From the NCBI GenBank assembly GCA_040007095.1, contig JBDTVS010000181.1, positions 1,643-65,642 of the forward strand: a DNA stretch of 64,000 bases, in the 5' to 3' direction. Below the pieces are notes generated by a model that saw nothing but the letters and a program-made list of their open reading frames with translations, was not told where the DNA came from and did no database searches. Position 1 is the stretch's first letter. Every line of letters begins with the position of its first letter. A program made the translations under genes and the position numbers. This DNA comes from Acidobacteriota bacterium. GTDB lineage: Bacteria; Acidobacteriota; Vicinamibacteria; Vicinamibacterales; CAVVIG01. Of this stretch, positions 1 through 64,000 are shown one piece after another.

Positions 1-408
1 ACAATCAGCACGGGCGCGGACGTTGCGCAAAACGGACAGGCCGGTACGCAGCGGGCGGACCAGGTTGCGGGCGTCGATCCCTACGCGGACCAGTCGATCA
101 ACGTGACCAACGGTGGCATCAGGTTCTTGAATCCGCTCGCGTTCGCGCAGCCGACGGCCGGCGCGCTCGGCAACAGCGTGCGAAACAGTATTCGCGGGCC
201 TGGGAGCAAGAATGTGGACCTGGCGTTGACCAGGAACTTCCGCCTGTCGAGCACACAGAGCTTTGAGCTTCGAGCGGAGGCGTTCAACGCGTTCAACTGG
301 TTCCAGTGGGGCCAACCGGTCACGGCTCGCAGCAGCGCGACATTCGGCCAGATTCTGACGGCCGTCAGTCCGCGCGTGCTCCAGCTTGCCGTGAAGTATG
401 CTTTCTAA
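1..408 (+). CDS. TonB-dependent receptor (Oar-like), C-terminal part, 5'-truncated by window edge
   Basis: Frame 1 is open from base 1. It ends NVDLALTRNF...ELRAEAFNAFN...TFGQI...PRVLQLAVKYAF, the typical acidobacterial TBDR C-terminus with terminal Phe. Confidence 0.85.
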   Translation, partial: TISTGADVAQNGQAGTQRADQVAGVDPYADQSINVTNGGIRFLNPLAFAQPTAGALGNSVRNSIRGPGSKNVDLALTRNFRLSSTQSFELRAEAFNAFNWFQWGQPVTARSSATFGQILTAVSPRVLQLAVKYAF

Positions 409-422
409 CTGACCCGATCCGC

Positions 423-455
423 CCGGTGCACAGCACGTTGAAACCTGTGCACCGG
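423..455 (+). terminator. 11-bp perfect stem-loop after the TBDR gene
   Basis: ccggtgcacag / ctgtgcaccgg with an 11-nt loop. No U-tract, so it may be a processing or stability hairpin. Confidence 0.4.
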
Positions 456-542
456 CTTGCATCCGTCGCCGGCTTGCCATTGACCATGAAGAAATCCGGT
501 CGAATTCCCATGGCGAACGGCACAATAGCAGCAGGAGGAAGG

Positions 543-1397
543 ATGGCTAACCGCAGGCGAGCCGCGTTGGCGGCCGCGCTGACGCTGCTGGCGATGACTG
601 TCGTCAGCGTCCCGGCGTTTGCCCAGATGGAGTTCTCCGGCGAGTGGGCTCCGGTGCAGGACGAGGACAACACCGGCAACCCGTATGTCGGCGAATTCCT
701 CGGCATCCCGATGAGCCGTGCCGGCAGCCTGCGCGCCCAGGCGTGGAACGCTTCCCTCTATACGCTGCCGGAATGGCAGTGTCGGCCCCACGGGGCCATG
801 TATATTTCGCGCGGTCCTTCGCAGGTGCGTATCTGGAAGGAAGTCGATCCGGTCTCCCGTCAAATCGTCGCCTATCACGCGGAATGGTTGCGGTCCGTCG
901 ACAATCCGTACTTCCTCGACGGCCGCCCGCGTCCGTCTCAACTGACGCCGCACACCTGGGGCGGATTCTCCACCGCGGTGTTCGAAGGCGAGGCGCTGAA
1001 GATCACGACGACGCACTTGAAAGAGGACTACTATCGGCGCAACGGTGTGCCGTCGAGCGATGAAGCCACGCTCACGCAGTACTGGATCCGTCGCGGCGAC
1101 TATCTGACGTGGGTGACCATCGCCTACGACCCGTTGTATCTCACCGAGCCGATGATTCGGAGCAGCGAATACCGCTTTTCGCCGAACCAACAGATTCCGC
1201 CATATCCGTGTACCGCCGTCGAGGAAGTTGCGCGGGAGCAAGGTGTCGTACCGCACCATCTGCCGGGAACCAACCCCTTCTTGAAGGAATTCGGGCAGAA
1301 ATTCAATCTCCCGCTCGAAGTGACTCTGGGCGGGTCCGAATCCATGCATCCCGAGCTGGCGCGCAAGATTCAACGCGAACGCAACGAGAAGAAGTAG
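543..1397 (+). CDS. Exported protein of unknown function (Cys-pair family, paralogue 1)
   Basis: GGAGGA RBS before ATG 543, signal peptide ending AFA-Q, motifs FSGEW, CRPHG, LDGRP, WGGFSTAVFEGEALKITT, DPLYLTEP, PYPC. Confidence 0.85.
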   Translation: MANRRRAALAAALTLLAMTVVSVPAFAQMEFSGEWAPVQDEDNTGNPYVGEFLGIPMSRAGSLRAQAWNASLYTLPEWQCRPHGAMYISRGPSQVRIWKEVDPVSRQIVAYHAEWLRSVDNPYFLDGRPRPSQLTPHTWGGFSTAVFEGEALKITTTHLKEDYYRRNGVPSSDEATLTQYWIRRGDYLTWVTIAYDPLYLTEPMIRSSEYRFSPNQQIPPYPCTAVEEVAREQGVVPHHLPGTNPFLKEFGQKFNLPLEVTLGGSESMHPELARKIQRERNEKK

Positions 1398-1419
1398 CGT
1401 TCGGACCAGGAGTAGAGCC

Positions 1420-2499
1420 GTGAAGAGACACGCCACGCGCGCCCGGTTTCTCTTTGCTGTCGTGGCGGGTGCCGGGTTGACGGCGACGACGATCGCGCAA
1501 CAGAACCGCGCGCCGGCGGCCCCGGCATCCGTCGAAGTCACGCCGGTTCGCGACAACATCTACGTCTTCTCCAGCGGCGGCACCAACATCGTGGCATCGG
1601 TCGGTCGAGACGGGGTGTTCCTCGTGGATACCGGACTCGAGCAGAATGTCGAACCGATGCTGGCGGCCCTCGCCCAGCTGCAAAAGATGCTGGATTTCAA
1701 ACGACCGGCGTCTGAGCGCTTCGGGGCGGAGGGTCGATCGTCAACCCTGCTCGAACCGTATTATCGAAGCGAGCCACCCAAACCCATCCGCTACGTCGCG
1801 AATACTACGTTTGCCCCGGACCACATCGGCGGCAACGCGAAGCTGAGAGCCGCAGGAAAGACGTTCACCGGCGGCAACGTGGCGGGCGAGATCGACGCAG
1901 CCAACGAGGGCGCCGCGATTCTGGGCTACGAGGAGCTCGTCGACCGGATGGTGAAGGCGAAATTTCCCACGCCGGCGTTGCCGACCGAGACCTTCTTCGG
2001 CGATCACATGAAGCTCAGCCACTTCTTCAACGGTGAAGGCGTCGTCCTGTATCACGCCCCCGCCGCCACCACCGACAGCGACAGCATCGTCAATTTCCGG
2101 CGGTCGGACGTGTTCGCCACGGGCGACATCTTTCGGATGTCGGGATTCCCGAAAATCGAGCTGGACAAGGGCGGCAGCATCCAGGGCGTGCTCGCGGCGC
2201 TGAATCGTCTGATCGACATGTCGGTGGCCGAGTTTCGGACCGAAGGCGGAACGATGTTCGTCGGCGGCCACGGCCGGATCGGCGATCTCGCAGATCTGAC
2301 GTACTACCGCGACATGTGCACCATCATTCGCGATCGAGTGCAGGACCTCGCGAAGAAGGGGATGACGCTCGCGCAGGTCAAAGCCGCAAAGCCCACCGAA
2401 GATTGGGACGGCCGCATGGGGACCGACCCTTCCTGGACGAGCGATATGTTCGTCGAGGCAGTGTTCAAGAGTCTCGCGGCGCCTCCAGCGAAGAAGTAG
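1420..2499 (+). CDS. Exported metallo-beta-lactamase-fold protein (cyclase-like) with degenerate HxHxDH motif
   Basis: AGGAG RBS + GTG start, signal peptide, motifs FLVDTG, NTTFAPDHIGGN, TGDIF, GGHG. Confidence 0.88.
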   Translation: MKRHATRARFLFAVVAGAGLTATTIAQQNRAPAAPASVEVTPVRDNIYVFSSGGTNIVASVGRDGVFLVDTGLEQNVEPMLAALAQLQKMLDFKRPASERFGAEGRSSTLLEPYYRSEPPKPIRYVANTTFAPDHIGGNAKLRAAGKTFTGGNVAGEIDAANEGAAILGYEELVDRMVKAKFPTPALPTETFFGDHMKLSHFFNGEGVVLYHAPAATTDSDSIVNFRRSDVFATGDIFRMSGFPKIELDKGGSIQGVLAALNRLIDMSVAEFRTEGGTMFVGGHGRIGDLADLTYYRDMCTIIRDRVQDLAKKGMTLAQVKAAKPTEDWDGRMGTDPSWTSDMFVEAVFKSLAAPPAKK

Positions 2500-2508
2500 C
2501 CCACGACC

Positions 2509-3342
2509 ATGTCGAATCACCAATCGCGCTGGGGAGTCTTCGCTTTGACGCTCGTCCTCTTCTTTGCGTGGCCTCCGCTCGCACCCCATCCCCTGCACGC
2601 CCAACAGCGCGGCGGGCGAGGCGGGGCGCCGCAGGGTCCGCCGGCCACGGGACAGAGCGCCGCGCCGATCGATCTCACCGGCTACTGGGTGTCGATGATC
2701 GTCGACGAATGGCGTTTCCGGGTGTCGCCGCAGAAAGGCGACATCGCATATCTGCCGCTCAACGCAGACGCCAGACAGCTGGCCAACACGTGGGACCCGG
2801 CAAAAGACGAAGCGGACGGCAAGGCGTGCAAGGCGTACGGGGCCGTCGGCGTGATGCAGCGGCCAGGCCGCCTGCACATCACGTGGGAGAACCCGAACAC
2901 TCTCAAGATCGAGGCCGACGCCGGCACACAGTCCCGGACGATTCATTTCGGTCCGGCTCCCGCCCAGGTCGGGGCACCTTCGTGGGCGGGCTATTCGAAC
3001 GGCAACTGGCGGGTGAATGGGCGCTTGATGATCGACACGGGCGGTATCGGCCTGGTGCCGGCGCTACGTCAGAGCGGCACCTCGACGAGTGGCGCGCTGA
3101 CGGTCGTCACGACGAACATGCTGTCCGGGTACATTCGCAAGAACGGCGTGCCGTATAGCGACAAGGCCGTCTTGACCGAGCACGTCAACCGCCTGACGGG
3201 ACAACAGAACGACGTCTATCTGTCGGTGACGGCGATGGTCGAGGATCCGGTGTATCTGACGCAACCATTTGTCCGAACATACACGTTCAAGAAGCAAGCG
3301 GACGCCGCCGGCTGGGCCCCGACGCCCTGTTGGAACCGCTAA
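2509..3342 (+). CDS. Exported protein of unknown function (Cys-pair family, paralogue 2)
   Basis: Signal peptide, motifs DLTGYW, CKAYG, WAGYSNGNW, RKNGVPYSD, EDPVYLTQP, PTPC. Starts 9 bp after the MBL gene. Confidence 0.85.
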   Translation: MSNHQSRWGVFALTLVLFFAWPPLAPHPLHAQQRGGRGGAPQGPPATGQSAAPIDLTGYWVSMIVDEWRFRVSPQKGDIAYLPLNADARQLANTWDPAKDEADGKACKAYGAVGVMQRPGRLHITWENPNTLKIEADAGTQSRTIHFGPAPAQVGAPSWAGYSNGNWRVNGRLMIDTGGIGLVPALRQSGTSTSGALTVVTTNMLSGYIRKNGVPYSDKAVLTEHVNRLTGQQNDVYLSVTAMVEDPVYLTQPFVRTYTFKKQADAAGWAPTPCWNR

Positions 3343-3343
3343 G

Positions 3344-3411
3344 AAAACTGAAAACTCAGAACTGTGCAGAATTGAAATCCGGAACCACAAAGACACGAAG
3401 AACACAAAGAA
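3344..3411. repeat. Compound heptamer (AAAACTG-type) and nonamer (CACAAAGAA-type) short tandem repeats
   Basis: aaaactg-aaaactc-agaactg...agaattg followed by cacaaaga-cacgaagaa-cacaaagaa, between convergent genes. Confidence 0.7.
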
Positions 3412-3415
3412 TCTC

Positions 3416-4474
3416 TCAGTTTTCGATCCGTTCCCGCCACAACCCCAGCGCCTTCTGTACCGGGCGATCGGAAAAACTGAACAGGACGACATCGTCCTGC
3501 GCGTGGTGGGACACGGGAGCCCACGACGGGGCAACGAAGACATCGCGCGCCTGCCACGACAAGGTCGTTTCGCCGATGCGGCTCTGCCCGCGTCCTTCGA
3601 TCACGTGATAGACCGTGGCGTCGGTCGAGCGGAACCCGGTGCCTGAGAATCCCCCGGGAAGGAACTGGAGAAACGCTCCGATCGTCGGCATCGGATAGCC
3701 TCCCGTCGCGGGATTCACGAACTGCATCTTGATTCCGTGCGCCGGGTCGAGCGGGCCGTGCCTGTGCATGCGATCGAGCGTCTCGCGGCTTCGCGCGTAG
3801 GGATACGTGAACAACGGCGAGGATTTGCGGTCGGGTGTGTACTCGAGCGGTAACAGGTTTGCGCCGAAGCGGTTCAGCGAGTCGCCCTCGATCTTCGACA
3901 CCGGCTGCATGGTCTCCGGATGATGCTCGGCGAATCCAGAGTCGAACATGTTGACAATCGGGATGTCGAGGCCATCCAGCCACACGACAGGGTCGTTGCC
4001 CGGATTGCCGTGATCGTGGTACGTCCATGATGGCGTCAGAATGAAGTCTCCTGGGTGCATCGTCGTACGCTCGCCATCCACCGCGGTGTAGGCGCCCTGA
4101 CCCTCGATGACCAGCCGGAGCGCGGCCGCCGTATGGCGGTGGGTGCGCGCGACTTCGCCGGGCAGAATGAGCTGCAGCCCGGCGTACAGACTCTGCGTGA
4201 TCCGTGACGCACCCGCGAGACCGGGATTTTCGAGGATGATGACGCGTCGTTCGGCCTCCTCGGCAGTGATGAGGCGACCGGCTTCCATCAGCAGAGGCCG
4301 AAGTTCCTCGTACCGCCAGATCGCCGCCACACACGGCGTCTGGGGCTCGCGGGGCACAATCGATCCCAGCACGTTCCACAAGGGCGCGGCGTTCTTCTCG
4401 CCGAGCCGACCGTTGAAGGCCTCCCGCTCTGGAGTGCTGGTGGGCTTGACGTAGAACGTCGACGGCGTTTCCAT
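3416..4474 (-). CDS. gtdA: Gentisate 1,2-dioxygenase (bicupin)
   Basis: Motifs [66 protein letters not shown]. Confidence 0.92.
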
Positions 4475-4630
4475 GGGCGATCCTTCGGATGGCTGACGGA
4501 TTGACCGAGCGGCTTTGGTCTCAGCGAACTGCGCCCCGCGAAAGCACGAAGCCTCGAAGTCAATCGATCAGGACGTGGTGTCCGTGTTTTCGGGTTGCAC
4601 TTGGCGTCTGCAAACGCGCGGAACCGGCCA

Positions 4631-5503
4631 CTACTGCTCCACGAGATCCGCCGCTCGCACCGCCACCTGCATGGCGCCGACTCCCTCTATGCTAGCCGTA
4701 ATCTGATCGCCGGGCTGGATCGGCCCGACGCCTTCGGGTGTGCCCGTGAAGATCACATCGCCGGGATGCAAGGTGTAGAAAGACGACGCGAATTCGATGA
4801 GCTCGGGAACTCCCAGAATGAGGTCTCGGGTGTTCGACTGTTGACGGATCTCGCCGTTCACGGACAAATGGACGTCGAGATTGCCGGGATCCTCGAGCTC
4901 GTCGGCGGTGACCAGCCAGGGACCGAGGACACTGTAGCTGTCCACCGACTTGCGCAAGGATCGCTCTTCCGGTCCCCTGATGGTGATGTCGAGACCGATG
5001 CAGTAGCCGGCGACGTAGGCGAGCGCGTCCGCGCGCGCGACTCCGCTGGCTCGTCGTCCGATCACAAAGGCGAGCTCTACCTCATGATCGCTGCGTCGGT
5101 CGAGCTTGCGTAAAGCCACGCCTTCGCCGGCGCCACTCATCGAGCTCGTCGCTTTCAAGAAGAGACCGGCGTTTTGGATCGTGGCGATCGGCCTGTTGTG
5201 GTGAATGTCCGCGTTGGCGCGGACTTCAGCAAGGTGTTTCTGGTAGTTGACCGGCGCAGCCACGAGCTTGCCGGGGTTGGCGACGGGGCTGAGCAGCGAC
5301 ACGGCCGCCAGCGGCCGCGATGGCGCGTCGGCCGCGAGCTCGAGAATCCGCGGCCGCAAGGCGTTGAGATGCTCGATCAACACGTCGTGTCCCGGGAGTG
5401 GATACCGATAGCTCGGCAGGACATCGAGTGCCGCCGTCACATCCTGCACCGTGTCCCCGTTCACGACGCCAAGACGTCCGTTGCCGAACCGGCAAAGCCG
5501 CAT
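4631..5503 (-). CDS. Fumarylacetoacetate hydrolase family protein (likely fumaryl/maleylpyruvate hydrolase)
   Basis: Motifs DHEVELAFVIG, GLDITIRG, RKSVDSYSVLGPW, PGDVIFTGTPEGVG. Lies next to gtdA. Confidence 0.9.
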   Translation of the reverse strand: MRLCRFGNGRLGVVNGDTVQDVTAALDVLPSYRYPLPGHDVLIEHLNALRPRILELAADAPSRPLAAVSLLSPVANPGKLVAAPVNYQKHLAEVRANADIHHNRPIATIQNAGLFLKATSSMSGAGEGVALRKLDRRSDHEVELAFVIGRRASGVARADALAYVAGYCIGLDITIRGPEERSLRKSVDSYSVLGPWLVTADELEDPGNLDVHLSVNGEIRQQSNTRDLILGVPELIEFASSFYTLHPGDVIFTGTPEGVGPIQPGDQITASIEGVGAMQVAVRAADLVEQ

Positions 5504-5583
5504 ACAATATTCCGTCGTTGACGCGAACCCCTTTATACACCACTTGAAAATTCTGAGTCTTGCAGGAAGAGCGACGAGGAGCC

Positions 5584-6957
5584 ATGGCTGATCAAAGTTT
5601 AGAAGACGTGTTGCAGCAGAGCGGGAACCCGGTGGAGTTGCTGAGGAATTCGCAGATCGGCCCGTATGCCTTTCCAGTGGTGCCGGCCGAGTTCACGAAT
5701 TGGCGGGATGAACAGCGGTCGTGGCGGGAGACGTGCGCCCTGTTCGACCAGTCTCACCACATGACGGATCTCTACGTCGAAGGTCCCGATGCGCTCAAAG
5801 TGTTTTCCGCTCTCGGCATCAATAGCTTCAAGAACTTCAAGGTCAATCAGGCCAAGCAATTCGTCGCCTGCAATCACGAAGGCCATGTGATCGGCGATGC
5901 GATTCTGTTTTATCTGGAAGACGGCAGATTGAGTCTCGTCGGCCGACCTTCGGCCATCAATTGGGTCCAATACAACATCGAGACCGGCGGCTACGCGGCC
6001 TCGGCGGAGCGAGACGAGCGGTCGGCCGTCAACAAGGGCACGCGAAAATTCTTCCGCTACCAGGTGCAGGGGCCGAACGCCCTCAAGGTGATGGAGAAGG
6101 TGCTGGGCAAACCGGCTCCCGACATCAAGTTCTTCAACATCAGCGGAATCGCCGTTGCGGGCCGGGAGATCCAGGCCTTGCGTCACGGCATGGTTGGGCA
6201 GCCGGGATGGGAACTGTTTGGCCCGTGGGAATACGGGAACGAGGTCAAGAGCGCGATTGTCGCCGCCGGCCAGGAGTACGGGATTCGCCAGGTGGGTGCG
6301 AGAACATACCCGACCAGCTGCCTTGAATCCGGCTGGATTCCCTCGCCTTTGCCCGCCGTTTACGTGGGTGACGAGTTGAAAGCCTACAGGCAGTGGCTGA
6401 GCTCGAAAAGCTACGAAGCCATGGCGTCACTCGGCGGCAGCTTCCACTCCGACAAGATCACCGACTACTACTTGACGCCCTACGACCTCGGCTATGGGCC
6501 GTTCGTCAAGTTCGATCATGAATTCGTGGGAAGAGCCGCCCTCGAGAAGATCGCCGAGAAGCCGAAGCGGAAGAAGGTGACGATTGTCTGGAATGGCGAC
6601 GATATCGCCAAGGCGTTCGGTTCCTTGTTTCATGTCGGCGGCGACGCCACCAAGTACATCGACCTGCCCCTCGCCAACTATGCGACGTTGCCGTACGACA
6701 AGCTGTTGAAAGACGGGAAGATCGTCGGCCTCTCGACCTATACCGGCTACACCTACAACGAACGCGCGATGGTTTCGCTCGGGATCGTCGATATCGAACA
6801 CAGCGAGCCCGGCACCGAAGTCACGCTGGTGTGGGGTGAGGACGGGCGCGGTTCGACGAAACCGACGGTGGAGCGTCACGCGCAGATGGAAATTCGCGCG
6901 ACGGTGGCGCCGGTCCCCATCGCCGAAGTCGCCCGCACTGCCTATCGACCACGATGA
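5584..6957 (+). CDS. ligM: THF-dependent aryl methyl ether O-demethylase (LigM/DesA/Dmt type, aminomethyltransferase family)
   Basis: GAGGA RBS before ATG 5584. Motifs WRDEQRSW, LFDQSHHM, YQVQGPNA, LESGWIPSPLPAVY, TPYDLGYG, VTLVWGE match LigM-family proteins. Confidence 0.88.
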   Translation: MADQSLEDVLQQSGNPVELLRNSQIGPYAFPVVPAEFTNWRDEQRSWRETCALFDQSHHMTDLYVEGPDALKVFSALGINSFKNFKVNQAKQFVACNHEGHVIGDAILFYLEDGRLSLVGRPSAINWVQYNIETGGYAASAERDERSAVNKGTRKFFRYQVQGPNALKVMEKVLGKPAPDIKFFNISGIAVAGREIQALRHGMVGQPGWELFGPWEYGNEVKSAIVAAGQEYGIRQVGARTYPTSCLESGWIPSPLPAVYVGDELKAYRQWLSSKSYEAMASLGGSFHSDKITDYYLTPYDLGYGPFVKFDHEFVGRAALEKIAEKPKRKKVTIVWNGDDIAKAFGSLFHVGGDATKYIDLPLANYATLPYDKLLKDGKIVGLSTYTGYTYNERAMVSLGIVDIEHSEPGTEVTLVWGEDGRGSTKPTVERHAQMEIRATVAPVPIAEVARTAYRPR

Positions 6958-6971
6958 GCGGCGAGTCCGCC

Positions 6972-6999
6972 TGCTCGCGGCCACGGCCGGACGCGAGCA
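6972..6999 (+). terminator. Stem-loop downstream of the demethylase
   Basis: tgctcgcg / cgcgagca inverted repeat, no U-tract. Confidence 0.3.
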
Positions 7000-7055
7000 C
7001 CGTGAACCGTATTTAGGAATGACGGATACGCGCCGGTCGTATCGGCGGAGGAATC

Positions 7056-7103
7056 ATGGAACTCGGACTGAGCGGCAGGGTGGCGCTGATCACCGGCTCA
7101 TAG
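7056..7103 (+). pseudogene. 15-codon N-terminal stub of a short-chain dehydrogenase/reductase
   Basis: GGAGGAATC-ATG then MELGLSGRVALITGS-stop, the classic SDR start, cut at the TGxxxGIG motif. Confidence 0.7.
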
Positions 7104-7144
7104 AGAAAAACCAGCTCGCCGGGCAGTTAGATGATCCCATCCAC

Positions 7145-9076
<1,932 letters not shown>

Positions 9077-9086
9077 TCAGCAGATT

Positions 9087-9701
9087 CTACTTCGGGGGCG
9101 CTCCAGCGGGCGGCATCGGATCGGGCACGTGATTCTTGATCGGGGGAATCGTCAGCAGATAGGCGTAGATGGCTTTGAGATCGCTCTCGCTCAGCTGGCC
9201 GTACCAGTACCACGGCATCGGCGGCAGGATGTCGCGGGCCGTTCCAAAGTGCTTGCCCGATTTCAGGGCCTTGACGAAGAGCTCTTCGGTCCAGACGCCA
9301 GAGGTAATGCCGGTGTCCTTGTCGGGCGTCAGGTTGGCCGCGAAGGAGACACCCCACGGTCCCGACCACGCCGTCAGCGTACCGGTGATCCCAATCTCCC
9401 ATTGACTGCCTTTGGCCGGCGTGTACGGCCGGGCGACCTTGATGTTCTCTGGATGGCCGGCCAGCATCATGCTCATGTCCGGCTCCGGGCCGTTGGGGCC
9501 GATCTTCTTGGTCGTGTGGCAATCGTGGCATCCGCCCCCGATCACCAGCATGTGTCCGCGCTCGGCCGGTGACGGCGCCGGAGCTGCAACGGGTGCGGCC
9601 GGGACCGGCTGACTGGCCGGCGGGGCGTTACAGGCAGACATCGCGAGGGCGATTGGCACGCTCGCCGCGAGCACGGCGAGTCGGGGCTGACGGAAGTGCA
9701 T
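9087..9701 (-). CDS. c-type cytochrome lipoprotein
   Basis: AGGAG RBS before ATG 9701, lipobox-like AMSAC, single CHDCH, ANLTPD and PPMPW (likely Met ligand). Confidence 0.85.
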   Translation of the reverse strand: MHFRQPRLAVLAASVPIALAMSACNAPPASQPVPAAPVAAPAPSPAERGHMLVIGGGCHDCHTTKKIGPNGPEPDMSMMLAGHPENIKVARPYTPAKGSQWEIGITGTLTAWSGPWGVSFAANLTPDKDTGITSGVWTEELFVKALKSGKHFGTARDILPPMPWYWYGQLSESDLKAIYAYLLTIPPIKNHVPDPMPPAGAPPK

Positions 9702-9904
9702 GAAACTCTCCTGTTGGGCTTGGCAGCCAGTAGTAAATGATGCGAACTGGGTTGAAACGCTGGAACTATACAACAGCTGTCGGCGTTGCGTCTGCGGCTG
9801 TGGGCACCGGTCGCGAGTCAGTTCCACTGCAACCACCGAGGCGTCATGTGCGGGGGCGCACCCCGTCGCATGAAAACGTGAGCGCAGGCGCTCACAACGT
9901 ATTG

Positions 9905-9931
9905 ACGCAGAGCACGCAGAGATCGCAGAGC
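9905..9931. repeat. Nonamer tandem repeat (ACGCAGAGN x3)
   Basis: acgcagagc-acgcagaga-tcgcagagc in an intergenic region. Confidence 0.7.
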
Positions 9932-10106
9932 GATCTGATTCTTCACGAATGGAGCGCTGGATTCGTGCCAAGCTCGACCTGTCGACGCGCTTTTGAGGAC
10001 CGGCTTCGGGCGTATACTCATCGGCGTTCGAGACAGGAACACGCGCTCGTCACCCAGGGGCATTGGACCCACGAGGGCTGTTGAGGCTTTGGGATAAGGA
10101 GTTGCC

Positions 10107-11519
10107 ATGAAGATTCGTGCGTCGGTTGTCGGGGCCCTCATTGTCGTCGGCGCCGTTGGCGGGGCCGTTGTCGGGCCTCACGCGCAGCAGCCGCCTGCAC
10201 CCGCAGCCGGAGGTCGGGGCCCTGCGCCGGCCGCGGGGCGAGGAGCGCCCACGGCGCCGCCCGGAATCAACTGGCCGTCCCCGCCGCTGCCCGACGGTCC
10301 GATCCTCGAAGACACCGGCATCGTCCACCAGATTCGGATCGTGCCGACCAAGGGCCTCAACAACCCGTGGGCCTCGGCATTTCTGCCGGATGGCAGCATC
10401 CTCGTGACTGAGCGTCCCGGCTGCCTGCGAATCATCAGGAACGGCGTGCTCGACCCGCAGCACGTCACCGGTTTGCCAGCAATTCAAGCCGCCGGCCTCG
10501 CGGGTCTGATGGACATTGCGCTGCACCCGCGCTTCGGTGAAAACCAGTGGGTCTATCTGACGTACCACAAACCAGCGGCCGGCAACCCAGGCACGAGCGG
10601 CGCACTCCAATCGAGCGGACGCTGCAGTCCGCCAGACGAAGGCCGCGGTGCGAATGCCGGCGGCGGTCGCGGGGGCGCCGGCGGCGGTCCGGGGACGATC
10701 ACGCTCGCGCGGGGACGCTGGAATGGGACCGGCCTCGTCGACGTGAAAGACCTGTTCACGGCGATCCCGTCGGGGAACGCGTCGCGAATCGTTTTCGGCA
10801 AAGACGGTATGGTCTACATGACCGTCGGCTTTGGCGACATTCCTCCTCCGTACGTGAACGCCGCCGCGGCGGCGCCGCAGGATCCCAATAACCTTGCTGG
10901 AAAGGTGCTTCGCTTGAAAGACGACGGCACGGTGCCGTCGGATAATCCGTTCGTGGGTCGCACCGGCTACCGTCCGGAGATCTTCACGATGGGACATCGC
11001 AACTCGCTCGGACTGACCATGCAGCCCGATACCGGAGCCATCTGGGAATCGGAGAATGGTCCAAACGGCGGCGACGAGGTCAACCTTCTGCAGGCGGGAA
11101 AAAACTACGGATGGCCGATCGTCAGCTACGGGCGGTTCTACCTCGGGCCTCGCGTGAGCACCAAAGCGTGGCAGGAGGGGATGGAAGATCCGATGGTCTT
11201 CTGGGTGCCCGCGATCGCCACGTCCGGCTTGACGTTCTACACCGGCGACCGGTTCCCGCAGTGGAAGGGCAACCTCTTTGCCGGCGGCATGCGGCAGGGC
11301 GAGGTTCCGCGTTCCGGTCATCTCGAGCGGATCGACTTCAACGACAAATGGGAAGAGCTGCACCGCGAGTCGTTCCTCCGCGAGCTGCAACAGCGCATTC
11401 GCGACGTGCGCCAAGGTCCGGACGGCCTGTTGTATGTGTTGACCGCCGAGGCCGACGGCGCGCTGCTTCGGATCGAACCCGCGCCCGCGCCCGTCGCGGC
11501 CGGCCGGGGGAGTCGGTGA
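10107..11519 (+). CDS. PQQ-dependent sugar dehydrogenase (glucose/sorbosone dehydrogenase family), exported
   Basis: AAGGAG RBS. Motifs PWASAFLPDG, GLMDIALHP, GHRN, NGGDEVN, NYGWP, RIRDVRQGPDGLLYVLT. Confidence 0.92.
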   Translation: MKIRASVVGALIVVGAVGGAVVGPHAQQPPAPAAGGRGPAPAAGRGAPTAPPGINWPSPPLPDGPILEDTGIVHQIRIVPTKGLNNPWASAFLPDGSILVTERPGCLRIIRNGVLDPQHVTGLPAIQAAGLAGLMDIALHPRFGENQWVYLTYHKPAAGNPGTSGALQSSGRCSPPDEGRGANAGGGRGGAGGGPGTITLARGRWNGTGLVDVKDLFTAIPSGNASRIVFGKDGMVYMTVGFGDIPPPYVNAAAAAPQDPNNLAGKVLRLKDDGTVPSDNPFVGRTGYRPEIFTMGHRNSLGLTMQPDTGAIWESENGPNGGDEVNLLQAGKNYGWPIVSYGRFYLGPRVSTKAWQEGMEDPMVFWVPAIATSGLTFYTGDRFPQWKGNLFAGGMRQGEVPRSGHLERIDFNDKWEELHRESFLRELQQRIRDVRQGPDGLLYVLTAEADGALLRIEPAPAPVAAGRGSR

Positions 11520-11523
11520 CTTC

Positions 11524-11565
11524 GAGTCTCAAGTCTGAAGTCTGAAGTCTCAAGTCTGAGGTCTG
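11524..11565. repeat. Heptamer tandem repeat (AAGTCTG x6)
   Basis: gagtctc-aagtctg-aagtctg-aagtctc-aagtctg-aggtctg. Confidence 0.9.
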
Positions 11566-11794
11566 CACGAAGAACTCACTGGAGAATTCTCCGTCGAGCC
11601 GGCGACGCTGCCGTCGCTCGGATTCGACTGAGTTCCGCCTGAAATCCGGGTCCGCTCGCGCCCTTCCATTTCCGATCGGACGATGCTACCGTCGTCGCCT
11701 TGCGACTCGGTCGATGAGTCGGCACGCGCTTCGCAGATGAGAACCTCGATAGCCGGCGGCAACGGGTGAACGAACCGCCTGGCGAGGAGGCGAC

Positions 11795-12082
11795 GTGGCG
11801 CAGAAATCCCTCGAAAGACGTGTGGAAGTGCTGGAAAAGCGAGTCGACATCCTGGAGCAACTTCCCGAGCGGGTCCGGGCCGTCGAGTTGCAGATTGTGC
11901 AACTTCGCGAGGACCTCCGCGGTGAATTTTCTGCGCTCCGCGCGGAGATTCGTGCAGGCGACGAAGACACGCGGAGGGTGCTACGCGACGAGATGCGCGA
12001 GCTCTTTGCCGATAATCAGCGCCAGATGAGGATCCTGCACGAAGACGTGATTGCACGCATCGCGACGATTCGGCAGGGCTGA
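11795..12082 (+). CDS. Small coiled-coil hypothetical protein
   Basis: GAGGAGG RBS + GTG start, heptad pattern LERRVEVLEKRVDILE...LREDLRGEFSALRAEIR. Confidence 0.75.
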   Translation: MAQKSLERRVEVLEKRVDILEQLPERVRAVELQIVQLREDLRGEFSALRAEIRAGDEDTRRVLRDEMRELFADNQRQMRILHEDVIARIATIRQG

Positions 12083-12177
12083 CCGGTCGGCGCGTTGGAC
12101 GATCCTGCTCGAGGTGGATCGCGGTCACTTTCAGGCTGCCGGCACGAAGCCACCAACGGCGGATATAATCCCTCCCC

Positions 12178-13326
12178 GTGACACAAGGTCCCCCATTTCG
12201 TGCCGAGCATGTCGGCAGCCTGCTCCGTCCTGAAACGCTCCTCAAAGCGCGCGCCGCCGCGGAGGGCGATCAGTACCGCCGCTCCAGCGGCCCACTCACG
12301 TACACGCAGCTGAAAGAGATTGAAGACGAGGCGATCCGCGACGTCGTGCGCCTGCAGGAGGATGTCGGTCTGCAGGTCGTGACCGACGGCGAGTTTCGCC
12401 GCCGCTCCTGGTTTCAGGATTTCATCCTGTCGTTGACAGGTACCGACATCACCTTTGTCGAGTCGTCGCAGACGGTGTCGGCGGCGTTGCCGTTTCAGGA
12501 CGACGCCACCATCGAGAAGCTCCCCGGCCATATCGTGCGGGTCACCAAGAAACTGGCGCGGGAGAAGGGCATCTTCACCGAACATTTTGCCTTCCTGAAG
12601 AATCTGACGAATCAAACGCCCAAGATCAGCCTGCCGTCGCCGAGCATGCTGCATTTCTGGGGAGGCCGGGCGGCCATCGACGCGGCGGTCTACCCGGATC
12701 TCGCCGAATTCTGGGAGGACGCCGTCAACATCTGGGTCGCCGAGATCAAGGCGCTGTATGCATTGGGCTGCCGTTACATCCAGATCGACGATGTGACTTT
12801 TCCGCTGATCTGCGATCCGAACGGTCAAGCGGCGCTGCGCCAGCGTGGCGACGATCCGGCCGAAATCCTGAGCACGTATGCGGGCGTCCTGACGCGGATC
12901 GCCGCCGGTGCGCCCGCCGACATGACGATCGGCATGCACATGTGCCGCGGAAACAACCGCGGAAAGTGGATGGGCAGCGGCGGATACGAGTACGTCAGCG
13001 AGGTGGTGTTCCGCCAGGTCGGCATCGCCAACTACTTCATGGAGTACGACAGCGATCGTGCCGGCGATTTCGCGCCGCTGCGCCACGTTCCGGCGGGCAA
13101 GCGGGTCATCCTCGGCCTGGTCTCGTCGAAAACGCCCGTGCTCGAGTCCCGCGACCTGCTCAAGCGCCGCATCGACGCCGCGGCGAAATACCTGCCGCTC
13201 GAACAGTTGTGTCTGAGTCCGCAGTGCGGCTTTGCCAGCAACTTCATGGGCAACCCGGTGACCGCCGACGATCAGCGCCGTAAGCTCGAACTGGTCGTCG
13301 AAACCGCCCGGGAAGTCTGGGGATGA
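12178..13326 (+). CDS. Cobalamin-independent methionine synthase II family protein (short single-barrel MetE-like, YxjH type)
   Basis: Motifs FRAEHVGSLLRP, TDGEFRR, HMCRGN (Zn His/Cys), EYDSDRAGDF, LSPQCGFAS. Confidence 0.9.
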   Translation: MTQGPPFRAEHVGSLLRPETLLKARAAAEGDQYRRSSGPLTYTQLKEIEDEAIRDVVRLQEDVGLQVVTDGEFRRRSWFQDFILSLTGTDITFVESSQTVSAALPFQDDATIEKLPGHIVRVTKKLAREKGIFTEHFAFLKNLTNQTPKISLPSPSMLHFWGGRAAIDAAVYPDLAEFWEDAVNIWVAEIKALYALGCRYIQIDDVTFPLICDPNGQAALRQRGDDPAEILSTYAGVLTRIAAGAPADMTIGMHMCRGNNRGKWMGSGGYEYVSEVVFRQVGIANYFMEYDSDRAGDFAPLRHVPAGKRVILGLVSSKTPVLESRDLLKRRIDAAAKYLPLEQLCLSPQCGFASNFMGNPVTADDQRRKLELVVETAREVWG

Positions 13327-13330
13327 CGAC

Positions 13331-13540
13331 GGTCCGGCTGAAGCCGGCTACAACGGTCCGGCTGAACAATGGTCCGATTGAAGCCCGGCTGAAGCCGGAC
13401 ACTACGGACGAACCGCTGGGGCCAATCGTATGTATGGCCGCCTTTCAGACGGACCGTAGTGCCGATGGTAGGTATGGGCGCCTTCAGACCGACTGTGGTG
13501 CCGATCGTATGTAGTGTCCGCCTTCGGGCGGACCGTGGAC
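13331..13540. repeat. REP cluster (GTCCGGCTGAAGCCGGACACTAC family): forward copies followed by three reverse ~40-nt units
   Basis: Copies at 13331-13351 and 13385-13406. Tandem units at 13422-13461, 13462-13500 and 13501-13540, ending gtagtgtccgccttcgggcggacc. Confidence 0.85.
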
Positions 13541-13553
13541 CGTGGTGCACGGG

Positions 13554-14561
13554 ATGACTATGGAACTGCAGTCCCTCGGCTACGTGGGGATTCGCGCGCG
13601 CGACGTGGACGAGTGGGCGGATTTCGGCGTCAAGCTCCTCGGCATGCAGATCGTCGATCGGAGCCGTTCGACGCTGACCTTTCGCATGGACGATCGGCGC
13701 CAGCGCGTTGTCGTGCATGGTGACGGCGGTGAAGGGGCCGCGTTTCTTGGCTGGGAGGTGGCCGACGCCGCGGCGCTTGGCGCGTTGGCGGGGCGGCTCG
13801 AAGCCTCTGGCGTCGGCGTCCGGCGATTGCCGGCGGCGGTCGCCGACGAGCGGCGCGTCGCGGAGGTTCTGGCGTTCCGCGATCCGATTGGCAATACCCT
13901 CGAGGCGTTTCATGGCGCTGAAGTCGCCTCCGATCCGTTTCGGCCCGGTCGCGCCATCTCAGGGTTCCGCACCGGTCCGCTCGGCATGGGCCACGTCGTG
14001 ATGAACGTCGAGCGGATCGACGACGTGCTGCCGTTCTATCGGGACCTGCTCGGCTTCCAGCTGAGCGACTACACGCTGCGTCCGTTCAAAGCGTTCTTCT
14101 TCCATCTCAATCCCCGTCATCACAGCTTCGCGATGGTCGAGACCGGGACGAACAGCGTGCACCATGTGATGGTCGAAACTTTCATGCTGGACGACGTCGG
14201 CCAGGCCTATGACCTCGCGCAGGGGGAAGAAGGGCGCGTTGCGACCACGCTCGGCCGACACTCGAACGACTTCATGACGTCGTTCTATGCGCGCACGCCC
14301 TCTGGGTTCTTCGTCGAGTACGGCTGGGGGGGGCGATCGATTGAGCCGGCGACCCACGAGCCGGTCGAGATGACGTGCGGACCGAGCCTCTGGGGCCACG
14401 ACCGCGATTGGCTGACGGTCGAGGGGCGCGCCGAAGCTCGCGCGCTCCGGCTGCAGGCGGCCGCCGATGGGCGGCGCGAACCGGTACAGGTCCTCGACGG
14501 CAATTACGCGCTCGCGCCCGGAACCTGCGGGTGGTTCGATAACCTGCGCACCCGATCCTGA
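13554..14561 (+). CDS. Type I extradiol ring-cleavage dioxygenase (BphC/HsaC-like, VOC fold)
   Basis: Motifs SLGYVGI, FRMDDRRQR, GMGHVV, NPRHHSFA, HHVMVE, LGRHSND, SFYARTPSGFFVEYGWG. Confidence 0.92.
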   Translation: MTMELQSLGYVGIRARDVDEWADFGVKLLGMQIVDRSRSTLTFRMDDRRQRVVVHGDGGEGAAFLGWEVADAAALGALAGRLEASGVGVRRLPAAVADERRVAEVLAFRDPIGNTLEAFHGAEVASDPFRPGRAISGFRTGPLGMGHVVMNVERIDDVLPFYRDLLGFQLSDYTLRPFKAFFFHLNPRHHSFAMVETGTNSVHHVMVETFMLDDVGQAYDLAQGEEGRVATTLGRHSNDFMTSFYARTPSGFFVEYGWGGRSIEPATHEPVEMTCGPSLWGHDRDWLTVEGRAEARALRLQAAADGRREPVQVLDGNYALAPGTCGWFDNLRTRS

Positions 14562-14681
14562 TGTCGACGTTCAGGAAGCACAACGACCGCAGCGATCACG
14601 GAAGCCGGTTCTTTGTGCCCTTTGTGGTTCATCATCTAATCCGCAACCTGCTCTGAGCGGTTATCAATCTGGGGGTTCAAC

Positions 14682-16043
14682 ATGGCGGCGCCGCGGACCG
14701 TGGTCAAGATCGCCGAAGTGATCGACAACGCGCAGGTGGGGAGGCTCCAGATCAGCCTCTTCATGCTGTGTGCTGCCTGCCTCATTCTTGACGGCTTCGA
14801 CGTCCAGGTGGTTGGCTACGTCGCGCCGACGATCTTCCAGGAATGGGGCGTTCCGCGCTCGGTGCTGGGCAACGTGCTGGCCGCGGGCAATTTCGGCGTC
14901 CTGCTGGGCTCGCTGGTGTTCACGATGGTCGCCGACAAGGTCGGGCGTCGGCCGGTACTGCTGTGGGCGACGGTGTTCTTTTCGCTGTTGACGCTTGTGA
15001 CGGCGCAGGTGACGTCGGTGCAGCAGCTCACCATCGTTCGCTTCATCGCGGGCATCGGCCTCGGGTGCATCATCCCCAACGCGACGGCCCTGATCGGCGA
15101 ATACAGCCCGCGCCGCCTGCGCATCACGTTCATGGCCTGCATCTCGGTGGGATTCACCGCCGGGGGGGCACTGGCGGGCTTTGTGTCGGCGTGGTTGATT
15201 CCGGCGTTCGGCTGGCGCGCGGTGTTCTATTTCGGCGGCGTGACCCCACTGGTGATTGCGGCGTTCATGTTCGTCGGGCTCCCAGAGTCGCTCCAATTTC
15301 TGGTGCTCCGGCGCGGCGACCGCCAGAAAGTGGCGCACTGGCTTCGCCGCATCGATCCCAGCGTGGCGACAGGTCCGCAGGTCGAGTTCGTGGTCCAGGA
15401 AGAAAACAAGTCCGGTGTCCCGGCGTTCCATCTGTTCAGGGAAGGCCGGGGAGCGACGACGCTGTTGTTGTGGCTCATCAACTTCATGAACATCTACAAC
15501 CTGTACTTGCTGTCGGGGTGGCTGCCGACCATCGCCGGTCAGCTTGGCTATTCGGCCCAGACCAGCGTGCTCATCGGCACGACACTGCAAGTGGGTGGCA
15601 CGCTCGGCACCTTCTGGCTGACATGGTTCATCGGCAAGTGGGGATTCATCCCCGTGCTGACGACCTGCTTCCTGGTGGCGTCGGCGAGCATCGCGGCGAT
15701 CGGCCAGCCCGGTCTTGCGCTCTGGGTGCTGGTCACCACCGTGTTCGTCGCCGGGTCGTGCGTCGTCGGCGGACAACCGACGGTCAATTCCATGGCGGCC
15801 GTGTACTACCCGACGTATCTGCGTTCGACCGGCATTGGCTGGTCGCTGGGGATTGGCCGTGCCGGAGCGATTCTGGGACCATGGCTGGTGGGGCGCTTCG
15901 TCGCGGCGAATTGGTCGGTGCAGGACATTCTGTATTCCGCCGCGATTCCAGCGCTGGTGTCGGCGCTCGCGATGTTCTGCCTGCACTGGGTGATGAAGCC
16001 GCAGCAGCAGGCTCCTGCTGCGCCGGTGGTGATCGCGCACTAG
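14682..16043 (+). CDS. MFS aromatic acid:H+ symporter (PcaK/GenK/MhpT family)
   Basis: Motifs LILDGFD, ADKVGRRP, EYSPRRLR, YYPTYLRSTGIGW, about 12 hydrophobic segments. Confidence 0.92.
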   Translation: MAAPRTVVKIAEVIDNAQVGRLQISLFMLCAACLILDGFDVQVVGYVAPTIFQEWGVPRSVLGNVLAAGNFGVLLGSLVFTMVADKVGRRPVLLWATVFFSLLTLVTAQVTSVQQLTIVRFIAGIGLGCIIPNATALIGEYSPRRLRITFMACISVGFTAGGALAGFVSAWLIPAFGWRAVFYFGGVTPLVIAAFMFVGLPESLQFLVLRRGDRQKVAHWLRRIDPSVATGPQVEFVVQEENKSGVPAFHLFREGRGATTLLLWLINFMNIYNLYLLSGWLPTIAGQLGYSAQTSVLIGTTLQVGGTLGTFWLTWFIGKWGFIPVLTTCFLVASASIAAIGQPGLALWVLVTTVFVAGSCVVGGQPTVNSMAAVYYPTYLRSTGIGWSLGIGRAGAILGPWLVGRFVAANWSVQDILYSAAIPALVSALAMFCLHWVMKPQQQAPAAPVVIAH

Positions 16044-16339
16044 ACCTTCTCAAGCCAGAGTCTCGCAAGATGAAGCACGTTGTGCTCGGTTCGGCTTTGG
16101 AAGCTGTCTGAGTTGCGGCCGCTGAGCGGCCGCCTCGTGAAGATTCGCCGCACCCTGGTCCGTTCTGGCTGGTCGGTTTGAGGCGAAGCTTCACTGACAG
16201 CCCGTGGTCCCGCGTCGCATCGAGACGGGCGAGGCGCGCTGGAAAACTCTCGGCGGCCGCCGCGAAGATCGCGGCTCGTTCGCTCAAAAACCGCCGCGAG
16301 TAACCTGCGTTAAGCACGTCGCGCGACGTCGTGCAAGTG

Positions 16340-16369
16340 TTGACGTCGTGATTCGCCTTGGGGTAGCAT
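16340..16369 (+). promoter_or_regulatory. Sigma70-type promoter for the second MetE-like gene
   Basis: TTGACG-N18-TAGCAT, preceded by the perfect palindrome acgtcgcgcgacgt (16316-16329). Confidence 0.55.
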
Positions 16370-16392
16370 CCTTCGGTTTCAGTCAGCTTCGC

Positions 16393-16481
16393 CATTCAGA
16401 CAACGCCGAGTGCCAAACCCAGGCGCCCGGCTGTCAATTGCTGGCAGATCGACACACCGAAAAACAGAGGACCTCTGAATG
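16393..16481 (+). promoter_or_regulatory. Structured 5' leader with alternative pairings over RBS and start codon (candidate translational switch)
   Basis: Hairpin at 16399-16435. cattcaga (16393-16400) is complementary to tctgaatg (16474-16481). A cagag/ctctg mini-hairpin covers the RBS. Confidence 0.4.
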
Positions 16482-17588
16482 ACAACGAAGATCGTCGACA
16501 CCATTCTTCCCACGACCATGGTGGGATCCTATCCCCGGCCCCACTGGTTCAAGCACCAGTTGCTCGGTCGCGACATTCAGGTCGCGTTCAAGGAAGTTCA
16601 ACACGAAGAGGCGTACGTCGACGCCGTGGCGACCGTCATCCGCGATCAGGAAGAAGCGGGCCTCGACATCGTGACCGACGGCAACATGTGGTACGACGAC
16701 TACGTCGGCGTCATCGGTTCGTTTTGCTGGTACATGTACGAGCGGATCGGCGGCTTCGAGCAAGCCAGGGAGCCGCATCCGTCGTATGCCGATTCTACCG
16801 ATGAGAGTCTGGGGAGAGACCTCCTCGACGACTGGGGTGGCGTCATCAACAGCGGGCCGGTAACCCACGGGCCCCTCCGCCTCGCCGATCTCTACAAGAT
16901 TGCCAAGAAGCATGCGCACGTCCCGGTGAAGGTGTCGGTCGGGGCCGGCCCCGCGAACCTTGCCTGGCATGCGTACTTCAAGCACTACAAGAACGCGAAG
17001 GAACTGAGCCTCGCGCTGGCGCCAATCTTCAACGCCGAGATGAAATCGCTGGTCAAGGCGGGCGCCAAGTACCTGCAGTTCGAAGACCTCGGTGCGTGGC
17101 TGCCGCTGTTCACCGGCGACAAGAACGACTACACGTGGATCAAGGACGTCGTCGCTCGGTGCTGCGACGGCGTGGACGCCACGATTGGCTGGCACTTCTG
17201 TTACGGGAATGCCTGGGGCAACGACATTCTGAGCGCCAGTTTTCCCGAGGGCTACCAGACGGTCCTTCCTCATTTCTTCGACACCCCCGGCATCGACGGG
17301 TTCGTGCTCGACTACGCGAATCGCGACATGGCCGGCATCGAGTTCATGAAGAACCTGCCAAAGGACAAACACCTCCAGGTGGGCGTCGTCGACATCCGCA
17401 CCAACGCGATGGAAACGCCGGCGCAGATTGTCGCCCGGATCAAGAAGGTGCTTGATGCCGTGCCCGCCGAGCGTGTGATTCTCAGTACGGACTGCGGCAT
17501 GAAGCCGCTCGCCCGCATGGTTGCCAAGCAGAAGCTGAGAGCGCTCAGCCAGGCCGCGCAGATCGTGCGGAAGGAGTTGGGCGCTTAG
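16479..17588 (+). CDS. MetE-like Zn thiol-alkyltransferase (methionine synthase II / epoxyalkane:CoM transferase-like)
   Basis: Motifs LPTTMVGSYPRP, RDQEEAGLDIVTDG, HFCYGN, VGVVDIR, STDCG. Confidence 0.88.
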   Translation: MTTKIVDTILPTTMVGSYPRPHWFKHQLLGRDIQVAFKEVQHEEAYVDAVATVIRDQEEAGLDIVTDGNMWYDDYVGVIGSFCWYMYERIGGFEQAREPHPSYADSTDESLGRDLLDDWGGVINSGPVTHGPLRLADLYKIAKKHAHVPVKVSVGAGPANLAWHAYFKHYKNAKELSLALAPIFNAEMKSLVKAGAKYLQFEDLGAWLPLFTGDKNDYTWIKDVVARCCDGVDATIGWHFCYGNAWGNDILSASFPEGYQTVLPHFFDTPGIDGFVLDYANRDMAGIEFMKNLPKDKHLQVGVVDIRTNAMETPAQIVARIKKVLDAVPAERVILSTDCGMKPLARMVAKQKLRALSQAAQIVRKELGA

Positions 17589-17591
17589 GGC

Positions 17592-17636
17592 CCGGGCGGG
17601 AGTAAGCCGGGCGGGAGTAGGCCGGGCGGGAGTAAG
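17592..17636. repeat. 15-bp tandem repeat x3
   Basis: ccgggcgggagtaag / ccgggcgggagtagg / ccgggcgggagtaag, directly after the stop codon. Confidence 0.9.
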
Positions 17637-17649
17637 GCTGTCAACTGTG

Positions 17650-17742
17650 GGCGTCGAGGCGCCCGCCCGACAAGGCGCGAGGAGCGCGCATACCGGGCGT
17701 ATGTAAGCGACGAGCAACGCAGCCCCGGCGGGAGTTGGAAGC
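17650..17742. repeat. Palindromic extragenic element (CAAGGCGCGAGGAGC...GAGCAACGCAG type)
   Basis: Internal catac/gtatg hairpin and gcccgcccg/cggcggg flanks. Resembles a dispersed repeat type I recall from GC-rich genomes (inference). Confidence 0.45.
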
Positions 17743-17803
17743 GGACACGTTATGCGGCGAGGACGGCTTTGAGGCCGTCCCACAACACGAGGAAACAGGA
17801 AAT

Positions 17804-18772
17804 ATGGCCGACAAGAAAATCATTGCGGTAGTGGGATCCACCGGCGCGCAGGGCGGTGGTCTGGTCGAGGCGATTCTGGCCGATCCGAATGGCGGATTCG
17901 GCGCCCGCGCGATCACGCGCGACACAGCCAAGGACAAGGCCACAGCGATCGCCGCCAAGGGCGGGGAAGTGGTCCAGGCCGATCTCGATGATGTCGAGAG
18001 CTTGAAAAAGGCGTTCGCGGGGGCATACGGCGTGTATGCCGTGACCAATTTCTGGGAGCACTTCTCCGGCGAGAAAGAAAAGACCCAGGCCAAGAACATC
18101 GCCGACGCGGCGAAGGCCGCCGGCGTCCAGCACGTGATCTGGTCGACGCTCGAAGACACGCGGACCTTGATGCAGGCCGACGACAAGCGCATGCCGATGC
18201 TGCAGGAGAAGTACCGGGTGCCGCACTTCGACGCGAAGGCCGAAGCGGACGCGTTCTTTCAGGGGGTGCCCACCACGTTCCTGGTGACGTCGTTCTACTG
18301 GGACAACCTCTATTCGTTCGGTCTCGCGCCCAAGAAAGGTGCTGACGGCCAGTACGAGTGGACGTTCCCCATGGGCGACAGCAAGCTGGCGGGCATCGCG
18401 GTCGAGGATATCGGCAAGGTCGCGTACGGGATCTTCAAGGCCGGTCAGCAGTATGTCGGCAAGACGGTGGGCATCCTGGGTGAGGCCCTGACGATCAGCG
18501 AGATGGGCGAGAAAATCTCGACCGCGATGGGCGTCGGTCCGGTCCGCTACAACGCCGTCGACGCGGACCTCTACCGCAGCTTTGGATTCCCGGGCGCGGA
18601 CGAGATGGGCAACATGTTCCAGGTGTACCGCGATTTCGCCGCCGAAGTGCTGGCGGCGCGCAGCGTGGACGTGGCGCGGCAGCTCAATCCGCAGCTTCAG
18701 AGCTTCGATCAGTTCCTCGCGAAGAACAAGAGCAAGATCGAGCCTGCGATGAATCCCGCGCCGGCACAGTAG
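17804..18772 (+). CDS. NmrA/HSCARG family NAD(P)-binding protein
   Basis: Motifs VVGSTGAQGG, AFAGAYGVYAVTNFWE, IWSTLED, PHFDAK. AGGA RBS before ATG 17804. Confidence 0.92.
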   Translation: MADKKIIAVVGSTGAQGGGLVEAILADPNGGFGARAITRDTAKDKATAIAAKGGEVVQADLDDVESLKKAFAGAYGVYAVTNFWEHFSGEKEKTQAKNIADAAKAAGVQHVIWSTLEDTRTLMQADDKRMPMLQEKYRVPHFDAKAEADAFFQGVPTTFLVTSFYWDNLYSFGLAPKKGADGQYEWTFPMGDSKLAGIAVEDIGKVAYGIFKAGQQYVGKTVGILGEALTISEMGEKISTAMGVGPVRYNAVDADLYRSFGFPGADEMGNMFQVYRDFAAEVLAARSVDVARQLNPQLQSFDQFLAKNKSKIEPAMNPAPAQ

Positions 18773-18800
18773 CATCGAGCACGCTCACAGAGCTCAGGAC

Positions 18801-18843
18801 GGGGCTCAGAGATCAGGTGCTTGTTACCCGATCGCTGAGCCCC
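18801..18843 (+). terminator. Stem-loop after the NmrA gene
   Basis: ggggctcag / ctgagcccc stem with an inner gatc pair and a weak T tail. Confidence 0.4.
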
Positions 18844-18984
18844 TTGCGTTGTCGCCCCCGGGCCGGATGCCGCTCTTGCGGCGCATTTTCACGTGCAAAT
18901 GCCACCACGACCGCACGAAGACACAGAAGAGTCATCCTGTCTTGGCTGTGGCGCCTTCATCACGGAGTACACTGACTAACCCGC

Positions 18985-19866
18985 ATGGCAAACCTCGGAT
19001 ACGTCGGCCTCGGCGCGATGGGCGGCCTCATGGCCGAGCGTCTAATCAGCAAGGGCCATTCGGTCACCGGCTACAACCGCACGAAGTCGAAGGCGCAAGG
19101 ACTCATCGACCAGGGGATGCAGTGGGCTGATTCGCCGCGCGAGGTCGCGGCGGCATCCGAGGCGACCTTCGTGATGGTGACCAATTCCGCCGCGCTCGAA
19201 GCGGTGGCCAACGGTCCCGATGGATTGCTCGCCGGACTGGGCAGCGGTAAGCTGCTCATCGACATGAGCACGGTCAGCCCGGCGGTCAGCCGCGCGTTGG
19301 CTCTGAGAGTCCGCGCCCAGGGTTCGGACATGGTGGATGCTCCTGTCTCCGGCAGCGTCGTCACGCTGCAGCAGGGCAAGTTGTCGGTGATGGTCGGCGG
19401 TGAGAAGGGCGGCTTCGATCGGGCGAAGCCGCTGCTCGACGACGTCGGACCGCGGGTGACGCACGTGGGTCCCAACGGGCTTGCACTGTCGATGAAGATC
19501 GCGATCAATCTCAGCCTGGCCGTGCAGATGCTGGCGTTCTCAGAAGGCCTGCTACTGGCGGAGAAGAGCGGCATTCCGCGCGAGGTCGCCGTCGACGTGA
19601 TGACCCACAGCGTCATCGGATCGCCGATGGTGCAATACCGGGGACCGATGGTGCTCAACATGCCGGAGGAAGCCTGGTTCGACGTCAACATGATGCAGAA
19701 AGACATGTTGCTCGCCCTCGAGATGGGCCGGCAGCTGGACGTGCCGCTCCCGACCACGGCGGTGACCAACGAGATGCTGACGGCGGCGCGGGGGATGGGG
19801 CTCGCGAAAAAGGATTTCGCAATCCTGTTCGAAGCGCTGTCGCGTATGGCAGGAGTCCAGAAATGA
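18985..19866 (+). CDS. NAD(P)-dependent beta-hydroxyacid dehydrogenase (3-hydroxyisobutyrate/tartronate semialdehyde reductase family)
   Basis: Motifs GYVGLGAMG, IDMSTVSP, DAPVSGS, MKIAIN, MMQKDM. Confidence 0.92.
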   Translation: MANLGYVGLGAMGGLMAERLISKGHSVTGYNRTKSKAQGLIDQGMQWADSPREVAAASEATFVMVTNSAALEAVANGPDGLLAGLGSGKLLIDMSTVSPAVSRALALRVRAQGSDMVDAPVSGSVVTLQQGKLSVMVGGEKGGFDRAKPLLDDVGPRVTHVGPNGLALSMKIAINLSLAVQMLAFSEGLLLAEKSGIPREVAVDVMTHSVIGSPMVQYRGPMVLNMPEEAWFDVNMMQKDMLLALEMGRQLDVPLPTTAVTNEMLTAARGMGLAKKDFAILFEALSRMAGVQK

Positions 19867-20864
19867 CTGTAACGGCGAAAAAGAAGGCGGGTGTCGCCGA
19901 CGACATCGGCGCTGAACGTCTCCTGCACATGTACCGGCAGATGGTGGCGATCCGCCTGTTCGAGGAGCGTGTCAACGATCTCTACACCCGCGCGCTGATG
20001 CCCGGGTTGGCGCATCTGTACATCGGGGAAGAGGCGATCGCGGTCGGCATCTGCGAGGTGCTCACGCGCGAGGACTACATCACGAGCACGCACCGGGGTC
20101 ATGGCCACTGTCTCGCGAAGGGTGCGTCGCCGGATCGCATGTTTGCGGAGCTGCTCGGCAAAGAAGCGGGCTACTGCAAGGGCAAGGGCGGATCGATGCA
20201 TATTGCCGATCCGGCCACCGGCAACCTCGGCGCCAATGCCATCGTCGGCGGCAGTGCGGGCATTGCCACGGGCGCGGCCTTCTCCGCCAAGTATTTGAAA
20301 ACCGGGCAGGTGTCGGTGTGCTTCTTCGGTGAGGGCGCCCTCGGCCAGGGTTTGCTCTACGAGGAGATGAACCTCGCGCAGTTGTGGAAGCTGCCGGTCA
20401 TCTTCGTCTGCGAGAACAACGGCTACAACGAGTACACGCATTTTTCCGAGTCGACGGCCGGCGACGTGTGCGCGCGCGCCGCCGCGTTCGGCATCCGGAC
20501 CGAGACGGTCGACGGCCAGAACGTCCGGGCCGTCTACGCTGCGGCCCAGGCCCATATCGAGCGAGCGCGAAACGGTGAGGGCCCGGCCTTTCTCGAGTTC
20601 AAGACGTACCGCTACCACGGGCATCACGTCGGCGACATCGCCCGGGCGTACTACCGCCCGAAGGCGGAAGAAGAGGAATGGGTCACCGAGCGGGATCCCG
20701 TCACCCTCCATGGGCAGTGGCTCATGGCGAATGGCGTGGCCGATCGCGCTGCCCTCGATGCGATTCAGGACGAGCTCGTCGCGCAGATGGATGCGGCGGT
20801 GGAGTTTGCCGTCGGCTCGTCCTACCCGGACCCCAGCAAAGTGGACCAGGACATCTATGCTTGA
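19863..20864 (+). CDS. TPP-dependent dehydrogenase E1 alpha subunit (AcoA/PdhA-like)
   Basis: Motifs HLYIGEEA, STHRGHGH, GKGGSMH, FFGEGA...ENNGY. ATGA overlap with the upstream gene. Confidence 0.93.
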   Translation: MTVTAKKKAGVADDIGAERLLHMYRQMVAIRLFEERVNDLYTRALMPGLAHLYIGEEAIAVGICEVLTREDYITSTHRGHGHCLAKGASPDRMFAELLGKEAGYCKGKGGSMHIADPATGNLGANAIVGGSAGIATGAAFSAKYLKTGQVSVCFFGEGALGQGLLYEEMNLAQLWKLPVIFVCENNGYNEYTHFSESTAGDVCARAAAFGIRTETVDGQNVRAVYAAAQAHIERARNGEGPAFLEFKTYRYHGHHVGDIARAYYRPKAEEEEWVTERDPVTLHGQWLMANGVADRAALDAIQDELVAQMDAAVEFAVGSSYPDPSKVDQDIYA

Positions 20865-21858
20865 GACTGCCACACCGGTGCGAGAGCTGTCGTTCGGCGA
20901 CGCGATCAAGGAAGCCATCGCAGAAGAGATGCGCCGCGATCCGAGCGTAATCCTCATGGGAGAGGACGTGGCGGAGGCGGGCACGACCTTCAAGGTGCTC
21001 ACCGGGCTCGTCGACGAGTTCGGCAAGGATCGCATCATCGATACGCCGATTTCCGAAGCCGGCTTCACCGGCCTCGGGGTCGGCGCCGCCATGACCGGTC
21101 TGCGTCCGATCGTCGACATCATGTTCGGCGATTTCCTGACGATCATCATGGACCAGGTCGTCAACCAGGCGGCCAAGATCCACTACATGTCCGGGGGGCA
21201 CTGGAAGGTGCCGATGGTCGTTCGCTGCACGATGGGCGCGACGCGCCGGTCCGCGGCGCAGCATTCGCAGTCGCTGCACGCATGGCCGAGTCACATTCCC
21301 GGGTTGAAGGTGGTGGTGCCTTCGACGCCCTACGACGCGAAGGGACTGTTCAAGTCCGCGATTCGCGACGACAACCCGGTCGTGATCTTCGAGCACAAGA
21401 TCAGCTATCGGAAGGTCAAGGGGCCGGTGCCGGAGGGCGAATACGTCATCCCGCTGGGCGTTGCCGACGTGAAGCGGACGGGGAGCGACCTGACGATCAT
21501 CGCGCTCAGCAGCATGGTGCAGGTGGCGCTCGGCGCCGCCAAGCTGCTCGAGGACGTGGGCGTCAGCGTGGAGGTCGTGGATCCGCGTACCACGTGGCCG
21601 CTCGACGAGAAGGCGCTGATTGAGTCGGTGAAAAAGACCTCGCGCTGCATCGTGATGGACGAAGGCTACGGTCGTTATGGTGTGGCCGCCGAGCTCGCGG
21701 CGGTGGTGGCCCAAGGGGCGTTCTATCATCTCGACGCGCCGGTCTCGCGGCTGTGCGCGATGCACGTGCCGATACCGTTCTCGCCCTCGCTTGAAGACGT
21801 GACGGTGCCGAACGAGCGGCAGGTCGTCGACCTGGCGTTGAAGCTGTGCGGGAAATAG
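20857..21858 (+). CDS. TPP-dependent dehydrogenase E1 beta subunit
   Basis: Motifs MGEDV, DTPISEAG, AAQHSQS, IRDDNPVVIFEHK, PIPFSPSLE. Overlaps the E1a stop. Confidence 0.93.
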   Translation: MLETATPVRELSFGDAIKEAIAEEMRRDPSVILMGEDVAEAGTTFKVLTGLVDEFGKDRIIDTPISEAGFTGLGVGAAMTGLRPIVDIMFGDFLTIIMDQVVNQAAKIHYMSGGHWKVPMVVRCTMGATRRSAAQHSQSLHAWPSHIPGLKVVVPSTPYDAKGLFKSAIRDDNPVVIFEHKISYRKVKGPVPEGEYVIPLGVADVKRTGSDLTIIALSSMVQVALGAAKLLEDVGVSVEVVDPRTTWPLDEKALIESVKKTSRCIVMDEGYGRYGVAAELAAVVAQGAFYHLDAPVSRLCAMHVPIPFSPSLEDVTVPNERQVVDLALKLCGK

Positions 21859-21983
21859 ATGAAGGCCACCACCAGGCTGACCGGATGCGGCCAGAACACG
21901 AATCAGTGGCTCGGTCGCCGGCGCGACACGTTGCGGCGAGAATGAGCACAGTGGCGCGGCGTGCGCGCCGGGCGCTTGACGAC

Positions 21984-22023
21984 TCGGTGGTCGATCCGAT
22001 TATTCGGCGGTCGATCCGATTAT
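21984..22023. repeat. 20-bp tandem duplication overlapping a possible promoter
   Basis: tcggtggtcgatccgattat / tcggcggtcgatccgattat. TTGACG at 21976 with GATTAT 16 nt downstream. Confidence 0.75.
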
Positions 22024-22046
22024 GTGGTGTCCGGCGTCAGCCGGAC
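22023..22046. repeat. REP copy
   Basis: tgtggtgtccggcgtcagccggac. Confidence 0.75.
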
Positions 22047-22064
22047 TGTCAGAGGAGGTAAGTC

Positions 22065-23411
22065 GTGGCGATCAAAACCTACGGAACGATGGCGGTCGAT
22101 TGGGAACGGCGGATCGACTTCGATCGGCTGCGTCGCGAGCGTCTGGATCGGGTCAAGGACCTGCTGGTGAAGTCCGAAATGGGCTCGGTGCTGTGCTTCG
22201 ACATGAACAACGTGCGCTATATCACGGCGACGCACATCGGCACCTGGGCGCAGGACAAGATCAGCCGCTTCACGCTGCTCGCGCAAAACGACGAACCGAT
22301 CCTGTGGGACTTCGGATCGGCGGCCAGGCACCACGCGCTCAATTGCGACTGGCTCGGCGAGCGGTCGCGCGCAGGCATTCCGTTGATGCGCGGCGCGATG
22401 TCGCCCGAGATGGGACGCGCCGAAGAGGTCGCCAAGAAGATTCGCGTCGAGCTCGAGATGCGCGGCCTGCACAAGGAGCCGGTCGGCGTGGACGTCGTCG
22501 AGCCGCCGATCTTGTTCGCGTTGCAGAAGGAAGGCCTGACGATCGTCGACGGTCAGCAGCTGATGTCGAACGCCCGCGAGATCAAGACGCAGGACGAAAT
22601 TTCGCTGTTGACCCATTCCGCAGCGATGGTCGACGCGGCGTACCACGACCTCTACGAAGCGATGAAGCCGGGGATGCGAGAGAACGAAGCGGTCGGGCTC
22701 GTCGCGAAGCGGCTCTACGACCTCGGATCGGAGTACGTGGAAGGCGTGAACGCCATCTCCGGCGAACGCTGCAGCCCGCATCCGCACGTGTTCTCGGACC
22801 GGATGCTGCGACCAGGCGATCCGGTGTATTACGACGTGCTCCATTCCTACATGGGCTATCGCACGTGCTACTACCGCAGTTTCGCGATCGGCTCCGCCTC
22901 CCACGCGATGAACGACGCCTACAAGCGGTGCCGCGACTATCTCGACGCGGCGATCGAGCTGGTGCGGCCAGGACGGACGACCGCAGAGATTGCCGCGGTG
23001 TGGCCCAAAGCGCAGGAGTTCGGGTTTCCGAGCGAGGAAGCGGCGTTCGCGCTGCAGATGGGTCACGGCATCGGCCTCGCGATCTGGGAAAAGCCGATGA
23101 TCAGCCGTCTGGTGTCGCTCGAACACCCCCACGAGATCAAGCCGGGGATGGTGTTCGCGCTCGAGACGTTCTGGCCCTCGACAGACGGCTGGACGGCGGC
23201 CCGGATCGAGGAAGAAGTCGTCGTGACTCCGACCGGTCACGAGGTCATCACTCGGTTCCCCGCTGAGCAGTTGCTGGTCTGTGGTCGACCGTACGTGACC
23301 GTCAGCGGCCCGCTGCCGACAACGCGGGAGCTCGAAGCGCCGCCGAACCGGGAAGTGCTGGACATGATCGCGGCCGGCGCCAAGGCTGAGAGCGTCGGAG
23401 CGAATCCCTGA
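22065..23411 (+). CDS. M24 (Xaa-Pro peptidase/creatinase fold) family protein with altered metal ligands
   Basis: GAGGAGG RBS + GTG start, creatinase-type N-domain, motifs KTQDEI, GHGIG, FALET, RIEEEV. Confidence 0.9.
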   Translation: MAIKTYGTMAVDWERRIDFDRLRRERLDRVKDLLVKSEMGSVLCFDMNNVRYITATHIGTWAQDKISRFTLLAQNDEPILWDFGSAARHHALNCDWLGERSRAGIPLMRGAMSPEMGRAEEVAKKIRVELEMRGLHKEPVGVDVVEPPILFALQKEGLTIVDGQQLMSNAREIKTQDEISLLTHSAAMVDAAYHDLYEAMKPGMRENEAVGLVAKRLYDLGSEYVEGVNAISGERCSPHPHVFSDRMLRPGDPVYYDVLHSYMGYRTCYYRSFAIGSASHAMNDAYKRCRDYLDAAIELVRPGRTTAEIAAVWPKAQEFGFPSEEAAFALQMGHGIGLAIWEKPMISRLVSLEHPHEIKPGMVFALETFWPSTDGWTAARIEEEVVVTPTGHEVITRFPAEQLLVCGRPYVTVSGPLPTTRELEAPPNREVLDMIAAGAKAESVGANP

Positions 23412-23453
23412 GCGTTGTAATTCCACGATTCGTTTCTTGACACCAGTACACAT

Positions 23454-24701
23454 ATGGCCGTAAGCGTCGTCATGCCAGCCCTCGAAATGGCCCAGGAAAC
23501 GGGCAAGCTGATTTCCTGGAAAAAGAAAGAGGGCGAGAAGGTCCTCAAAGGAGAAATGCTCCTTGAGGTCGAGACCGACAAGGCCGTCGTCGAAATCGAG
23601 GCCCAGGCCGAGGGGATCCTTGGCGGCGTGACCGCGCAGGTGGGCGACGTCGTCCCGGTGGGTCAGACCATTGCCTGGCTGCTGAAGGCCGGCGAACAGG
23701 CGCCCATCACCACGACCCAGACGCAGACCGGACGAACGATGGACAAGGCCGCCGCGACGGCCGCTCCGGTGGTCACCGCTCCGGCGGGTGACGTGACCCC
23801 GGCCGGTCCGGCGCGGCTGTCGCCAAAAGCGCGACGTTTGGCCAAGGAGCTCGGTGTTGACGTCAGTCGACTCCGCGGTTCGGGGCCTGATGGCGAAATC
23901 GTGGCCGCGGACGTTCAGGCCGCCCAGGCCGCTGGCCGCGCCGCTCCGGCGTTTGCGCCTCCAGTCGTGTTGCCGACCGCTGCGGCCACTGCGACCAGCG
24001 CTCCAGCCGATATCGGATCGCTGAGCTCGATCGGCCGCCTGATGGCGCAGCGGACGACACAGAGCTGGACCACGGTTCCGCATTTCTTCGTCACTCGCGA
24101 AGTCGACGGCAGCGCCCTGGTCGCGCTTCGCCAGAAGTTGAGTCCGTCGATTGAAAAGAACCGCGGCGTAAAGCTTACCTACACCGATCTCCTGACCGCG
24201 ATCGTCGCGCGCGTGTTGAAGCAGCACCCGCGTTTGAACGCGAGTTGGATCGACGACACCATCAAGGCGAATCCAGAAGTGAAGATGGGTCTGGCCATGG
24301 CAGTGAGCGACGCCGTGGTGGTCGCGGTCGTCAACGGGGCTGATAGCGGCGACCTGGCTGGTGTGGCCGTCCAGCGGCGCGATCTTGCCGAGCGTGCACG
24401 CACCGGCAAGCTGACGCCAGGCGATATCACCGGTGCGACCTTCACGATCAGCAATCTCGGGATGTATCACGTCGATCAGTTCACGGCGATCATCGTTCCG
24501 CCGCAGGCCGCGATTCTGGCGGTTGGCGCGATGACCGATCGCGTCGTGCCGATGCCCGGTGCGTTGATACCGATCGGCGTGAAACCCATGCTGACTTTGA
24601 CGCTGTCGTGCGACCACCGCGTAGTCGACGGCGCCCGCGGCGCGGCCTTTCTCCACGACGTCGTCGAGGCCATTCAGGCGGCGGACAAGCACTTCGCGTA
24701 G
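23454..24701 (+). CDS. Dihydrolipoamide acyltransferase E2
   Basis: Lipoyl motif ETDKAVVE, E3-binding domain LSPKARRLAKELGVD, TFTISNLG, catalytic DHRVVDG. Confidence 0.93.
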   Translation: MAVSVVMPALEMAQETGKLISWKKKEGEKVLKGEMLLEVETDKAVVEIEAQAEGILGGVTAQVGDVVPVGQTIAWLLKAGEQAPITTTQTQTGRTMDKAAATAAPVVTAPAGDVTPAGPARLSPKARRLAKELGVDVSRLRGSGPDGEIVAADVQAAQAAGRAAPAFAPPVVLPTAAATATSAPADIGSLSSIGRLMAQRTTQSWTTVPHFFVTREVDGSALVALRQKLSPSIEKNRGVKLTYTDLLTAIVARVLKQHPRLNASWIDDTIKANPEVKMGLAMAVSDAVVVAVVNGADSGDLAGVAVQRRDLAERARTGKLTPGDITGATFTISNLGMYHVDQFTAIIVPPQAAILAVGAMTDRVVPMPGALIPIGVKPMLTLTLSCDHRVVDGARGAAFLHDVVEAIQAADKHFA

Positions 24702-24758
24702 CGCGGCGACAAGTGTGGCGACGTTTCCGGCGCTGAAGCCGGGAGCATTGTTCGGTCG

Positions 24759-24901
24759 AGCAGGTTGCTGAAAAACCAGCAACCTGAACTTAAGAGTGAG
24801 AACTCAGAACTTTGAAGTGCGAATTACCTGGCAATCTCGCATTCCTTCTAAGCTCTCACTTCTGAGTTTTCAGTTCGGGTTGCGTTTTTCAGCAGCCTGC
24901 T
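24759..24901. mobile_element. 143-bp palindromic MITE-like element with 17-bp terminal inverted repeats
   Basis: agcaggttgctgaaaaa / tttttcagcagcctgct (16/17), inner gcaacctgaact / agttcgggttgc, heptamer repeats inside, no ORF. Confidence 0.6.
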
Positions 24902-25035
24902 AGAGTCTGGACATCACGTACCTGTGAAAACGCACGAACTCGAGTTCGCGTCGTGGGCGTTGGTTGCGATTTCGGCGGCGTTCTCATCAATCGCGCAAGG
25001 AATCAGCGGCGGAATCGATAGTCTGGAGGCATAGC

Positions 25036-25653
25036 ATGCAGACACGACGATGGATTGTCGTGACGATCATCAGTTTGCTCGTCACGATACCGACGGCGGC
25101 GCAGGAGCGTGGACAACGCGCGGCGGGCGCAGCCGCCCCGGCAGGTCCCGCCATGACGCTGACGATACGGGCGTTCCCGGATGGCGGTCCCATTCCCGTG
25201 AGATTCAGCCAGGCCGCTGAAGGTGCCGCGCCGGGCGAAGGCACCTCGCCAGCGATCACCTGGGCCAACCCGCCGGCGGGTACTCAGTCGTTCCTCCTCA
25301 ACATGCACGATATGGACGTCGCTCGCAACAAGACGACCGACGACCAGGCGCACTGGGTCGTTTGGAATATTCCGGCGACAGCCACCGGTTTGCCCGAGGG
25401 AGTGCCGAAGGGGCCGCAGTTGGCGGACGGCAGCCATCAAATCAGTGCCACCGGCCAGGTCTATCGCGGGCCGGGCGCGCCGGCCAACGGACCACCGCAC
25501 CACTACATGTTCGAGCTCTATGCCTTGGACACCAAGCTCGACGTCCAACCGACCGCCGACGCGTTCGAGACGCGTGCAAATGTCGTGAAGGCAGCGCAGG
25601 GGCATATCCTCGGTAAAGCGGTCTACGGCGGCCTGTTCAGGCGTCCGCAGTAG
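25036..25653 (+). CDS. YbhB/YbcL family (PEBP, Raf kinase inhibitor-like) exported protein
   Basis: GGAGG RBS, signal peptide, motifs MHDMD, HWVVWNIP, YRGPGAP, HHYMFELYALD. Confidence 0.92.
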   Translation: MQTRRWIVVTIISLLVTIPTAAQERGQRAAGAAAPAGPAMTLTIRAFPDGGPIPVRFSQAAEGAAPGEGTSPAITWANPPAGTQSFLLNMHDMDVARNKTTDDQAHWVVWNIPATATGLPEGVPKGPQLADGSHQISATGQVYRGPGAPANGPPHHYMFELYALDTKLDVQPTADAFETRANVVKAAQGHILGKAVYGGLFRRPQ

Positions 25654-25703
25654 ATCGCAATCTGGGTAGGAGTGAGTCTGACTAGCGCATTTCTCGTCAA
25701 TAA

Positions 25704-25903
25704 GTAGGCGTCCGCCTTCAGGCGGACTATCACGGTCCGGCTAAATAGCCGGACGCTGCGTCGTTCCCGGCGATTCCCGACGTATTCCTCGCACCCCTCT
25801 CGAGCTCCGCCGTCCGGCTAACGCTCACCTCGGCGACGGTTGAGCCCGACACGACAATCCGGCAGTTGATCGACAGCACGGAGTGTCCGGCTTGAGCCGG
25901 ACC
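25704..25903. repeat. REP cluster between convergent genes
   Basis: gtccgccttcaggcggac (25710-25727), gtccggctaaatagccggac (25735-25754), gtccggcttgagccggac (25885-25902). Confidence 0.8.
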
Positions 25904-25925
25904 GCGATAGTCCGCCGCGGCGCCC

Positions 25926-27443
25926 TCAGCCCTCCATGGCCAGCTCACTCTGCAGGCTCGTCATGTCGCGTCCGATGGTCGCGACCGCGAGCGTGCGATC
26001 GCCGCGCTTGTAGTTGATTGCGCAGTCGCGGGCGTCGAGCGCGCCGTCGATCTGGACGGCATCCCAGTGTTCCGCGTGCCCCACATAGTTGATCGTGACG
26101 TCGTAGTGCTGGCTCCAAAAGAACGGCACCGCCTCGAATCGCTCGGCGAATCCGAGCATGTTCCGCGCCGCGACCTGACCCTGGCGTTGGGCGACGACCC
26201 AATGTTCGACGCGGATGCGCTCACCCGAGTGAGGATCCGGCCACCGCGCGACATCGCCGGCGGCGAAGATGCCAGGCGCACTGGTCTCGAGATACTCGTT
26301 GACGGCGATCCCGCGGTCGATGGTCAGCCCGGCCTGCTCGGCAAGACTTATCGCGGGCCGCACGCCAACGCCAAGCACGACGAAGTCCGCGTCGATCGTC
26401 GTCGCGTCGGTCAGCGCGACGGTACGCCCGTCGACGCGAGCGACGGTTTGCCCCAGGTGAAATGTCACGCCGTGTGCTTCGTGGAGCCGCCGGATGAACT
26501 CTCCGACTTCCGGTCCCATGATGCGCTCCAGCGGCTGATGGTCCGGCGCGACGACGTGGACGGCGAGTCCGCGCGCGTTCAGAGACGCCGCGACCTCGAG
26601 GCCGATGAAGCTCGCCCCGACGATCACCACGCTCTTCGCCGCCGCGGCTTTGGCGACAATGGCGCGGCTGTCCGCGAAGGTGCGAAGGTAATGGACCTGC
26701 GAGTCGGTCGCGCCCGGGATGCTCAACCTCACGGGCTCCGCGCCGGTCGCGATCAGCAGACAATCGAACCCATACGAACGACCGCTCTCGAGTTGGACCT
26801 GCTTCTGTCGGACGTCGAGCGAGGACACCCTCGAATTCAGGACGATGTCGATCTTTCGTTCCGTGTAGTACTCGAGAGATCGCAGCGGAATCCAATCCTC
26901 GCCGGCGGTACCTGCGAGGAAGTCCTTCGACAGATTCGGTCGATCGTTGGGCGGATAGTCGTCGGCGCTGAGCATGGTCAGCGGACCGTCGTAGCCTTCC
27001 CGGCGAAGCATGTCCGCGCCGGCGAGGCCCGCGCCGCCTCCACCGATGATGACCACCGAAGCGGGAGAGCGTCGCGCACTCGGAGCAGGCCGCGCGGGTT
27101 CAGACGCCGGCTCCTGCCGCTTCTCGCGCACGAACACGGTGTCGCCGACGCGCTCCACACGCCAGCAGGCGATCGGATCCAGGGCCGGGGCGCGCAGCGC
27201 TTCTCCGGTGCGAAGGCTGAAACACGCATGGTGCATGGGACATCGCACGGAGTCGCCGTCGATGAGACCATCGGCCAGCGGAGCATGATAGTGCGTGCAC
27301 AAGGCGCCGACGGCAAACAGGTCGTCTCCCCGACGTACCAGGAGCACATCCTCGCCGTCGACATGCCCGAGCACCTTGCCGTTGTCCGGAAGGTCCGTGA
27401 GCGGAAGTCCGCTTTTGAAGTCCGGCCCCGAAGCCTGATCCAT
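25926..27443 (-). CDS. Rieske [2Fe-2S] domain fused to FAD-dependent pyridine nucleotide-disulfide oxidoreductase (AIF3-like)
   Basis: CTHYH...CPMHH Rieske ligands, GGGGAG and GASFIG dinucleotide motifs, TSAPGIFAAGD, RVEHW, PFFWS. Confidence 0.93.
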   Translation of the reverse strand: MDQASGPDFKSGLPLTDLPDNGKVLGHVDGEDVLLVRRGDDLFAVGALCTHYHAPLADGLIDGDSVRCPMHHACFSLRTGEALRAPALDPIACWRVERVGDTVFVREKRQEPASEPARPAPSARRSPASVVIIGGGGAGLAGADMLRREGYDGPLTMLSADDYPPNDRPNLSKDFLAGTAGEDWIPLRSLEYYTERKIDIVLNSRVSSLDVRQKQVQLESGRSYGFDCLLIATGAEPVRLSIPGATDSQVHYLRTFADSRAIVAKAAAAKSVVIVGASFIGLEVAASLNARGLAVHVVAPDHQPLERIMGPEVGEFIRRLHEAHGVTFHLGQTVARVDGRTVALTDATTIDADFVVLGVGVRPAISLAEQAGLTIDRGIAVNEYLETSAPGIFAAGDVARWPDPHSGERIRVEHWVVAQRQGQVAARNMLGFAERFEAVPFFWSQHYDVTINYVGHAEHWDAVQIDGALDARDCAINYKRGDRTLAVATIGRDMTSLQSELAMEG

Positions 27444-27641
27444 GTGCCTGCCTCCCCGCTGGTCTGTTATCCTGCTGGTTTCCCGGCCGGCGCCGCTGTT
27501 TTGGCGTTGTTTTCCGCCGCCATCATCGTGTGGAACACGGTCGCCTTGTCTCCTGCAGTCGCCATCATCGCGACCTGTCTTTTCGAGCGAGACGTGATGG
27601 GCGAGTGTCGCCCGATCGCCTGAGCGCTGAGATCAGTTTAG

Positions 27642-27831
27642 TGCCCACGTGCCAGGTTTAAAACCACCGGCTTTCAGCAGGTCCGGCCGTGAGATGTTTC
27701 GGACCGACGAGCACGTGGGCATCGTGCGAACCACGATCGTGACTATGGAACGGCTGCCGCACGCAGGCGGCGCGGTCTGCGACTTCCAGTCGCGCGCGGA
27801 GACTACCGCCTTTCAGGCGGTAGTCGTTCAA
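27642..27831 (-). mobile_element. Non-autonomous IS200/IS605-type element (subterminal hairpins only)
   Basis: Minus strand reads TTGAAC-GACTACCGCC-TGAAA-GGCGGTAGTC...GCGAC-TGGAA-GTCGC...ACCTGCTGAAAGCCGGTGGTTTTAAA. No tnpA or tnpB. Confidence 0.55.
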
Positions 27832-28021
27832 TGGGGTTTGGCGTTTGAACTGCCACTGATAGGCATGGCTTTCGGCGGCGCGTGGACCGCCCGAACCCGC
27901 GATGCGACCCTGCCCGGCCCTGCCCCGGCCTTGCCCCGGCCTTGCCGACCGGCTGTGCGGTGCGGCGGCAGGCGTGTGCGGCGGTGCGGATGCACGGGAA
28001 GCTTCGAAGTAAGATTCGTTC

Positions 28022-28213
28022 ATGGACGTCAAAGATCTGCGCTACGTGTTCCACTGCCTGAAATGCCCGACCGTGGTGACCGGGACGCTACCGGAGGTCG
28101 AGCGACACGGGTGGGTCGACGTCTCATCGATGACCCATCCCAATCAATGGTTGTGTCCAGCATGTTCCCGCGGCCTTCAACCCGCACCGGCAGACGAGCT
28201 GGTGGGGGGATAA
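28022..28213 (+). CDS. Small CxxC...CxxC (zinc-ribbon-like) protein
   Basis: 63 aa with CLKC and CPAC. Confidence 0.5.
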   Translation: MDVKDLRYVFHCLKCPTVVTGTLPEVERHGWVDVSSMTHPNQWLCPACSRGLQPAPADELVGG

Positions 28214-28284
28214 GGACCCGCAGATGAAGAACGTGCGCACGTTATTCATCTCCGGGTCCTAAGGACCAAGGCGGGTCCTAAGGA
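28213..28284. repeat. 48-bp near-perfect palindrome plus degenerate GGTCCT-N-AGGACC REP-like pieces
   Basis: 28213-28260 pairs at 22 of 24 positions. ggtcctaaggacc lies at 28255-28267. Confidence 0.75.
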
Positions 28285-28391
28285 GCGTCCTGTCACCCGC
28301 CGTCGATGTTCAGAAGTGCGGCGCAACGCTACCCTGTCGGGCGCGTTATGATGCGACGGTACGCACTTATTTCCTGACGAGCCCTGATCGA

Positions 28392-29378
28392 ATGAGACGC
28401 GTCCACCACGTGCTCGCCGTCGCCATGACCCTGCTGGTCGGTGTGCCAGCTTGCTCCCGGGACGGCCGGTCATTCTGGTCGTCGGCGTCCACCCGCACGG
28501 GTCCGCTGATTGCCGCTCGCACGACGATGGTGACGGCCTGGGACTTTCCGAGAAATCCGCTGACCGACGCGACGCTGGACGATTCCAAGTTGTCGAATGA
28601 AATCCGGTTGGGATTCCGGATCTTCACGAACACGCCAACCGAAGCCGCGCGGTTCACGCCGAGCAAGGTCTCGTGCAATAACTGTCATCTGAACGGTGGA
28701 CAACGCGAGCGATCGTTGCCGCTTGTCGGCGTGGCGGGGATGTTTCCCGAGTACAACCGGCGCTCGGGTCGGCTTTACACGCTCGGCGACCGCATCGTCG
28801 ACTGCTTCCTGCGGAGCGAGAACGCCACGGGACTGATCGAGGCGGGCGGGGGGCGGCGGGCCGGCGAGGAGGCCGGCGAGGAGGACAGCGAGATCGTGCC
28901 CGCGCCAACCTCAAAGGAAGTGCTGGCCGTCGCCGCCTACATCACCTGGCTCGCACGCGGCGCAGAGGTGGGGAAGAACCCCGCGTGGCGCGGCCAGAAC
29001 GTCATCACCGGGTCAAACGTGCTTCCGATGGAGAGGCTTGATACGCAGAAGGGCAGGGCGATCTTCATGGAATCGTGCAGCAGTTGCCACGGCGTGGATG
29101 GGCAAGGCGTCGCCGTCGGAGACAAAAAGCCTGGACCGCTGTGGGGGCCGGAATCGTGGAACGACGGCGCGGGGGCGGCCCGTGTCTACACGTTGGCGGG
29201 CATCATCCGCTATTCGATGCCGTATCTCAATCCTGGCAGCTTGACCGACGAAGAAGCGCAGCACGTGGCCGCATTCGTCGATGCCCAGCCGCGCCCGTCG
29301 TACCCGTTCAAGGCGCAGGACTATCGAACGGAGAAGCTGCCTGTCGACAGCGTGTACTACCCTAAACGCTCTCGCTGA
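28392..29378 (+). CDS. Diheme c-type cytochrome, TsdA (thiosulfate dehydrogenase)-like
   Basis: Two CxxCH (CNNCH, CSSCH), RIVDCFLRSEN, LWGPESWNDGAG, SMP, lipoprotein-like leader. Confidence 0.8.
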   Translation: MRRVHHVLAVAMTLLVGVPACSRDGRSFWSSASTRTGPLIAARTTMVTAWDFPRNPLTDATLDDSKLSNEIRLGFRIFTNTPTEAARFTPSKVSCNNCHLNGGQRERSLPLVGVAGMFPEYNRRSGRLYTLGDRIVDCFLRSENATGLIEAGGGRRAGEEAGEEDSEIVPAPTSKEVLAVAAYITWLARGAEVGKNPAWRGQNVITGSNVLPMERLDTQKGRAIFMESCSSCHGVDGQGVAVGDKKPGPLWGPESWNDGAGAARVYTLAGIIRYSMPYLNPGSLTDEEAQHVAAFVDAQPRPSYPFKAQDYRTEKLPVDSVYYPKRSR

Positions 29379-29389
29379 AGACCGCGCGA

Positions 29390-30613
29390 GTGATGTCGAT
29401 GACGATTACCCATCTTTGCCGCATCGTCGCAATCACGACCGTTCTCGGAGCCGTTGCTGTTGACGCCCACGGTCAGTTGCGGACTACGGTCTACGCCTCC
29501 GGGTTCAGGAATCCAGTCGGGTTCGTTCAGGATCCGACCGACCAGCGCGTACAGTTCGTCGTTCAACAGAACGGCCACATCCGGACGATCGAAAGTGGCA
29601 CCGTACGCCGCGCCGATTTTCTCGACCTCTCGTCCGTCGTGTCTTCAGGAGGCGAGCGCGGTCTGCTGGGCCTGGCCTTCCCGCCGGATGCCGCGACCAG
29701 CCGGCGATTCTTCGTGAATTTCACAGATGCGGCCGGGAACACCGTTGTCGCCCGTTTTCGGCGGTCGTCGGATCCGCTTGTCGCCGATCCCGTGTCGCGA
29801 TTCGATCTGCGATGGGGCGGGGCCGCCGGTCCGGCGTTCATCTTCCAGCCGTTCGCGAACCACAATGGCGGACATCTGGCCTTCGGTCCGGACGGGTATT
29901 TGTACATTGGGCTGGGCGACGGAGGTTCCGGCGGCGACCCTGGAGACTACGCGCAGAATCCGGCGGAGCTGCTGGGGAAGATGCTGAGGATCGACGTCAG
30001 CGTGCGCGATCGCGACCCTTTGGGTTACGCGGTGCCGCGCTCGAATCCGTTTCAGTCCGCCGCGCATCCCAGGTATCGGCCGGAGATCTGGGCCGTCGGC
30101 CTCCGGAACCCATGGCGGTACGCGTTTGACGAGATCACGCGTGGCGGCACGGGCGCACTCATCATCGCCGACGTTGGCCAGGATGCCTGGGAAGAGATCG
30201 ACTACGAACCAAGAGGGCGCGGTGGGCGCAACTACGGCTGGCGGAATCGGGAGGGCGCTCACGACTACAACCGCGCGCACCCGCCGGCGCTGGTGCCCGT
30301 CACTGAGCCGATCTACGAGTACAACCACTCGGTCGGCGAGTCGATCACCGGCGGCCTCGTCTATCGGGGTCGTGCGCTGCCCGCGACGAACCGCGGCCGC
30401 TATTTTTTCGCCGATTTCATCAGCGGTCGCGTGTGGTCGTTAGAGCTGACGACTGATCAGGACGGGGAAGGGCATGCGGCAGACGTCGTCGAGCACACGG
30501 CGGAGCTGAGCGACGGGACGCCGCTTGGGAACATCAGCAGTTTCGGCGTCGACGCGGCTGGTGATCTGTACATCCTGAGCTATTCGCGCGGCGCCATTCT
30601 GAAGGTGCAATAG
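29390..30613 (+). CDS. PQQ-dependent sugar dehydrogenase family protein, exported
   Basis: Motifs GERGLLGLAFPP, NHNGGHLAFGPDGYLYIGLGDGG, GLRNPWR, WEEID, NYGW, ISSFGVD. Exact start uncertain. Confidence 0.92.
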   Translation: MMSMTITHLCRIVAITTVLGAVAVDAHGQLRTTVYASGFRNPVGFVQDPTDQRVQFVVQQNGHIRTIESGTVRRADFLDLSSVVSSGGERGLLGLAFPPDAATSRRFFVNFTDAAGNTVVARFRRSSDPLVADPVSRFDLRWGGAAGPAFIFQPFANHNGGHLAFGPDGYLYIGLGDGGSGGDPGDYAQNPAELLGKMLRIDVSVRDRDPLGYAVPRSNPFQSAAHPRYRPEIWAVGLRNPWRYAFDEITRGGTGALIIADVGQDAWEEIDYEPRGRGGRNYGWRNREGAHDYNRAHPPALVPVTEPIYEYNHSVGESITGGLVYRGRALPATNRGRYFFADFISGRVWSLELTTDQDGEGHAADVVEHTAELSDGTPLGNISSFGVDAAGDLYILSYSRGAILKVQ

Positions 30614-30751
30614 CACGGGCTCGACGACACTGGCATCCGCTATCGGTCCAGACGGGAGACGACCCCCGCTCCGACCGGGCGAGCAGGGCTGCCGAGTACC
30701 GCTGGAGGAACGACGAGGCCATCGCCCCGTCGTGGTCTCCTCGGATGGCCG

Positions 30752-31015
30752 CTAGTCGGCGGGACCTGCCGATGAGTCGCTGACCGTCTCGGGCGAGGGC
30801 GCGCGCTTGGCTTTGCGCGTCAGGCGCACGCGCTGCGCGCGGGGTCCGCTGACCCGATCGTCAATCAGCTCGAAGCTCACGGCGCTGCCCACTTCCACGT
30901 CGTTGTATTTGGCGCCTTCCAGATCGCGACCGTGGAAGAAGACGTTCCGGCCATCGCTGGCTCGGATCACGCCACACGAGCGGCCGCGCGACAGTTCCGA
31001 GATGCGTCCCGTCAT
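30752..31015 (-). CDS. Divergent cold-shock domain protein
   Basis: MTGRI..., CGVIRASDGRNVFFH, VEVGSAVSFEL, GPRAQRV. The RNP1 aromatics are replaced. Confidence 0.8.
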   Translation of the reverse strand: MTGRISELSRGRSCGVIRASDGRNVFFHGRDLEGAKYNDVEVGSAVSFELIDDRVSGPRAQRVRLTRKAKRAPSPETVSDSSAGPAD

Positions 31016-31133
31016 TTCACGACCGCGCTTTGGTGCGATGTCTGAATTCCAAGATGTCATCATGTGGATGAATCCGTCTGATGCGCGCCGGTCAACGTTC
31101 CTCGCTGGCGGCCGTTCGACGCGCTGGCACAGG

Positions 31134-31325
31134 TTACTCGATCGGAACGACCGGTGCGTTCGGCGCCCGCACGACTTTCCTCGCCGCTACCTCCATTTGC
31201 GCCGTCATGATGACCTTGTGTGAGCCTTCGACCCTGGGGATGCATCCACGCATCAATTGAGCGGCGCGAAGTCCCGACAGTATGACGAACTCGAAGACGC
31301 TCAGCTCGGCTGGACGGTGAATCAT
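31134..31325 (-). CDS. RNA polymerase omega subunit-like small protein
   Basis: FEFVILSGLRAAQLMRGCIPRV...HKVIMTAQMEVAARKV follows the omega pattern. AAGGA RBS. Confidence 0.7.
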   Translation of the reverse strand: MIHRPAELSVFEFVILSGLRAAQLMRGCIPRVEGSHKVIMTAQMEVAARKVVRAPNAPVVPIE

Positions 31326-31356
31326 TCATCCTTCTTTCTAACGACAGGAGCAATGG

Positions 31357-31447
31357 GCGCGGCCTTTGGGCCGCGCTCGGCAAGGAGCTTTGGTGAGGGC
31401 TGAGGGCCGGAGTGGCCGCAGGGCTCACCAAAGCCATTTCTATTATA
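31357..31447 (-). promoter_or_regulatory. -10 box (TATAAT) and double-hairpin 5' leader of the omega-like gene
   Basis: attata at 31442-31447. Stems 31387-31397/31424-31434 (11 bp) and 31357-31364/31369-31376 (8 bp). Confidence 0.5.
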
Positions 31448-31668
31448 CCTCCCGATCGCTGCCTTCCGTCGCTGAAGTAACGGATCGTGCCAGGAAACGC
31501 ACGACGCGACTATCGGCGTGGAATCACCCGGACTGCAGCTTGACGGCCGCCCCTCCTCGCTGGCCGCGTTGCTCTTCCCTCAGATATTCCCGATATTCTT
31601 GGTCGTCGCGCCTTGCGATCCGGGCGCCGCGCTCCGGGACTTTTGCAACGAATCACGCTTCCAGGGCA

Positions 31669-33933
31669 CTAGACCAGCTTCTGCCGCGATAGGGGCAGGT
31701 CGCGCACTCGCTTGCCGGTGGCCGCGAATATCGCATTCCCGAACGCCGCCAGGACCGGCGGCACGCCGGGTTCGCCGACCCCCGTAGGCAGGGCGTCGCT
31801 GTCCATCAGGTGCACGTTCACTTGGACCGGGGCGTCGTTCATGCGCGCGACCTGGAAGTCGTTGAAGTTGCTCTGACGAATGCGGCCGTTGACTGCGGTG
31901 ATCTCGCCCGTCCGCGCGAGGCCGACCGCCATCACCGCCGATCCCTCCATCTGCGATCGCACGCGATCGGGATTGACGATCATGCCGGCGTCGACGACCT
32001 GCTCGACCCGCGGTACCCGGACGACACCGCGGCTGTCGACCTGGACTTCGACGACCGAGGCGACATACGTATTGAAGCTGCGATGCGCGGCGATGCCGAG
32101 GCCCCAGCCGTTGCCGGGCGTCCGCTTGCCCCATCCAGACCGTTCACCAGCGACCTCCAGCACCCGCCGCAGTCTGCGTGTATCGATCGGGTACTTGTCG
32201 TAAGGCGCCCCGTAGTTCGAGTAGTCGACACCCTGTGCTTTGAGGTCCAGGATCTTCCCCGGCCCGATCATGTCGAGCAGGAACTCGAGCGAGTCACGGC
32301 CGGCCGCCCGTGCCATCTCGTCGGCGAAACTGTGGGCCGCAAACGCGTGAAAGTTGTTGCTGACGGCTCGGAACCAGCCGATTCGGACGTGGGCATCGGC
32401 GGGTCCGTTTTCGGCGCGAATGTTGGCGACGTCGAACGGCAGGTCCACGAGTCCGAGGTCGAGCTCGAAGCTCAGAGGCTCGCGTGCATTCGGCGCAAAC
32501 GTCGAGGCGATCGGTGGAAACGCCGAGCGCTGGAGCCAGGCCGTCGGGCGGCCGCGGCCGTCGACGGCCGCCTTCTGATAGATCGCGGCGGTGGTGTGGT
32601 AGTAGTCGAATCGGATGTCGTCTTCGCGCGTCCACACCACTTTGACGGGCTTACCGAGCTGCTTCGAGAGCACCGCCGCCTCGGCTGCGTAGTCCGGCTT
32701 CGACTTGCGGCCGAAGCCGCCGCCGAGCAACGTCACGTGGCAGGTGACATCTTTCTTGTCGACGCCCACCGCGGCCCCCACGGCTTCCTGGACAGCCTGG
32801 GGGTTCTGCGTCGGGCACCACACGGTCACCTTGCCGTCGCGGAACTCGGCGACGGCCGCCGGAGGTTCCATCGACGCGTGCGCCGCCAACGGCGTGGAGT
32901 AGGTGGCCTCGAGCACCTTGCCGCCTTTGGCGAATTCCGCGTCGACGTTGCCGAGGTTTCTGGCGACCTTTGCCGGTTTGCTCACCGTGTCGATCAGTTG
33001 TTTCTTGAACGCCTCCGACTCGAAGCTCGCATGCGCGCCGTCGATCCAATTGACTTTGAGCTGCCGACGGCCTTTGAGCGCGGCCCACGTGTTGTCGGCG
33101 ATCACGGCCACTCCACCGAGCGGTTGGAAAAGGTGTGGCGGCTTGAAGGCCGCGATGGTCACCGTCTGCCTGACGCCCTTGACGGCGAGCGCGGCCTTGT
33201 CGTCGTAGTCTCGAACGGTGCCGCCGAGCACGGGCGGGTGCTCGATCGACGCGTGCACCATTCCGTCCCGGAACACGTCGAGCCCGAACTGTGCCTTGCC
33301 CGTAATGATGTTCGATTGGTCGTAGGTGGCCGTCTGCTTCCCAACGAAGCGCCAGGCCGTCTTCGGCTTGAACTTCAACATCTCACCCTTGGGGACGCCC
33401 ATCTTGGCAGCCGCCGGCACGAGCGCACCGTAGCCGAGCTTGCGGCCGCTCGGCGTGTGCACCACTTCGTGGTTCTGTGCGGCGCACTCGGATTCCGGCA
33501 CGGTCCACTGCGCCGCCGCCGAGCTCACCAGCATCGAACGCGCCGTGGCGCCGGCATGGCGGAATGCTTCGTAGAAATCCCGGATCGATCGCGAACCGTC
33601 GGTATTCTGGTCCCCGTATCTCGGATCGCCGATCCCTTGTTCGATGGTGACGCGACTCCAGTCCGCCTCGAGCTCGTCGGCGGCGACCTGCGGCAGGCTC
33701 GTGCGAATGCCGGTGCCCATTTCAGATCGGTGCGTGACGATGAACACCGAGCCGTCGGGTGTGATGCCGAGGTAGACGCTCGGGTTGAGCGGCGATGATT
33801 CCGCCTGGGTACGGAAGGGCACGGTTTGCGCCCACACCGACCTCGGGAGCACCTGCGCGGCCAGGACGAACGCCCCGGTGGAGAAGACGCCGCTGAGGAA
33901 TTCGCGCCGGCTGACGTTTTCGATGGCGCTCAT
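31669..33933 (-). CDS. Molybdopterin-binding subunit, xanthine dehydrogenase family (isoquinoline 1-oxidoreductase beta-like)
   Basis: Tat-like SRREFL, motifs [36 protein letters not shown]. Confidence 0.93.
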
Positions 33934-34385
33934 GCCCGCTCCTTTGCCGCCGCCTTGACCGCGGCGCGGATGCGCTGGTAGGTGCCGCAGCGGCAGATGT
34001 TGCCGGCCATGGCGCGGTCGATGTCTTGATCGTTGGGGTTGGGCGTCTGTTTGAGCAGCGACACGGCCTGCATGATCTGGCCCGTCTGGCAATAGCCGCA
34101 CTGGGCCACGTTGAGCGTCGCCCAGGCACGCTGGACGGGATGGCTTCCATCCGTGCTCAATCCTTCGATCGTCACGACCCGCTTGTTTTGCAGCGTCCGC
34201 ACGGGTGTCTGGCACGACCTGACGGCCAGCCCTTCGACATGCACGGTGCACGCGCCGCAGAGTCCCGCGCCGCAGCCGAATCTGGTACCGGTCAGACGAA
34301 GATCGTCACGGAGGTACCAGAGCAGCGGCATGTCCTGGTCGCCGTCGAACGATCGGTCGGTTCCGTTGACTTTGAAATTAACCAT
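33930..34385 (-). CDS. (2Fe-2S)-binding subunit (IorA-like)
   Basis: Motifs [28 protein letters not shown]. Overlaps the beta subunit start. Confidence 0.94.
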
Positions 34386-34612
34386 ACGTGGTCTACCTCG
34401 TGGGTCGGCATTATCCCATGAACGTCCGTCACTGAGTCAGCGAGAAGATTGATCACCGGGCGCCGACGGCACCGGGCTGAAGACAGATTCCGACGATCTC
34501 TGTGCTTCGGTCCCGGGAAATGTGAACCGGCGATCCGACGGCCCAACCGAAGCCCGGCTGTAGCTGAACACCACATTCAGCACTTAGGCCGCAGGCTCAT
34601 CAATCAATCGAG

Positions 34613-34621
34613 TGCTATAGT
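34613..34621 (+). promoter_or_regulatory. Extended -10 promoter
   Basis: TG-C-TATAGT upstream of the small-ORF pair. Confidence 0.4.
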
Positions 34622-34787
34622 AATTGTGGTTTTCGAGGCTGAGCCCGCCTATAAGTGCGCACCGTGTCATCTACGGATCGTATGCGCCGACTGGCCCAAC
34701 TTTTCATCCGGTATCGAGCGCGGTTGACGCAACCACCAGCCGTTCGTGAATCTGGGCCGGCGCGGTCCCCGTTCGGCGTAACCCGAG

Positions 34788-34988
34788 GTGACGTTGATGC
34801 ATGATGAGTCCCCGCCGCTGGTCAAGCCGACGACGTGTCCGTTCTGCGCGTCGTCGCGTATCGCCGCGACGAGCGAAAAGATGGATGCGTCCACATATTG
34901 GCGCTGTGAGTCGTGCGGCGAGATGTGGAACCTTGGCAGGTTGAAGGGTTCGGCGCATCGGCAGAATTATCTTCCGCACTGGAAATGA
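34788..34988 (+). CDS. Small zinc-ribbon protein
   Basis: CPFC...YWRCESCGEMWN. GAGG precedes the start, which may be TTG 34794 or ATG 34797. Confidence 0.65.
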   Translation: MTLMHDESPPLVKPTTCPFCASSRIAATSEKMDASTYWRCESCGEMWNLGRLKGSAHRQNYLPHWK

Positions 34989-35022
34989 TTCTGAGGACCG
35001 CGCGGCAGAGAGGGGAGGGGGC

Positions 35023-35184
35023 GTGATTACAGTATGGGTCGTGGTGGGGTTGGCCGTCGTCGGCGTCGTCATTGCCCTCGTGACGTCATGGCAGCGTCGG
35101 GATCCGGATGGCGACCTGGGAGCGGTGAGCAATCAGTGGATTTCAGAACACCGGCTGGATCAAGAGTATACCCACAGGCATTAG
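35023..35184 (+). CDS. 53-aa single-pass membrane protein (not in the ORF track)
   Basis: GGAGG RBS + GTG: MITVWVVVGLAVVGVVIALVTSWQRRDPDGDLGAVSNQWISEHRLDQEYTHRH. Confidence 0.6.
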   Translation: MITVWVVVGLAVVGVVIALVTSWQRRDPDGDLGAVSNQWISEHRLDQEYTHRH

Positions 35185-35384
35185 CAGCCCGTGGTGAAAG
35201 TCTGGCGTCGCACCGAGACGGCATAGGCGCCTCGATGGCATGGCGCGATGGGTGAGAATATCGTGACCACGGCTGTTAAGCAGAGCACACGACTGGCGAT
35301 GCCCAGACCGCAGCGTCCGCGGAGCGTCCAACGTGAGGACTCTCCGCGGACGTTGCGTCCAGGTCTTGTTTCGGAACCGGGGTG

Positions 35385-35699
35385 TTACCAGCGCGGCTCT
35401 GATCGGTAACGGTTCTGCCCGCCACCGCCGAAGCCGCCGCCGCCGGAGCTCGGCTTCGGCCGCGCCTCGTTGACGGTGAGGCTGCGCCCACCCATCTGGT
35501 ACTCGTTCAGGTCCGAGATGGCTTTCTGCGCATCTTCATCAGAGCCCATCTCGACAAAGGCGAACCCGCGCGCGCGGCCCGTCGCCATGTCGCGCATGAC
35601 CTTCACCGATTCAACCGTCCCCGCCTTGGCAAACAGATCCTGAAGCTCCGTTTCGCCAACCTCATACGGAAAGTTCCCGACGTACAATTTTCGACCCAT
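35385..35699 (-). CDS. RRM (RNP-1) RNA-binding protein with Gly-rich tail
   Basis: RNP2 LYVGNF, RNP1 RGFAFVEM, motif LTVNEARP. AGGAG RBS. Confidence 0.95.
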   Translation of the reverse strand: MGRKLYVGNFPYEVGETELQDLFAKAGTVESVKVMRDMATGRARGFAFVEMGSDEDAQKAISDLNEYQMGGRSLTVNEARPKPSSGGGGFGGGGQNRYRSEPRW

Positions 35700-35887
35700 G
35701 TTCGCTCAACTCCTGTCGCAACTGCGACAAATGGCGCCGCGTCTGCGGCGCACGTCACTGATGGTCCAGACCGGACCCCTCGAATGGATTCGTCTCGTAG
35801 CTCGGCAGGACTTCAGGAGGAGCGAGTCAGGAGAAGGCTCGTTACACTTAAAGGCAGCACAGCACGCGGCAAGATCCTACGCGAGGG

Positions 35888-35896
35888 AGTGTATCA
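35888..35896 (-). promoter_or_regulatory. Extended -10 promoter for the RRM gene
   Basis: TG-A-TACACT on the minus strand, about 190 nt upstream of the ATG. Confidence 0.45.
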
Positions 35897-35946
35897 CACC
35901 AGAGATTGGCCACGGCGCAGCCCACTGAAAACTTGAAGGTCAGCAC

Positions 35947-36435
35947 TCAGCGGGCGAGCAGCGTGCGGACGATGGGATAGCGGCCGATTCGAGTCCATTG
36001 TCCGGAGCCGTATTTGGCGAACAGGTCGACCCTGGCATCGATGAATTGTGAATGACCGAGCAGCAACGGGCTCGAATCGAGTCCGGTATAGCCGACCGGC
36101 GATGTCACGGTCAGAGGCCCGGTCGCTTCCTTGGGCGCCAGGCCCTTGGTGCCTGCGGCCGTCACGAAGCTGCTGCCCCACTCGTCTTCCGCTCCGACCC
36201 GCCCGAACAGCGCATTCAATTGCAACACGCTGAGCGTTTCCTCGGATCCGTTCTTCAGCGTGAAGGAAATGGTCGGCACCAGCTTGGTCTTGCCCCCGAA
36301 GATGCCGGCGCTGACCCAACCGCTCGAAACCGTCTCCAATTCGAGGGTCCGCGCAAGATCGACGGTTCGTCCGCAGGCTGATGTCAGGGGCACGATCAAC
36401 AACAGCACTATCAGAGTGGTTTTCGGAACGTTCAT
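35947..36435 (-). CDS. Hypothetical lipoprotein
   Basis: MNVPKTTLIVLLLIVPLTSAC lipobox, beta-rich mature part. Confidence 0.7.
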   Translation of the reverse strand: MNVPKTTLIVLLLIVPLTSACGRTVDLARTLELETVSSGWVSAGIFGGKTKLVPTISFTLKNGSEETLSVLQLNALFGRVGAEDEWGSSFVTAAGTKGLAPKEATGPLTVTSPVGYTGLDSSPLLLGHSQFIDARVDLFAKYGSGQWTRIGRYPIVRTLLAR

Positions 36436-36833
36436 GTATGGTTTGACACCGAACCGGCGCGATCGTTCCGCGATTGCCAATCGCCGTTTGTCACACCAGT
36501 GCCACGGATTGAGCTGAGACACACTCACACACACTGTCGTCATGCGAGGGCACGCTGTCACCGATGATGAACGGATGACGCGAGTCGCGATTGGCGCGAC
36601 AGGGCGGCAGACGGGTCGGAATTTTTATGAAACGTCGTTGTGGACAGGTGTTGCGCCGCGAAGAGCTGGAGATCTGACAGGCCGCCGCCAGAATTCGCCA
36701 CCACGGGCTCCCCAAGAACTGATGTGTCCTTCGCATGACGACAACGAGGCGAGTCGTCGGAGCGCGAGCCTCAGGATGATCTCGCGATCGCCGGCACAAG
36801 GCGTGCACGAAACGCCGCGAGAGGTCCTCGTCC

Positions 36834-38978
36834 ATGTCCCGACGCGTCGTCATCATCCTGGCTTGCGCTTTGTTTATTGCTCCGTTGTTCGCATATGCAG
36901 CCACCACCGTCCAGTCGCAGGGCGATGCGTCGATCACGCACGATCCCCAGTCGCGAACCTGGACGGTCAGCGCCGGCGGTGCCACGCTCACCGCCTCGCT
37001 CGATCCGTCGAGCGATTGGCAAATCATGTCGTTGGTCAGTCCCGGCGGCCGGAACTGGATCAGCGGCAACGTGCCCGATACGCTGATTACGGCCAATGGT
37101 GTGGCGTATGCGTTTGGCAGCCGCGCGGCCGGCTTCACGTACGCGCTCGCATCAACCGTCAACGATGGCCGCCATCTGGAACTCGACGCCGCATTCACAC
37201 TGCAGAGAACGAACCTGCTGGTGACCCGACACATCGCGGTGGTGTCCGGGTCGCCCACCTTTGAAATGTGGACCAGCTTCAAGTCGTTGAACGCCGTCGT
37301 TTCGGTCTCGAACATCAGCGCGATGCAAGCGCTCGTCGCGCCAGGCACGATTCACTGGCTGAGCGGGCACGCGGGCGACCCGGGCGATACGACACTCGAC
37401 TCGGAATTCGCGCAGCGGCAGCAGACCCTTCGCGTCGGCGACACGTTGACGCTCGGCGGTCCCAATCGATCGTCCGAACAATCAGTACCCTGGTTCACCG
37501 TCGACGGCGCTGGAGACGAGTTCTACGCGGGCCTGATGTGGTCAGGTGGCTGGTCGTTGACGGCGGTCCGCAACCCCAACGGCATCGACGTGACCTGGGG
37601 ACTTGGTGCCATGACGACGACCGTCGGCACCGCAAGCGTTGAGGGACCGCACGTGCTCATCGGTGTCGCGCGCGGCGCCCGACCGGAAGCCTCGGCGGCG
37701 ATGAAGGCCTTCATCGTGAATAGCATCCGCCAGGGTCAACCATTCACGCCGTTCGTCACCTACAACACATGGTTCGCGTACGGCACCGACGTCGACGAGA
37801 TGTCGATGCGCGCCGAAATGGAGTCGGCAGCCGCTCTCGGCGCGGAACTGTTCGTGATTGATGCCGGCTGGTACACGGGTGCCGATACCGACGACCCGTC
37901 AGACTTCGACCAGGGCCTGGGGACGTGGGAGGTCGATCCCGTTCGGTTTCCGAACGGGATGGCCGCCCTCAAGGACTACGCGCACCGCCTTGGCATGAAG
38001 TTCGGCCTGTGGGTGGAGCCCGAGCGCGTGAACCGTTCGGTGATCGGCACCGACGGCCTCGACGAGTCGGCGATTGCGACAGCCGGCGGGGACTATCAGT
38101 CCAGCGACTCTGGTCAAATCTGCCTCGCCGGCGCCGCCGGCAGGAAGTGGGTCATCGATCACCTGACGGCGCTGCTCGACGCCGTGCAACCGGACTATCT
38201 CAAGTGGGACAATAACCTCTGGGTGAACTGCGATCGGGCCGGCCACGGCCACGGCACCGCCGACGGCAACTTCGCCCACGTCACCGCGCTCTACCAGATT
38301 CTCGCGGCGCTGCGTGAGCGATACCCGAATCTCATCATCGAGAACTGCTCGCAAGGCGGCAACCGGTTGGATTTCGGCATGCTGCGCTACACCGAGACGG
38401 CGTGGATGGACGATCGGACCGCGCCATCCGTCCACGTGCGGCACAACATCGAAGGTCTCAGCGAGATGTTTCCGCCCGGCTATCTCTTGTCGTTCGTCAC
38501 CGATCACGTGGGGGAGTCGATCGAAAACGCGCAGGACCTCTCGCTCTACTTTCGCAGCCGCATGACGGGCATTCTCGGGCTCTGTTTTCGCGGCGGCGCG
38601 CTGGCAGACAGCGACGCCGCCGCAATTCAACGGGAGATTGCGACCTATAAGTCGGCGCGCTCGACCCAGTCCGACGGATCGGCCGCGCTCTTGTCCCTGC
38701 AGGCCAGCTTCTCGGACGGTCCGGCCTGGGACGTCCTGCAGGAAACCTCCGCCGAGGGCGCGGTCTTGCTCTATGCCTTCGAGAACGGCGGCTCCGGTGG
38801 CGACGGCACGAACGTGGTCCCGAAGGACCTGCAGCCCGACACGACCTATCTCGTGCAGTCGGCCGACGCTGGCGAGATCGGAGAAGCGACGGGGGCCGAT
38901 CTGATGACGAGCGGCATCTCACTGCTGCGATCGCCAGCGTCCGCCTCGCATCTGCTCATGCTGGTACCACAACCGTGA
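36834..38978 (+). CDS. Glycoside hydrolase family 36 (alpha-galactosidase), exported
   Basis: Motifs YNTW, FVIDAGWY, FPNGM, FGLWVEPE, YLKWDNN, IENCSQGG. Confidence 0.9.
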   Translation: MSRRVVIILACALFIAPLFAYAATTVQSQGDASITHDPQSRTWTVSAGGATLTASLDPSSDWQIMSLVSPGGRNWISGNVPDTLITANGVAYAFGSRAAGFTYALASTVNDGRHLELDAAFTLQRTNLLVTRHIAVVSGSPTFEMWTSFKSLNAVVSVSNISAMQALVAPGTIHWLSGHAGDPGDTTLDSEFAQRQQTLRVGDTLTLGGPNRSSEQSVPWFTVDGAGDEFYAGLMWSGGWSLTAVRNPNGIDVTWGLGAMTTTVGTASVEGPHVLIGVARGARPEASAAMKAFIVNSIRQGQPFTPFVTYNTWFAYGTDVDEMSMRAEMESAAALGAELFVIDAGWYTGADTDDPSDFDQGLGTWEVDPVRFPNGMAALKDYAHRLGMKFGLWVEPERVNRSVIGTDGLDESAIATAGGDYQSSDSGQICLAGAAGRKWVIDHLTALLDAVQPDYLKWDNNLWVNCDRAGHGHGTADGNFAHVTALYQILAALRERYPNLIIENCSQGGNRLDFGMLRYTETAWMDDRTAPSVHVRHNIEGLSEMFPPGYLLSFVTDHVGESIENAQDLSLYFRSRMTGILGLCFRGGALADSDAAAIQREIATYKSARSTQSDGSAALLSLQASFSDGPAWDVLQETSAEGAVLLYAFENGGSGGDGTNVVPKDLQPDTTYLVQSADAGEIGEATGADLMTSGISLLRSPASASHLLMLVPQP

Positions 38979-39392
38979 GGCCGTTGTCGCGACGCGGCTC
39001 GCGTCCCAGTCGGCGCGTTCATTGGCAATCGCGCAATGGAGCACCTCACCGATGTCGCCCTGATGTTCCAGGACCGCACGCTTCCAATCGTCGCTCAGCG
39101 GCAGCGAAGCGAGAATTTCGGGCAACGGTAGCCCGAACACGGCGCCGAGCGATGAGATCAGTCCTGCCGTAAAACAGGCCGAGGCTTCGCCGTTTCCTGG
39201 AGCCGCGCCAGCCGTTCGCACATGAGCGCTCGCTGGGTCGCGTCCCTGAGCAGATCACCGGGCCGCTGTACCGTGCCGGCCAGAGACGCCAGCATCGCCA
39301 TGGTTCGAATCCCCTCCAGACCGAGCAGCAGAATCACCTGGCGCAGCGACTCATTTTCGTTGGCCGCGAAAATCTGGCGGAGTTGATGTGTC
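38919..39392 (-). pseudogene. Frameshifted HDOD-domain (EAL/HDOD type) gene remnant
   Basis: Consecutive HDOD motifs in three frames: HINSARF / SLRQVILLLGLEGIR...RALMCERLA / FTAGLISSL...LASLPLSDD...ERADW. Confidence 0.65.
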
Positions 39393-39575
39393 GGGCGGAG
39401 TATCGATCATGGCGACGCTGCCCACAGACGGTCAGGGATGCGTGGTTCGCCGGGTTTGAGGAGTGACGGGTTGGTGCGAAAGATTCTCCTGGTTTCCTCG
39501 CGGCGGCTGCCGCGAGGAAACCACGGAGTCCGCACAGGGCGTCGAGGGCGCGGCGTCCGGGATTTCAGCGAGCGA

Positions 39576-41450
39576 CTACTGCCAGACGCGTTCCTTGCAG
39601 ATCGCGACGATACAGACCGAATCGACCGTCCGATTCGCCGGCGGCACGGGCATGCCACGCTCGGTCATCAGCTTTCTGATGAGCGAGGCCGTTTCGGGGC
39701 GGTTGACCGCCGACTGCACGCCCACCCGCACGAGACCGTCGGCGTAGTCGAGCGCCTCCCAGGTATGTCCGGCGTTGACGGAGACCGTGGTATCAGTGTC
39801 GCGGCTGCCGTTGTCGCGCGCGTCCAGTTTCGCGCCCTTGTCCACCAGCATCTGGACCACTTCGTTGCGCCCCTTCATCGCCGCCCCCATCAACGGGGTT
39901 CGGCCATCTTTGTTGGCGGCGTTCGGATCGAGTCCGAGATCGAGGAGTAGTTTCACGGCCTCGACGTTCTCCTTGGCCGAGTGCTCGTAGGTGACGCCTT
40001 CCACCCATCCGATGCCGGCCGCGGTGGTCAGCGCGGTGTCGTTGTGCGCGGTGGCGATCTTCGGGTCGGCCCCATATGCCAGCAGAAGCTTCATCAGCGC
40101 GACGTCGCTCGACTGCGACGCGCGGACAAACGGCGTGGCGCCATCTTCCAGAAACCACTGCATGGTGAAGATCGTTCTCGACAGCGTGTTGTCCTTGATG
40201 CGTCCGTTCACGTTCGCACCGTGGTCCAACAGGATCTTGATGTAATCGAGATGATCCATGTCGGCCTTGGGCACAGGATAGTCGCCGCCTTCGATATTGC
40301 GGTTGTCGGTCGCTACATACAAAGGCGTCCAGCCGCCTTTGTTCGGCAGGTTGACGTCGGCGCCCCAGTCGATGAGCAGCGATGCGAGCTGATAGTGGCG
40401 GTTGTTGGTCGCGGTGAGCAGGGGCGTCCACCCGTACTCGGTCGTTTGATTCACATCGGCGCCCGACCGCAGCAAGTACTCGGCGGACTCGAGGTCGCCT
40501 TCTCGCGCGGCGAACACCAACGCGGTCAGACCTCCGCCGCCGGAGCCGACCAGTCCAGCCACGACCACTTCGCTATCGTCGGCCGCATCGGCGGCTTCCG
40601 GCGCGGGCGTCTGACTTGGCGCTGGCGCCGCAGTTGCGGCCGCCGTGCCGGCACCACGGCCGACGCCTCCTCGGCCGCCAGCCTGTCCACGCCCGCCGGT
40701 CGCCTGCGGCTGGACCGCGCCCGCACCACCCGGCGCGCCAAACCGGCCGTTCACGCCTTCGAAATCAAGCTGCTCCTCGTAGGTTCGGCCTGCCGCCGCA
40801 GCCGCCGCCCTCCGGCGCACCGCCGCCTGAACCGATCCGGCATTGACCCGACCCGCCATGTAGTTTCGTGGAAGACCGGCGGGGCCCGTTTTCGCGGCCG
40901 CGTCGGCGCCGCGGTCGAGCAGCGCTTTTACCGCCGCAGGATGCCTCTGTTCCACGGCCCACATCAGGGCGGTCGTGCCACGCAGCGACTCCGTCGCGTT
41001 CACGTCGGCGCCCGCCGCCGCCAGAATGTTGATCGCCTCGGGCTGGCCGTTGCGCGCCGCGAGCATCAGCAGCGTCTGGCCGTTTGGTCCGCGTTGCGCG
41101 ACATCGGCGCCCGCCTTGATCAGCTTGTTGATCATCGAGACGTTCCCGTACAGGCACGCCATTGCCAGCGGTGTGACGCCCTCGGGATTCGCGGCGTCGA
41201 GCTTGGCGCCCGCACGAACCAGCAAGTCGACGGCGTCGAGGTCGTCGCGATAGACCGCCCAGTGCAGGGCCGTGGCGCCGTCCGTCTGCGGGGCGTTCAC
41301 GTCGGCCTTGCGCTGCAGGAGGGCCGCAAGGGCGGCCCGATCGCCTTTCATCACCGCGTCGGCGACCTCGCTGCGTCCGGCGGCCGACATGAGACCGGAC
41401 ACCGAGAGCACCACGGCGGCGACCACGACGGAAATTCGATGTCGATTCAT
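39576..41450 (-). CDS. Exported ankyrin-repeat protein with Gly/Ala-rich linker
   Basis: Many ankyrin repeats (GATALHWA, GTTALMWA, GWTPLL, GRTPLMGAA), signal peptide. Confidence 0.93.
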   Translation of the reverse strand: MNRHRISVVVAAVVLSVSGLMSAAGRSEVADAVMKGDRAALAALLQRKADVNAPQTDGATALHWAVYRDDLDAVDLLVRAGAKLDAANPEGVTPLAMACLYGNVSMINKLIKAGADVAQRGPNGQTLLMLAARNGQPEAINILAAAGADVNATESLRGTTALMWAVEQRHPAAVKALLDRGADAAAKTGPAGLPRNYMAGRVNAGSVQAAVRRRAAAAAAGRTYEEQLDFEGVNGRFGAPGGAGAVQPQATGGRGQAGGRGGVGRGAGTAAATAAPAPSQTPAPEAADAADDSEVVVAGLVGSGGGGLTALVFAAREGDLESAEYLLRSGADVNQTTEYGWTPLLTATNNRHYQLASLLIDWGADVNLPNKGGWTPLYVATDNRNIEGGDYPVPKADMDHLDYIKILLDHGANVNGRIKDNTLSRTIFTMQWFLEDGATPFVRASQSSDVALMKLLLAYGADPKIATAHNDTALTTAAGIGWVEGVTYEHSAKENVEAVKLLLDLGLDPNAANKDGRTPLMGAAMKGRNEVVQMLVDKGAKLDARDNGSRDTDTTVSVNAGHTWEALDYADGLVRVGVQSAVNRPETASLIRKLMTERGMPVPPANRTVDSVCIVAICKERVWQ

Positions 41451-41515
41451 GCCACTCCTTGAATCTCTCGAATTATACCTTCCGGCCGCGTGGGACGGGA
41501 ACCGATCAGCTGCGG

Positions 41516-42388
41516 CTAGCGCGTTGTGCGCACCGATTCCCTGCGACCAAAGGTATCGCAGGCGTCAGGGCTGCCGGTGGTCAAGCCTTTCTTGAACCAC
41601 TCGACGCGTTGGGCGGACGACCCGTGCGTGAACCGGTCCGGAGCCACGTGCCCGGTGGCCATGCGCTGGAGCCGGTCGTCGCCGATGGCCGCGGCCGCCG
41701 TCAGTCCCGCTTCGACGTCGCCAGGATCCAACTCCACCTTCCCGGCTGCGGCTCGGCCCGGCTGCGCCGCAGTGTGACCCCAGACGCCCGCGAAACAGTC
41801 AGCCTGCAGCTCCAACGCAACCGACGATGCGTTCCCGGATCCGGGCCGACTCTGCACGGCGCGGGCCCGGTCGTCGATGCCGAGCAGGTGCTGTACGTGA
41901 TGGCCGACTTCATGCGCGATCACGTAGGCCTGCGCGAACTCCCCGGGCGCACCGAGGTGATTCTTGAGCTCGTCAAAAAACCCCAGGTCGAGGTACACCA
42001 GCTGGTCGGAGGGGCAGTAGAACGGTCCGGTCGCCGACTGCGCGGATCCGCAGCCCGACTCGATGCCATCACGAAACAGCACCAGTCGCGTCGGCTCGTA
42101 ACGGCTACTCAGCAGACGGCTCCACGTCTCCTGCACATCCTTCATCACGGCGCCGACGAAGTCGACGGATCGCTCTTCGGCGGGGGATGAGGCGGCCGGG
42201 CCCGCCGGGCCGCTGGAGTCAGAGGCGGGCGAGACCGACCCGAATTGCGACAGGAAGTCGGTACCTGTCGCCCAGCTCAAGAAGAGCAGCACGACCACCC
42301 CGCCGATACCCAGGGGCACACCGCCCCGAATCCCTGAACGGCCGCGTTGGTCGTCGATGTCGCCGCGATTGCCGGGTGTCCATCGCAT
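41516..42388 (-). CDS. Neutral zinc metallopeptidase (YpfJ family)
   Basis: Motifs GPFYCP, AYVIAHEVGHHVQ, ELQADC, IGDD, FTHGSSAQR. Confidence 0.93.
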   Translation of the reverse strand: MRWTPGNRGDIDDQRGRSGIRGGVPLGIGGVVVLLFLSWATGTDFLSQFGSVSPASDSSGPAGPAASSPAEERSVDFVGAVMKDVQETWSRLLSSRYEPTRLVLFRDGIESGCGSAQSATGPFYCPSDQLVYLDLGFFDELKNHLGAPGEFAQAYVIAHEVGHHVQHLLGIDDRARAVQSRPGSGNASSVALELQADCFAGVWGHTAAQPGRAAAGKVELDPGDVEAGLTAAAAIGDDRLQRMATGHVAPDRFTHGSSAQRVEWFKKGLTTGSPDACDTFGRRESVRTTR

Positions 42389-42654
42389 TACTCATCTCCT
42401 CCGTCGGAATTGTCCTTCTGCAAGCCCGATACCGCCGTTCGGAATCGGATAGCGCTCGCGACACTTCACAGCAACGAGCAAACAGATCGAATGCGCGTCC
42501 TCATCATCTGTGACGTCCGTCTTTTTCGCGAGCCCACACGCGGCCGTCGACGACCGATGGTCGAAAGCGAAAAGAATCGTAAGGACAATTTCGTGTGACT
42601 GTATGTATAGTATGGCCGCGTTCGACAGGACGACCGCGAAATGTGGAGGATGCG

Positions 42655-42981
42655 ATGCAGTTGATCAAGGCCATCGTGCGGCCCGACAAGGTCGACGATG
42701 TGAAGGACGCGCTGACGAAAATCCATGTCGCGGGAATGACGGTCTCGGAAGTGCGCGGTCATGGCAAGCAGAAGGGCCACACGGCCATCTATCGCGGCAA
42801 GGAGTACCAGGTGACCCTGCTGCCGAAGATGCAGATTGAAACCGTCGTGGCCGACGAAGTGGTCGAGGCGGTCGTCGAAGCGATTATCGGCGCCGCCAGA
42901 ACGGGCGAAATCGGAGACGGACGGGTGTTTGTCACGCCAGTGTCCAGAAGCTACAAGATCCGAACCGGTGAATCGGAGTAG
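42655..42981 (+). CDS. glnK: P-II nitrogen regulatory protein
   Basis: Motifs GHGKQKG, YRGKEY (Tyr51), RTGEIGDGRVFV. GGAGG RBS, upstream of amtB. Confidence 0.95.
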   Translation: MQLIKAIVRPDKVDDVKDALTKIHVAGMTVSEVRGHGKQKGHTAIYRGKEYQVTLLPKMQIETVVADEVVEAVVEAIIGAARTGEIGDGRVFVTPVSRSYKIRTGESE

Positions 42982-42988
42982 GTGACCC

Positions 42989-44212
42989 ATGAATCAGGCT
43001 GATACGGCGTGGATGCTGATCTCGACGGCGCTCGTCCTGTTGATGACCCCTGCCTTGGCGTTTTTCTACGGCGGGCTGGTGCGCTCGAAGCACGTGCTCA
43101 ACGCCATGATGATGAGCTTCGTCTCACTCGGCGTCATTGGCGTGTTATGGGCCCTCGTCGGCTACTCACTCGCCTTCGCACCGGGGAGCGCGTGGGTGGG
43201 CGGCCTATCGCGCGTATTTCTCCAGGGCGTCGGCCTCGAGCCGAACGGCACGATCCCGCACCTGCTCTACATGTGCTACCAGGGCACCTTCGCGATCATC
43301 ACGGCGGCGCTGATCTCTGGCGCCATCGTCGAGCGCATGCGATTTCCCGCCTACGTCGTGTTCATTTCCTTGTGGTCGATTGTCGTGTATAGCCCGGTTG
43401 CGCACTGGGTGTGGGGCGGCGGATGGCTCGCCCAGATGGGCGCGCTGGATTTCGCCGGCGGCACCGTCGTGCACGTCAATGCCGGCATCGCGGCCCTGGT
43501 CGCCGCCAAAGTGGTTGGACCTCGGCGCGATTATCCGTCGGGGGCGTTGTTGCCGCATAGCATCCCCTTCACGCTGCTGGGCGCCGGACTACTGTGGTTT
43601 GGCTGGTTCGGATTCAACGCGGGGAGTGCCCTCGCCGCCAACGGTATTGCGGCCCTCGCGTTCACCACCACCATGCTCGCTCCGGCCGCGACCCTGGTGG
43701 TCTGGCTGCTCCTGGACATCGTGCGCTCTCGCAATCCGACCGCCGTGGGCGCCGCGACGGCGATTGTCGTCGGCCTGGTGGCGATCACGCCGGCGGCCGG
43801 CTTCGTCGGTCCCATGAGCGCGATCGCCCTCGGCGGCATCGCGGCGATTCCCAGTTACTTCGGGCTGTTGTATCGCGCACGCACCTCGCTCGACGATTCG
43901 CTCGACGTGGTCGCCGCCCATGGGCTGGGTGGAACCGTAGGGGCGCTGCTGACCGGCGTCTTCGCCCAGAAAGCCTGGAACGGAGTCGCCGACGGACTGC
44001 TGTTCGGCAATCCCAAGCAACTGGGGATACAGGCTACGGCGGTCGTCGCCGCGATCGTGTACAGCGGCGTGATGACATTCGTGCTTCTGAAGATCGTCGG
44101 CGCGGTGATGCCGCTGATGGCGGACCGCGATCAGCAGACCCTGGGGATGGACCTCAGCGAGCACGGCGAAGAGGCGTACGTGCATGCCGGGGGAGCGGGA
44201 ACGAGTGCCTGA
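42989..44212 (+). CDS. amtB: Ammonium transporter
   Basis: Motifs DFAGGTVVH, LLWFGWFGFNAGS, DDSLDVVAAHG, GMDLSEHGEEAY. Confidence 0.96.
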   Translation: MNQADTAWMLISTALVLLMTPALAFFYGGLVRSKHVLNAMMMSFVSLGVIGVLWALVGYSLAFAPGSAWVGGLSRVFLQGVGLEPNGTIPHLLYMCYQGTFAIITAALISGAIVERMRFPAYVVFISLWSIVVYSPVAHWVWGGGWLAQMGALDFAGGTVVHVNAGIAALVAAKVVGPRRDYPSGALLPHSIPFTLLGAGLLWFGWFGFNAGSALAANGIAALAFTTTMLAPAATLVVWLLLDIVRSRNPTAVGAATAIVVGLVAITPAAGFVGPMSAIALGGIAAIPSYFGLLYRARTSLDDSLDVVAAHGLGGTVGALLTGVFAQKAWNGVADGLLFGNPKQLGIQATAVVAAIVYSGVMTFVLLKIVGAVMPLMADRDQQTLGMDLSEHGEEAYVHAGGAGTSA

Positions 44213-44274
44213 TAGCGCGTGTCCCGACGATCGCGACGCGCAGGTGACGCGTCGTGAGGTATACATGTCTGGTC

Positions 44275-44958
44275 ATGGCGACGCGTGCCCGCGAGGACGG
44301 CCAACGAGAAGATCCCGAGACGTCAACTGTCACGGGCCGCGTCGCCCCCACGCCCCAGGTGTTTCTGCTGTCGCCGGCGTATTGCGCCGGGCGCCGCGCC
44401 GCGATGCTCCTTCGGGAGGGGTCGGAGATGCCCCTCGCCCGCCAACTTCGATCCGATACCCTCACCCTCGGCGCGGCGTTTTCGTTCTTGAGCGGGCTCT
44501 ATTTCCGCGGCAAGCTGAGCTACGCCATGACGTTTGGTCACCTCCGCGACACGCCGACCGACGCCACGCTGATCATCACGCCCACACGCGGACTCGAACG
44601 GCCAGAGTTGCCACTCACGGCCGAGTTACTGAGGGAATTCGCGTCGGTGGATATCGACGTGGACAACCTGCGCTACCGCGGCGCCCTCGAGCGGGACGTC
44701 GCCGCGTTGAGCGCCCGGCTGCCTGAGAACGTTCGGGTGATCTTGCTGGGCAGTATCGCCACGGGAAAATACGTCGACGTACTGCACCCGCTGCTGGGTC
44801 CGCGACTTCACTATCCGCCGTCGTTCATTGGCCGCGGCGACATGAGTCGCGGCGCATTGCTGCTACGAAGCGTCACCTCAGGCGTCGAGCTGGATTACAC
44901 GGTCGTCGACGCCGGCAGCCGCCCACGAGGGCCCCGCCCGCCGAAGTTGGCGAAGTGA
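44275..44958 (+). CDS. Conserved hypothetical protein, possibly YaaA/DUF328-like
   Basis: Motifs FLLSPA, LSGLYFRGKL, LLGSIATGKY, GRGDMSRG. Coding-like composition. Confidence 0.75.
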   Translation: MATRAREDGQREDPETSTVTGRVAPTPQVFLLSPAYCAGRRAAMLLREGSEMPLARQLRSDTLTLGAAFSFLSGLYFRGKLSYAMTFGHLRDTPTDATLIITPTRGLERPELPLTAELLREFASVDIDVDNLRYRGALERDVAALSARLPENVRVILLGSIATGKYVDVLHPLLGPRLHYPPSFIGRGDMSRGALLLRSVTSGVELDYTVVDAGSRPRGPRPPKLAK

Positions 44959-45084
44959 CCCCTCCTCTCCGCTGGACGCGCGGATCCCTGCGAGAAGTGA
45001 AGTTCGCCCGATATCCGATGGTTGCGGGCGCCTGATATCAATCGTCAGGCAGGTGCCATACTTAGGCACTTGGGTCCCTACGAG

Positions 45085-45336
45085 ATGACGCATGCGGTAC
45101 GCGCCGGCATATTCGGCATGGCCCTTGGCGCCTTTCCGATCGTCGTCTCCGTCTATGGGTTTCTGACCGACCACGCGGAAAAGATGTTCGGGTCCAGAAC
45201 CTGGGTATGGGTGAGCCGCGCAGATGACCCGTTTCTTTACTGGTTCTCGAACACGACGTTCCTGGTGATGGGCGCCTTGATCGTTGGTGGGTCCTCGATG
45301 ATCGTCTTGAGGGCCAGGCGCGATCATCCTGGGTGA
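45085..45336 (+). CDS. Small two-TM membrane protein
   Basis: Two hydrophobic segments flanking SRADDPFLYW. Start uncertain. Confidence 0.5.
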   Translation: MTHAVRAGIFGMALGAFPIVVSVYGFLTDHAEKMFGSRTWVWVSRADDPFLYWFSNTTFLVMGALIVGGSSMIVLRARRDHPG

Positions 45337-45366
45337 GCAGTGAACAGCTGTATTCGCGCCGGGATC

Positions 45367-47139
45367 CTAGGGCGCGAGCGCCAGACGAACGCGTGAGGTC
45401 ATCGCGTCCTCAACCTGGATAGGCACGCCACGATTTTCCGAGGCGCCAGTGAAGTCCGGGTCCAGCCAGTCGCCGTCAACCACCTCGTTCCACCCGAACA
45501 GCTTGTATTGCCCGGGAGCCACGTGGTCCATACGGAACCGGCCCGAGGCGTCAGCGGTCGCGGTTCGAACGAGATCGAACCGCCCCCGAACGTTGGGCAG
45601 GAGCGCGACGGTTGCTCCCGCAGCGTTTGCCTGTGTGCCGTTGACCACGGTCCCTTCGACCGCTCCCGGATTCATTCCCAAGACAATTTCCAGCGCGCTC
45701 GCCGTGGCACCCTCGAGGCGAAGCCTGGCATTCAGGACGTCCACGTCGCCGAGCCGAATCGACTTCACGTACGCCTGCTCAAATCCCTTGGGGACGGGCA
45801 CGACGAATTCTGAAGTGCCGGGTGCGACGCTCAGAAACGGCAGGAGACTCACTTGGTAGTCTCCGGGTCCGGCGGATACCACAAATGTGCCGTCGGCTCG
45901 CGGCAGACTGTACGAGGACGATGGGGTTGGCACGCCAAGGTCGCGCCACAGGCTGATGCGGACGTTCGTCAGGTCCGGCCTTTCGACTGGCGCGTCGGTG
46001 ACGATCCGGCCGGTGATGTTGAATGCGGGCACGGCGACAATTCGCGCTCCGTCGAGGTCGGCGTCACGTACCTCCAACGAGACGAAACCCACACCGGTGC
46101 CCGCTGTGCCCATCAACGTATGCCGTCCGGGCAGCAGTGTCACGTCGAACGAGCCGTCCGGATCGATGGGATTGAGTCCATTGTTCGAAAGCCTGCCGCT
46201 GTCAGGACCGCCGATGGATCGGCCCGGCGGGATGCCCGCCTGGACCTCGCTCAGACCTGCGTATTGGGCGACCTGTCCCGTCGCGCCGTTGATGACGACT
46301 CCACGGACGTGGCGCGCGCGCACCGGCGCGACCGGCACGTCGATCGCGCCGATGTCCGCGCCAGCCCGGAGGTCGATCGCCGTCGCCGTCTGGTCGTCGG
46401 TTGTCCCGGGGAAATAGACCGGTAGAAACCGTTCGGCCGGTGTGTCGATTCCGACACCAAACGTGTCGGCCAGCACTGGATCGCCAGTACTGCGGATCTC
46501 GAAGACTCCGTTTGGCCCCAGCCCTCCTCCTGCCATTATCTGGAACCGGTAGCCGCCGCCAATCCTCGGCGGACCGATCATCGCCATTGGACCGGCCTCG
46601 GCATCGGGATGGGTCGCCCTGACGGCGTATCTGCCCGGTGAGAGCCAGAAAAGGCGATACTCGCCGCGGTCGTTGGTCCGCACCGATTGCACGGCCGTCA
46701 GGACGCGGTGTCCGTTCTGGTAGGAGGACTTGAGCGCCGAGACCTCGACGTTGCCGAGGGGCTCGCCGTTTTGCCCGTAGACGCGTCCGGCGATGGCGCC
46801 GGTGGCGGTCATGGCGACTGCAAGATCTTCCGTTCGCCCTCCCGAGACGGTGACATCGATCGGCCGGCTCACATCGCCGGGCCGAGTGACGATCAGCCGA
46901 TACGTGCCCGGACGCACGTTCGGAAACAAGAATCGACCATCGGTCTCTGTGGTCGTCGAGCCGATCGCCGGCAGACGGTCATCGTCGCCTCGCAAATCGA
47001 CCACGGCTTTAGCCAGCGCCTCGGCTGTTCCCGCTCGTACGACGATCCCACGGATGGCACCCGACGACCCCGGTGGAGTCTGGGCGTTCTGCGCAGGCGC
47101 GGCGAGGAGCGCTGCGCCCGCGAGCACAAGCACGTCCAC
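45367..47139 (-). CDS. Carboxypeptidase-regulatory-like (Ig-like) repeat protein, exported
   Basis: Repeats TETDGRFLF...PGTYRL, TNDRGEYRLFWLSPGRY, DASGRFRM...PGQY. GTG 47139 start inferred. Confidence 0.85.
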   Translation of the reverse strand: MDVLVLAGAALLAAPAQNAQTPPGSSGAIRGIVVRAGTAEALAKAVVDLRGDDDRLPAIGSTTTETDGRFLFPNVRPGTYRLIVTRPGDVSRPIDVTVSGGRTEDLAVAMTATGAIAGRVYGQNGEPLGNVEVSALKSSYQNGHRVLTAVQSVRTNDRGEYRLFWLSPGRYAVRATHPDAEAGPMAMIGPPRIGGGYRFQIMAGGGLGPNGVFEIRSTGDPVLADTFGVGIDTPAERFLPVYFPGTTDDQTATAIDLRAGADIGAIDVPVAPVRARHVRGVVINGATGQVAQYAGLSEVQAGIPPGRSIGGPDSGRLSNNGLNPIDPDGSFDVTLLPGRHTLMGTAGTGVGFVSLEVRDADLDGARIVAVPAFNITGRIVTDAPVERPDLTNVRISLWRDLGVPTPSSSYSLPRADGTFVVSAGPGDYQVSLLPFLSVAPGTSEFVVPVPKGFEQAYVKSIRLGDVDVLNARLRLEGATASALEIVLGMNPGAVEGTVVNGTQANAAGATVALLPNVRGRFDLVRTATADASGRFRMDHVAPGQYKLFGWNEVVDGDWLDPDFTGASENRGVPIQVEDAMTSRVRLALAP

Positions 47140-47262
47140 ACAGCAGGAAACGCCGACGAGCCGAAGCCAATCAAGCCAGCAAATCCAACCTGCTTTGTGA
47201 TTGCTACGGGGTTTGTGGTTCATATCCTTGTGGCGGGTTGATTCGACGCGATCGCGCTCAAG

Positions 47263-49020
47263 TCAGCGCGCCGCGATCGCCGTCAACTGGATGGTCTCGT
47301 CGTTGCCGTCGCGAATCGCGATGGACTTGGCATGGCTCTCGTACGACCGGACGATTTCGGGATCCATCCATGCGCCCGCTTCAATCGCCGTCCACGCGAA
47401 GGCGGCGTAGCGCCCACCGGCGAGGCCGCGGATGTGAAATCGTCCCGCATTGTCAGTCGTCGTGCTCCTGTAGAGATCGATGCGGTGGCGATCCGCGGGA
47501 CCGGGCACGACCACGACCGTGGCGTTCGAGACCGGCTCCTGTCTTGCGTTCACCGCGGTGCCGGTCAGTCCGCCGCCGTTCGCGCCGATGACGATCTCCA
47601 GCGTGTCGCGCGGTGCGCCTGCGATGTGCAGTCCGCCGTCGAGGACGTCGACGCCGCCCAGTCGCATGGACTTGATGTAGGCGTCGGGCGGGAGAGCTCG
47701 AACGGACACTCGAAAATCGCCCGGCGGAACGCCTTGCAGTTCGAAGGAGCCGTCCGGCGCCGGTGGAGGACTGAACGTGGGACCAGCCTGCGGCATGCCA
47801 ATGACGTCTGGATCGCGACGCAAGGTCGCGCGGAGGACGGCCATGTCCAGGTCGCCACCGCTGCGCGCACGGCCGTCGATCACGAATCGGCCGGTGACAC
47901 GAGCGCCGGAGGTGACAGGTATGACGAGGTTGTCGACGTCGGCATCGCCGACCTGAAGGGCCAGGCCGCCAGTCATCCCCGGATTCGTTCGGGCGAACAC
48001 GAAGTACGCTCCAGGCACGACACCCGCGATGTCGAACGAACCGTCGGCAGTGGTTTGGCCGCTTGGAATCAGCAGACTCGGATCGCCAGTGCGAGGAATC
48101 GCTGTCAAGCCGGCGGCGGCGACCGGCTGGCCGTTCGCCAGAACGACGCCGCGGATTCGCCGCGTGCGCACGACGCCGGTTGTGAGGGCAATGTCGACGC
48201 CGTCGGCGCTCGACCCCGATCGCAGGTCGATGCGCGTGGCCGCACCGACGTCCGTCCTGCCGGGGTAGTAGACAGGGACTTGAGTCTCTTCCATCACTTC
48301 GCCGCTCGACAGCGTTCGACTGGTGATCACCGGGCTCGACGCCTGCTCGAAGGTGCCGACCCGCAGCGGTTCACTGATGTGCACACCGCTCGAGATGATG
48401 GTCTGGTTAGCGTCTCTCCCGGTGAACGGCCTGGCGGTGATGTAGTACGAGCCCGGCGGCAGCCAGAAGAGCCGATACTCGCCCCGATCGTCGGTTTGCA
48501 CCGACTGCACGATCGTCAGCATCCGTTGGCCGTCGCGGTAAACCGGCTTCAACGCCTGAACCTGCAGCTTGCCGACCGGGCCCTCGCGATCGTACACGCG
48601 GCCGGAAATCGCGGCCGTCGGCGTCAGCAGAAGTTGGACGTTCCGCATCTGCTGGCCGGCCGAGAGCTCGAAACTGATCCCGAGACCAGTGGCGGAACGT
48701 TGTCCGTATTCGCCCGGCACGTATCCGCCGCTGCGCGTGGCCACCAGGCGATACTCTCCCGGTTTCACCTGGTCGAAAACAAAGCGTCCGTCCTGCGCGG
48801 TCGTGGCCGAGTGCGGCACCTCGTCGAAACCAGGGGGTTGGTTGTCTCGGCCGACCGGCGGCGCAGTGCTTTGAGGGCCCTGGGCACGAACACGAAAGAG
48901 CTGCACCCGCGCGCCCGGCAGGGGCTGCCCGGTGCCGGAATGAATGACGGTGGCCGGCGGCTGTGGGGCGCTTGACGTTTGCGCCAGCAAAGCGACGACT
49001 GCCAGGTGCGCGACGTTCAC
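47263..49020 (-). CDS. Carboxypeptidase-regulatory-like (Ig-like) repeat protein, exported; paralogue of the neighbour
   Basis: Motifs QDGRFVF...PGEYRL, TDDRGEYRLFWLPPGSY, YIKSMRLGGVDVL, DNAGRFHI. Confidence 0.88.
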   Translation of the reverse strand: MNVAHLAVVALLAQTSSAPQPPATVIHSGTGQPLPGARVQLFRVRAQGPQSTAPPVGRDNQPPGFDEVPHSATTAQDGRFVFDQVKPGEYRLVATRSGGYVPGEYGQRSATGLGISFELSAGQQMRNVQLLLTPTAAISGRVYDREGPVGKLQVQALKPVYRDGQRMLTIVQSVQTDDRGEYRLFWLPPGSYYITARPFTGRDANQTIISSGVHISEPLRVGTFEQASSPVITSRTLSSGEVMEETQVPVYYPGRTDVGAATRIDLRSGSSADGVDIALTTGVVRTRRIRGVVLANGQPVAAAGLTAIPRTGDPSLLIPSGQTTADGSFDIAGVVPGAYFVFARTNPGMTGGLALQVGDADVDNLVIPVTSGARVTGRFVIDGRARSGGDLDMAVLRATLRRDPDVIGMPQAGPTFSPPPAPDGSFELQGVPPGDFRVSVRALPPDAYIKSMRLGGVDVLDGGLHIAGAPRDTLEIVIGANGGGLTGTAVNARQEPVSNATVVVVPGPADRHRIDLYRSTTTDNAGRFHIRGLAGGRYAAFAWTAIEAGAWMDPEIVRSYESHAKSIAIRDGNDETIQLTAIAAR

Positions 49021-49393
49021 GGCGACTCCAGTAGCACTGAGGTCCGCGAAAGAACAGTTTGCCGCCGCCGCATTTCAACGTTGTTCTTCCACGGGCCCGA
49101 AGATCCCCGAGCGCAAAGCACTGCTGGGGTTTGACGACAGGCAACCGTAGATGGTCGAAGCATTAGACCCCTCCTCGACGATCGCCTTCAGGGCACCCGC
49201 CTGTCGGTCGCCTCGACACGTCAATATAGCGCCCGCCACGGTACTCCATCTACGTTCTTGGACCCGACGCGATTCGAGGCGGTTCTATCGCAACTGGGCA
49301 ATTCCGCGGCCTGGCGTACGGCGCCGAACACGGCTGCCGTTTCTTTCACAATGGGACCTTCTGAGGCGGCTGGTCCGGGTGTATCCTCCCTCA

Positions 49394-50470
49394 ATGAAGC
49401 CTCCCGCCAGGATTCGCGGCGATATCCCATCGAAGGAGGACCAGTCAATATCAAGGGCCAGCCATTGGCTGGTTGGCCTGACGGTCGTACTGGTTTTGCT
49501 CGTGAATAGATCCGCATCGACCGCCCCAGTGGGCGGAGAAGGTGCCGCGGCGGCTCTGGTCGCGCAGAAGGCGCCGGGTTTTGTCACGCCTCGAACGCCG
49601 TGGGGCGACCCTGATTTGAATGGCATCTGGCCGAGCATCGACATGGTCCGGGTCCCGATGCAGCGTCCGGCGATCTACGGCTCCCGCTTGTTCATGACGG
49701 CGCTGGAACACAGCGTGCTGGAGAAGCAGGAGCAGGAACGGATCGTCCAGATGGCGAACGAAGGCGCGGGCGGCGCAACCGGCGCGCCGGGGCATTGGGT
49801 GGAGTGGGGCAAGTCCCAACGGCAGACGTCGCTGATCGTCGATCCACCGGACGGCCATATGCCGGCGCTGACTCCGGCAGGGCAGGCGCGCACGGCGTCG
49901 GCGCCGAGAGGCACCATGGGGTCCACCTCCCTCAATGGGCCGGAAGACTTCACGATGTGGGAGCGCTGCTTGTCGCGTGGTGCGCTTGGCTCGACGCTGC
50001 CGGTGCTCTACAACAGCGGGATTGACATCACCCAGGGACCCGGTGTCATCGCGATTCGTTACGAGATGGTGCACGATCAGCGGATCATTCCGCTCGACGG
50101 CCGCCCGCACCTCGCGGCGTCCATCCGGCAGTACATGGGTGATGCACGCGGCCGATGGGATGGCGACACGCTGGTCGTCGAAACCACGAACTTTACCGAT
50201 CGCATCGGCGTAGGCATCAGCGGTGGAGGCACGCCAAACAGCCCGTCGATGCGGCTGGTCGAGCGGTTCACCCGGACGGCGAAAGACACGATTCGATATG
50301 TCGCGACGGTCGACGATCCCGAGACCTGGACGGCGCCCTGGACGGTGGCTTTCCCCCTGACGCGGATGCCCGAGTACGGGATGTTCGAGTACGCATGCCA
50401 CGAGGGAAATTACGGGCTGCGCAATGCGTTGAGCGGATCACGCGCGGTGGAGCAGCTGGCAGTGCCGTAA
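49394..50470 (+). CDS. Exported protein of unknown function (Cys-pair family, paralogue 3)
   Basis: Motifs TPWGDPDLNGIW, ERCLSRG, PLDGRPH, MGDARGRWDGDTLVVETT, FEYACHEGN. Start uncertain. Confidence 0.82.
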   Translation: MKPPARIRGDIPSKEDQSISRASHWLVGLTVVLVLLVNRSASTAPVGGEGAAAALVAQKAPGFVTPRTPWGDPDLNGIWPSIDMVRVPMQRPAIYGSRLFMTALEHSVLEKQEQERIVQMANEGAGGATGAPGHWVEWGKSQRQTSLIVDPPDGHMPALTPAGQARTASAPRGTMGSTSLNGPEDFTMWERCLSRGALGSTLPVLYNSGIDITQGPGVIAIRYEMVHDQRIIPLDGRPHLAASIRQYMGDARGRWDGDTLVVETTNFTDRIGVGISGGGTPNSPSMRLVERFTRTAKDTIRYVATVDDPETWTAPWTVAFPLTRMPEYGMFEYACHEGNYGLRNALSGSRAVEQLAVP

Positions 50471-50478
50471 CTCACTGC

Positions 50479-51258
50479 CTACTTCCCGACCATGTGCGCC
50501 AGGTCCTTGTTGTTCTCTTCGCAGATGCTCTCGATCAGATCCGTATCGGGAAGCAGACTCCAGGACAGCGTCACCGACCACGGCTTCGTGTACGCCTTCG
50601 GATCGTCGATGGTCACGTCAACATTGATATGTCCGATGGTCGGACGAGAAAAACGCTCGACCACGCGCAGCGCCTCCGTGGCGGGAAGCCCGCGCATGTC
50701 GAGCCACGTCCGGCCATTCTGGCCGATGGTTTCCACCACCAGGGTGTCCCCGTCCCACTTGCCGACGGAGTAGCCCATCCAGGTTGGTTGAGGATTTCGC
50801 GGGAGCGGGCGGCCGTCTGTGAAGATCTGGCGGTAGATCGTGCGCGATTCGTGCAGGAACACGATCAGGTCGGGAGTCTGCACCAGCTTGAGACCGTCGG
50901 GAATGTTGTTCTTTTCGGGAATGCCCGAAGGCCAACACCGCGCGCCGGGGTGATCCTTGCCGTTGGTCTCAATGCGCTCTTTGTAGAGCGCGTCCGCCCA
51001 GGGTTGCAGCGGCACCTCGCCCGGCTTCAGGTCCGCGGCAAGATTGAGCAGGTGCTTGACCGGATTGGTCGGCATCCAGAACCCCGAAAGGTCCGGCTTC
51101 CCGTCGGCGGTGCGACGTGCCGGCGCTCCCATATCCACCTTGCCGTCGGCGGTGCGGGGCACGTTCTTCCACGGAAACGGATCCCATTGTGCCTCGGAGG
51201 GGGACCCCGTGATGAGGATCGCCACGCAAGCCAGCGCACGCACAAATGCTTTCATCAT
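50479..51258 (-). CDS. Exported protein of unknown function (Cys-pair family, paralogue 4)
   Basis: GGAG RBS. Motifs PDLSGFW, RCWPSG, FTDGRP, WMGYSVGKWDGDTLVVET, ESICEEN. Confidence 0.88.
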   Translation of the reverse strand: MMKAFVRALACVAILITGSPSEAQWDPFPWKNVPRTADGKVDMGAPARRTADGKPDLSGFWMPTNPVKHLLNLAADLKPGEVPLQPWADALYKERIETNGKDHPGARCWPSGIPEKNNIPDGLKLVQTPDLIVFLHESRTIYRQIFTDGRPLPRNPQPTWMGYSVGKWDGDTLVVETIGQNGRTWLDMRGLPATEALRVVERFSRPTIGHINVDVTIDDPKAYTKPWSVTLSWSLLPDTDLIESICEENNKDLAHMVGK

Positions 51259-51366
51259 GTCGGCTCCATGGCGCGACGATTCGGCCGCGCGGGAAAACGG
51301 AAGACAGGACATGTATACCCTAATTCCCGTCAGGCCGCAGCAGGCCGCGTGCGAAAATACGGGGCC

Positions 51367-52275
51367 ATGTTCAGGTCCCTGACGCTTCTTCTCATCGTCT
51401 CGACCGCAATCATGTCGGCGCAATCCGCGGCTCCTGGCAGCCAACCGCCGGCCCCCGCCAGCCCGGTGGCATCCGCCCTCTGGACCGTCACGGAAGGGAT
51501 GGACAGTCCGGAAAGCGTGTATTTCGATCCAGCGTCAGGTTTGGTGTTCGTCTCGCAAATCGGTGGCCAGGCCGCGGACCGCGATGGCAATGGCCGCATC
51601 TCGAAGCTGACCGTCGAGGGCAGAGTAGTAGCGGCGGACTGGGTGAAAGGACTGAACGCGCCCAAGGGACTGCGGAGCCGTCAAGGCACGCTCTACGCGG
51701 CGGATCTTGACGAAATCGTGGCCATCGACGTTGCGCGCGGAACGATCACCTCGAGGATCAAGATCGAGGGGGCGCAGTTCCTGAACGACCTCGCCACCGC
51801 GCCCGACGGCGCCATTTATACGTCCGATTCGTTCGCGAACAGAATTTACGTGGTCAGGGACGGGAAGGCGTCGACGTTCTTCGAAGGAGACGGCATCCTC
51901 CTCCCGAACGGTGTGCTCGTCGATGGCAACCGGTTGATCGTTGCGTCCGACGGTCGGCCGGCCCGCGGCGGAGGCGGCACACCGGCGCGGCTGGTCGCGA
52001 TCGACCTGGCCACCAAACAGCTCACGCAAATCAACACTGCGCCGATCGGCACGCCGGACGGTATTGAACGGGACGGCCGTGGCGGCTACATCGTGAGCGA
52101 CGTGGCCTCGGGGCGCATCCTGCAGCTGTCGGCCAGCGGCGACGTGAAGGTGTTGCGTCAACTCGCGCCGCAAACCGCCGACATCGGATTCGTCCCCGAG
52201 AAGGCGCTTCTGCTCGTTCCGCACCTCGGGCTGAATCGGGTGTCCGCCTACGATCTCCCGGAACTGAAGCGCTAG
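51367..52275 (+). CDS. SMP-30/gluconolactonase/LRE-like beta-propeller, exported
   Basis: Signal peptide from ATG 51367. Motifs SPESVYFD, LNAPKGL, FLNDLA, PNGV, PDGIE, ADIG. Confidence 0.88.
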   Translation: MFRSLTLLLIVSTAIMSAQSAAPGSQPPAPASPVASALWTVTEGMDSPESVYFDPASGLVFVSQIGGQAADRDGNGRISKLTVEGRVVAADWVKGLNAPKGLRSRQGTLYAADLDEIVAIDVARGTITSRIKIEGAQFLNDLATAPDGAIYTSDSFANRIYVVRDGKASTFFEGDGILLPNGVLVDGNRLIVASDGRPARGGGGTPARLVAIDLATKQLTQINTAPIGTPDGIERDGRGGYIVSDVASGRILQLSASGDVKVLRQLAPQTADIGFVPEKALLLVPHLGLNRVSAYDLPELKR

Positions 52276-52286
52276 AGCATGTTCGT

Positions 52287-52337
52287 TTGTACGGAGTGTC
52301 CGCCTTCAGGCTGGCTAAAGCCGGACACTCCGTACAA
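52287..52337. repeat. Inverted REP pair (REPIN-like) between convergent genes
   Basis: 16-bp perfect inverted repeat ttgtacggagtgtccg / cggacactccgtacaa. Confidence 0.85.
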
Positions 52338-52355
52338 GTCAAGAACGCTCCGGAA

Positions 52356-54266
52356 TTACCGACCGAAGATCAGCACGCTGTTCGCCGGCAAGGTCAGCGC
52401 CGCGGAATCGCCGAATCCGTGCATCGGTTGCGCGTCCGTCGACACGCGACCGCCGTTGCCGACGACGCCCGGATTCACCCAGTCTTCATAGGCGTCGCTG
52501 TTGAAGATTTCCTGCCAGTCGCCCCCGCCGGGAAAGCCGATGCGATAGTTGAACCGGTGAAACGTGGAGAGGTGGACGACGACGAGCACGTCGCCGCCGG
52601 CTCGGGTCACCCAGCGGTGAAAGGCCAGGACGCGGTTCTGATCCTGGGCGTGCACGACGCGAAATCCGTCGCCGCGCAGCGCCGGATACCGCCACCGCAA
52701 AGCGATCAACTCGCGGGTGAACCGAACGTGATCGAGCATCTGCTTGTCGCCCTGATCCAATCCGGCCCAATAGAGCAGCAGATCCTTGTGGAACTCGAAG
52801 TTGTCGGACCACTGCTTGTCTTCCAGGAACTCCTGACCCATGAACAGCATGGGAATGCCCGGGGCGGTGAGACTGATCGCGGTAGCGACGCGCGCGCGGC
52901 TCCGGCCGAACCAGGATCGTGGATTGCCCGGGTCGCCAAGCCGGGCCACCCGCAGCTCCCGCCCTTCCTGGACGATGTCGTGATTTTCGGGGCCCTGGAC
53001 GAAGCGCCACGGCTCAGTGAATCCGGCGGGCCACAGGCTGCCTGCCAGGCCGTTCATGTCGAGGGGCCGTTCGTCGGGAGCGCTCGCATTCGAGATGACG
53101 TTGCGAATGGCAATGCGCAGTCCGTCGGTCAGCGTGGTGTCGAAACCGGCGCCTTCCGGCGGCGCTTTGACGATGTAGGGATTGACGTCCCAATACTCCG
53201 CCTTGTCCAACGCGCCAGGGCGGTGCCGGTTGAGCGTGGACGTGAGGTCCTGGCAAAACGACCAGCCGTCGGGTGCTCCGTCGTGGTCGATCACGCTCAC
53301 CTGGTCATAGCGGAAACCGTCGACGCGGTATTCGTCGAGAAAGAACTTCGCGTTGTGGATCAGGAAATCGCGCACTTCCGGCTTGCCGTAGTCGAACACC
53401 AGTCCGCCGGCATGGCCGCGATCGGTGAAGTACAACGAGTTGCGATTGCCGCCAGACGCCGGTTGCCGGTCGAAGAAGTACAGGCTCTGGTCGCCGAAAT
53501 CCCCGCCGGCGTGGTTGTAGACGACGTCCAGGATGATGGCCAGGCCATGAACGTGGCAGAGGTCCACCAGCGCCTTCAGCTGATTCATCTCCCCGCGCAG
53601 GGCGTCGACTTCGTAGCGCGGCAGGCGCTTGGCGTCCAACAGCTGATTGACGGTATCCGCATACGGCGCAAGGTCGCCGTCCTCGATCGCGAAGTCCATT
53701 TCCGGAGAGAAATAGTCGGTGCCGTTGTATCCCAGACTGAACGCCGTCTGGAACTCCTGAATGGGCATCAATTGGATGGCGGTCACTCCGAGCGCGGCGA
53801 AGTGCGGGATCTTGGTCGCCACATCCAGGAATGTCCCGCCCTTGCGCGGCAGGTTCGGCGTGAAAAAGGTGCCGACGTGGAGCTGGTAGATCACGAAGTT
53901 GTGAAACTGCGGCGTCACGAAGCCGCTCTCGTGCCACGGAAAATCTGCCCGGCGCACGACGCAATCACTGGGGAACGGCGTCTTCAGCTCGCGCGCGTAC
54001 GGATCGCGCTTGGGTCCTTCACTGCCGGTGCCCACGACGTAGAAAATATACCCTTGGCGGTCTCGCACATCCGGGATGAAGCCCCGCCAATGGCCGCGCC
54101 CATCAACCGTCAGCAGGCTGGCGTCGTTGCGCTGTCGATGGTTGAAATCGCCGAGCACGTACACCGCGCGCGCGTTCGGCGCCCAGGCGCGAAACGTCGC
54201 CCCGCCCGCAACAAGGTTCGCGCCCATCGGCGTGGCAGGGTGAATATGGTCGAGCGATGCCGGCAT
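52356..54266 (-). CDS. GH13 alpha-amylase family (branching enzyme / TreZ-like) with N-terminal CBM48
   Basis: Motifs FRAWAPNA, YQLHVGTF, LDVVYNH, DGFRYD, ENHD, IPMLFMGQEF. Confidence 0.92.
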   Translation of the reverse strand: MPASLDHIHPATPMGANLVAGGATFRAWAPNARAVYVLGDFNHRQRNDASLLTVDGRGHWRGFIPDVRDRQGYIFYVVGTGSEGPKRDPYARELKTPFPSDCVVRRADFPWHESGFVTPQFHNFVIYQLHVGTFFTPNLPRKGGTFLDVATKIPHFAALGVTAIQLMPIQEFQTAFSLGYNGTDYFSPEMDFAIEDGDLAPYADTVNQLLDAKRLPRYEVDALRGEMNQLKALVDLCHVHGLAIILDVVYNHAGGDFGDQSLYFFDRQPASGGNRNSLYFTDRGHAGGLVFDYGKPEVRDFLIHNAKFFLDEYRVDGFRYDQVSVIDHDGAPDGWSFCQDLTSTLNRHRPGALDKAEYWDVNPYIVKAPPEGAGFDTTLTDGLRIAIRNVISNASAPDERPLDMNGLAGSLWPAGFTEPWRFVQGPENHDIVQEGRELRVARLGDPGNPRSWFGRSRARVATAISLTAPGIPMLFMGQEFLEDKQWSDNFEFHKDLLLYWAGLDQGDKQMLDHVRFTRELIALRWRYPALRGDGFRVVHAQDQNRVLAFHRWVTRAGGDVLVVVHLSTFHRFNYRIGFPGGGDWQEIFNSDAYEDWVNPGVVGNGGRVSTDAQPMHGFGDSAALTLPANSVLIFGR

Positions 54267-54274
54267 GGTCGGGG

Positions 54275-54850
54275 TTACTTTGCTTCGAGCGCCTTGGCGA
54301 TGGCGCCGCGCAGTTGCGGCGACTCGGGTGTCACGTCGCTCGGGAAGAACGCGAGAATCCTGCCGTCCTTACCGATGACGTATTTGCTGAAGTTCCAGGC
54401 CGGCAGGTGGCCTTGCCGGCCCAGGAAGGCGTAGACAGGTGATTGATCGGCGCCAGACTTCGTCACGACCTTCGAGAACATCGGGAAGGTGACGTCGTAG
54501 GTCAGCTTGCAAAACTGGGCGATTTCCTGCGGCGTGCCGGGCTCCTGTTCGCCGAAGTCGTTGCTCGGGAACCCAAGCACGGCAAATCCTTTCGGCGCGA
54601 GCTCGCGGTTCAGCTTCTCGAGGCCTTCGTATTGCGGGGTGAAGCCGCACTTGCTGGCCACATTGACCACCAGCGCGACTTTGCCGCGGAAGGCGGCGAG
54701 GTCGGCCGGCTTGCCGTCCAGGTACGAAGTCTTCAGGTCGTAAAACGATGACACGGTCGCTCCTGCTGGCCGCGATTGCGCGGCGGGAATGGAGGTGGCG
54801 GCGGCGAAGGCGACAACAAAGCCATAGGCGACAGTACGGCGATTCAGCAT
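54275..54850 (-). CDS. Glutathione peroxidase (Cys type), exported
   Basis: Motifs NVASKCGFTPQY, FPSNDFGEQEPG, WNFSKY. The active-site codon is TGC. Confidence 0.93.
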   Translation of the reverse strand: MLNRRTVAYGFVVAFAAATSIPAAQSRPAGATVSSFYDLKTSYLDGKPADLAAFRGKVALVVNVASKCGFTPQYEGLEKLNRELAPKGFAVLGFPSNDFGEQEPGTPQEIAQFCKLTYDVTFPMFSKVVTKSGADQSPVYAFLGRQGHLPAWNFSKYVIGKDGRILAFFPSDVTPESPQLRGAIAKALEAK

Positions 54851-55071
54851 CTTGTCTCTCCTGACGTCAGTCACTCATATTGTAGAGCGTATTTTGTCCG
54901 GTTCGGGCCTGTCGATTTCGGGCGCGCCCGATCGACAATAGCCAGTAGGCATTCGCGACGGCAGTCGAGCGGCCAACTCGACGCCACACACGGGTGACGC
55001 CTGACGGCGGCGCCGTCCGATAGAGGTGTGGCCTGTTGGAGCACAGACATTCGGCCAAGAAGGAGTGAACA

Positions 55072-56187
55072 ATGAGCGGGGTCCGCGTACTGGTTGGCAC
55101 ACGAAAGGGCGCGTTCGTCCTGGAGTCGGACGGAAAGCGCGAACGCTGGGACGTCAGCGGTCCTCATTTTGGAGGGTGGGAGATCTATCACGTGAAGGGA
55201 TCCGCGGTTGAGCCGAATCGTCTCTACGCGTCGCAATCGAGCGGCTGGTTCGGGCAGATCATCCAGCGCTCCGACGACGGCGGCAAGACGTGGGCAACGG
55301 TGGACAACAAGTTCACGTACGACGGCATTCCAGGCACGCACCAGTGGTACGACGGCACGCCGCATCCCTGGGAGTTCAAACGCGTGTGGCACCTCGAACC
55401 CTCGTTGACCGATCCGGACACGGTGTATGCCGGGGTCGAAGACGCGGCATTGTTCAAGAGCGCCGACGGTGGACAGTCGTGGCACGAACTGTCGGGCCTG
55501 CGCGGCCACGGGTCAGGCCCACGCTGGCAGCCAGGCGCCGGGGGGATGTGCCTCCATACGATCGTCCTTGATCCTGGCAAACCCGCTCGGATCTTCATCG
55601 CGATCTCGGCAGCGGGCGCGTTCCGGAGCGACGACGGCGGTGAGACGTGGCGGCCGATCAACCAGGGGCTGCGGTCGGCACAGATTCCGGACCCGACGGC
55701 CGAAGTGGGCCACTGCGTGCATCGCATCGCGATGCACAAGGCGCGGCCCGACGTGCTGTTCATGCAGAAGCACTGGGACGTCATGCGCACCGACAACGCC
55801 GGCGAGTCGTGGCACGAGGTCAGCGGCAATCTGCCCACCGACTTCGGATTCGCGATCGACGTGCACGCGCACGAGCCGGACACCATCTACGTCGTGCCGA
55901 TCAAGAGCGACTCCGAGCACTATCCGATCGACGGAAAGCTGAGCGTCTATCGCAGCCGGACCGGCGGCCACGAGTGGGAGGCGCTTTCGAACGGCCTGCC
56001 GCAGCGCGACTGTTATGTGAACGTCTTGCGCGACGCCATGGCGGTCGACGCACTCGATGCGTGCGGCGTGTACTTCGGGACAACGGGCGGGCAGGTGTAT
56101 GCCTCGGCTGACGCCGGCGACCATTGGGCGCCGATTGTTCGAGATCTGCCGGCGGTGCTGTCGGTCGAGGTCCAGACACTGCCATGA
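55072..56187 (+). CDS. BNR/Asp-box beta-propeller protein (sialidase-like fold), cytoplasmic
   Basis: Asp-box repeats [49 protein letters not shown], no signal peptide. Confidence 0.9.
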
Positions 56188-56480
56188 TTCGCGTCGAGCT
56201 GCCGGCCCATCTGCGGACGCTGGCGCACGTCGCCGACGAGGTCCAGCTCGAGGTCGGCAGCCCGGCCACCCAGCGCTCGGTCCTCGACGCGCTCGAAGCC
56301 CGCTATCCGATGTTGCGCGGGACCATCCGCGACCATGTGACCCAGCGTCGCCGGCCGTTCGTGAGGTTCTTTGCCTGCGAACAGGACTTGTCACACGAAC
56401 TGCCGGATGCGGCACTGCCCGACGCCGTGGCGACAGGCGCCGAGCCGCTGCTGGTCGTAGGGGCCATGGCCGGGGGGTAG
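56184..56480 (+). CDS. MoaD/ThiS family ubiquitin-like protein
   Basis: [10 protein letters not shown]...RFF...AMAGG with C-terminal Gly-Gly. ATGA overlap with the propeller gene. Confidence 0.9.
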
Positions 56481-56497
56481 TGGCCGGTTCTGCTGGA

Positions 56498-56554
56498 CAC
56501 CACCGAGGCCACCGAGCTCACCGAGAAAAGATTCCCGGTGTTCCCCGGTGGTTG
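56498..56554. repeat. Nonamer repeats with inverted counterpart
   Basis: caccgaggc-caccgagct-caccgagaa followed by cccggtgttccccggtggtt. Confidence 0.7.
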
Positions 56555-56624
56555 ACGTGTAGACCGACGACTCAGCCGCGGACCGCGCGTCGATTGGGGC
56601 CTTGACGAGCCCTTTGGCCGGACC

Positions 56625-58337
56625 GTGCGAAGATACTCGGCCTTGGGCCTGTCCACCACGTCAACGAGTACGGTCCGCCGCATCGCGATCTGGGCGCCCA
56701 TCCTCGCGGCCCTGTTCGTGTTCCGGCTGCTGTTCGGGCTGTCCAACGAGTTCTTCTTCGAGGACGAGACGCAGATCTTTCTCATGGGTCTGCGCTATTA
56801 CGCCACGGGGGCGTGGCCGTATTTTGGCCCCGATGTGGTCTGGACCAAGAGCGAGATCCCCGGCGCGCTGCAATCGTTGCTGGTCGGTTTTCCATTCAAA
56901 ATCGTGCCGGTGCCCGAAGCGCCGTTCGTGTTTCTCAATCTGATTTCGATGACGGCGCTTGCGGGTTTCGCGTGGTATCTCACAAGGCGACTCCCGTCGA
57001 TCCCCAGGTGGCTCGTGTGGGGCTGGTTGATGACGCTGCCGTGGACCCTCGAGTTCTCGACGCATGTCATCAACCCGTCGTACGTGCTGGCGCCCGCGCT
57101 CGTATTTTTCGTCGGCTTTTTCGAAGCCGTGCCTGTCTTCCGGCGGGGGCTGGTCCCGCTGCCGACGGCGTTCTTCATGATCGGCGCGGCGATCCCGTGG
57201 GTGCTTCAGGTCCACATGTCGTGGCCGCTGCTGCTGCCGTATGCCGCGCTCGCCCTGCTGTCGCGGCGGTCGGACGGCGTCGCGTCGCTCGCGCGGCACG
57301 CTGCCGCGATGCTGTGCGGTCTCCTCGTGTTCGGCGTCTTTCTGGTGCCGACCCTTTTGCGGTATGGCTGGCAGGCCGGAGGAGGCGGTACCGCCAGAAA
57401 CATTCACCCGCATTGGGTGAATCCGTGGGTTGCCGTTACAACACTGGCTCGCTTCTTTTCCTTTGCCAGCTTCGAGATCGCGCGATTCGTCGCGCCCGAC
57501 AGCGGCAAGCGTCTGGTGCTCTTCCTGCGGCATCTCTGGCTGGCGCCGATCGCGGTGATCGTGTGGATCCTCGGTGTCTGGCAGCCGCTGTGGATGCTGA
57601 AGGAATGGGGCCGCAGCCGCTCGCCATATGCTGAGTGGCCCGCCTTGAGATGGCTCGTCGCCGGCACGGTCGCCATCGTCTACGCCAGCTATTGGTTCGT
57701 CATCGAACCCCCGCAGGCCCATGCGTTCTATGTCGTGGCGCCCGTCGCCATGACGTTCGCCGCGTACTGCTGGACGTTCGTCGACGGTTCCCGCTGGCGG
57801 CGAATTGCGGCCGGCGGGTTGGCCGCGAATCTCGCATTCCACGCGGGACTGGCCCTGGCTCAGGCGCCCGACAAGTCGCTGTATCGAAACCGGACGCCCG
57901 TCGCCGCTGCAGTGCGGCTCAAACAGCCGGAGATGTTTGGCCATCGCCGGGCGTTCGCCGTAGATGGCGGGCCGCTGCTGCTTGACGATCCGTCCCGGCC
58001 GTACGACAACCGGCACGATATCCAGTTTTCCGCAGTGAACCGCCGGACTGGTCCGTATCGGGTCGTGCTCTGGACGCTGCGCCTGACGAACCACAACGAG
58101 CGCGTCGCCTTTCGAGACGTGCTCTACCAGACCGCGTATCGCGATGAGAGCGGACGAGTCGTCGACGAACGATACGACTACATCAAGGACATTTTTCAGC
58201 CCGGCGACGTGCGTGACATCGAAATCAACGATGGGATCGTCAGCGCTCGCTTTGCATCGGCGACTATTGTCATGGCCGGCGCCGAAGCGTTGCTCCCCGC
58301 TGTCCTCGATTCGCCGACACAATCGAGAAATCCATAG
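56625..58337 (+). CDS. Polytopic membrane protein, GT-C (ArnT/PMT-like) glycosyltransferase candidate
   Basis: Acidic EFFFEDE after the first TM, many TM helices, NPSY and QVHMS motifs, C-terminal soluble domain. Confidence 0.75.
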   Translation: MRRYSALGLSTTSTSTVRRIAIWAPILAALFVFRLLFGLSNEFFFEDETQIFLMGLRYYATGAWPYFGPDVVWTKSEIPGALQSLLVGFPFKIVPVPEAPFVFLNLISMTALAGFAWYLTRRLPSIPRWLVWGWLMTLPWTLEFSTHVINPSYVLAPALVFFVGFFEAVPVFRRGLVPLPTAFFMIGAAIPWVLQVHMSWPLLLPYAALALLSRRSDGVASLARHAAAMLCGLLVFGVFLVPTLLRYGWQAGGGGTARNIHPHWVNPWVAVTTLARFFSFASFEIARFVAPDSGKRLVLFLRHLWLAPIAVIVWILGVWQPLWMLKEWGRSRSPYAEWPALRWLVAGTVAIVYASYWFVIEPPQAHAFYVVAPVAMTFAAYCWTFVDGSRWRRIAAGGLAANLAFHAGLALAQAPDKSLYRNRTPVAAAVRLKQPEMFGHRRAFAVDGGPLLLDDPSRPYDNRHDIQFSAVNRRTGPYRVVLWTLRLTNHNERVAFRDVLYQTAYRDESGRVVDERYDYIKDIFQPGDVRDIEINDGIVSARFASATIVMAGAEALLPAVLDSPTQSRNP

Positions 58338-58540
58338 CCTCCCCCCTCCGACGCCAGACTTTGCCCGTCTGCCAGACGTAGCAGATACGGACGTCGCGCC
58401 GTCTTTGTTGACGGCTTGTCGGCGCTGGCGTCGGGTTCTGACGTGTCTGCGGGTGTTTTCATGGCGTCAGTAAGGCCTTGTACACGGCAACCTTCTTGCT
58501 GTACTGTCGCAGGTTAGACGGTATTCAGAGGAGGTGGCTC

Positions 58541-58648
58541 GTGTTTCATCCAGTGCCTCGCGCCGACCGTTGGGACGTACTGATCTCGAGTGCGGGATTG
58601 CTGATTGTCGCCGGCGCGCTGATCGCCACATTCATTGTGGGGAAGTAG
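58541..58648 (+). CDS. 35-aa single-TM microprotein (not in the ORF track)
   Basis: GAGGAGG RBS + GTG: MFHPVPRADRWDVLISSAGLLIVAGALIATFIVGK. Confidence 0.55.
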   Translation: MFHPVPRADRWDVLISSAGLLIVAGALIATFIVGK

Positions 58649-59010
58649 GGAGAGCAGCGCCGACCGAACCCATGAACCTGCGGCCCGGTGCGAAGCGACC
58701 GAGCCTCCAGGCGCACGAGTCGAAAACGTCACGATTTGGAGCTGATCGACCACCGTCGATGAGCGCTTCGTGCATCCCGCACGTGTACAGGTGATGGATC
58801 GTGTATAGTCGATCCAGTCAACAAGAACTGAGCCTGCCAGCGTTCGCGTAGTGCCCCCCTCAATCAGGGGCGCGCCGACCGGCCCAACTTCGGCCCCGTG
58901 TCGAGCGCGCGTAATACGACTCCAGACTCTCAGCCCGACTGTTTTACCCGCGGAGCGACCGGACTTCGCGACGCGCCAGGTCGCCTTTCCACGAAAGCAG
59001 AGTGCATCAC

Positions 59011-59235
59011 ATGTTCGAATCAATTGAGAGGCACACCGCCATCGGTGCCTGGATCGCGGCGCTGGTGGCGATCGCTGTCGTTGGCGCGCTGTCCGGCGTG
59101 TCCATCACGATGGGCGCCGGCATGATCTGGCTGGTGGCCTGCGTGGTGCCCTCGGCCGTGACACTGGCGGTGTGGCGTGGAGCGCCGCCGCCGACGGTCG
59201 CGGAAATCCTGCACACCGTCAATCGGCGCGGTTGA
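59011..59235 (+). CDS. Small two-TM membrane protein
   Basis: Hydrophobic hairpin followed by WRGAPPPTVAEILH. Confidence 0.65.
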   Translation: MFESIERHTAIGAWIAALVAIAVVGALSGVSITMGAGMIWLVACVVPSAVTLAVWRGAPPPTVAEILHTVNRRG

Positions 59236-59272
59236 TCGTCCATCGCGCTACACCCACGCAACTGAGGTATCT

Positions 59273-59407
59273 ATGTCCAGACGGAACGGGGATCGCGCAC
59301 GGTTTCACAAGAATCGCCGCAGCAAGCTGCGCCGTCGGCAACGTATTCGCGCCTTGCTTTCGGCGCTGCATCCCGAAGCCACGAACCCGCCTGTCGCCAA
59401 GCTGTAG
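59273..59407 (+). CDS. 44-aa Arg/Lys-rich basic microprotein
   Basis: GAGGT RBS: MSRRNGDRARFHKNRRSKLRRRQRIRALLSALHPEATNPPVAKL. Confidence 0.6.
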   Translation: MSRRNGDRARFHKNRRSKLRRRQRIRALLSALHPEATNPPVAKL

Positions 59408-59422
59408 AGAGGAAGGCGTGAT

Positions 59423-59932
59423 ATGAGCACTGACATCGCCGTGGCGGATTGGATCAAGCGGATCGCGGACGACGAGCAAAGGCGGGACGCTGTGCGTGTC
59501 CGCGAAGAGGAGACCGCGGCCCGGAAGGCTGAGCTGGTCAGTCAGCACGGCCGGCGCCTCCTTGACGAATTGCGCGTGACGGTCACGCGTGACCTCGAAG
59601 CGTTCCTGGGCCTCTTCTCGGGAAGTCACCTGCGCGACATTGTCCTGGAGGACATGGAGCTCGCCGGCTTCGTGGTTCGCAAATCGTCCCCCCCGGCGGT
59701 ATCACTGACGGTGGCGCCGCATCTGAACGTCGCTGCCCTGCGTTGTCACTACCGCTTCACGGCGAGCAACGGTCTCCCGCCGCGCGAGGATCGCCTCGAG
59801 CTGATGTTCGCGGAAGATGCCGACACCGGCGTCATGCATCTGAAGGATCACGGGACCGGCCAGGTCTTCACCACCCCCGACGCGCTGTCCGAGTTTCTGC
59901 TCGTGCCTGTGTTCACCGGCCGTCCGCGTTAG
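59423..59932 (+). CDS. Hypothetical protein
   Basis: AGGAAGG RBS, N-terminal coiled coil, coding-like composition. Confidence 0.7.
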   Translation: MSTDIAVADWIKRIADDEQRRDAVRVREEETAARKAELVSQHGRRLLDELRVTVTRDLEAFLGLFSGSHLRDIVLEDMELAGFVVRKSSPPAVSLTVAPHLNVAALRCHYRFTASNGLPPREDRLELMFAEDADTGVMHLKDHGTGQVFTTPDALSEFLLVPVFTGRPR

Positions 59933-59975
59933 GTGACCCACCTGCACCAGATCGCCGATCTCATAGAATGATCAG

Positions 59976-60326
59976 ATGCCAAAACTGACTGTCGAGGGAT
60001 ATGGAACGTTTGAGGTTCCATTAGAGAAACGACTGGTGCTTGCAATGGAGCAGGACGCCCACGTGGACGTGCTCCACGCCTGTGGCGGGAACGCACGCTG
60101 CACGACGTGCCGCGTCGAGTTCGTTGAAGGCGAGCCGACGAGGATGACCGTGGCCGAGAAGGAACGCCTCACCGCGAAAGGTCTCACGGGCGTGAGGCTC
60201 TCTTGCCAGATCGCCTGCGATCACGACATGACCGTCCGGGCGATCAGCCGTCTGGAAGGCTCGGGCCGACCCGACCCGGGCGCGACCCCGGACGCCGCCA
60301 TCACACCGCCACCACAGTGGGTGTGA
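59976..60326 (+). CDS. 2Fe-2S ferredoxin
   Basis: CGGNARCTTC...RLSCQ. Confidence 0.9.
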   Translation: MPKLTVEGYGTFEVPLEKRLVLAMEQDAHVDVLHACGGNARCTTCRVEFVEGEPTRMTVAEKERLTAKGLTGVRLSCQIACDHDMTVRAISRLEGSGRPDPGATPDAAITPPPQWV

Positions 60327-60559
60327 ACCCTCCTTCGCGCGTTTCCCCCCGATCGCTCTATAGTTCGCCAGCGTCCGACGTCCGCTGCAGTGTGAGCAGC
60401 GGCGTCCGGTCGGTGGGCGTTGCCGGCGAACGCTGAAATTGACCGTCATCCTCGACCCGAACGACGTCAGGCTGCCGTTCGGGACCGGGGGCGGGTTGGG
60501 GCGAGTACCGCCGAGCGCGCGGCAATTGCACCAGCCGCGCGAGCGTGATACAGGAGAGT

Positions 60560-61096
60560 ATGGCGAATACGTATCTGCAACGACTCATCGGCGCCGCCGC
60601 ATTGGATGTCGCCATCTACGAAGAAGTAGAAGCCGACGAGAGCGCAATGCTGCAGGCCTGCGCCACGGTGTTGCTTTCGAGCCTTGCCGCCGGCATCGGA
60701 TCTCGTGGGCTCGGCGGCAACACGGTGGCCAACATCGCGTTCATCAGCACCGCCGCGCTGCTGACCTGGGGCGCATGGGCGCTCGTGACGTACGGCATCG
60801 GCGTGCGCATCCTGCCTCAGCCGCAGACGCGCTCGAACGTCGGCGAGCTCCTTCGAACTCTGGGTTTTGCCACGGCGCCGGGCTGTCTACGAATATTGGG
60901 CTTTCTGCCCGGTGTCGCGATTCCGGTCTTTGCGGTGACCGCGGTGTGGATGCTGGCGGCCATGGTCGTGGCGGTGCGCCAGGCGCTCGACTATGACAGC
61001 ACGATCCGGGCTGTCGCCGTCTGCGCGATCGGCTGGACCATGGCGGTTGTGATGGTCATCGTGCTGGGCTTGATCTTCGGACCCTCGCTGTCCTGA
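60560..61096 (+). CDS. YIP1-family membrane protein
   Basis: AGGAG RBS, five hydrophobic helices, motifs LGFATAPG and VVAVRQALDY. Confidence 0.82.
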   Translation: MANTYLQRLIGAAALDVAIYEEVEADESAMLQACATVLLSSLAAGIGSRGLGGNTVANIAFISTAALLTWGAWALVTYGIGVRILPQPQTRSNVGELLRTLGFATAPGCLRILGFLPGVAIPVFAVTAVWMLAAMVVAVRQALDYDSTIRAVAVCAIGWTMAVVMVIVLGLIFGPSLS

Positions 61097-61200
61097 ACGG
61101 CAAAGGCCCTAGCGGCTGTAGAATTCGACCTGCCCAGCCAGGTGGATCCCGACTCAGGGGGCGTCCGTCAGTGAACGGATGGGCAGAGGAGATTCCGACG

Positions 61201-62463
61201 ATGCGTAGTCCATGTGCCGCGTTCTCCCTCTCGCTACTGTTGATCGGCGGCGCCACGGCGCACGCGCAGACTGGTCCGGCTCCCGCGTCGGGCTGGCGCG
61301 CGAGTGCGGCGGAGCCAAGAATCCCGCCGGTGGCCGAGAGCGAGCGCAGCGAGGCGGAACGCGCGCTCGTCGCGCGATTCGGAACCGGGGGACGCGCCGA
61401 CAACGACCTCGCGACGTACCTGCGTCACCCCGTGCTGGCGGCGAACATCATGCCGTTCGAGCGCTACATCGCGAACGAGTCGACGCTCCCGCCGCGTCAC
61501 CGCGAGCTGTTGATCCTGCGGACGGCCTGGTTGTGTCGTGCCGACTACGTGTGGGCGCATCATGCGGACTCGGCGAAGAAGGCCGGCATGACGGCCGAGG
61601 AGCTCGTGCGCATCGCGCGTGGCCCGGATGCCCCGGGTTGGGATCCGTTCGAGGCATCGCTGCTGCGTGCCGCCGACGAGCTGCATGTCAGCGCCTTTAT
61701 CAGCGACGGCACCTGGAACGCGCTGGCGGCTCGATACAAGACTCCCGAAATGATGGACGCCGTGTTCACCGTCGCCGAGTTTACGATGGTGGCCGGTACG
61801 CTCAATTCAATCGGCGTGCAGATCGAGGATCGCTTCAAGGACAGACTGCCCGCCAACATTCCGTCACACGTGGCCACGGCGCGCAACGACGAGCGTCTGA
61901 TCGGCAAGAACGCGCGCGTCACGCCGCTCGAGCCAGCGGAGTGGTCGCCGGAAGTTCGCCAATGGCTCGATCGCAGCGGCTCTGGCCGTCCGGTCGCCGC
62001 CATCTATCGCACCTACGCACGCCACCTGCCGATGGACCAGCCGCGCACGCAGGTCTCCGAGCACATCCGCCAGACCTCGACGCTCACGCCCCGTGTCCGG
62101 GAAATGTTGATCATGCGGATTGGCCTTCTGTGTCGATCGGAGTATGAGTGGGCGGCGCATGCGCCCGCCGGCCGGCGCACCGGCATGACCGACGCCGACG
62201 TTGACCGTGTGGTCAACGGTCCCGATTCTGGTGGTGGCGAGGTGCTCGAGATCGCGCTTCTCCGAGCCGTAGACGAGCTGTATCGCGATGACGTGGTGTC
62301 CCAGAAGACGTGGAGCGCGCTGGCTGCCGGCCTCGACACCAAGCAACTGCTGGACGTGCTGATCACCGCCGGCGGCTATCGGATGGTGTCGATGGCGCTG
62401 AACAGCCTGGGCGTGCAGCTCGAGCCTGGCGCGGTGCGCTTTCCGGCCTCCCTGTCGCGGTGA
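61201..62463 (+). CDS. Exported tandem carboxymuconolactone decarboxylase/AhpD-like protein
   Basis: GAGGAG RBS, signal peptide, two repeats (RELLILRTAWLCRADYVWAHH; REMLIMRIGLLCRSEYEWAAH). Confidence 0.88.
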   Translation: MRSPCAAFSLSLLLIGGATAHAQTGPAPASGWRASAAEPRIPPVAESERSEAERALVARFGTGGRADNDLATYLRHPVLAANIMPFERYIANESTLPPRHRELLILRTAWLCRADYVWAHHADSAKKAGMTAEELVRIARGPDAPGWDPFEASLLRAADELHVSAFISDGTWNALAARYKTPEMMDAVFTVAEFTMVAGTLNSIGVQIEDRFKDRLPANIPSHVATARNDERLIGKNARVTPLEPAEWSPEVRQWLDRSGSGRPVAAIYRTYARHLPMDQPRTQVSEHIRQTSTLTPRVREMLIMRIGLLCRSEYEWAAHAPAGRRTGMTDADVDRVVNGPDSGGGEVLEIALLRAVDELYRDDVVSQKTWSALAAGLDTKQLLDVLITAGGYRMVSMALNSLGVQLEPGAVRFPASLSR

Positions 62464-62485
62464 GGACGGGCGCAAAAAACCGGCG

Positions 62486-62552
62486 TTCAACGCAGAGCAC
62501 GCTGAGATGCATCAGGATTTCTCCCTGCGGTCTCCGCGGCCTCTGCATTGAA
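62486..62552. repeat. Nonamer-repeat palindrome between convergent genes
   Basis: ttcaacgcagag / ctctgcattgaa (11/12) enclosing cacgctgag and tctccgcgg units. Confidence 0.75.
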
Positions 62553-62595
62553 AGTCGAGAGCACAGGCCCGAAGATCTCGCCGCGCGGTTCGACG

Positions 62596-63669
62596 CTACT
62601 TCTCCTCGACCAGTTCGAGGGCCTCGTGGCTGGGGCCTTCGACCATTACCGCGCGCGATGCGCCGAACGCGTACGGCTCCCGCAGAAGCGTGACGTTCTC
62701 GCGTTTCAGCTTCGCCACCCACGCATCCAGATCGCGCACCGCCAAGGCCAGGTGATCGACAGCCTGTCCGCGGGTGCTGACGAGTGGACGATCGCCTGGC
62801 CGTGTGTACCAGAAAAGAGCGACGTCCCCATACGCGCCACGCCCGCTCGGCGTCCGCCTGGTGCCTTGCTTCATGGTCGACGGCCAACTCGGCTCACCAG
62901 GCGGCACTTTGCAGGTGGCCTCGGTGGGCGGCGCGGTTTCCCCCCGAGGTGCGCGGCGTGTGCTGCCGAGATGCTCCTGGTACCACAGTTCCGCGCAGAC
63001 CGGATCGTCCTGCCACATGTCGATCTGGGCGAGGCGCCCGGTTTCGCCGGCGCGCTCGAAGCCTTCAACCGATAGCCCTTCGGGTCCGTGCGTGAAGGTG
63101 AAGCCGGCCTGATGTGTCGGCATCACGCCCTTTGCTTTTGCCTCGGCGAGCGCGGACTTGGTCAACGATCCGGCGAAGGTGTCGCTGCTGATGTCCACGT
63201 GATTGCCCTCGTCGGACGTGTAGAGCGGCTCAGGCTGCATCTGGTTCGCGCGGGCGCGCGCGACATACTCCCGGACGTTCGGCGTCAGCCAGACCTGATG
63301 CCAGTACGCGCTCTGCGGTTCGCGCGGAGCCGGCGTGTTGACCTTGGTGAAGAGGAGATACGCCTTGCCGTTCTTGACGCCATCGAACCCTGCCAGCGTC
63401 GTTTTCTCCGTGGAGTTCGGCCACAGCTTGAGGTAGCCCGCGATGGCCGCGGCCGGGTTGGTCGAATTCAAATGCAGGTGATGAAACACCGGCTGGGCGA
63501 GCGGCGCAGTTGCCGGTGCCTGCGTCGCCAGCACCACGGACCCCATGGCTGCGGCAGCGATCAGCGCGACACTCGCGGACGGAACCCTCCGTGCGTGCCG
63601 GGTCCGCCCGCTGGTTCTCTCACACGACCGGTTTGAAACTGACCCACCATCGACGGGTGTGGTGTTCAT
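62596..63669 (-). CDS. Exported VOC/glyoxalase-fold protein
   Basis: Motifs FHHLHLNSTNP, DHLALAVRDLDAW, GPSHEALELVE. The true start may be further downstream. Confidence 0.8.
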   Translation of the reverse strand: MNTTPVDGGSVSNRSCERTSGRTRHARRVPSASVALIAAAAMGSVVLATQAPATAPLAQPVFHHLHLNSTNPAAAIAGYLKLWPNSTEKTTLAGFDGVKNGKAYLLFTKVNTPAPREPQSAYWHQVWLTPNVREYVARARANQMQPEPLYTSDEGNHVDISSDTFAGSLTKSALAEAKAKGVMPTHQAGFTFTHGPEGLSVEGFERAGETGRLAQIDMWQDDPVCAELWYQEHLGSTRRAPRGETAPPTEATCKVPPGEPSWPSTMKQGTRRTPSGRGAYGDVALFWYTRPGDRPLVSTRGQAVDHLALAVRDLDAWVAKLKRENVTLLREPYAFGASRAVMVEGPSHEALELVEEK

Positions 63670-63864
63670 GAAAAGGTTGCTCCGTCAGAATCTGAGCTGT
63701 ATCGCGAACTTGACGAGGCGTCCGGGACAATCGCCTGCGGGACGTGGCGGACAATCGAAGGCCACACCAGGCGCTCAGTCCGGGGTGGCCCTCGAATGTC
63801 ACGCGACAAACTATTGTGGACTAGTACGACTGTGGTACTCCTTCAACGTATACAGGTCACGAGC

Positions 63865-64000
63865 CTATCGCGTTGGCGGCAAGGCGGCGCTGATCGCCGA
63901 TACGCCGTCGGCCCCCGCGATCTTGCAAATCGGATGAGAAAAGTCGTAGGCGAGGCTGGGATTGGCGACGAGGCCCTGATAGTTGATGTTGTCTTTCTGC
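63865..64000 (-). CDS. C-terminal end of a protein starting outside the window
   Basis: Open frame QKDNINYQGLVANPSLAYDFSHPICKIAGADGVSAISAALPPTR-stop. Confidence 0.35.
   Translation of the reverse strand, partial: QKDNINYQGLVANPSLAYDFSHPICKIAGADGVSAISAALPPTR

Follow-up and report, generated by a model that had tools for sequence, protein, structure and literature searches.

A gene pair encoding a cytoplasmic Asp-box β-propeller and a small ubiquitin-like protein (Ubl) with a C-terminal Gly-Gly was identified in a 64,000-nucleotide stretch of DNA from an Acidobacteriota bacterium (assembly GCA_040007095.1, contig JBDTVS010000181.1; the whole stretch is called the window). The two genes are kept together in at least 12 bacterial phyla, with proteins about 83% identical. 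We propose, with a probability of roughly 0.4, that they form a sulfur-carrier and metallo-propeller acceptor system which is switched on by stress.

MoaD/ThiS-type proteins ending in Gly-Gly act as sulfur carriers or protein modifiers after activation by an E1 enzyme, and sulfur-carrier and ubiquitin-like proteins represent the prokaryotic roots of ubiquitin signalling. Literature searches yielded no paper describing a propeller as an acceptor of carrier proteins; searches including full text and directed at the pair, at the structure 3B7F and at ECF42 targets yielded no description of the pair. Since the pairing is conserved in at least 12 phyla and no published function was found, the propeller probably represents a novel type of partner enzyme for carrier proteins.

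Results

Conservation of the gene pair

The following features define the pair in the window:

55060 to 55065, plus strand: Shine-Dalgarno sequence AAGGAG of the propeller gene, 6 nt 5' of the ATG at 55072 (sequence reading)
55072 to 56187, plus strand: propeller gene (ORF), 371 aa, cytoplasmic seven-bladed Asp-box β-propeller of the 3B7F family, subfamily A
56184 to 56187, plus strand: ATGA overlap of propeller and Ubl genes (ATG 56184-56186, TGA 56185-56187), translational coupling
56184 to 56480, plus strand: Ubl gene (ORF and model), 98 aa, MoaD/CysO/SAMP1-type β-grasp protein ending GAMAGG-stop
56472 to 56477, plus strand: Gly-Gly codons of the Ubl, followed by the stop codon at 56478-56480

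Neighbourhood conservation across phyla had been suggested as a check in a first-pass annotation of this DNA. The Ubl gene was found directly 3' of the propeller gene at 80/80 orthologous loci, which belong to 12 named phyla; this adjacency is far beyond chance, and the 4-nt ATGA overlap is common to 59 of 76 loci. When ORFs within 6 kb on either side were clustered all against all in the 80 loci, no third conserved gene emerged, nor did one in 26 subfamily-B and plasmid loci, except for a tandem-YCII gene in four of them.

Furthermore, diverged paralogous propellers (32-48% identical) possess their own ThiS-type Ubl within 1 kb in 17 of 20 loci, located upstream, downstream or as an in-frame fusion, and three distinct natural Ubl-propeller fusions were found. 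Paralogous pairs of Ralstonia and Mitsuaria carry the MoaD/ThiS gene immediately upstream of the propeller gene; the β-proteobacterial relatives of the window propeller are 31-35% identical to it. Propeller and Ubl co-diverge: the identities of both proteins in pairs outside subfamily A correlated with a Mantel r of 0.86, a value reached in none of 300 permutations. The first-pass annotation had read the two genes as a two-component system in which the propeller serves the Ubl as partner enzyme or receptor, a prediction which the adjacency in 80/80 loci, the gene overlaps, the paralogues, the fusions and the co-divergence support at the level of sequence.

The pair of subfamily A is under ancient and strong purifying selection, because synonymous sites are near saturation while the proteins are about 83% identical. 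Identity at four-fold sites was 0.46 as compared to 0.35 expected, GC3 ranged from 0.54 to 0.97 and tracked each host, the protein alignment was free of gaps in 73/80 cases, and the tree clustered by phylum. Recent horizontal transfer was rejected as the cause of the high identity on account of the near-saturated four-fold sites, the host-tracking GC3 and the clustering by phylum. The conservation of the pair exceeds what one would expect for most housekeeping proteins. Its distribution is patchy and accessory, with subfamily A carried by about 15% of the genomes in the phylum sampled. Cultured carriers of subfamily A are Paludibaculum, Acidipila and Granulicella; those of a paralogous subfamily are Ralstonia, Cupriavidus and Burkholderia.

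The propeller belongs to the 3B7F family

Pfam searches with the propeller returned three BNR repeats (E 1.7e-12) and Sortilin-Vps10 (E 5e-14), and six Asp-boxes (SxDxGxxW) were counted by direct reading. The protein begins at its conserved first strand, and no N-terminal hydrophobic segment or signal peptide was found. These results bear out the earlier description as a cytoplasmic Asp-box propeller. More than 8000 homologues exist, and identity is mostly about 85% among the matches listed. Apparently long homologues (P0003-P0006 and P0009) were rejected as fusions; they are internal duplications and probably assembly artefacts.

The propeller matched PDB entry 3b7f_A over residues 4-366 with an E-value of 4.2e-67. 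This structure represents Reut_B4987 (YP_299179.1) of Ralstonia eutropha JMP134, a structural-genomics "putative glycosyl hydrolase with BNR repeats" whose function is given as "not known" (PMC2716378). Like the window propeller it is a seven-bladed Asp-box protein of the same family with full-length homology, and the model of a paralogue superposed on 3b7f with a TM of 0.86 normalised to the target. In contrast to the window propeller, it belongs to another subfamily, carries Asp rather than Cys at position 215 and is without the insertion of subfamily A; moreover, its β-proteobacterial relatives have the Ubl upstream, whereas it is encoded downstream in the window. The insertion is located as follows:

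55333 to 55383, plus strand: His/Trp-rich insertion, residues 88-104 of the propeller, specific for subfamily A in alignment A2

In this alignment, the window protein, P0123 and P0125 possess the insertion, P0196 and P0236 have another form of it, and the remaining paralogues, which are 36-46% identical, lack it.

Propeller proteins carry the database name "exo-alpha-sialidase" and the Ubl that of "MoaD/ThiS family protein". A GH33 exo-α-sialidase was rejected: the propeller lacks a FRIP motif ("RIP" is absent) and a signal peptide and does not match the catalytic-domain model of a sialidase, and PDB sialidases aligned only over a 29-residue Asp-box stretch with E ≥ 0.16. The first-pass annotation had likewise denied that the protein is a sialidase. 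A GH74 xyloglucanase, which consists of two tandem seven-bladed propellers with a catalytic cleft, was ruled out because the window protein is a single propeller of 371 aa; GH74 chains of 700-770 aa matched it only partly, with a TM of about 0.3 on the target. The curated Ycf48/HCF136 models remained below cut-off (PF14870, 20.6 vs 27 bits; NF010237, 20.4 vs 326 bits).

The Ubl has the fold of a sulfur carrier

An AlphaFold2 model of the Ubl (pLDDT 90, pTM 0.82) was predicted to have a MoaD/CysO/SAMP1-type β-grasp fold. Foldseek returned SAMP1 (3po0) as best match to this model, with an E-value of 2.5e-5 and a TM of 0.75/0.82, and further matches to CysO (4n6e_B and 3dwg_C), MoaD and Urm1. Coordinates and model agree with the first-pass description of a 98-aa β-grasp protein that overlaps the propeller gene by ATGA and ends in GG. 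At the level of sequence profiles, the Ubl scored below threshold with Pfam PF02597 ThiS (16.5 bits, cut-off 22.5) and with the NCBIfam SAMP1 model, and a profile search against PDB sequences gave no significant match, with SAMP1 at an E-value of about 1. PF02597 is carried by the Ubls of paralogous pairs, with which the window Ubl can be aligned. Additionally, Ubls of subfamily A share a conserved motif of their own, RRPF-x-RFFAC-xx-D-x-SH.

Residues G97 and G98 were invariant in 63 orthologues. The chain ends directly at the Gly-Gly (AGG-stop) in 68 of 76 orthologues, and five orthologues have two to three residues beyond it, for example CF or CY. Fusions which bury the Gly-Gly would need processing. 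The AlphaFold2 model of one natural fusion, P0248, reached a pLDDT of 79.8 and a pTM of 0.75; because its GG segment (residues 87-90) stayed below a pLDDT of 50, no docking of the Gly-Gly can be read from it.

E1 enzyme and other carriers are encoded elsewhere in the genome

Whole-genome searches identified a single ThiF-family E1, a MoeZ-type enzyme with a rhodanese domain (C75:35504-36985), on contig C75 together with Mec+/JAMM and CysM. The sole MoaE gene (C185:37171-37515) adjoins the best-scoring ThiS-family gene (C185:37638-37868), which we assign as MoaD, and ThiS and ThiG are located on contig C190. The earlier statement that no E1 or biosynthetic genes lie near the pair thus holds. 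The genome has MoaD-MoaE, ThiS-ThiG and CysO-CysM side by side, a MoaD-like gene adjoins AOR, and a JAMM peptidase as well as a CysO-GG-MoeZ fusion are encoded. As the other carriers adjoin their own acceptors elsewhere in the genome and all must share one E1, the propeller occupies the usual place of the acceptor enzyme.

These positions bear on the possibility that propeller and Ubl are ordinary neighbours. In that case the Ubl would be ThiS or the MoaD of molybdenum cofactor (Moco) synthesis, and the propeller would be a sialidase or glycosidase without relation to it. The database names and the weak ThiS match in Pfam would suggest it. The canonical MoaE-MoaD and ThiS-ThiG pairs are found elsewhere, however, the pair is kept without MoaE in 80/80 loci, and the propeller lacks the signal peptide, FRIP motif and catalytic-domain match of a sialidase and is a single propeller as opposed to the two of GH74 enzymes. 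We consider this explanation hardly tenable, as it is already contradicted. A role of the Ubl as MoaD proper, which the first-pass annotation had named as part of what would speak against its own reading, was rejected, given the MoaE-MoaD pair on contig C185 and no MoaE cluster at any of the 80 loci.

An E1 was present in 42/42 subfamily-A genomes tested. By tblastn, none was detected near the pair in the 80 loci, and no E1, E2 or JAB gene is conserved around these loci. An E1 gene adjoins the pair in 3 of 42 genomes (G271, G139 and G001) from two lineages: G271 has a JAMM-ThiF-rhodanese ORF 80 nt upstream of the pair, G139 a MoeZ gene divergent from it, and G001 a ThiF-family match in the same position as in G139.

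An invariant set of polar residues marks a candidate pocket

Alignments revealed a set of conserved polar residues in the propeller:

55555 to 56031, plus strand: span with the invariant polar set, candidate metal or active-site pocket
55555 to 55557, plus strand: H162, invariant
55714 to 55716, plus strand: C215, Asp in some clades
55720 to 55722, plus strand: H217, invariant
55765 to 55767, plus strand: Q232, invariant
55771 to 55773, plus strand: H234, invariant
56029 to 56031, plus strand: R320, invariant

W152, H162, H217, Q232, H234 and R320 were identical in 27/27 diverse members, and position 215 was occupied by Cys in 22 of them and by Asp in the other 5. Several residues of the set were also near-invariant in alignment A2 with its 36 representatives. 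The segments MCLHTIV, HCVHRI and QKHWDV, which had looked conserved in the first-pass annotation, were found to hold the invariant or near-invariant H162, C215, H217, Q232 and H234. In 3B7F, position 215 is Asp, and the His residues as well as Gln and Arg are kept. From blade topology (PMC2716378), the polar set would lie on the propeller's top face, close to the axis. With three His, Cys/Asp, Gln and Arg, it looks like a metal pocket. Some paralogous propellers keep the pocket and have no Ubl within the stretch examined; thus, the chemistry of the pocket does not depend strictly on an adjacent Ubl.

Two further explanations concern this pocket. Propeller and Ubl may form a non-covalent heterodimer, with the Ubl as a structural or regulatory subunit or chaperone whose Gly-Gly plugs or gates the pocket, and with neither E1 nor sulfur chemistry involved. 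The 1:1 pairing, translational coupling and co-divergence would suit an obligate complex; the E1 almost never adjoins the pair, fusions with a buried Gly-Gly exist, and the Ubl of subfamily A is divergent from canonical carriers. In addition, Asp-box propellers have been solved in complex with a bound peptide or protein fragment, the ligand being neurotensin for sortilin Vps10, D1 peptide for Ycf48 and a thermolysin fragment for DAIP, although these are distant structural neighbours (TM 0.2-0.6), most of which differ in blade number or cellular location. Nevertheless, the GG-stop in 68 of 76 orthologues and the extensions of two to three residues resemble carriers which need a free, activatable carboxylate, in two lineages an E1 gene is found beside the pair, in one case as a fusion with JAMM and rhodanese domains, and the invariant pocket of His, Cys/Asp and Arg resembles a catalytic site more than one used simply for docking. 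On balance, we regard a heterodimer of this type as unlikely.

Alternatively, the propeller could be a metal-dependent hydrolase acting on the Ubl C-terminus, i.e. on extensions, fusions, conjugates or the thiocarboxylate, so that the Ubl would be its substrate and not a cofactor. The His-rich, metal-like pocket is consistent with such an activity, and a protease is required both for the variants with two to three residues after Gly-Gly and for the GG-X fusions. However, the chain of most Ubls stops at Gly-Gly anyway, which makes processing superfluous, and JAMM peptidases suited for it exist in the genome; furthermore, an enzyme that processes a protein conserved to about 83% needs no 1:1 co-divergence with it. 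This explanation seems very improbable to us.

A promoter-like motif suggests a link of the pair to ECF42 sigma factors

Upstream of the propeller gene, one further element was identified by sequence reading:

54910 to 54936, plus strand: ECF42-type promoter-like motif TGTCGA-N17-CGAC

Because its core is palindromic, this motif also reads on the minus strand, where it is located 36 nt upstream of a divergent glutathione peroxidase (GPx) gene; it may serve this gene also or instead of the pair. In the interval 5' of the propeller gene no sigma-70-like promoter was detected, and the 5' region gave no Rfam match to a known RNA or riboswitch. In 12 other loci the strict motif likewise precedes the propeller gene, and in two more a variant does so, TGTCGT-N17-CGAC (L017) and TGTCGG-N17-CGTC (Hyphomicrobium locus L059). 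Mapped promoters of RpoE10, an ECF42 sigma factor of S. meliloti, read TGTCGG-N17-CGTC (PMC6180224). The window genome contains the motif 57 times as compared to 19 expected, including copies directly upstream of three YCII-domain genes and one ABM gene, and its sigma genes with a DUF6596 domain are located on contigs C230 and C89.

Neighbours of the pair belong to families of ECF42 regulons: YCII, sigma factors with DUF6596 and TPR, VOC, and SRPBCC. DUF6596 sigma factors are over-represented among carrier genomes (22/46 vs 69/255); an ECF42-type sigma factor is missing from 52% of the carrier genomes. The ECF42 regulons of S. meliloti RpoE10 and of the S. venezuelae ECF42 sigma factors share with the window the motif TGTCG(A/G)-N17-CG(A/T)C and the associated families YCII/DGPF, glyoxalase-like and SRPBCC; the propeller-Ubl pair is not among the RpoE10 targets reported in PMC6180224. 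By its motif and the ECF42-type sigma factor encoded in the genome the pair fits an ECF42 regulon, with its sigma dependence predicted from these features.

A stress context would also suit a protein modifier of the Urm1/SAMP/TtuB type, i.e. a Ubl that conjugates lysines and/or persulfidates cysteines under oxidative stress, with the propeller as its receptor, E3-like adaptor or main target. SAMP1 and Urm1 are among the closest folds of the Ubl, and PMC9574740 describes Urm1-thiocarboxylate as conjugating without E2 or E3 and persulfidating peroxiredoxin cysteines. The stress-sigma promoter and the divergent GPx gene in the window, ahpCF near the propeller pair in Mitsuaria and the fusion of paralogue P0139 to a Ser/Thr kinase, which suggests signalling, point in the same direction. 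On the other hand, GPx and AhpC are both absent from the conserved neighbours of the pair among the 80 loci, and a dedicated Ubl for each propeller paralogue is easier to reconcile with an enzyme-and-carrier pair than with a modifier of general use. Because position 215 is Asp in several clades, a persulfide-acceptor cysteine common to all members is unlikely. PADLOC matched neither protein to a defence system, which likewise speaks against a modifier; an anti-phage Ubl system of the Bil or CBASS Cap2/Cap3 type was rejected for the same reason and because the 80 loci show no conserved E1, E2 or JAB gene. Fold, Gly-Gly tail and a plausible stress context are common to the Ubl and the Urm1/SAMP/TtuB modifiers; in contrast to these, the Ubl of the pair has a propeller as its dedicated partner, with a separate Ubl for each paralogue, and conjugation is hypothetical here. 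We therefore judge a modifier function to be quite unlikely.

Discussion

According to our preferred reading, a sulfur carrier serving a metallo-propeller, the small protein would be a sulfur-carrier-type Ubl with the MoaD/CysO/SAMP1 fold. The shared MoeZ-type rhodanese E1 would adenylate and then thiocarboxylate its exposed Gly-Gly carboxylate. The charged Ubl may then dock on its cognate seven-bladed Asp-box propeller with its tail in the pocket, and the top-face pocket of three His, Cys/Asp, Gln and Arg would probably constitute a mononuclear metal site. As the acceptor-side enzyme, in the role of MoaE, ThiG or CysM, the propeller would transfer the sulfur to a substrate or use it there. 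In the window genome and in several other lineages, the operon would be read from a promoter of an ECF42-type stress sigma factor.

The strict pairing and co-divergence, the free Gly-Gly in 68 of 76 orthologues, the short extensions, the JAMM peptidase and CysO-GG-MoeZ fusion in the genome, the E1 genes beside the pair in two lineages, the invariant residues of the pocket and the ECF42-type motif argue for this mechanism. The score of the subfamily-A Ubl below the ThiS cut-off, the rare adjacency of an E1, the fusions with a buried Gly-Gly, the paralogues that keep the pocket with no Ubl nearby, the carrier genomes lacking an ECF42-type sigma factor and the possible use of the motif by the GPx gene argue against it. 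A more specific proposal is that β-propeller metalloenzymes represent an unrecognised class of thiocarboxylate acceptors, in which Ubl-COSH would react at a hub centre of three His and Cys/Asp and the sulfur would enter a thiol, persulfide or metal-sulfide product, with an ECF42-linked stress function in at least 12 phyla. We advance this proposal as a doubtful though possible one.

Known carrier systems provide the closest comparison. MoaD-MoaE, ThiS-ThiG, CysO-CysM (PDB 3dwg), CysO-BexX (PDB 4n6e) and TtuB-TtuA likewise consist of a small β-grasp protein ending in Gly-Gly that is encoded beside a specific partner. These pairs and the window pair alike share an E1 encoded elsewhere, and alike have occasional precursors with residues after Gly-Gly and a JAMM peptidase in the genome. 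They differ in the partner, since the seven-bladed Asp-box propeller is a fold absent among the acceptors of the carrier pairs compared. Furthermore, the window pair, unlike the carrier pairs, has no pathway genes around it, and its thiocarboxylation is putative.

To our knowledge, every new partner enzyme of a carrier protein has revealed new sulfur-insertion chemistry, as for thiamin, Moco, cysteine, thiosugars and tRNA thiolation, and the output of the ECF42 regulon is largely unknown. The function of the pair, once worked out, would correct thousands of annotations as "sialidase" and would give the ECF42 regulon a concrete biochemical activity; the pair might also reveal new sulfur or metal chemistry.

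A propeller gene overlaps the gene of a ubiquitin-like protein

The following features were located in the window:

54275-54874, minus strand, glutathione peroxidase gene divergent from the propeller gene (PF00255, E 1e-34)
54910-54936, TGTCGA-N17-CGAC motif in the 197-nt interval upstream of the propeller gene
55072-56187, plus strand, propeller ORF of 371 aa, preceded by the Shine-Dalgarno sequence AAGGAG
56184-56187, plus strand, ATGA overlap of propeller stop and Ubl start
56184-56480, plus strand, ORF of the ubiquitin-like beta-grasp protein (Ubl), 98 aa, C-terminus ...VGAMAGG-stop

Pfam assigned three BNR matches and Sortilin-Vps10 to the propeller; six Asp-boxes were counted by eye and a signal peptide was absent. 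One solved structure, 3B7F, matched over the full length (E 4e-67). This structural-genomics entry (Reut_B4987, Ralstonia eutropha) is a seven-bladed Asp-box propeller with its function listed as unknown; it lacks the 1+3 Velcro closure, the sole such case among Asp-box propellers then known (PMC2716378). Scores of the Ubl against ThiS and SAMP1 models remained below threshold. An AlphaFold2 model of the Ubl (63-sequence alignment, pLDDT 90, pTM 0.82) retrieved SAMP1, CysO, MoaD, and Urm1 with Foldseek; as a rival reading of the pair, a Urm1/SAMP-like modifier system appears unlikely. The first-pass annotation had described a propeller overlapping by ATGA with a Ubl ending in GG, and ORFs, Pfam, AlphaFold2, and Foldseek bore out every detail.

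A 570-aa polytopic membrane protein without Pfam match is encoded 145 nt past the Ubl gene (56625-58337, plus strand), an adjacency not kept in other loci. Two convergent paralogous genes (49151-50470, plus strand; 50479-51444, minus strand) share the C-terminal pattern '...WDGDTLVVET...VERF.R...DDP..(W/Y)T.PW.V...'. At least one of their products appears secreted, and a Pfam scan of the 321-aa one gave no family.

The pair is conserved across phyla

A scan of the genome collection yielded 80 loci with propellers 78-86% identical to that of the window. By taxonomy labels they span 12 named phyla, including Acidobacteriota, Actinomycetota, Gemmatimonadota, Planctomycetota, Chloroflexota, Verrucomicrobiota, and Methylomirabilota. 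The Ubl gene lies directly 3' of the propeller gene in 80/80 loci, and 59 of the 76 complete cases share the window's 4-nt overlap. When all flanking ORFs were clustered, no third conserved gene emerged. Neighborhood conservation across phyla, suggested earlier as a check, was thus observed. Propeller and Ubl are very probably specific physical partners, and a MoaD and a sialidase being neighbors by coincidence is hardly credible. Literature searches found no paper describing the pair, and PADLOC models gave no match for it.

Among the 73 gap-free orthologues, mean protein identity to the window was 83%, identity at four-fold degenerate sites was 0.46 as compared to 0.35 expected from composition, and GC3 ranged from 0.54 to 0.97. 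The tree grouped by phylum (16 label changes versus 25.5 with shuffled labels). These results indicate that the genes have long been resident and kept under very strong purifying selection; recent transfer as the source of conservation was rejected, since four-fold sites, GC3, and the phylum-clustered tree speak against it. The window propeller's own subfamily within the 3B7F family (subfamily A) occurred in about 46 of 301 sampled genomes of the window's phylum, any family member in 80. Despite its strong conservation, the pair is accessory.

Translation stops right after AGG in 68 of 76 Ubl orthologues. Five continue for two or three residues (AI, CF, QI, CY, QWV), resembling the CF extension of QbsE, which is trimmed by a JAMM peptidase. 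A role of the propeller as a hydrolase of the Ubl tail seems very unlikely. The remaining three read on past AGG into YjbR, an AAA ATPase, or an 18-aa tail. In L075:7110-8867 the frame runs without stop into a classical AAA ATPase (PF00004) and in L012:1200-1886 into a YjbR-family domain (PF04237); each is a single case and may reflect either a genuine fusion or loss of the stop codon.

Paralogous pairs diverged as units

The propeller family comprises 1451 clusters at 50% identity (E < 1e-30) and divides into ultra-conserved subfamily A and numerous paralogous subfamilies of 32-48% identity. Of 20 paralogous loci from the phylum of the window, 17 have a ThiS-type Ubl with the C-terminus (A/S)xSGG within 1 kb of the propeller. 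Most of these Ubls are encoded downstream, three upstream, and one is in frame with the propeller; the other three loci showed no Ubl within the 5-kb stretch examined. Ralstonia solanacearum and Mitsuaria carry a 'MoaD/ThiS family protein' immediately 5' of an 'exo-alpha-sialidase' (RefSeq or GenBank annotation), and Ubl and propeller are naturally fused in three distinct proteins. Propeller and Ubl identities of non-A pairs were correlated (r = 0.86, matched by 0 of 300 permutations); therefore, the pairs duplicated and diverged as units. Two plasmid-borne paralogues (Streptomyces, Fuscovulum) have no room for an adjoining Ubl.

In one paralogous subfamily (loci L101, L104, L098, and L100), a 235-aa two-YCII protein (PF03795, E 1e-20) is encoded directly 3' of the propeller, in L101 and L104 between propeller and Ubl. 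The pair is thereby linked to YCII/DGPF proteins a second time, independently. The paralogous propellers P0139 (704 aa) and P0207 have added N-terminal sequence, which in P0139 resembles a Ser/Thr protein kinase domain on visual inspection. In several metagenomic 'long' propellers (P0003-P0006, P0009), one or two blades are repeated exactly within the protein; this most likely stems from assembly errors and not from a true eight-bladed form.

Invariant residues suggest a pocket on the top face

W152, H162, H217, Q232, H234, and R320 were invariant among 36 representatives (36-81% identity) and again among 27 diverse loci. H146 and H265 are mostly retained, and the pocket residues are present in Ubl-less paralogues as well. 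Position 215 is mostly Cys, with Asp in five clade members and 3B7F; because of this exchange, an obligatory persulfide-accepting cysteine is disfavored. Judged from sequence, the three His plus Cys/Asp look like a mononuclear metal site.

According to blade topology, these residues would lie where the innermost strands begin and in the 4-1 and 2-3 loops, hence on the top face near the axis. The top face is the functional face in all known Asp-box propellers, and the N-terminal strand of 3B7F leaves the last blade uncompleted (PMC2716378). We therefore assume that this strand starts the first blade from its inner, top-face end, in which case the fusions would hold Gly-Gly within nine residues of the top face. 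An AlphaFold2 model of the fusion P0248 showed a good propeller and a low-confidence Gly-Gly linker; its Foldseek neighbors were 3B7F, followed by GH74 enzymes, DAIP, Ycf48 with D1 peptide, and sortilin with neurotensin. We regard the Ubl as a purely non-covalent subunit of the propeller as rather unlikely. A His/Trp-rich insertion (residues 88-104) is particular to subfamily A, whose Ubl carries a distinct set of invariant or near-invariant residues (R56, R57, F63, C65, D68, S70, H71); speculatively, both might form a composite site.

A single E1 may serve all sulfur carriers

The 94% complete assembly of the window's genome contains only one ThiF-family activating enzyme (E1), encoded on contig C75 as a 493-aa CysO-GG-MoeZ-rhodanese fusion with the CysO part ending in SVAGG. 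Together with an adjacent Mec+-type JAMM peptidase (157 aa) and CysM (313 aa) it makes C75:35504-38343 a complete CysO/CysM-type cysteine pathway. MoaE and MoaD lie side by side on contig C185, ThiS and ThiG on C190; the earlier statement that neither E1 nor MoaE accompanies the window pair therefore holds. A fourth MoaD/ThiS-family gene (C73:71302-73299) is located immediately 5' of a 580-aa ORF taken, on visual inspection, to encode an aldehyde:ferredoxin oxidoreductase, a known type of association for MoaD-like Ubls. Each of the other carriers is thus paired with an acceptor or partner enzyme and must draw on the single E1; the window Ubl is likewise placed next to the propeller.

An E1 was present in 42/42 subfamily-A genomes tested. 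In genome G271, a 571-aa JAMM/MPN-ThiF-rhodanese ORF (L114:3452-5167) ends 80 nt 5' of the propeller-Ubl operon; this ORF comes after an SRPBCC-like gene. G139 has a MoeZ gene divergent from the pair, and G001 of the same genus a ThiF match in the equivalent position. By rough estimate, two independent E1 adjacencies would arise by chance with a probability of about 0.01. The 80 collection loci all lack an E1 within 6 kb of the pair; hence, the pair-E1 link is suggestive only.

The upstream motif resembles ECF42 promoters

In the 197-nt interval 5' of the propeller gene, neither a sigma-70-like promoter nor an Rfam element was detected. The strict TGTCGA-N17-CGAC motif recurs 5' of the propeller in 12 other loci and as variants in two more, with about 0.1 expected by chance in 78 upstream regions (from own-genome density). 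The variant of the alphaproteobacterial locus L059, TGTCGG-N17-CGTC, equals the mapped promoters of Sinorhizobium meliloti RpoE10, an ECF42 stress sigma factor, whose regulon is made up of YCII-linked, glyoxalase-like, and hydrophobic-ligand-binding proteins (PMC6180224). The window's genome contains the motif 57 times (19 expected), three of them directly 5' of YCII genes and one directly 5' of an ABM gene. The commonest neighbors of the pair were YCII (13/80), ECF sigma factors with DUF6596 and TPR (11/80), HxlR (9/80), VOC (8/80), and SRPBCC; DUF6596 sigma factors occurred in 22 of 46 subfamily-A genomes versus 69 of 255 others. Motif recurrence, neighbor families, and this enrichment therefore indicate a real but lineage-specific ECF42 link.

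The motif core is palindromic (TGTCGA-N17-TCGACA) and also lies 36 nt 5' of the glutathione peroxidase start, so that one site may drive both directions; the extended sequence is closer to orthologous plus-strand promoters. Glutathione peroxidase is not a conserved neighbor of the pair in other loci.

Proposed function of the pair

The two-component interpretation of propeller and Ubl put forward in the first-pass annotation is supported as far as sequence analysis reaches. The most likely reading, for whose full chain we estimate a probability of roughly 0.4, is as follows: the Ubl would be of the sulfur-carrier type and activated by the shared MoeZ-type E1, the propeller would be a metallo-propeller acceptor enzyme, and in many lineages the pair would be expressed from an ECF42 stress promoter.
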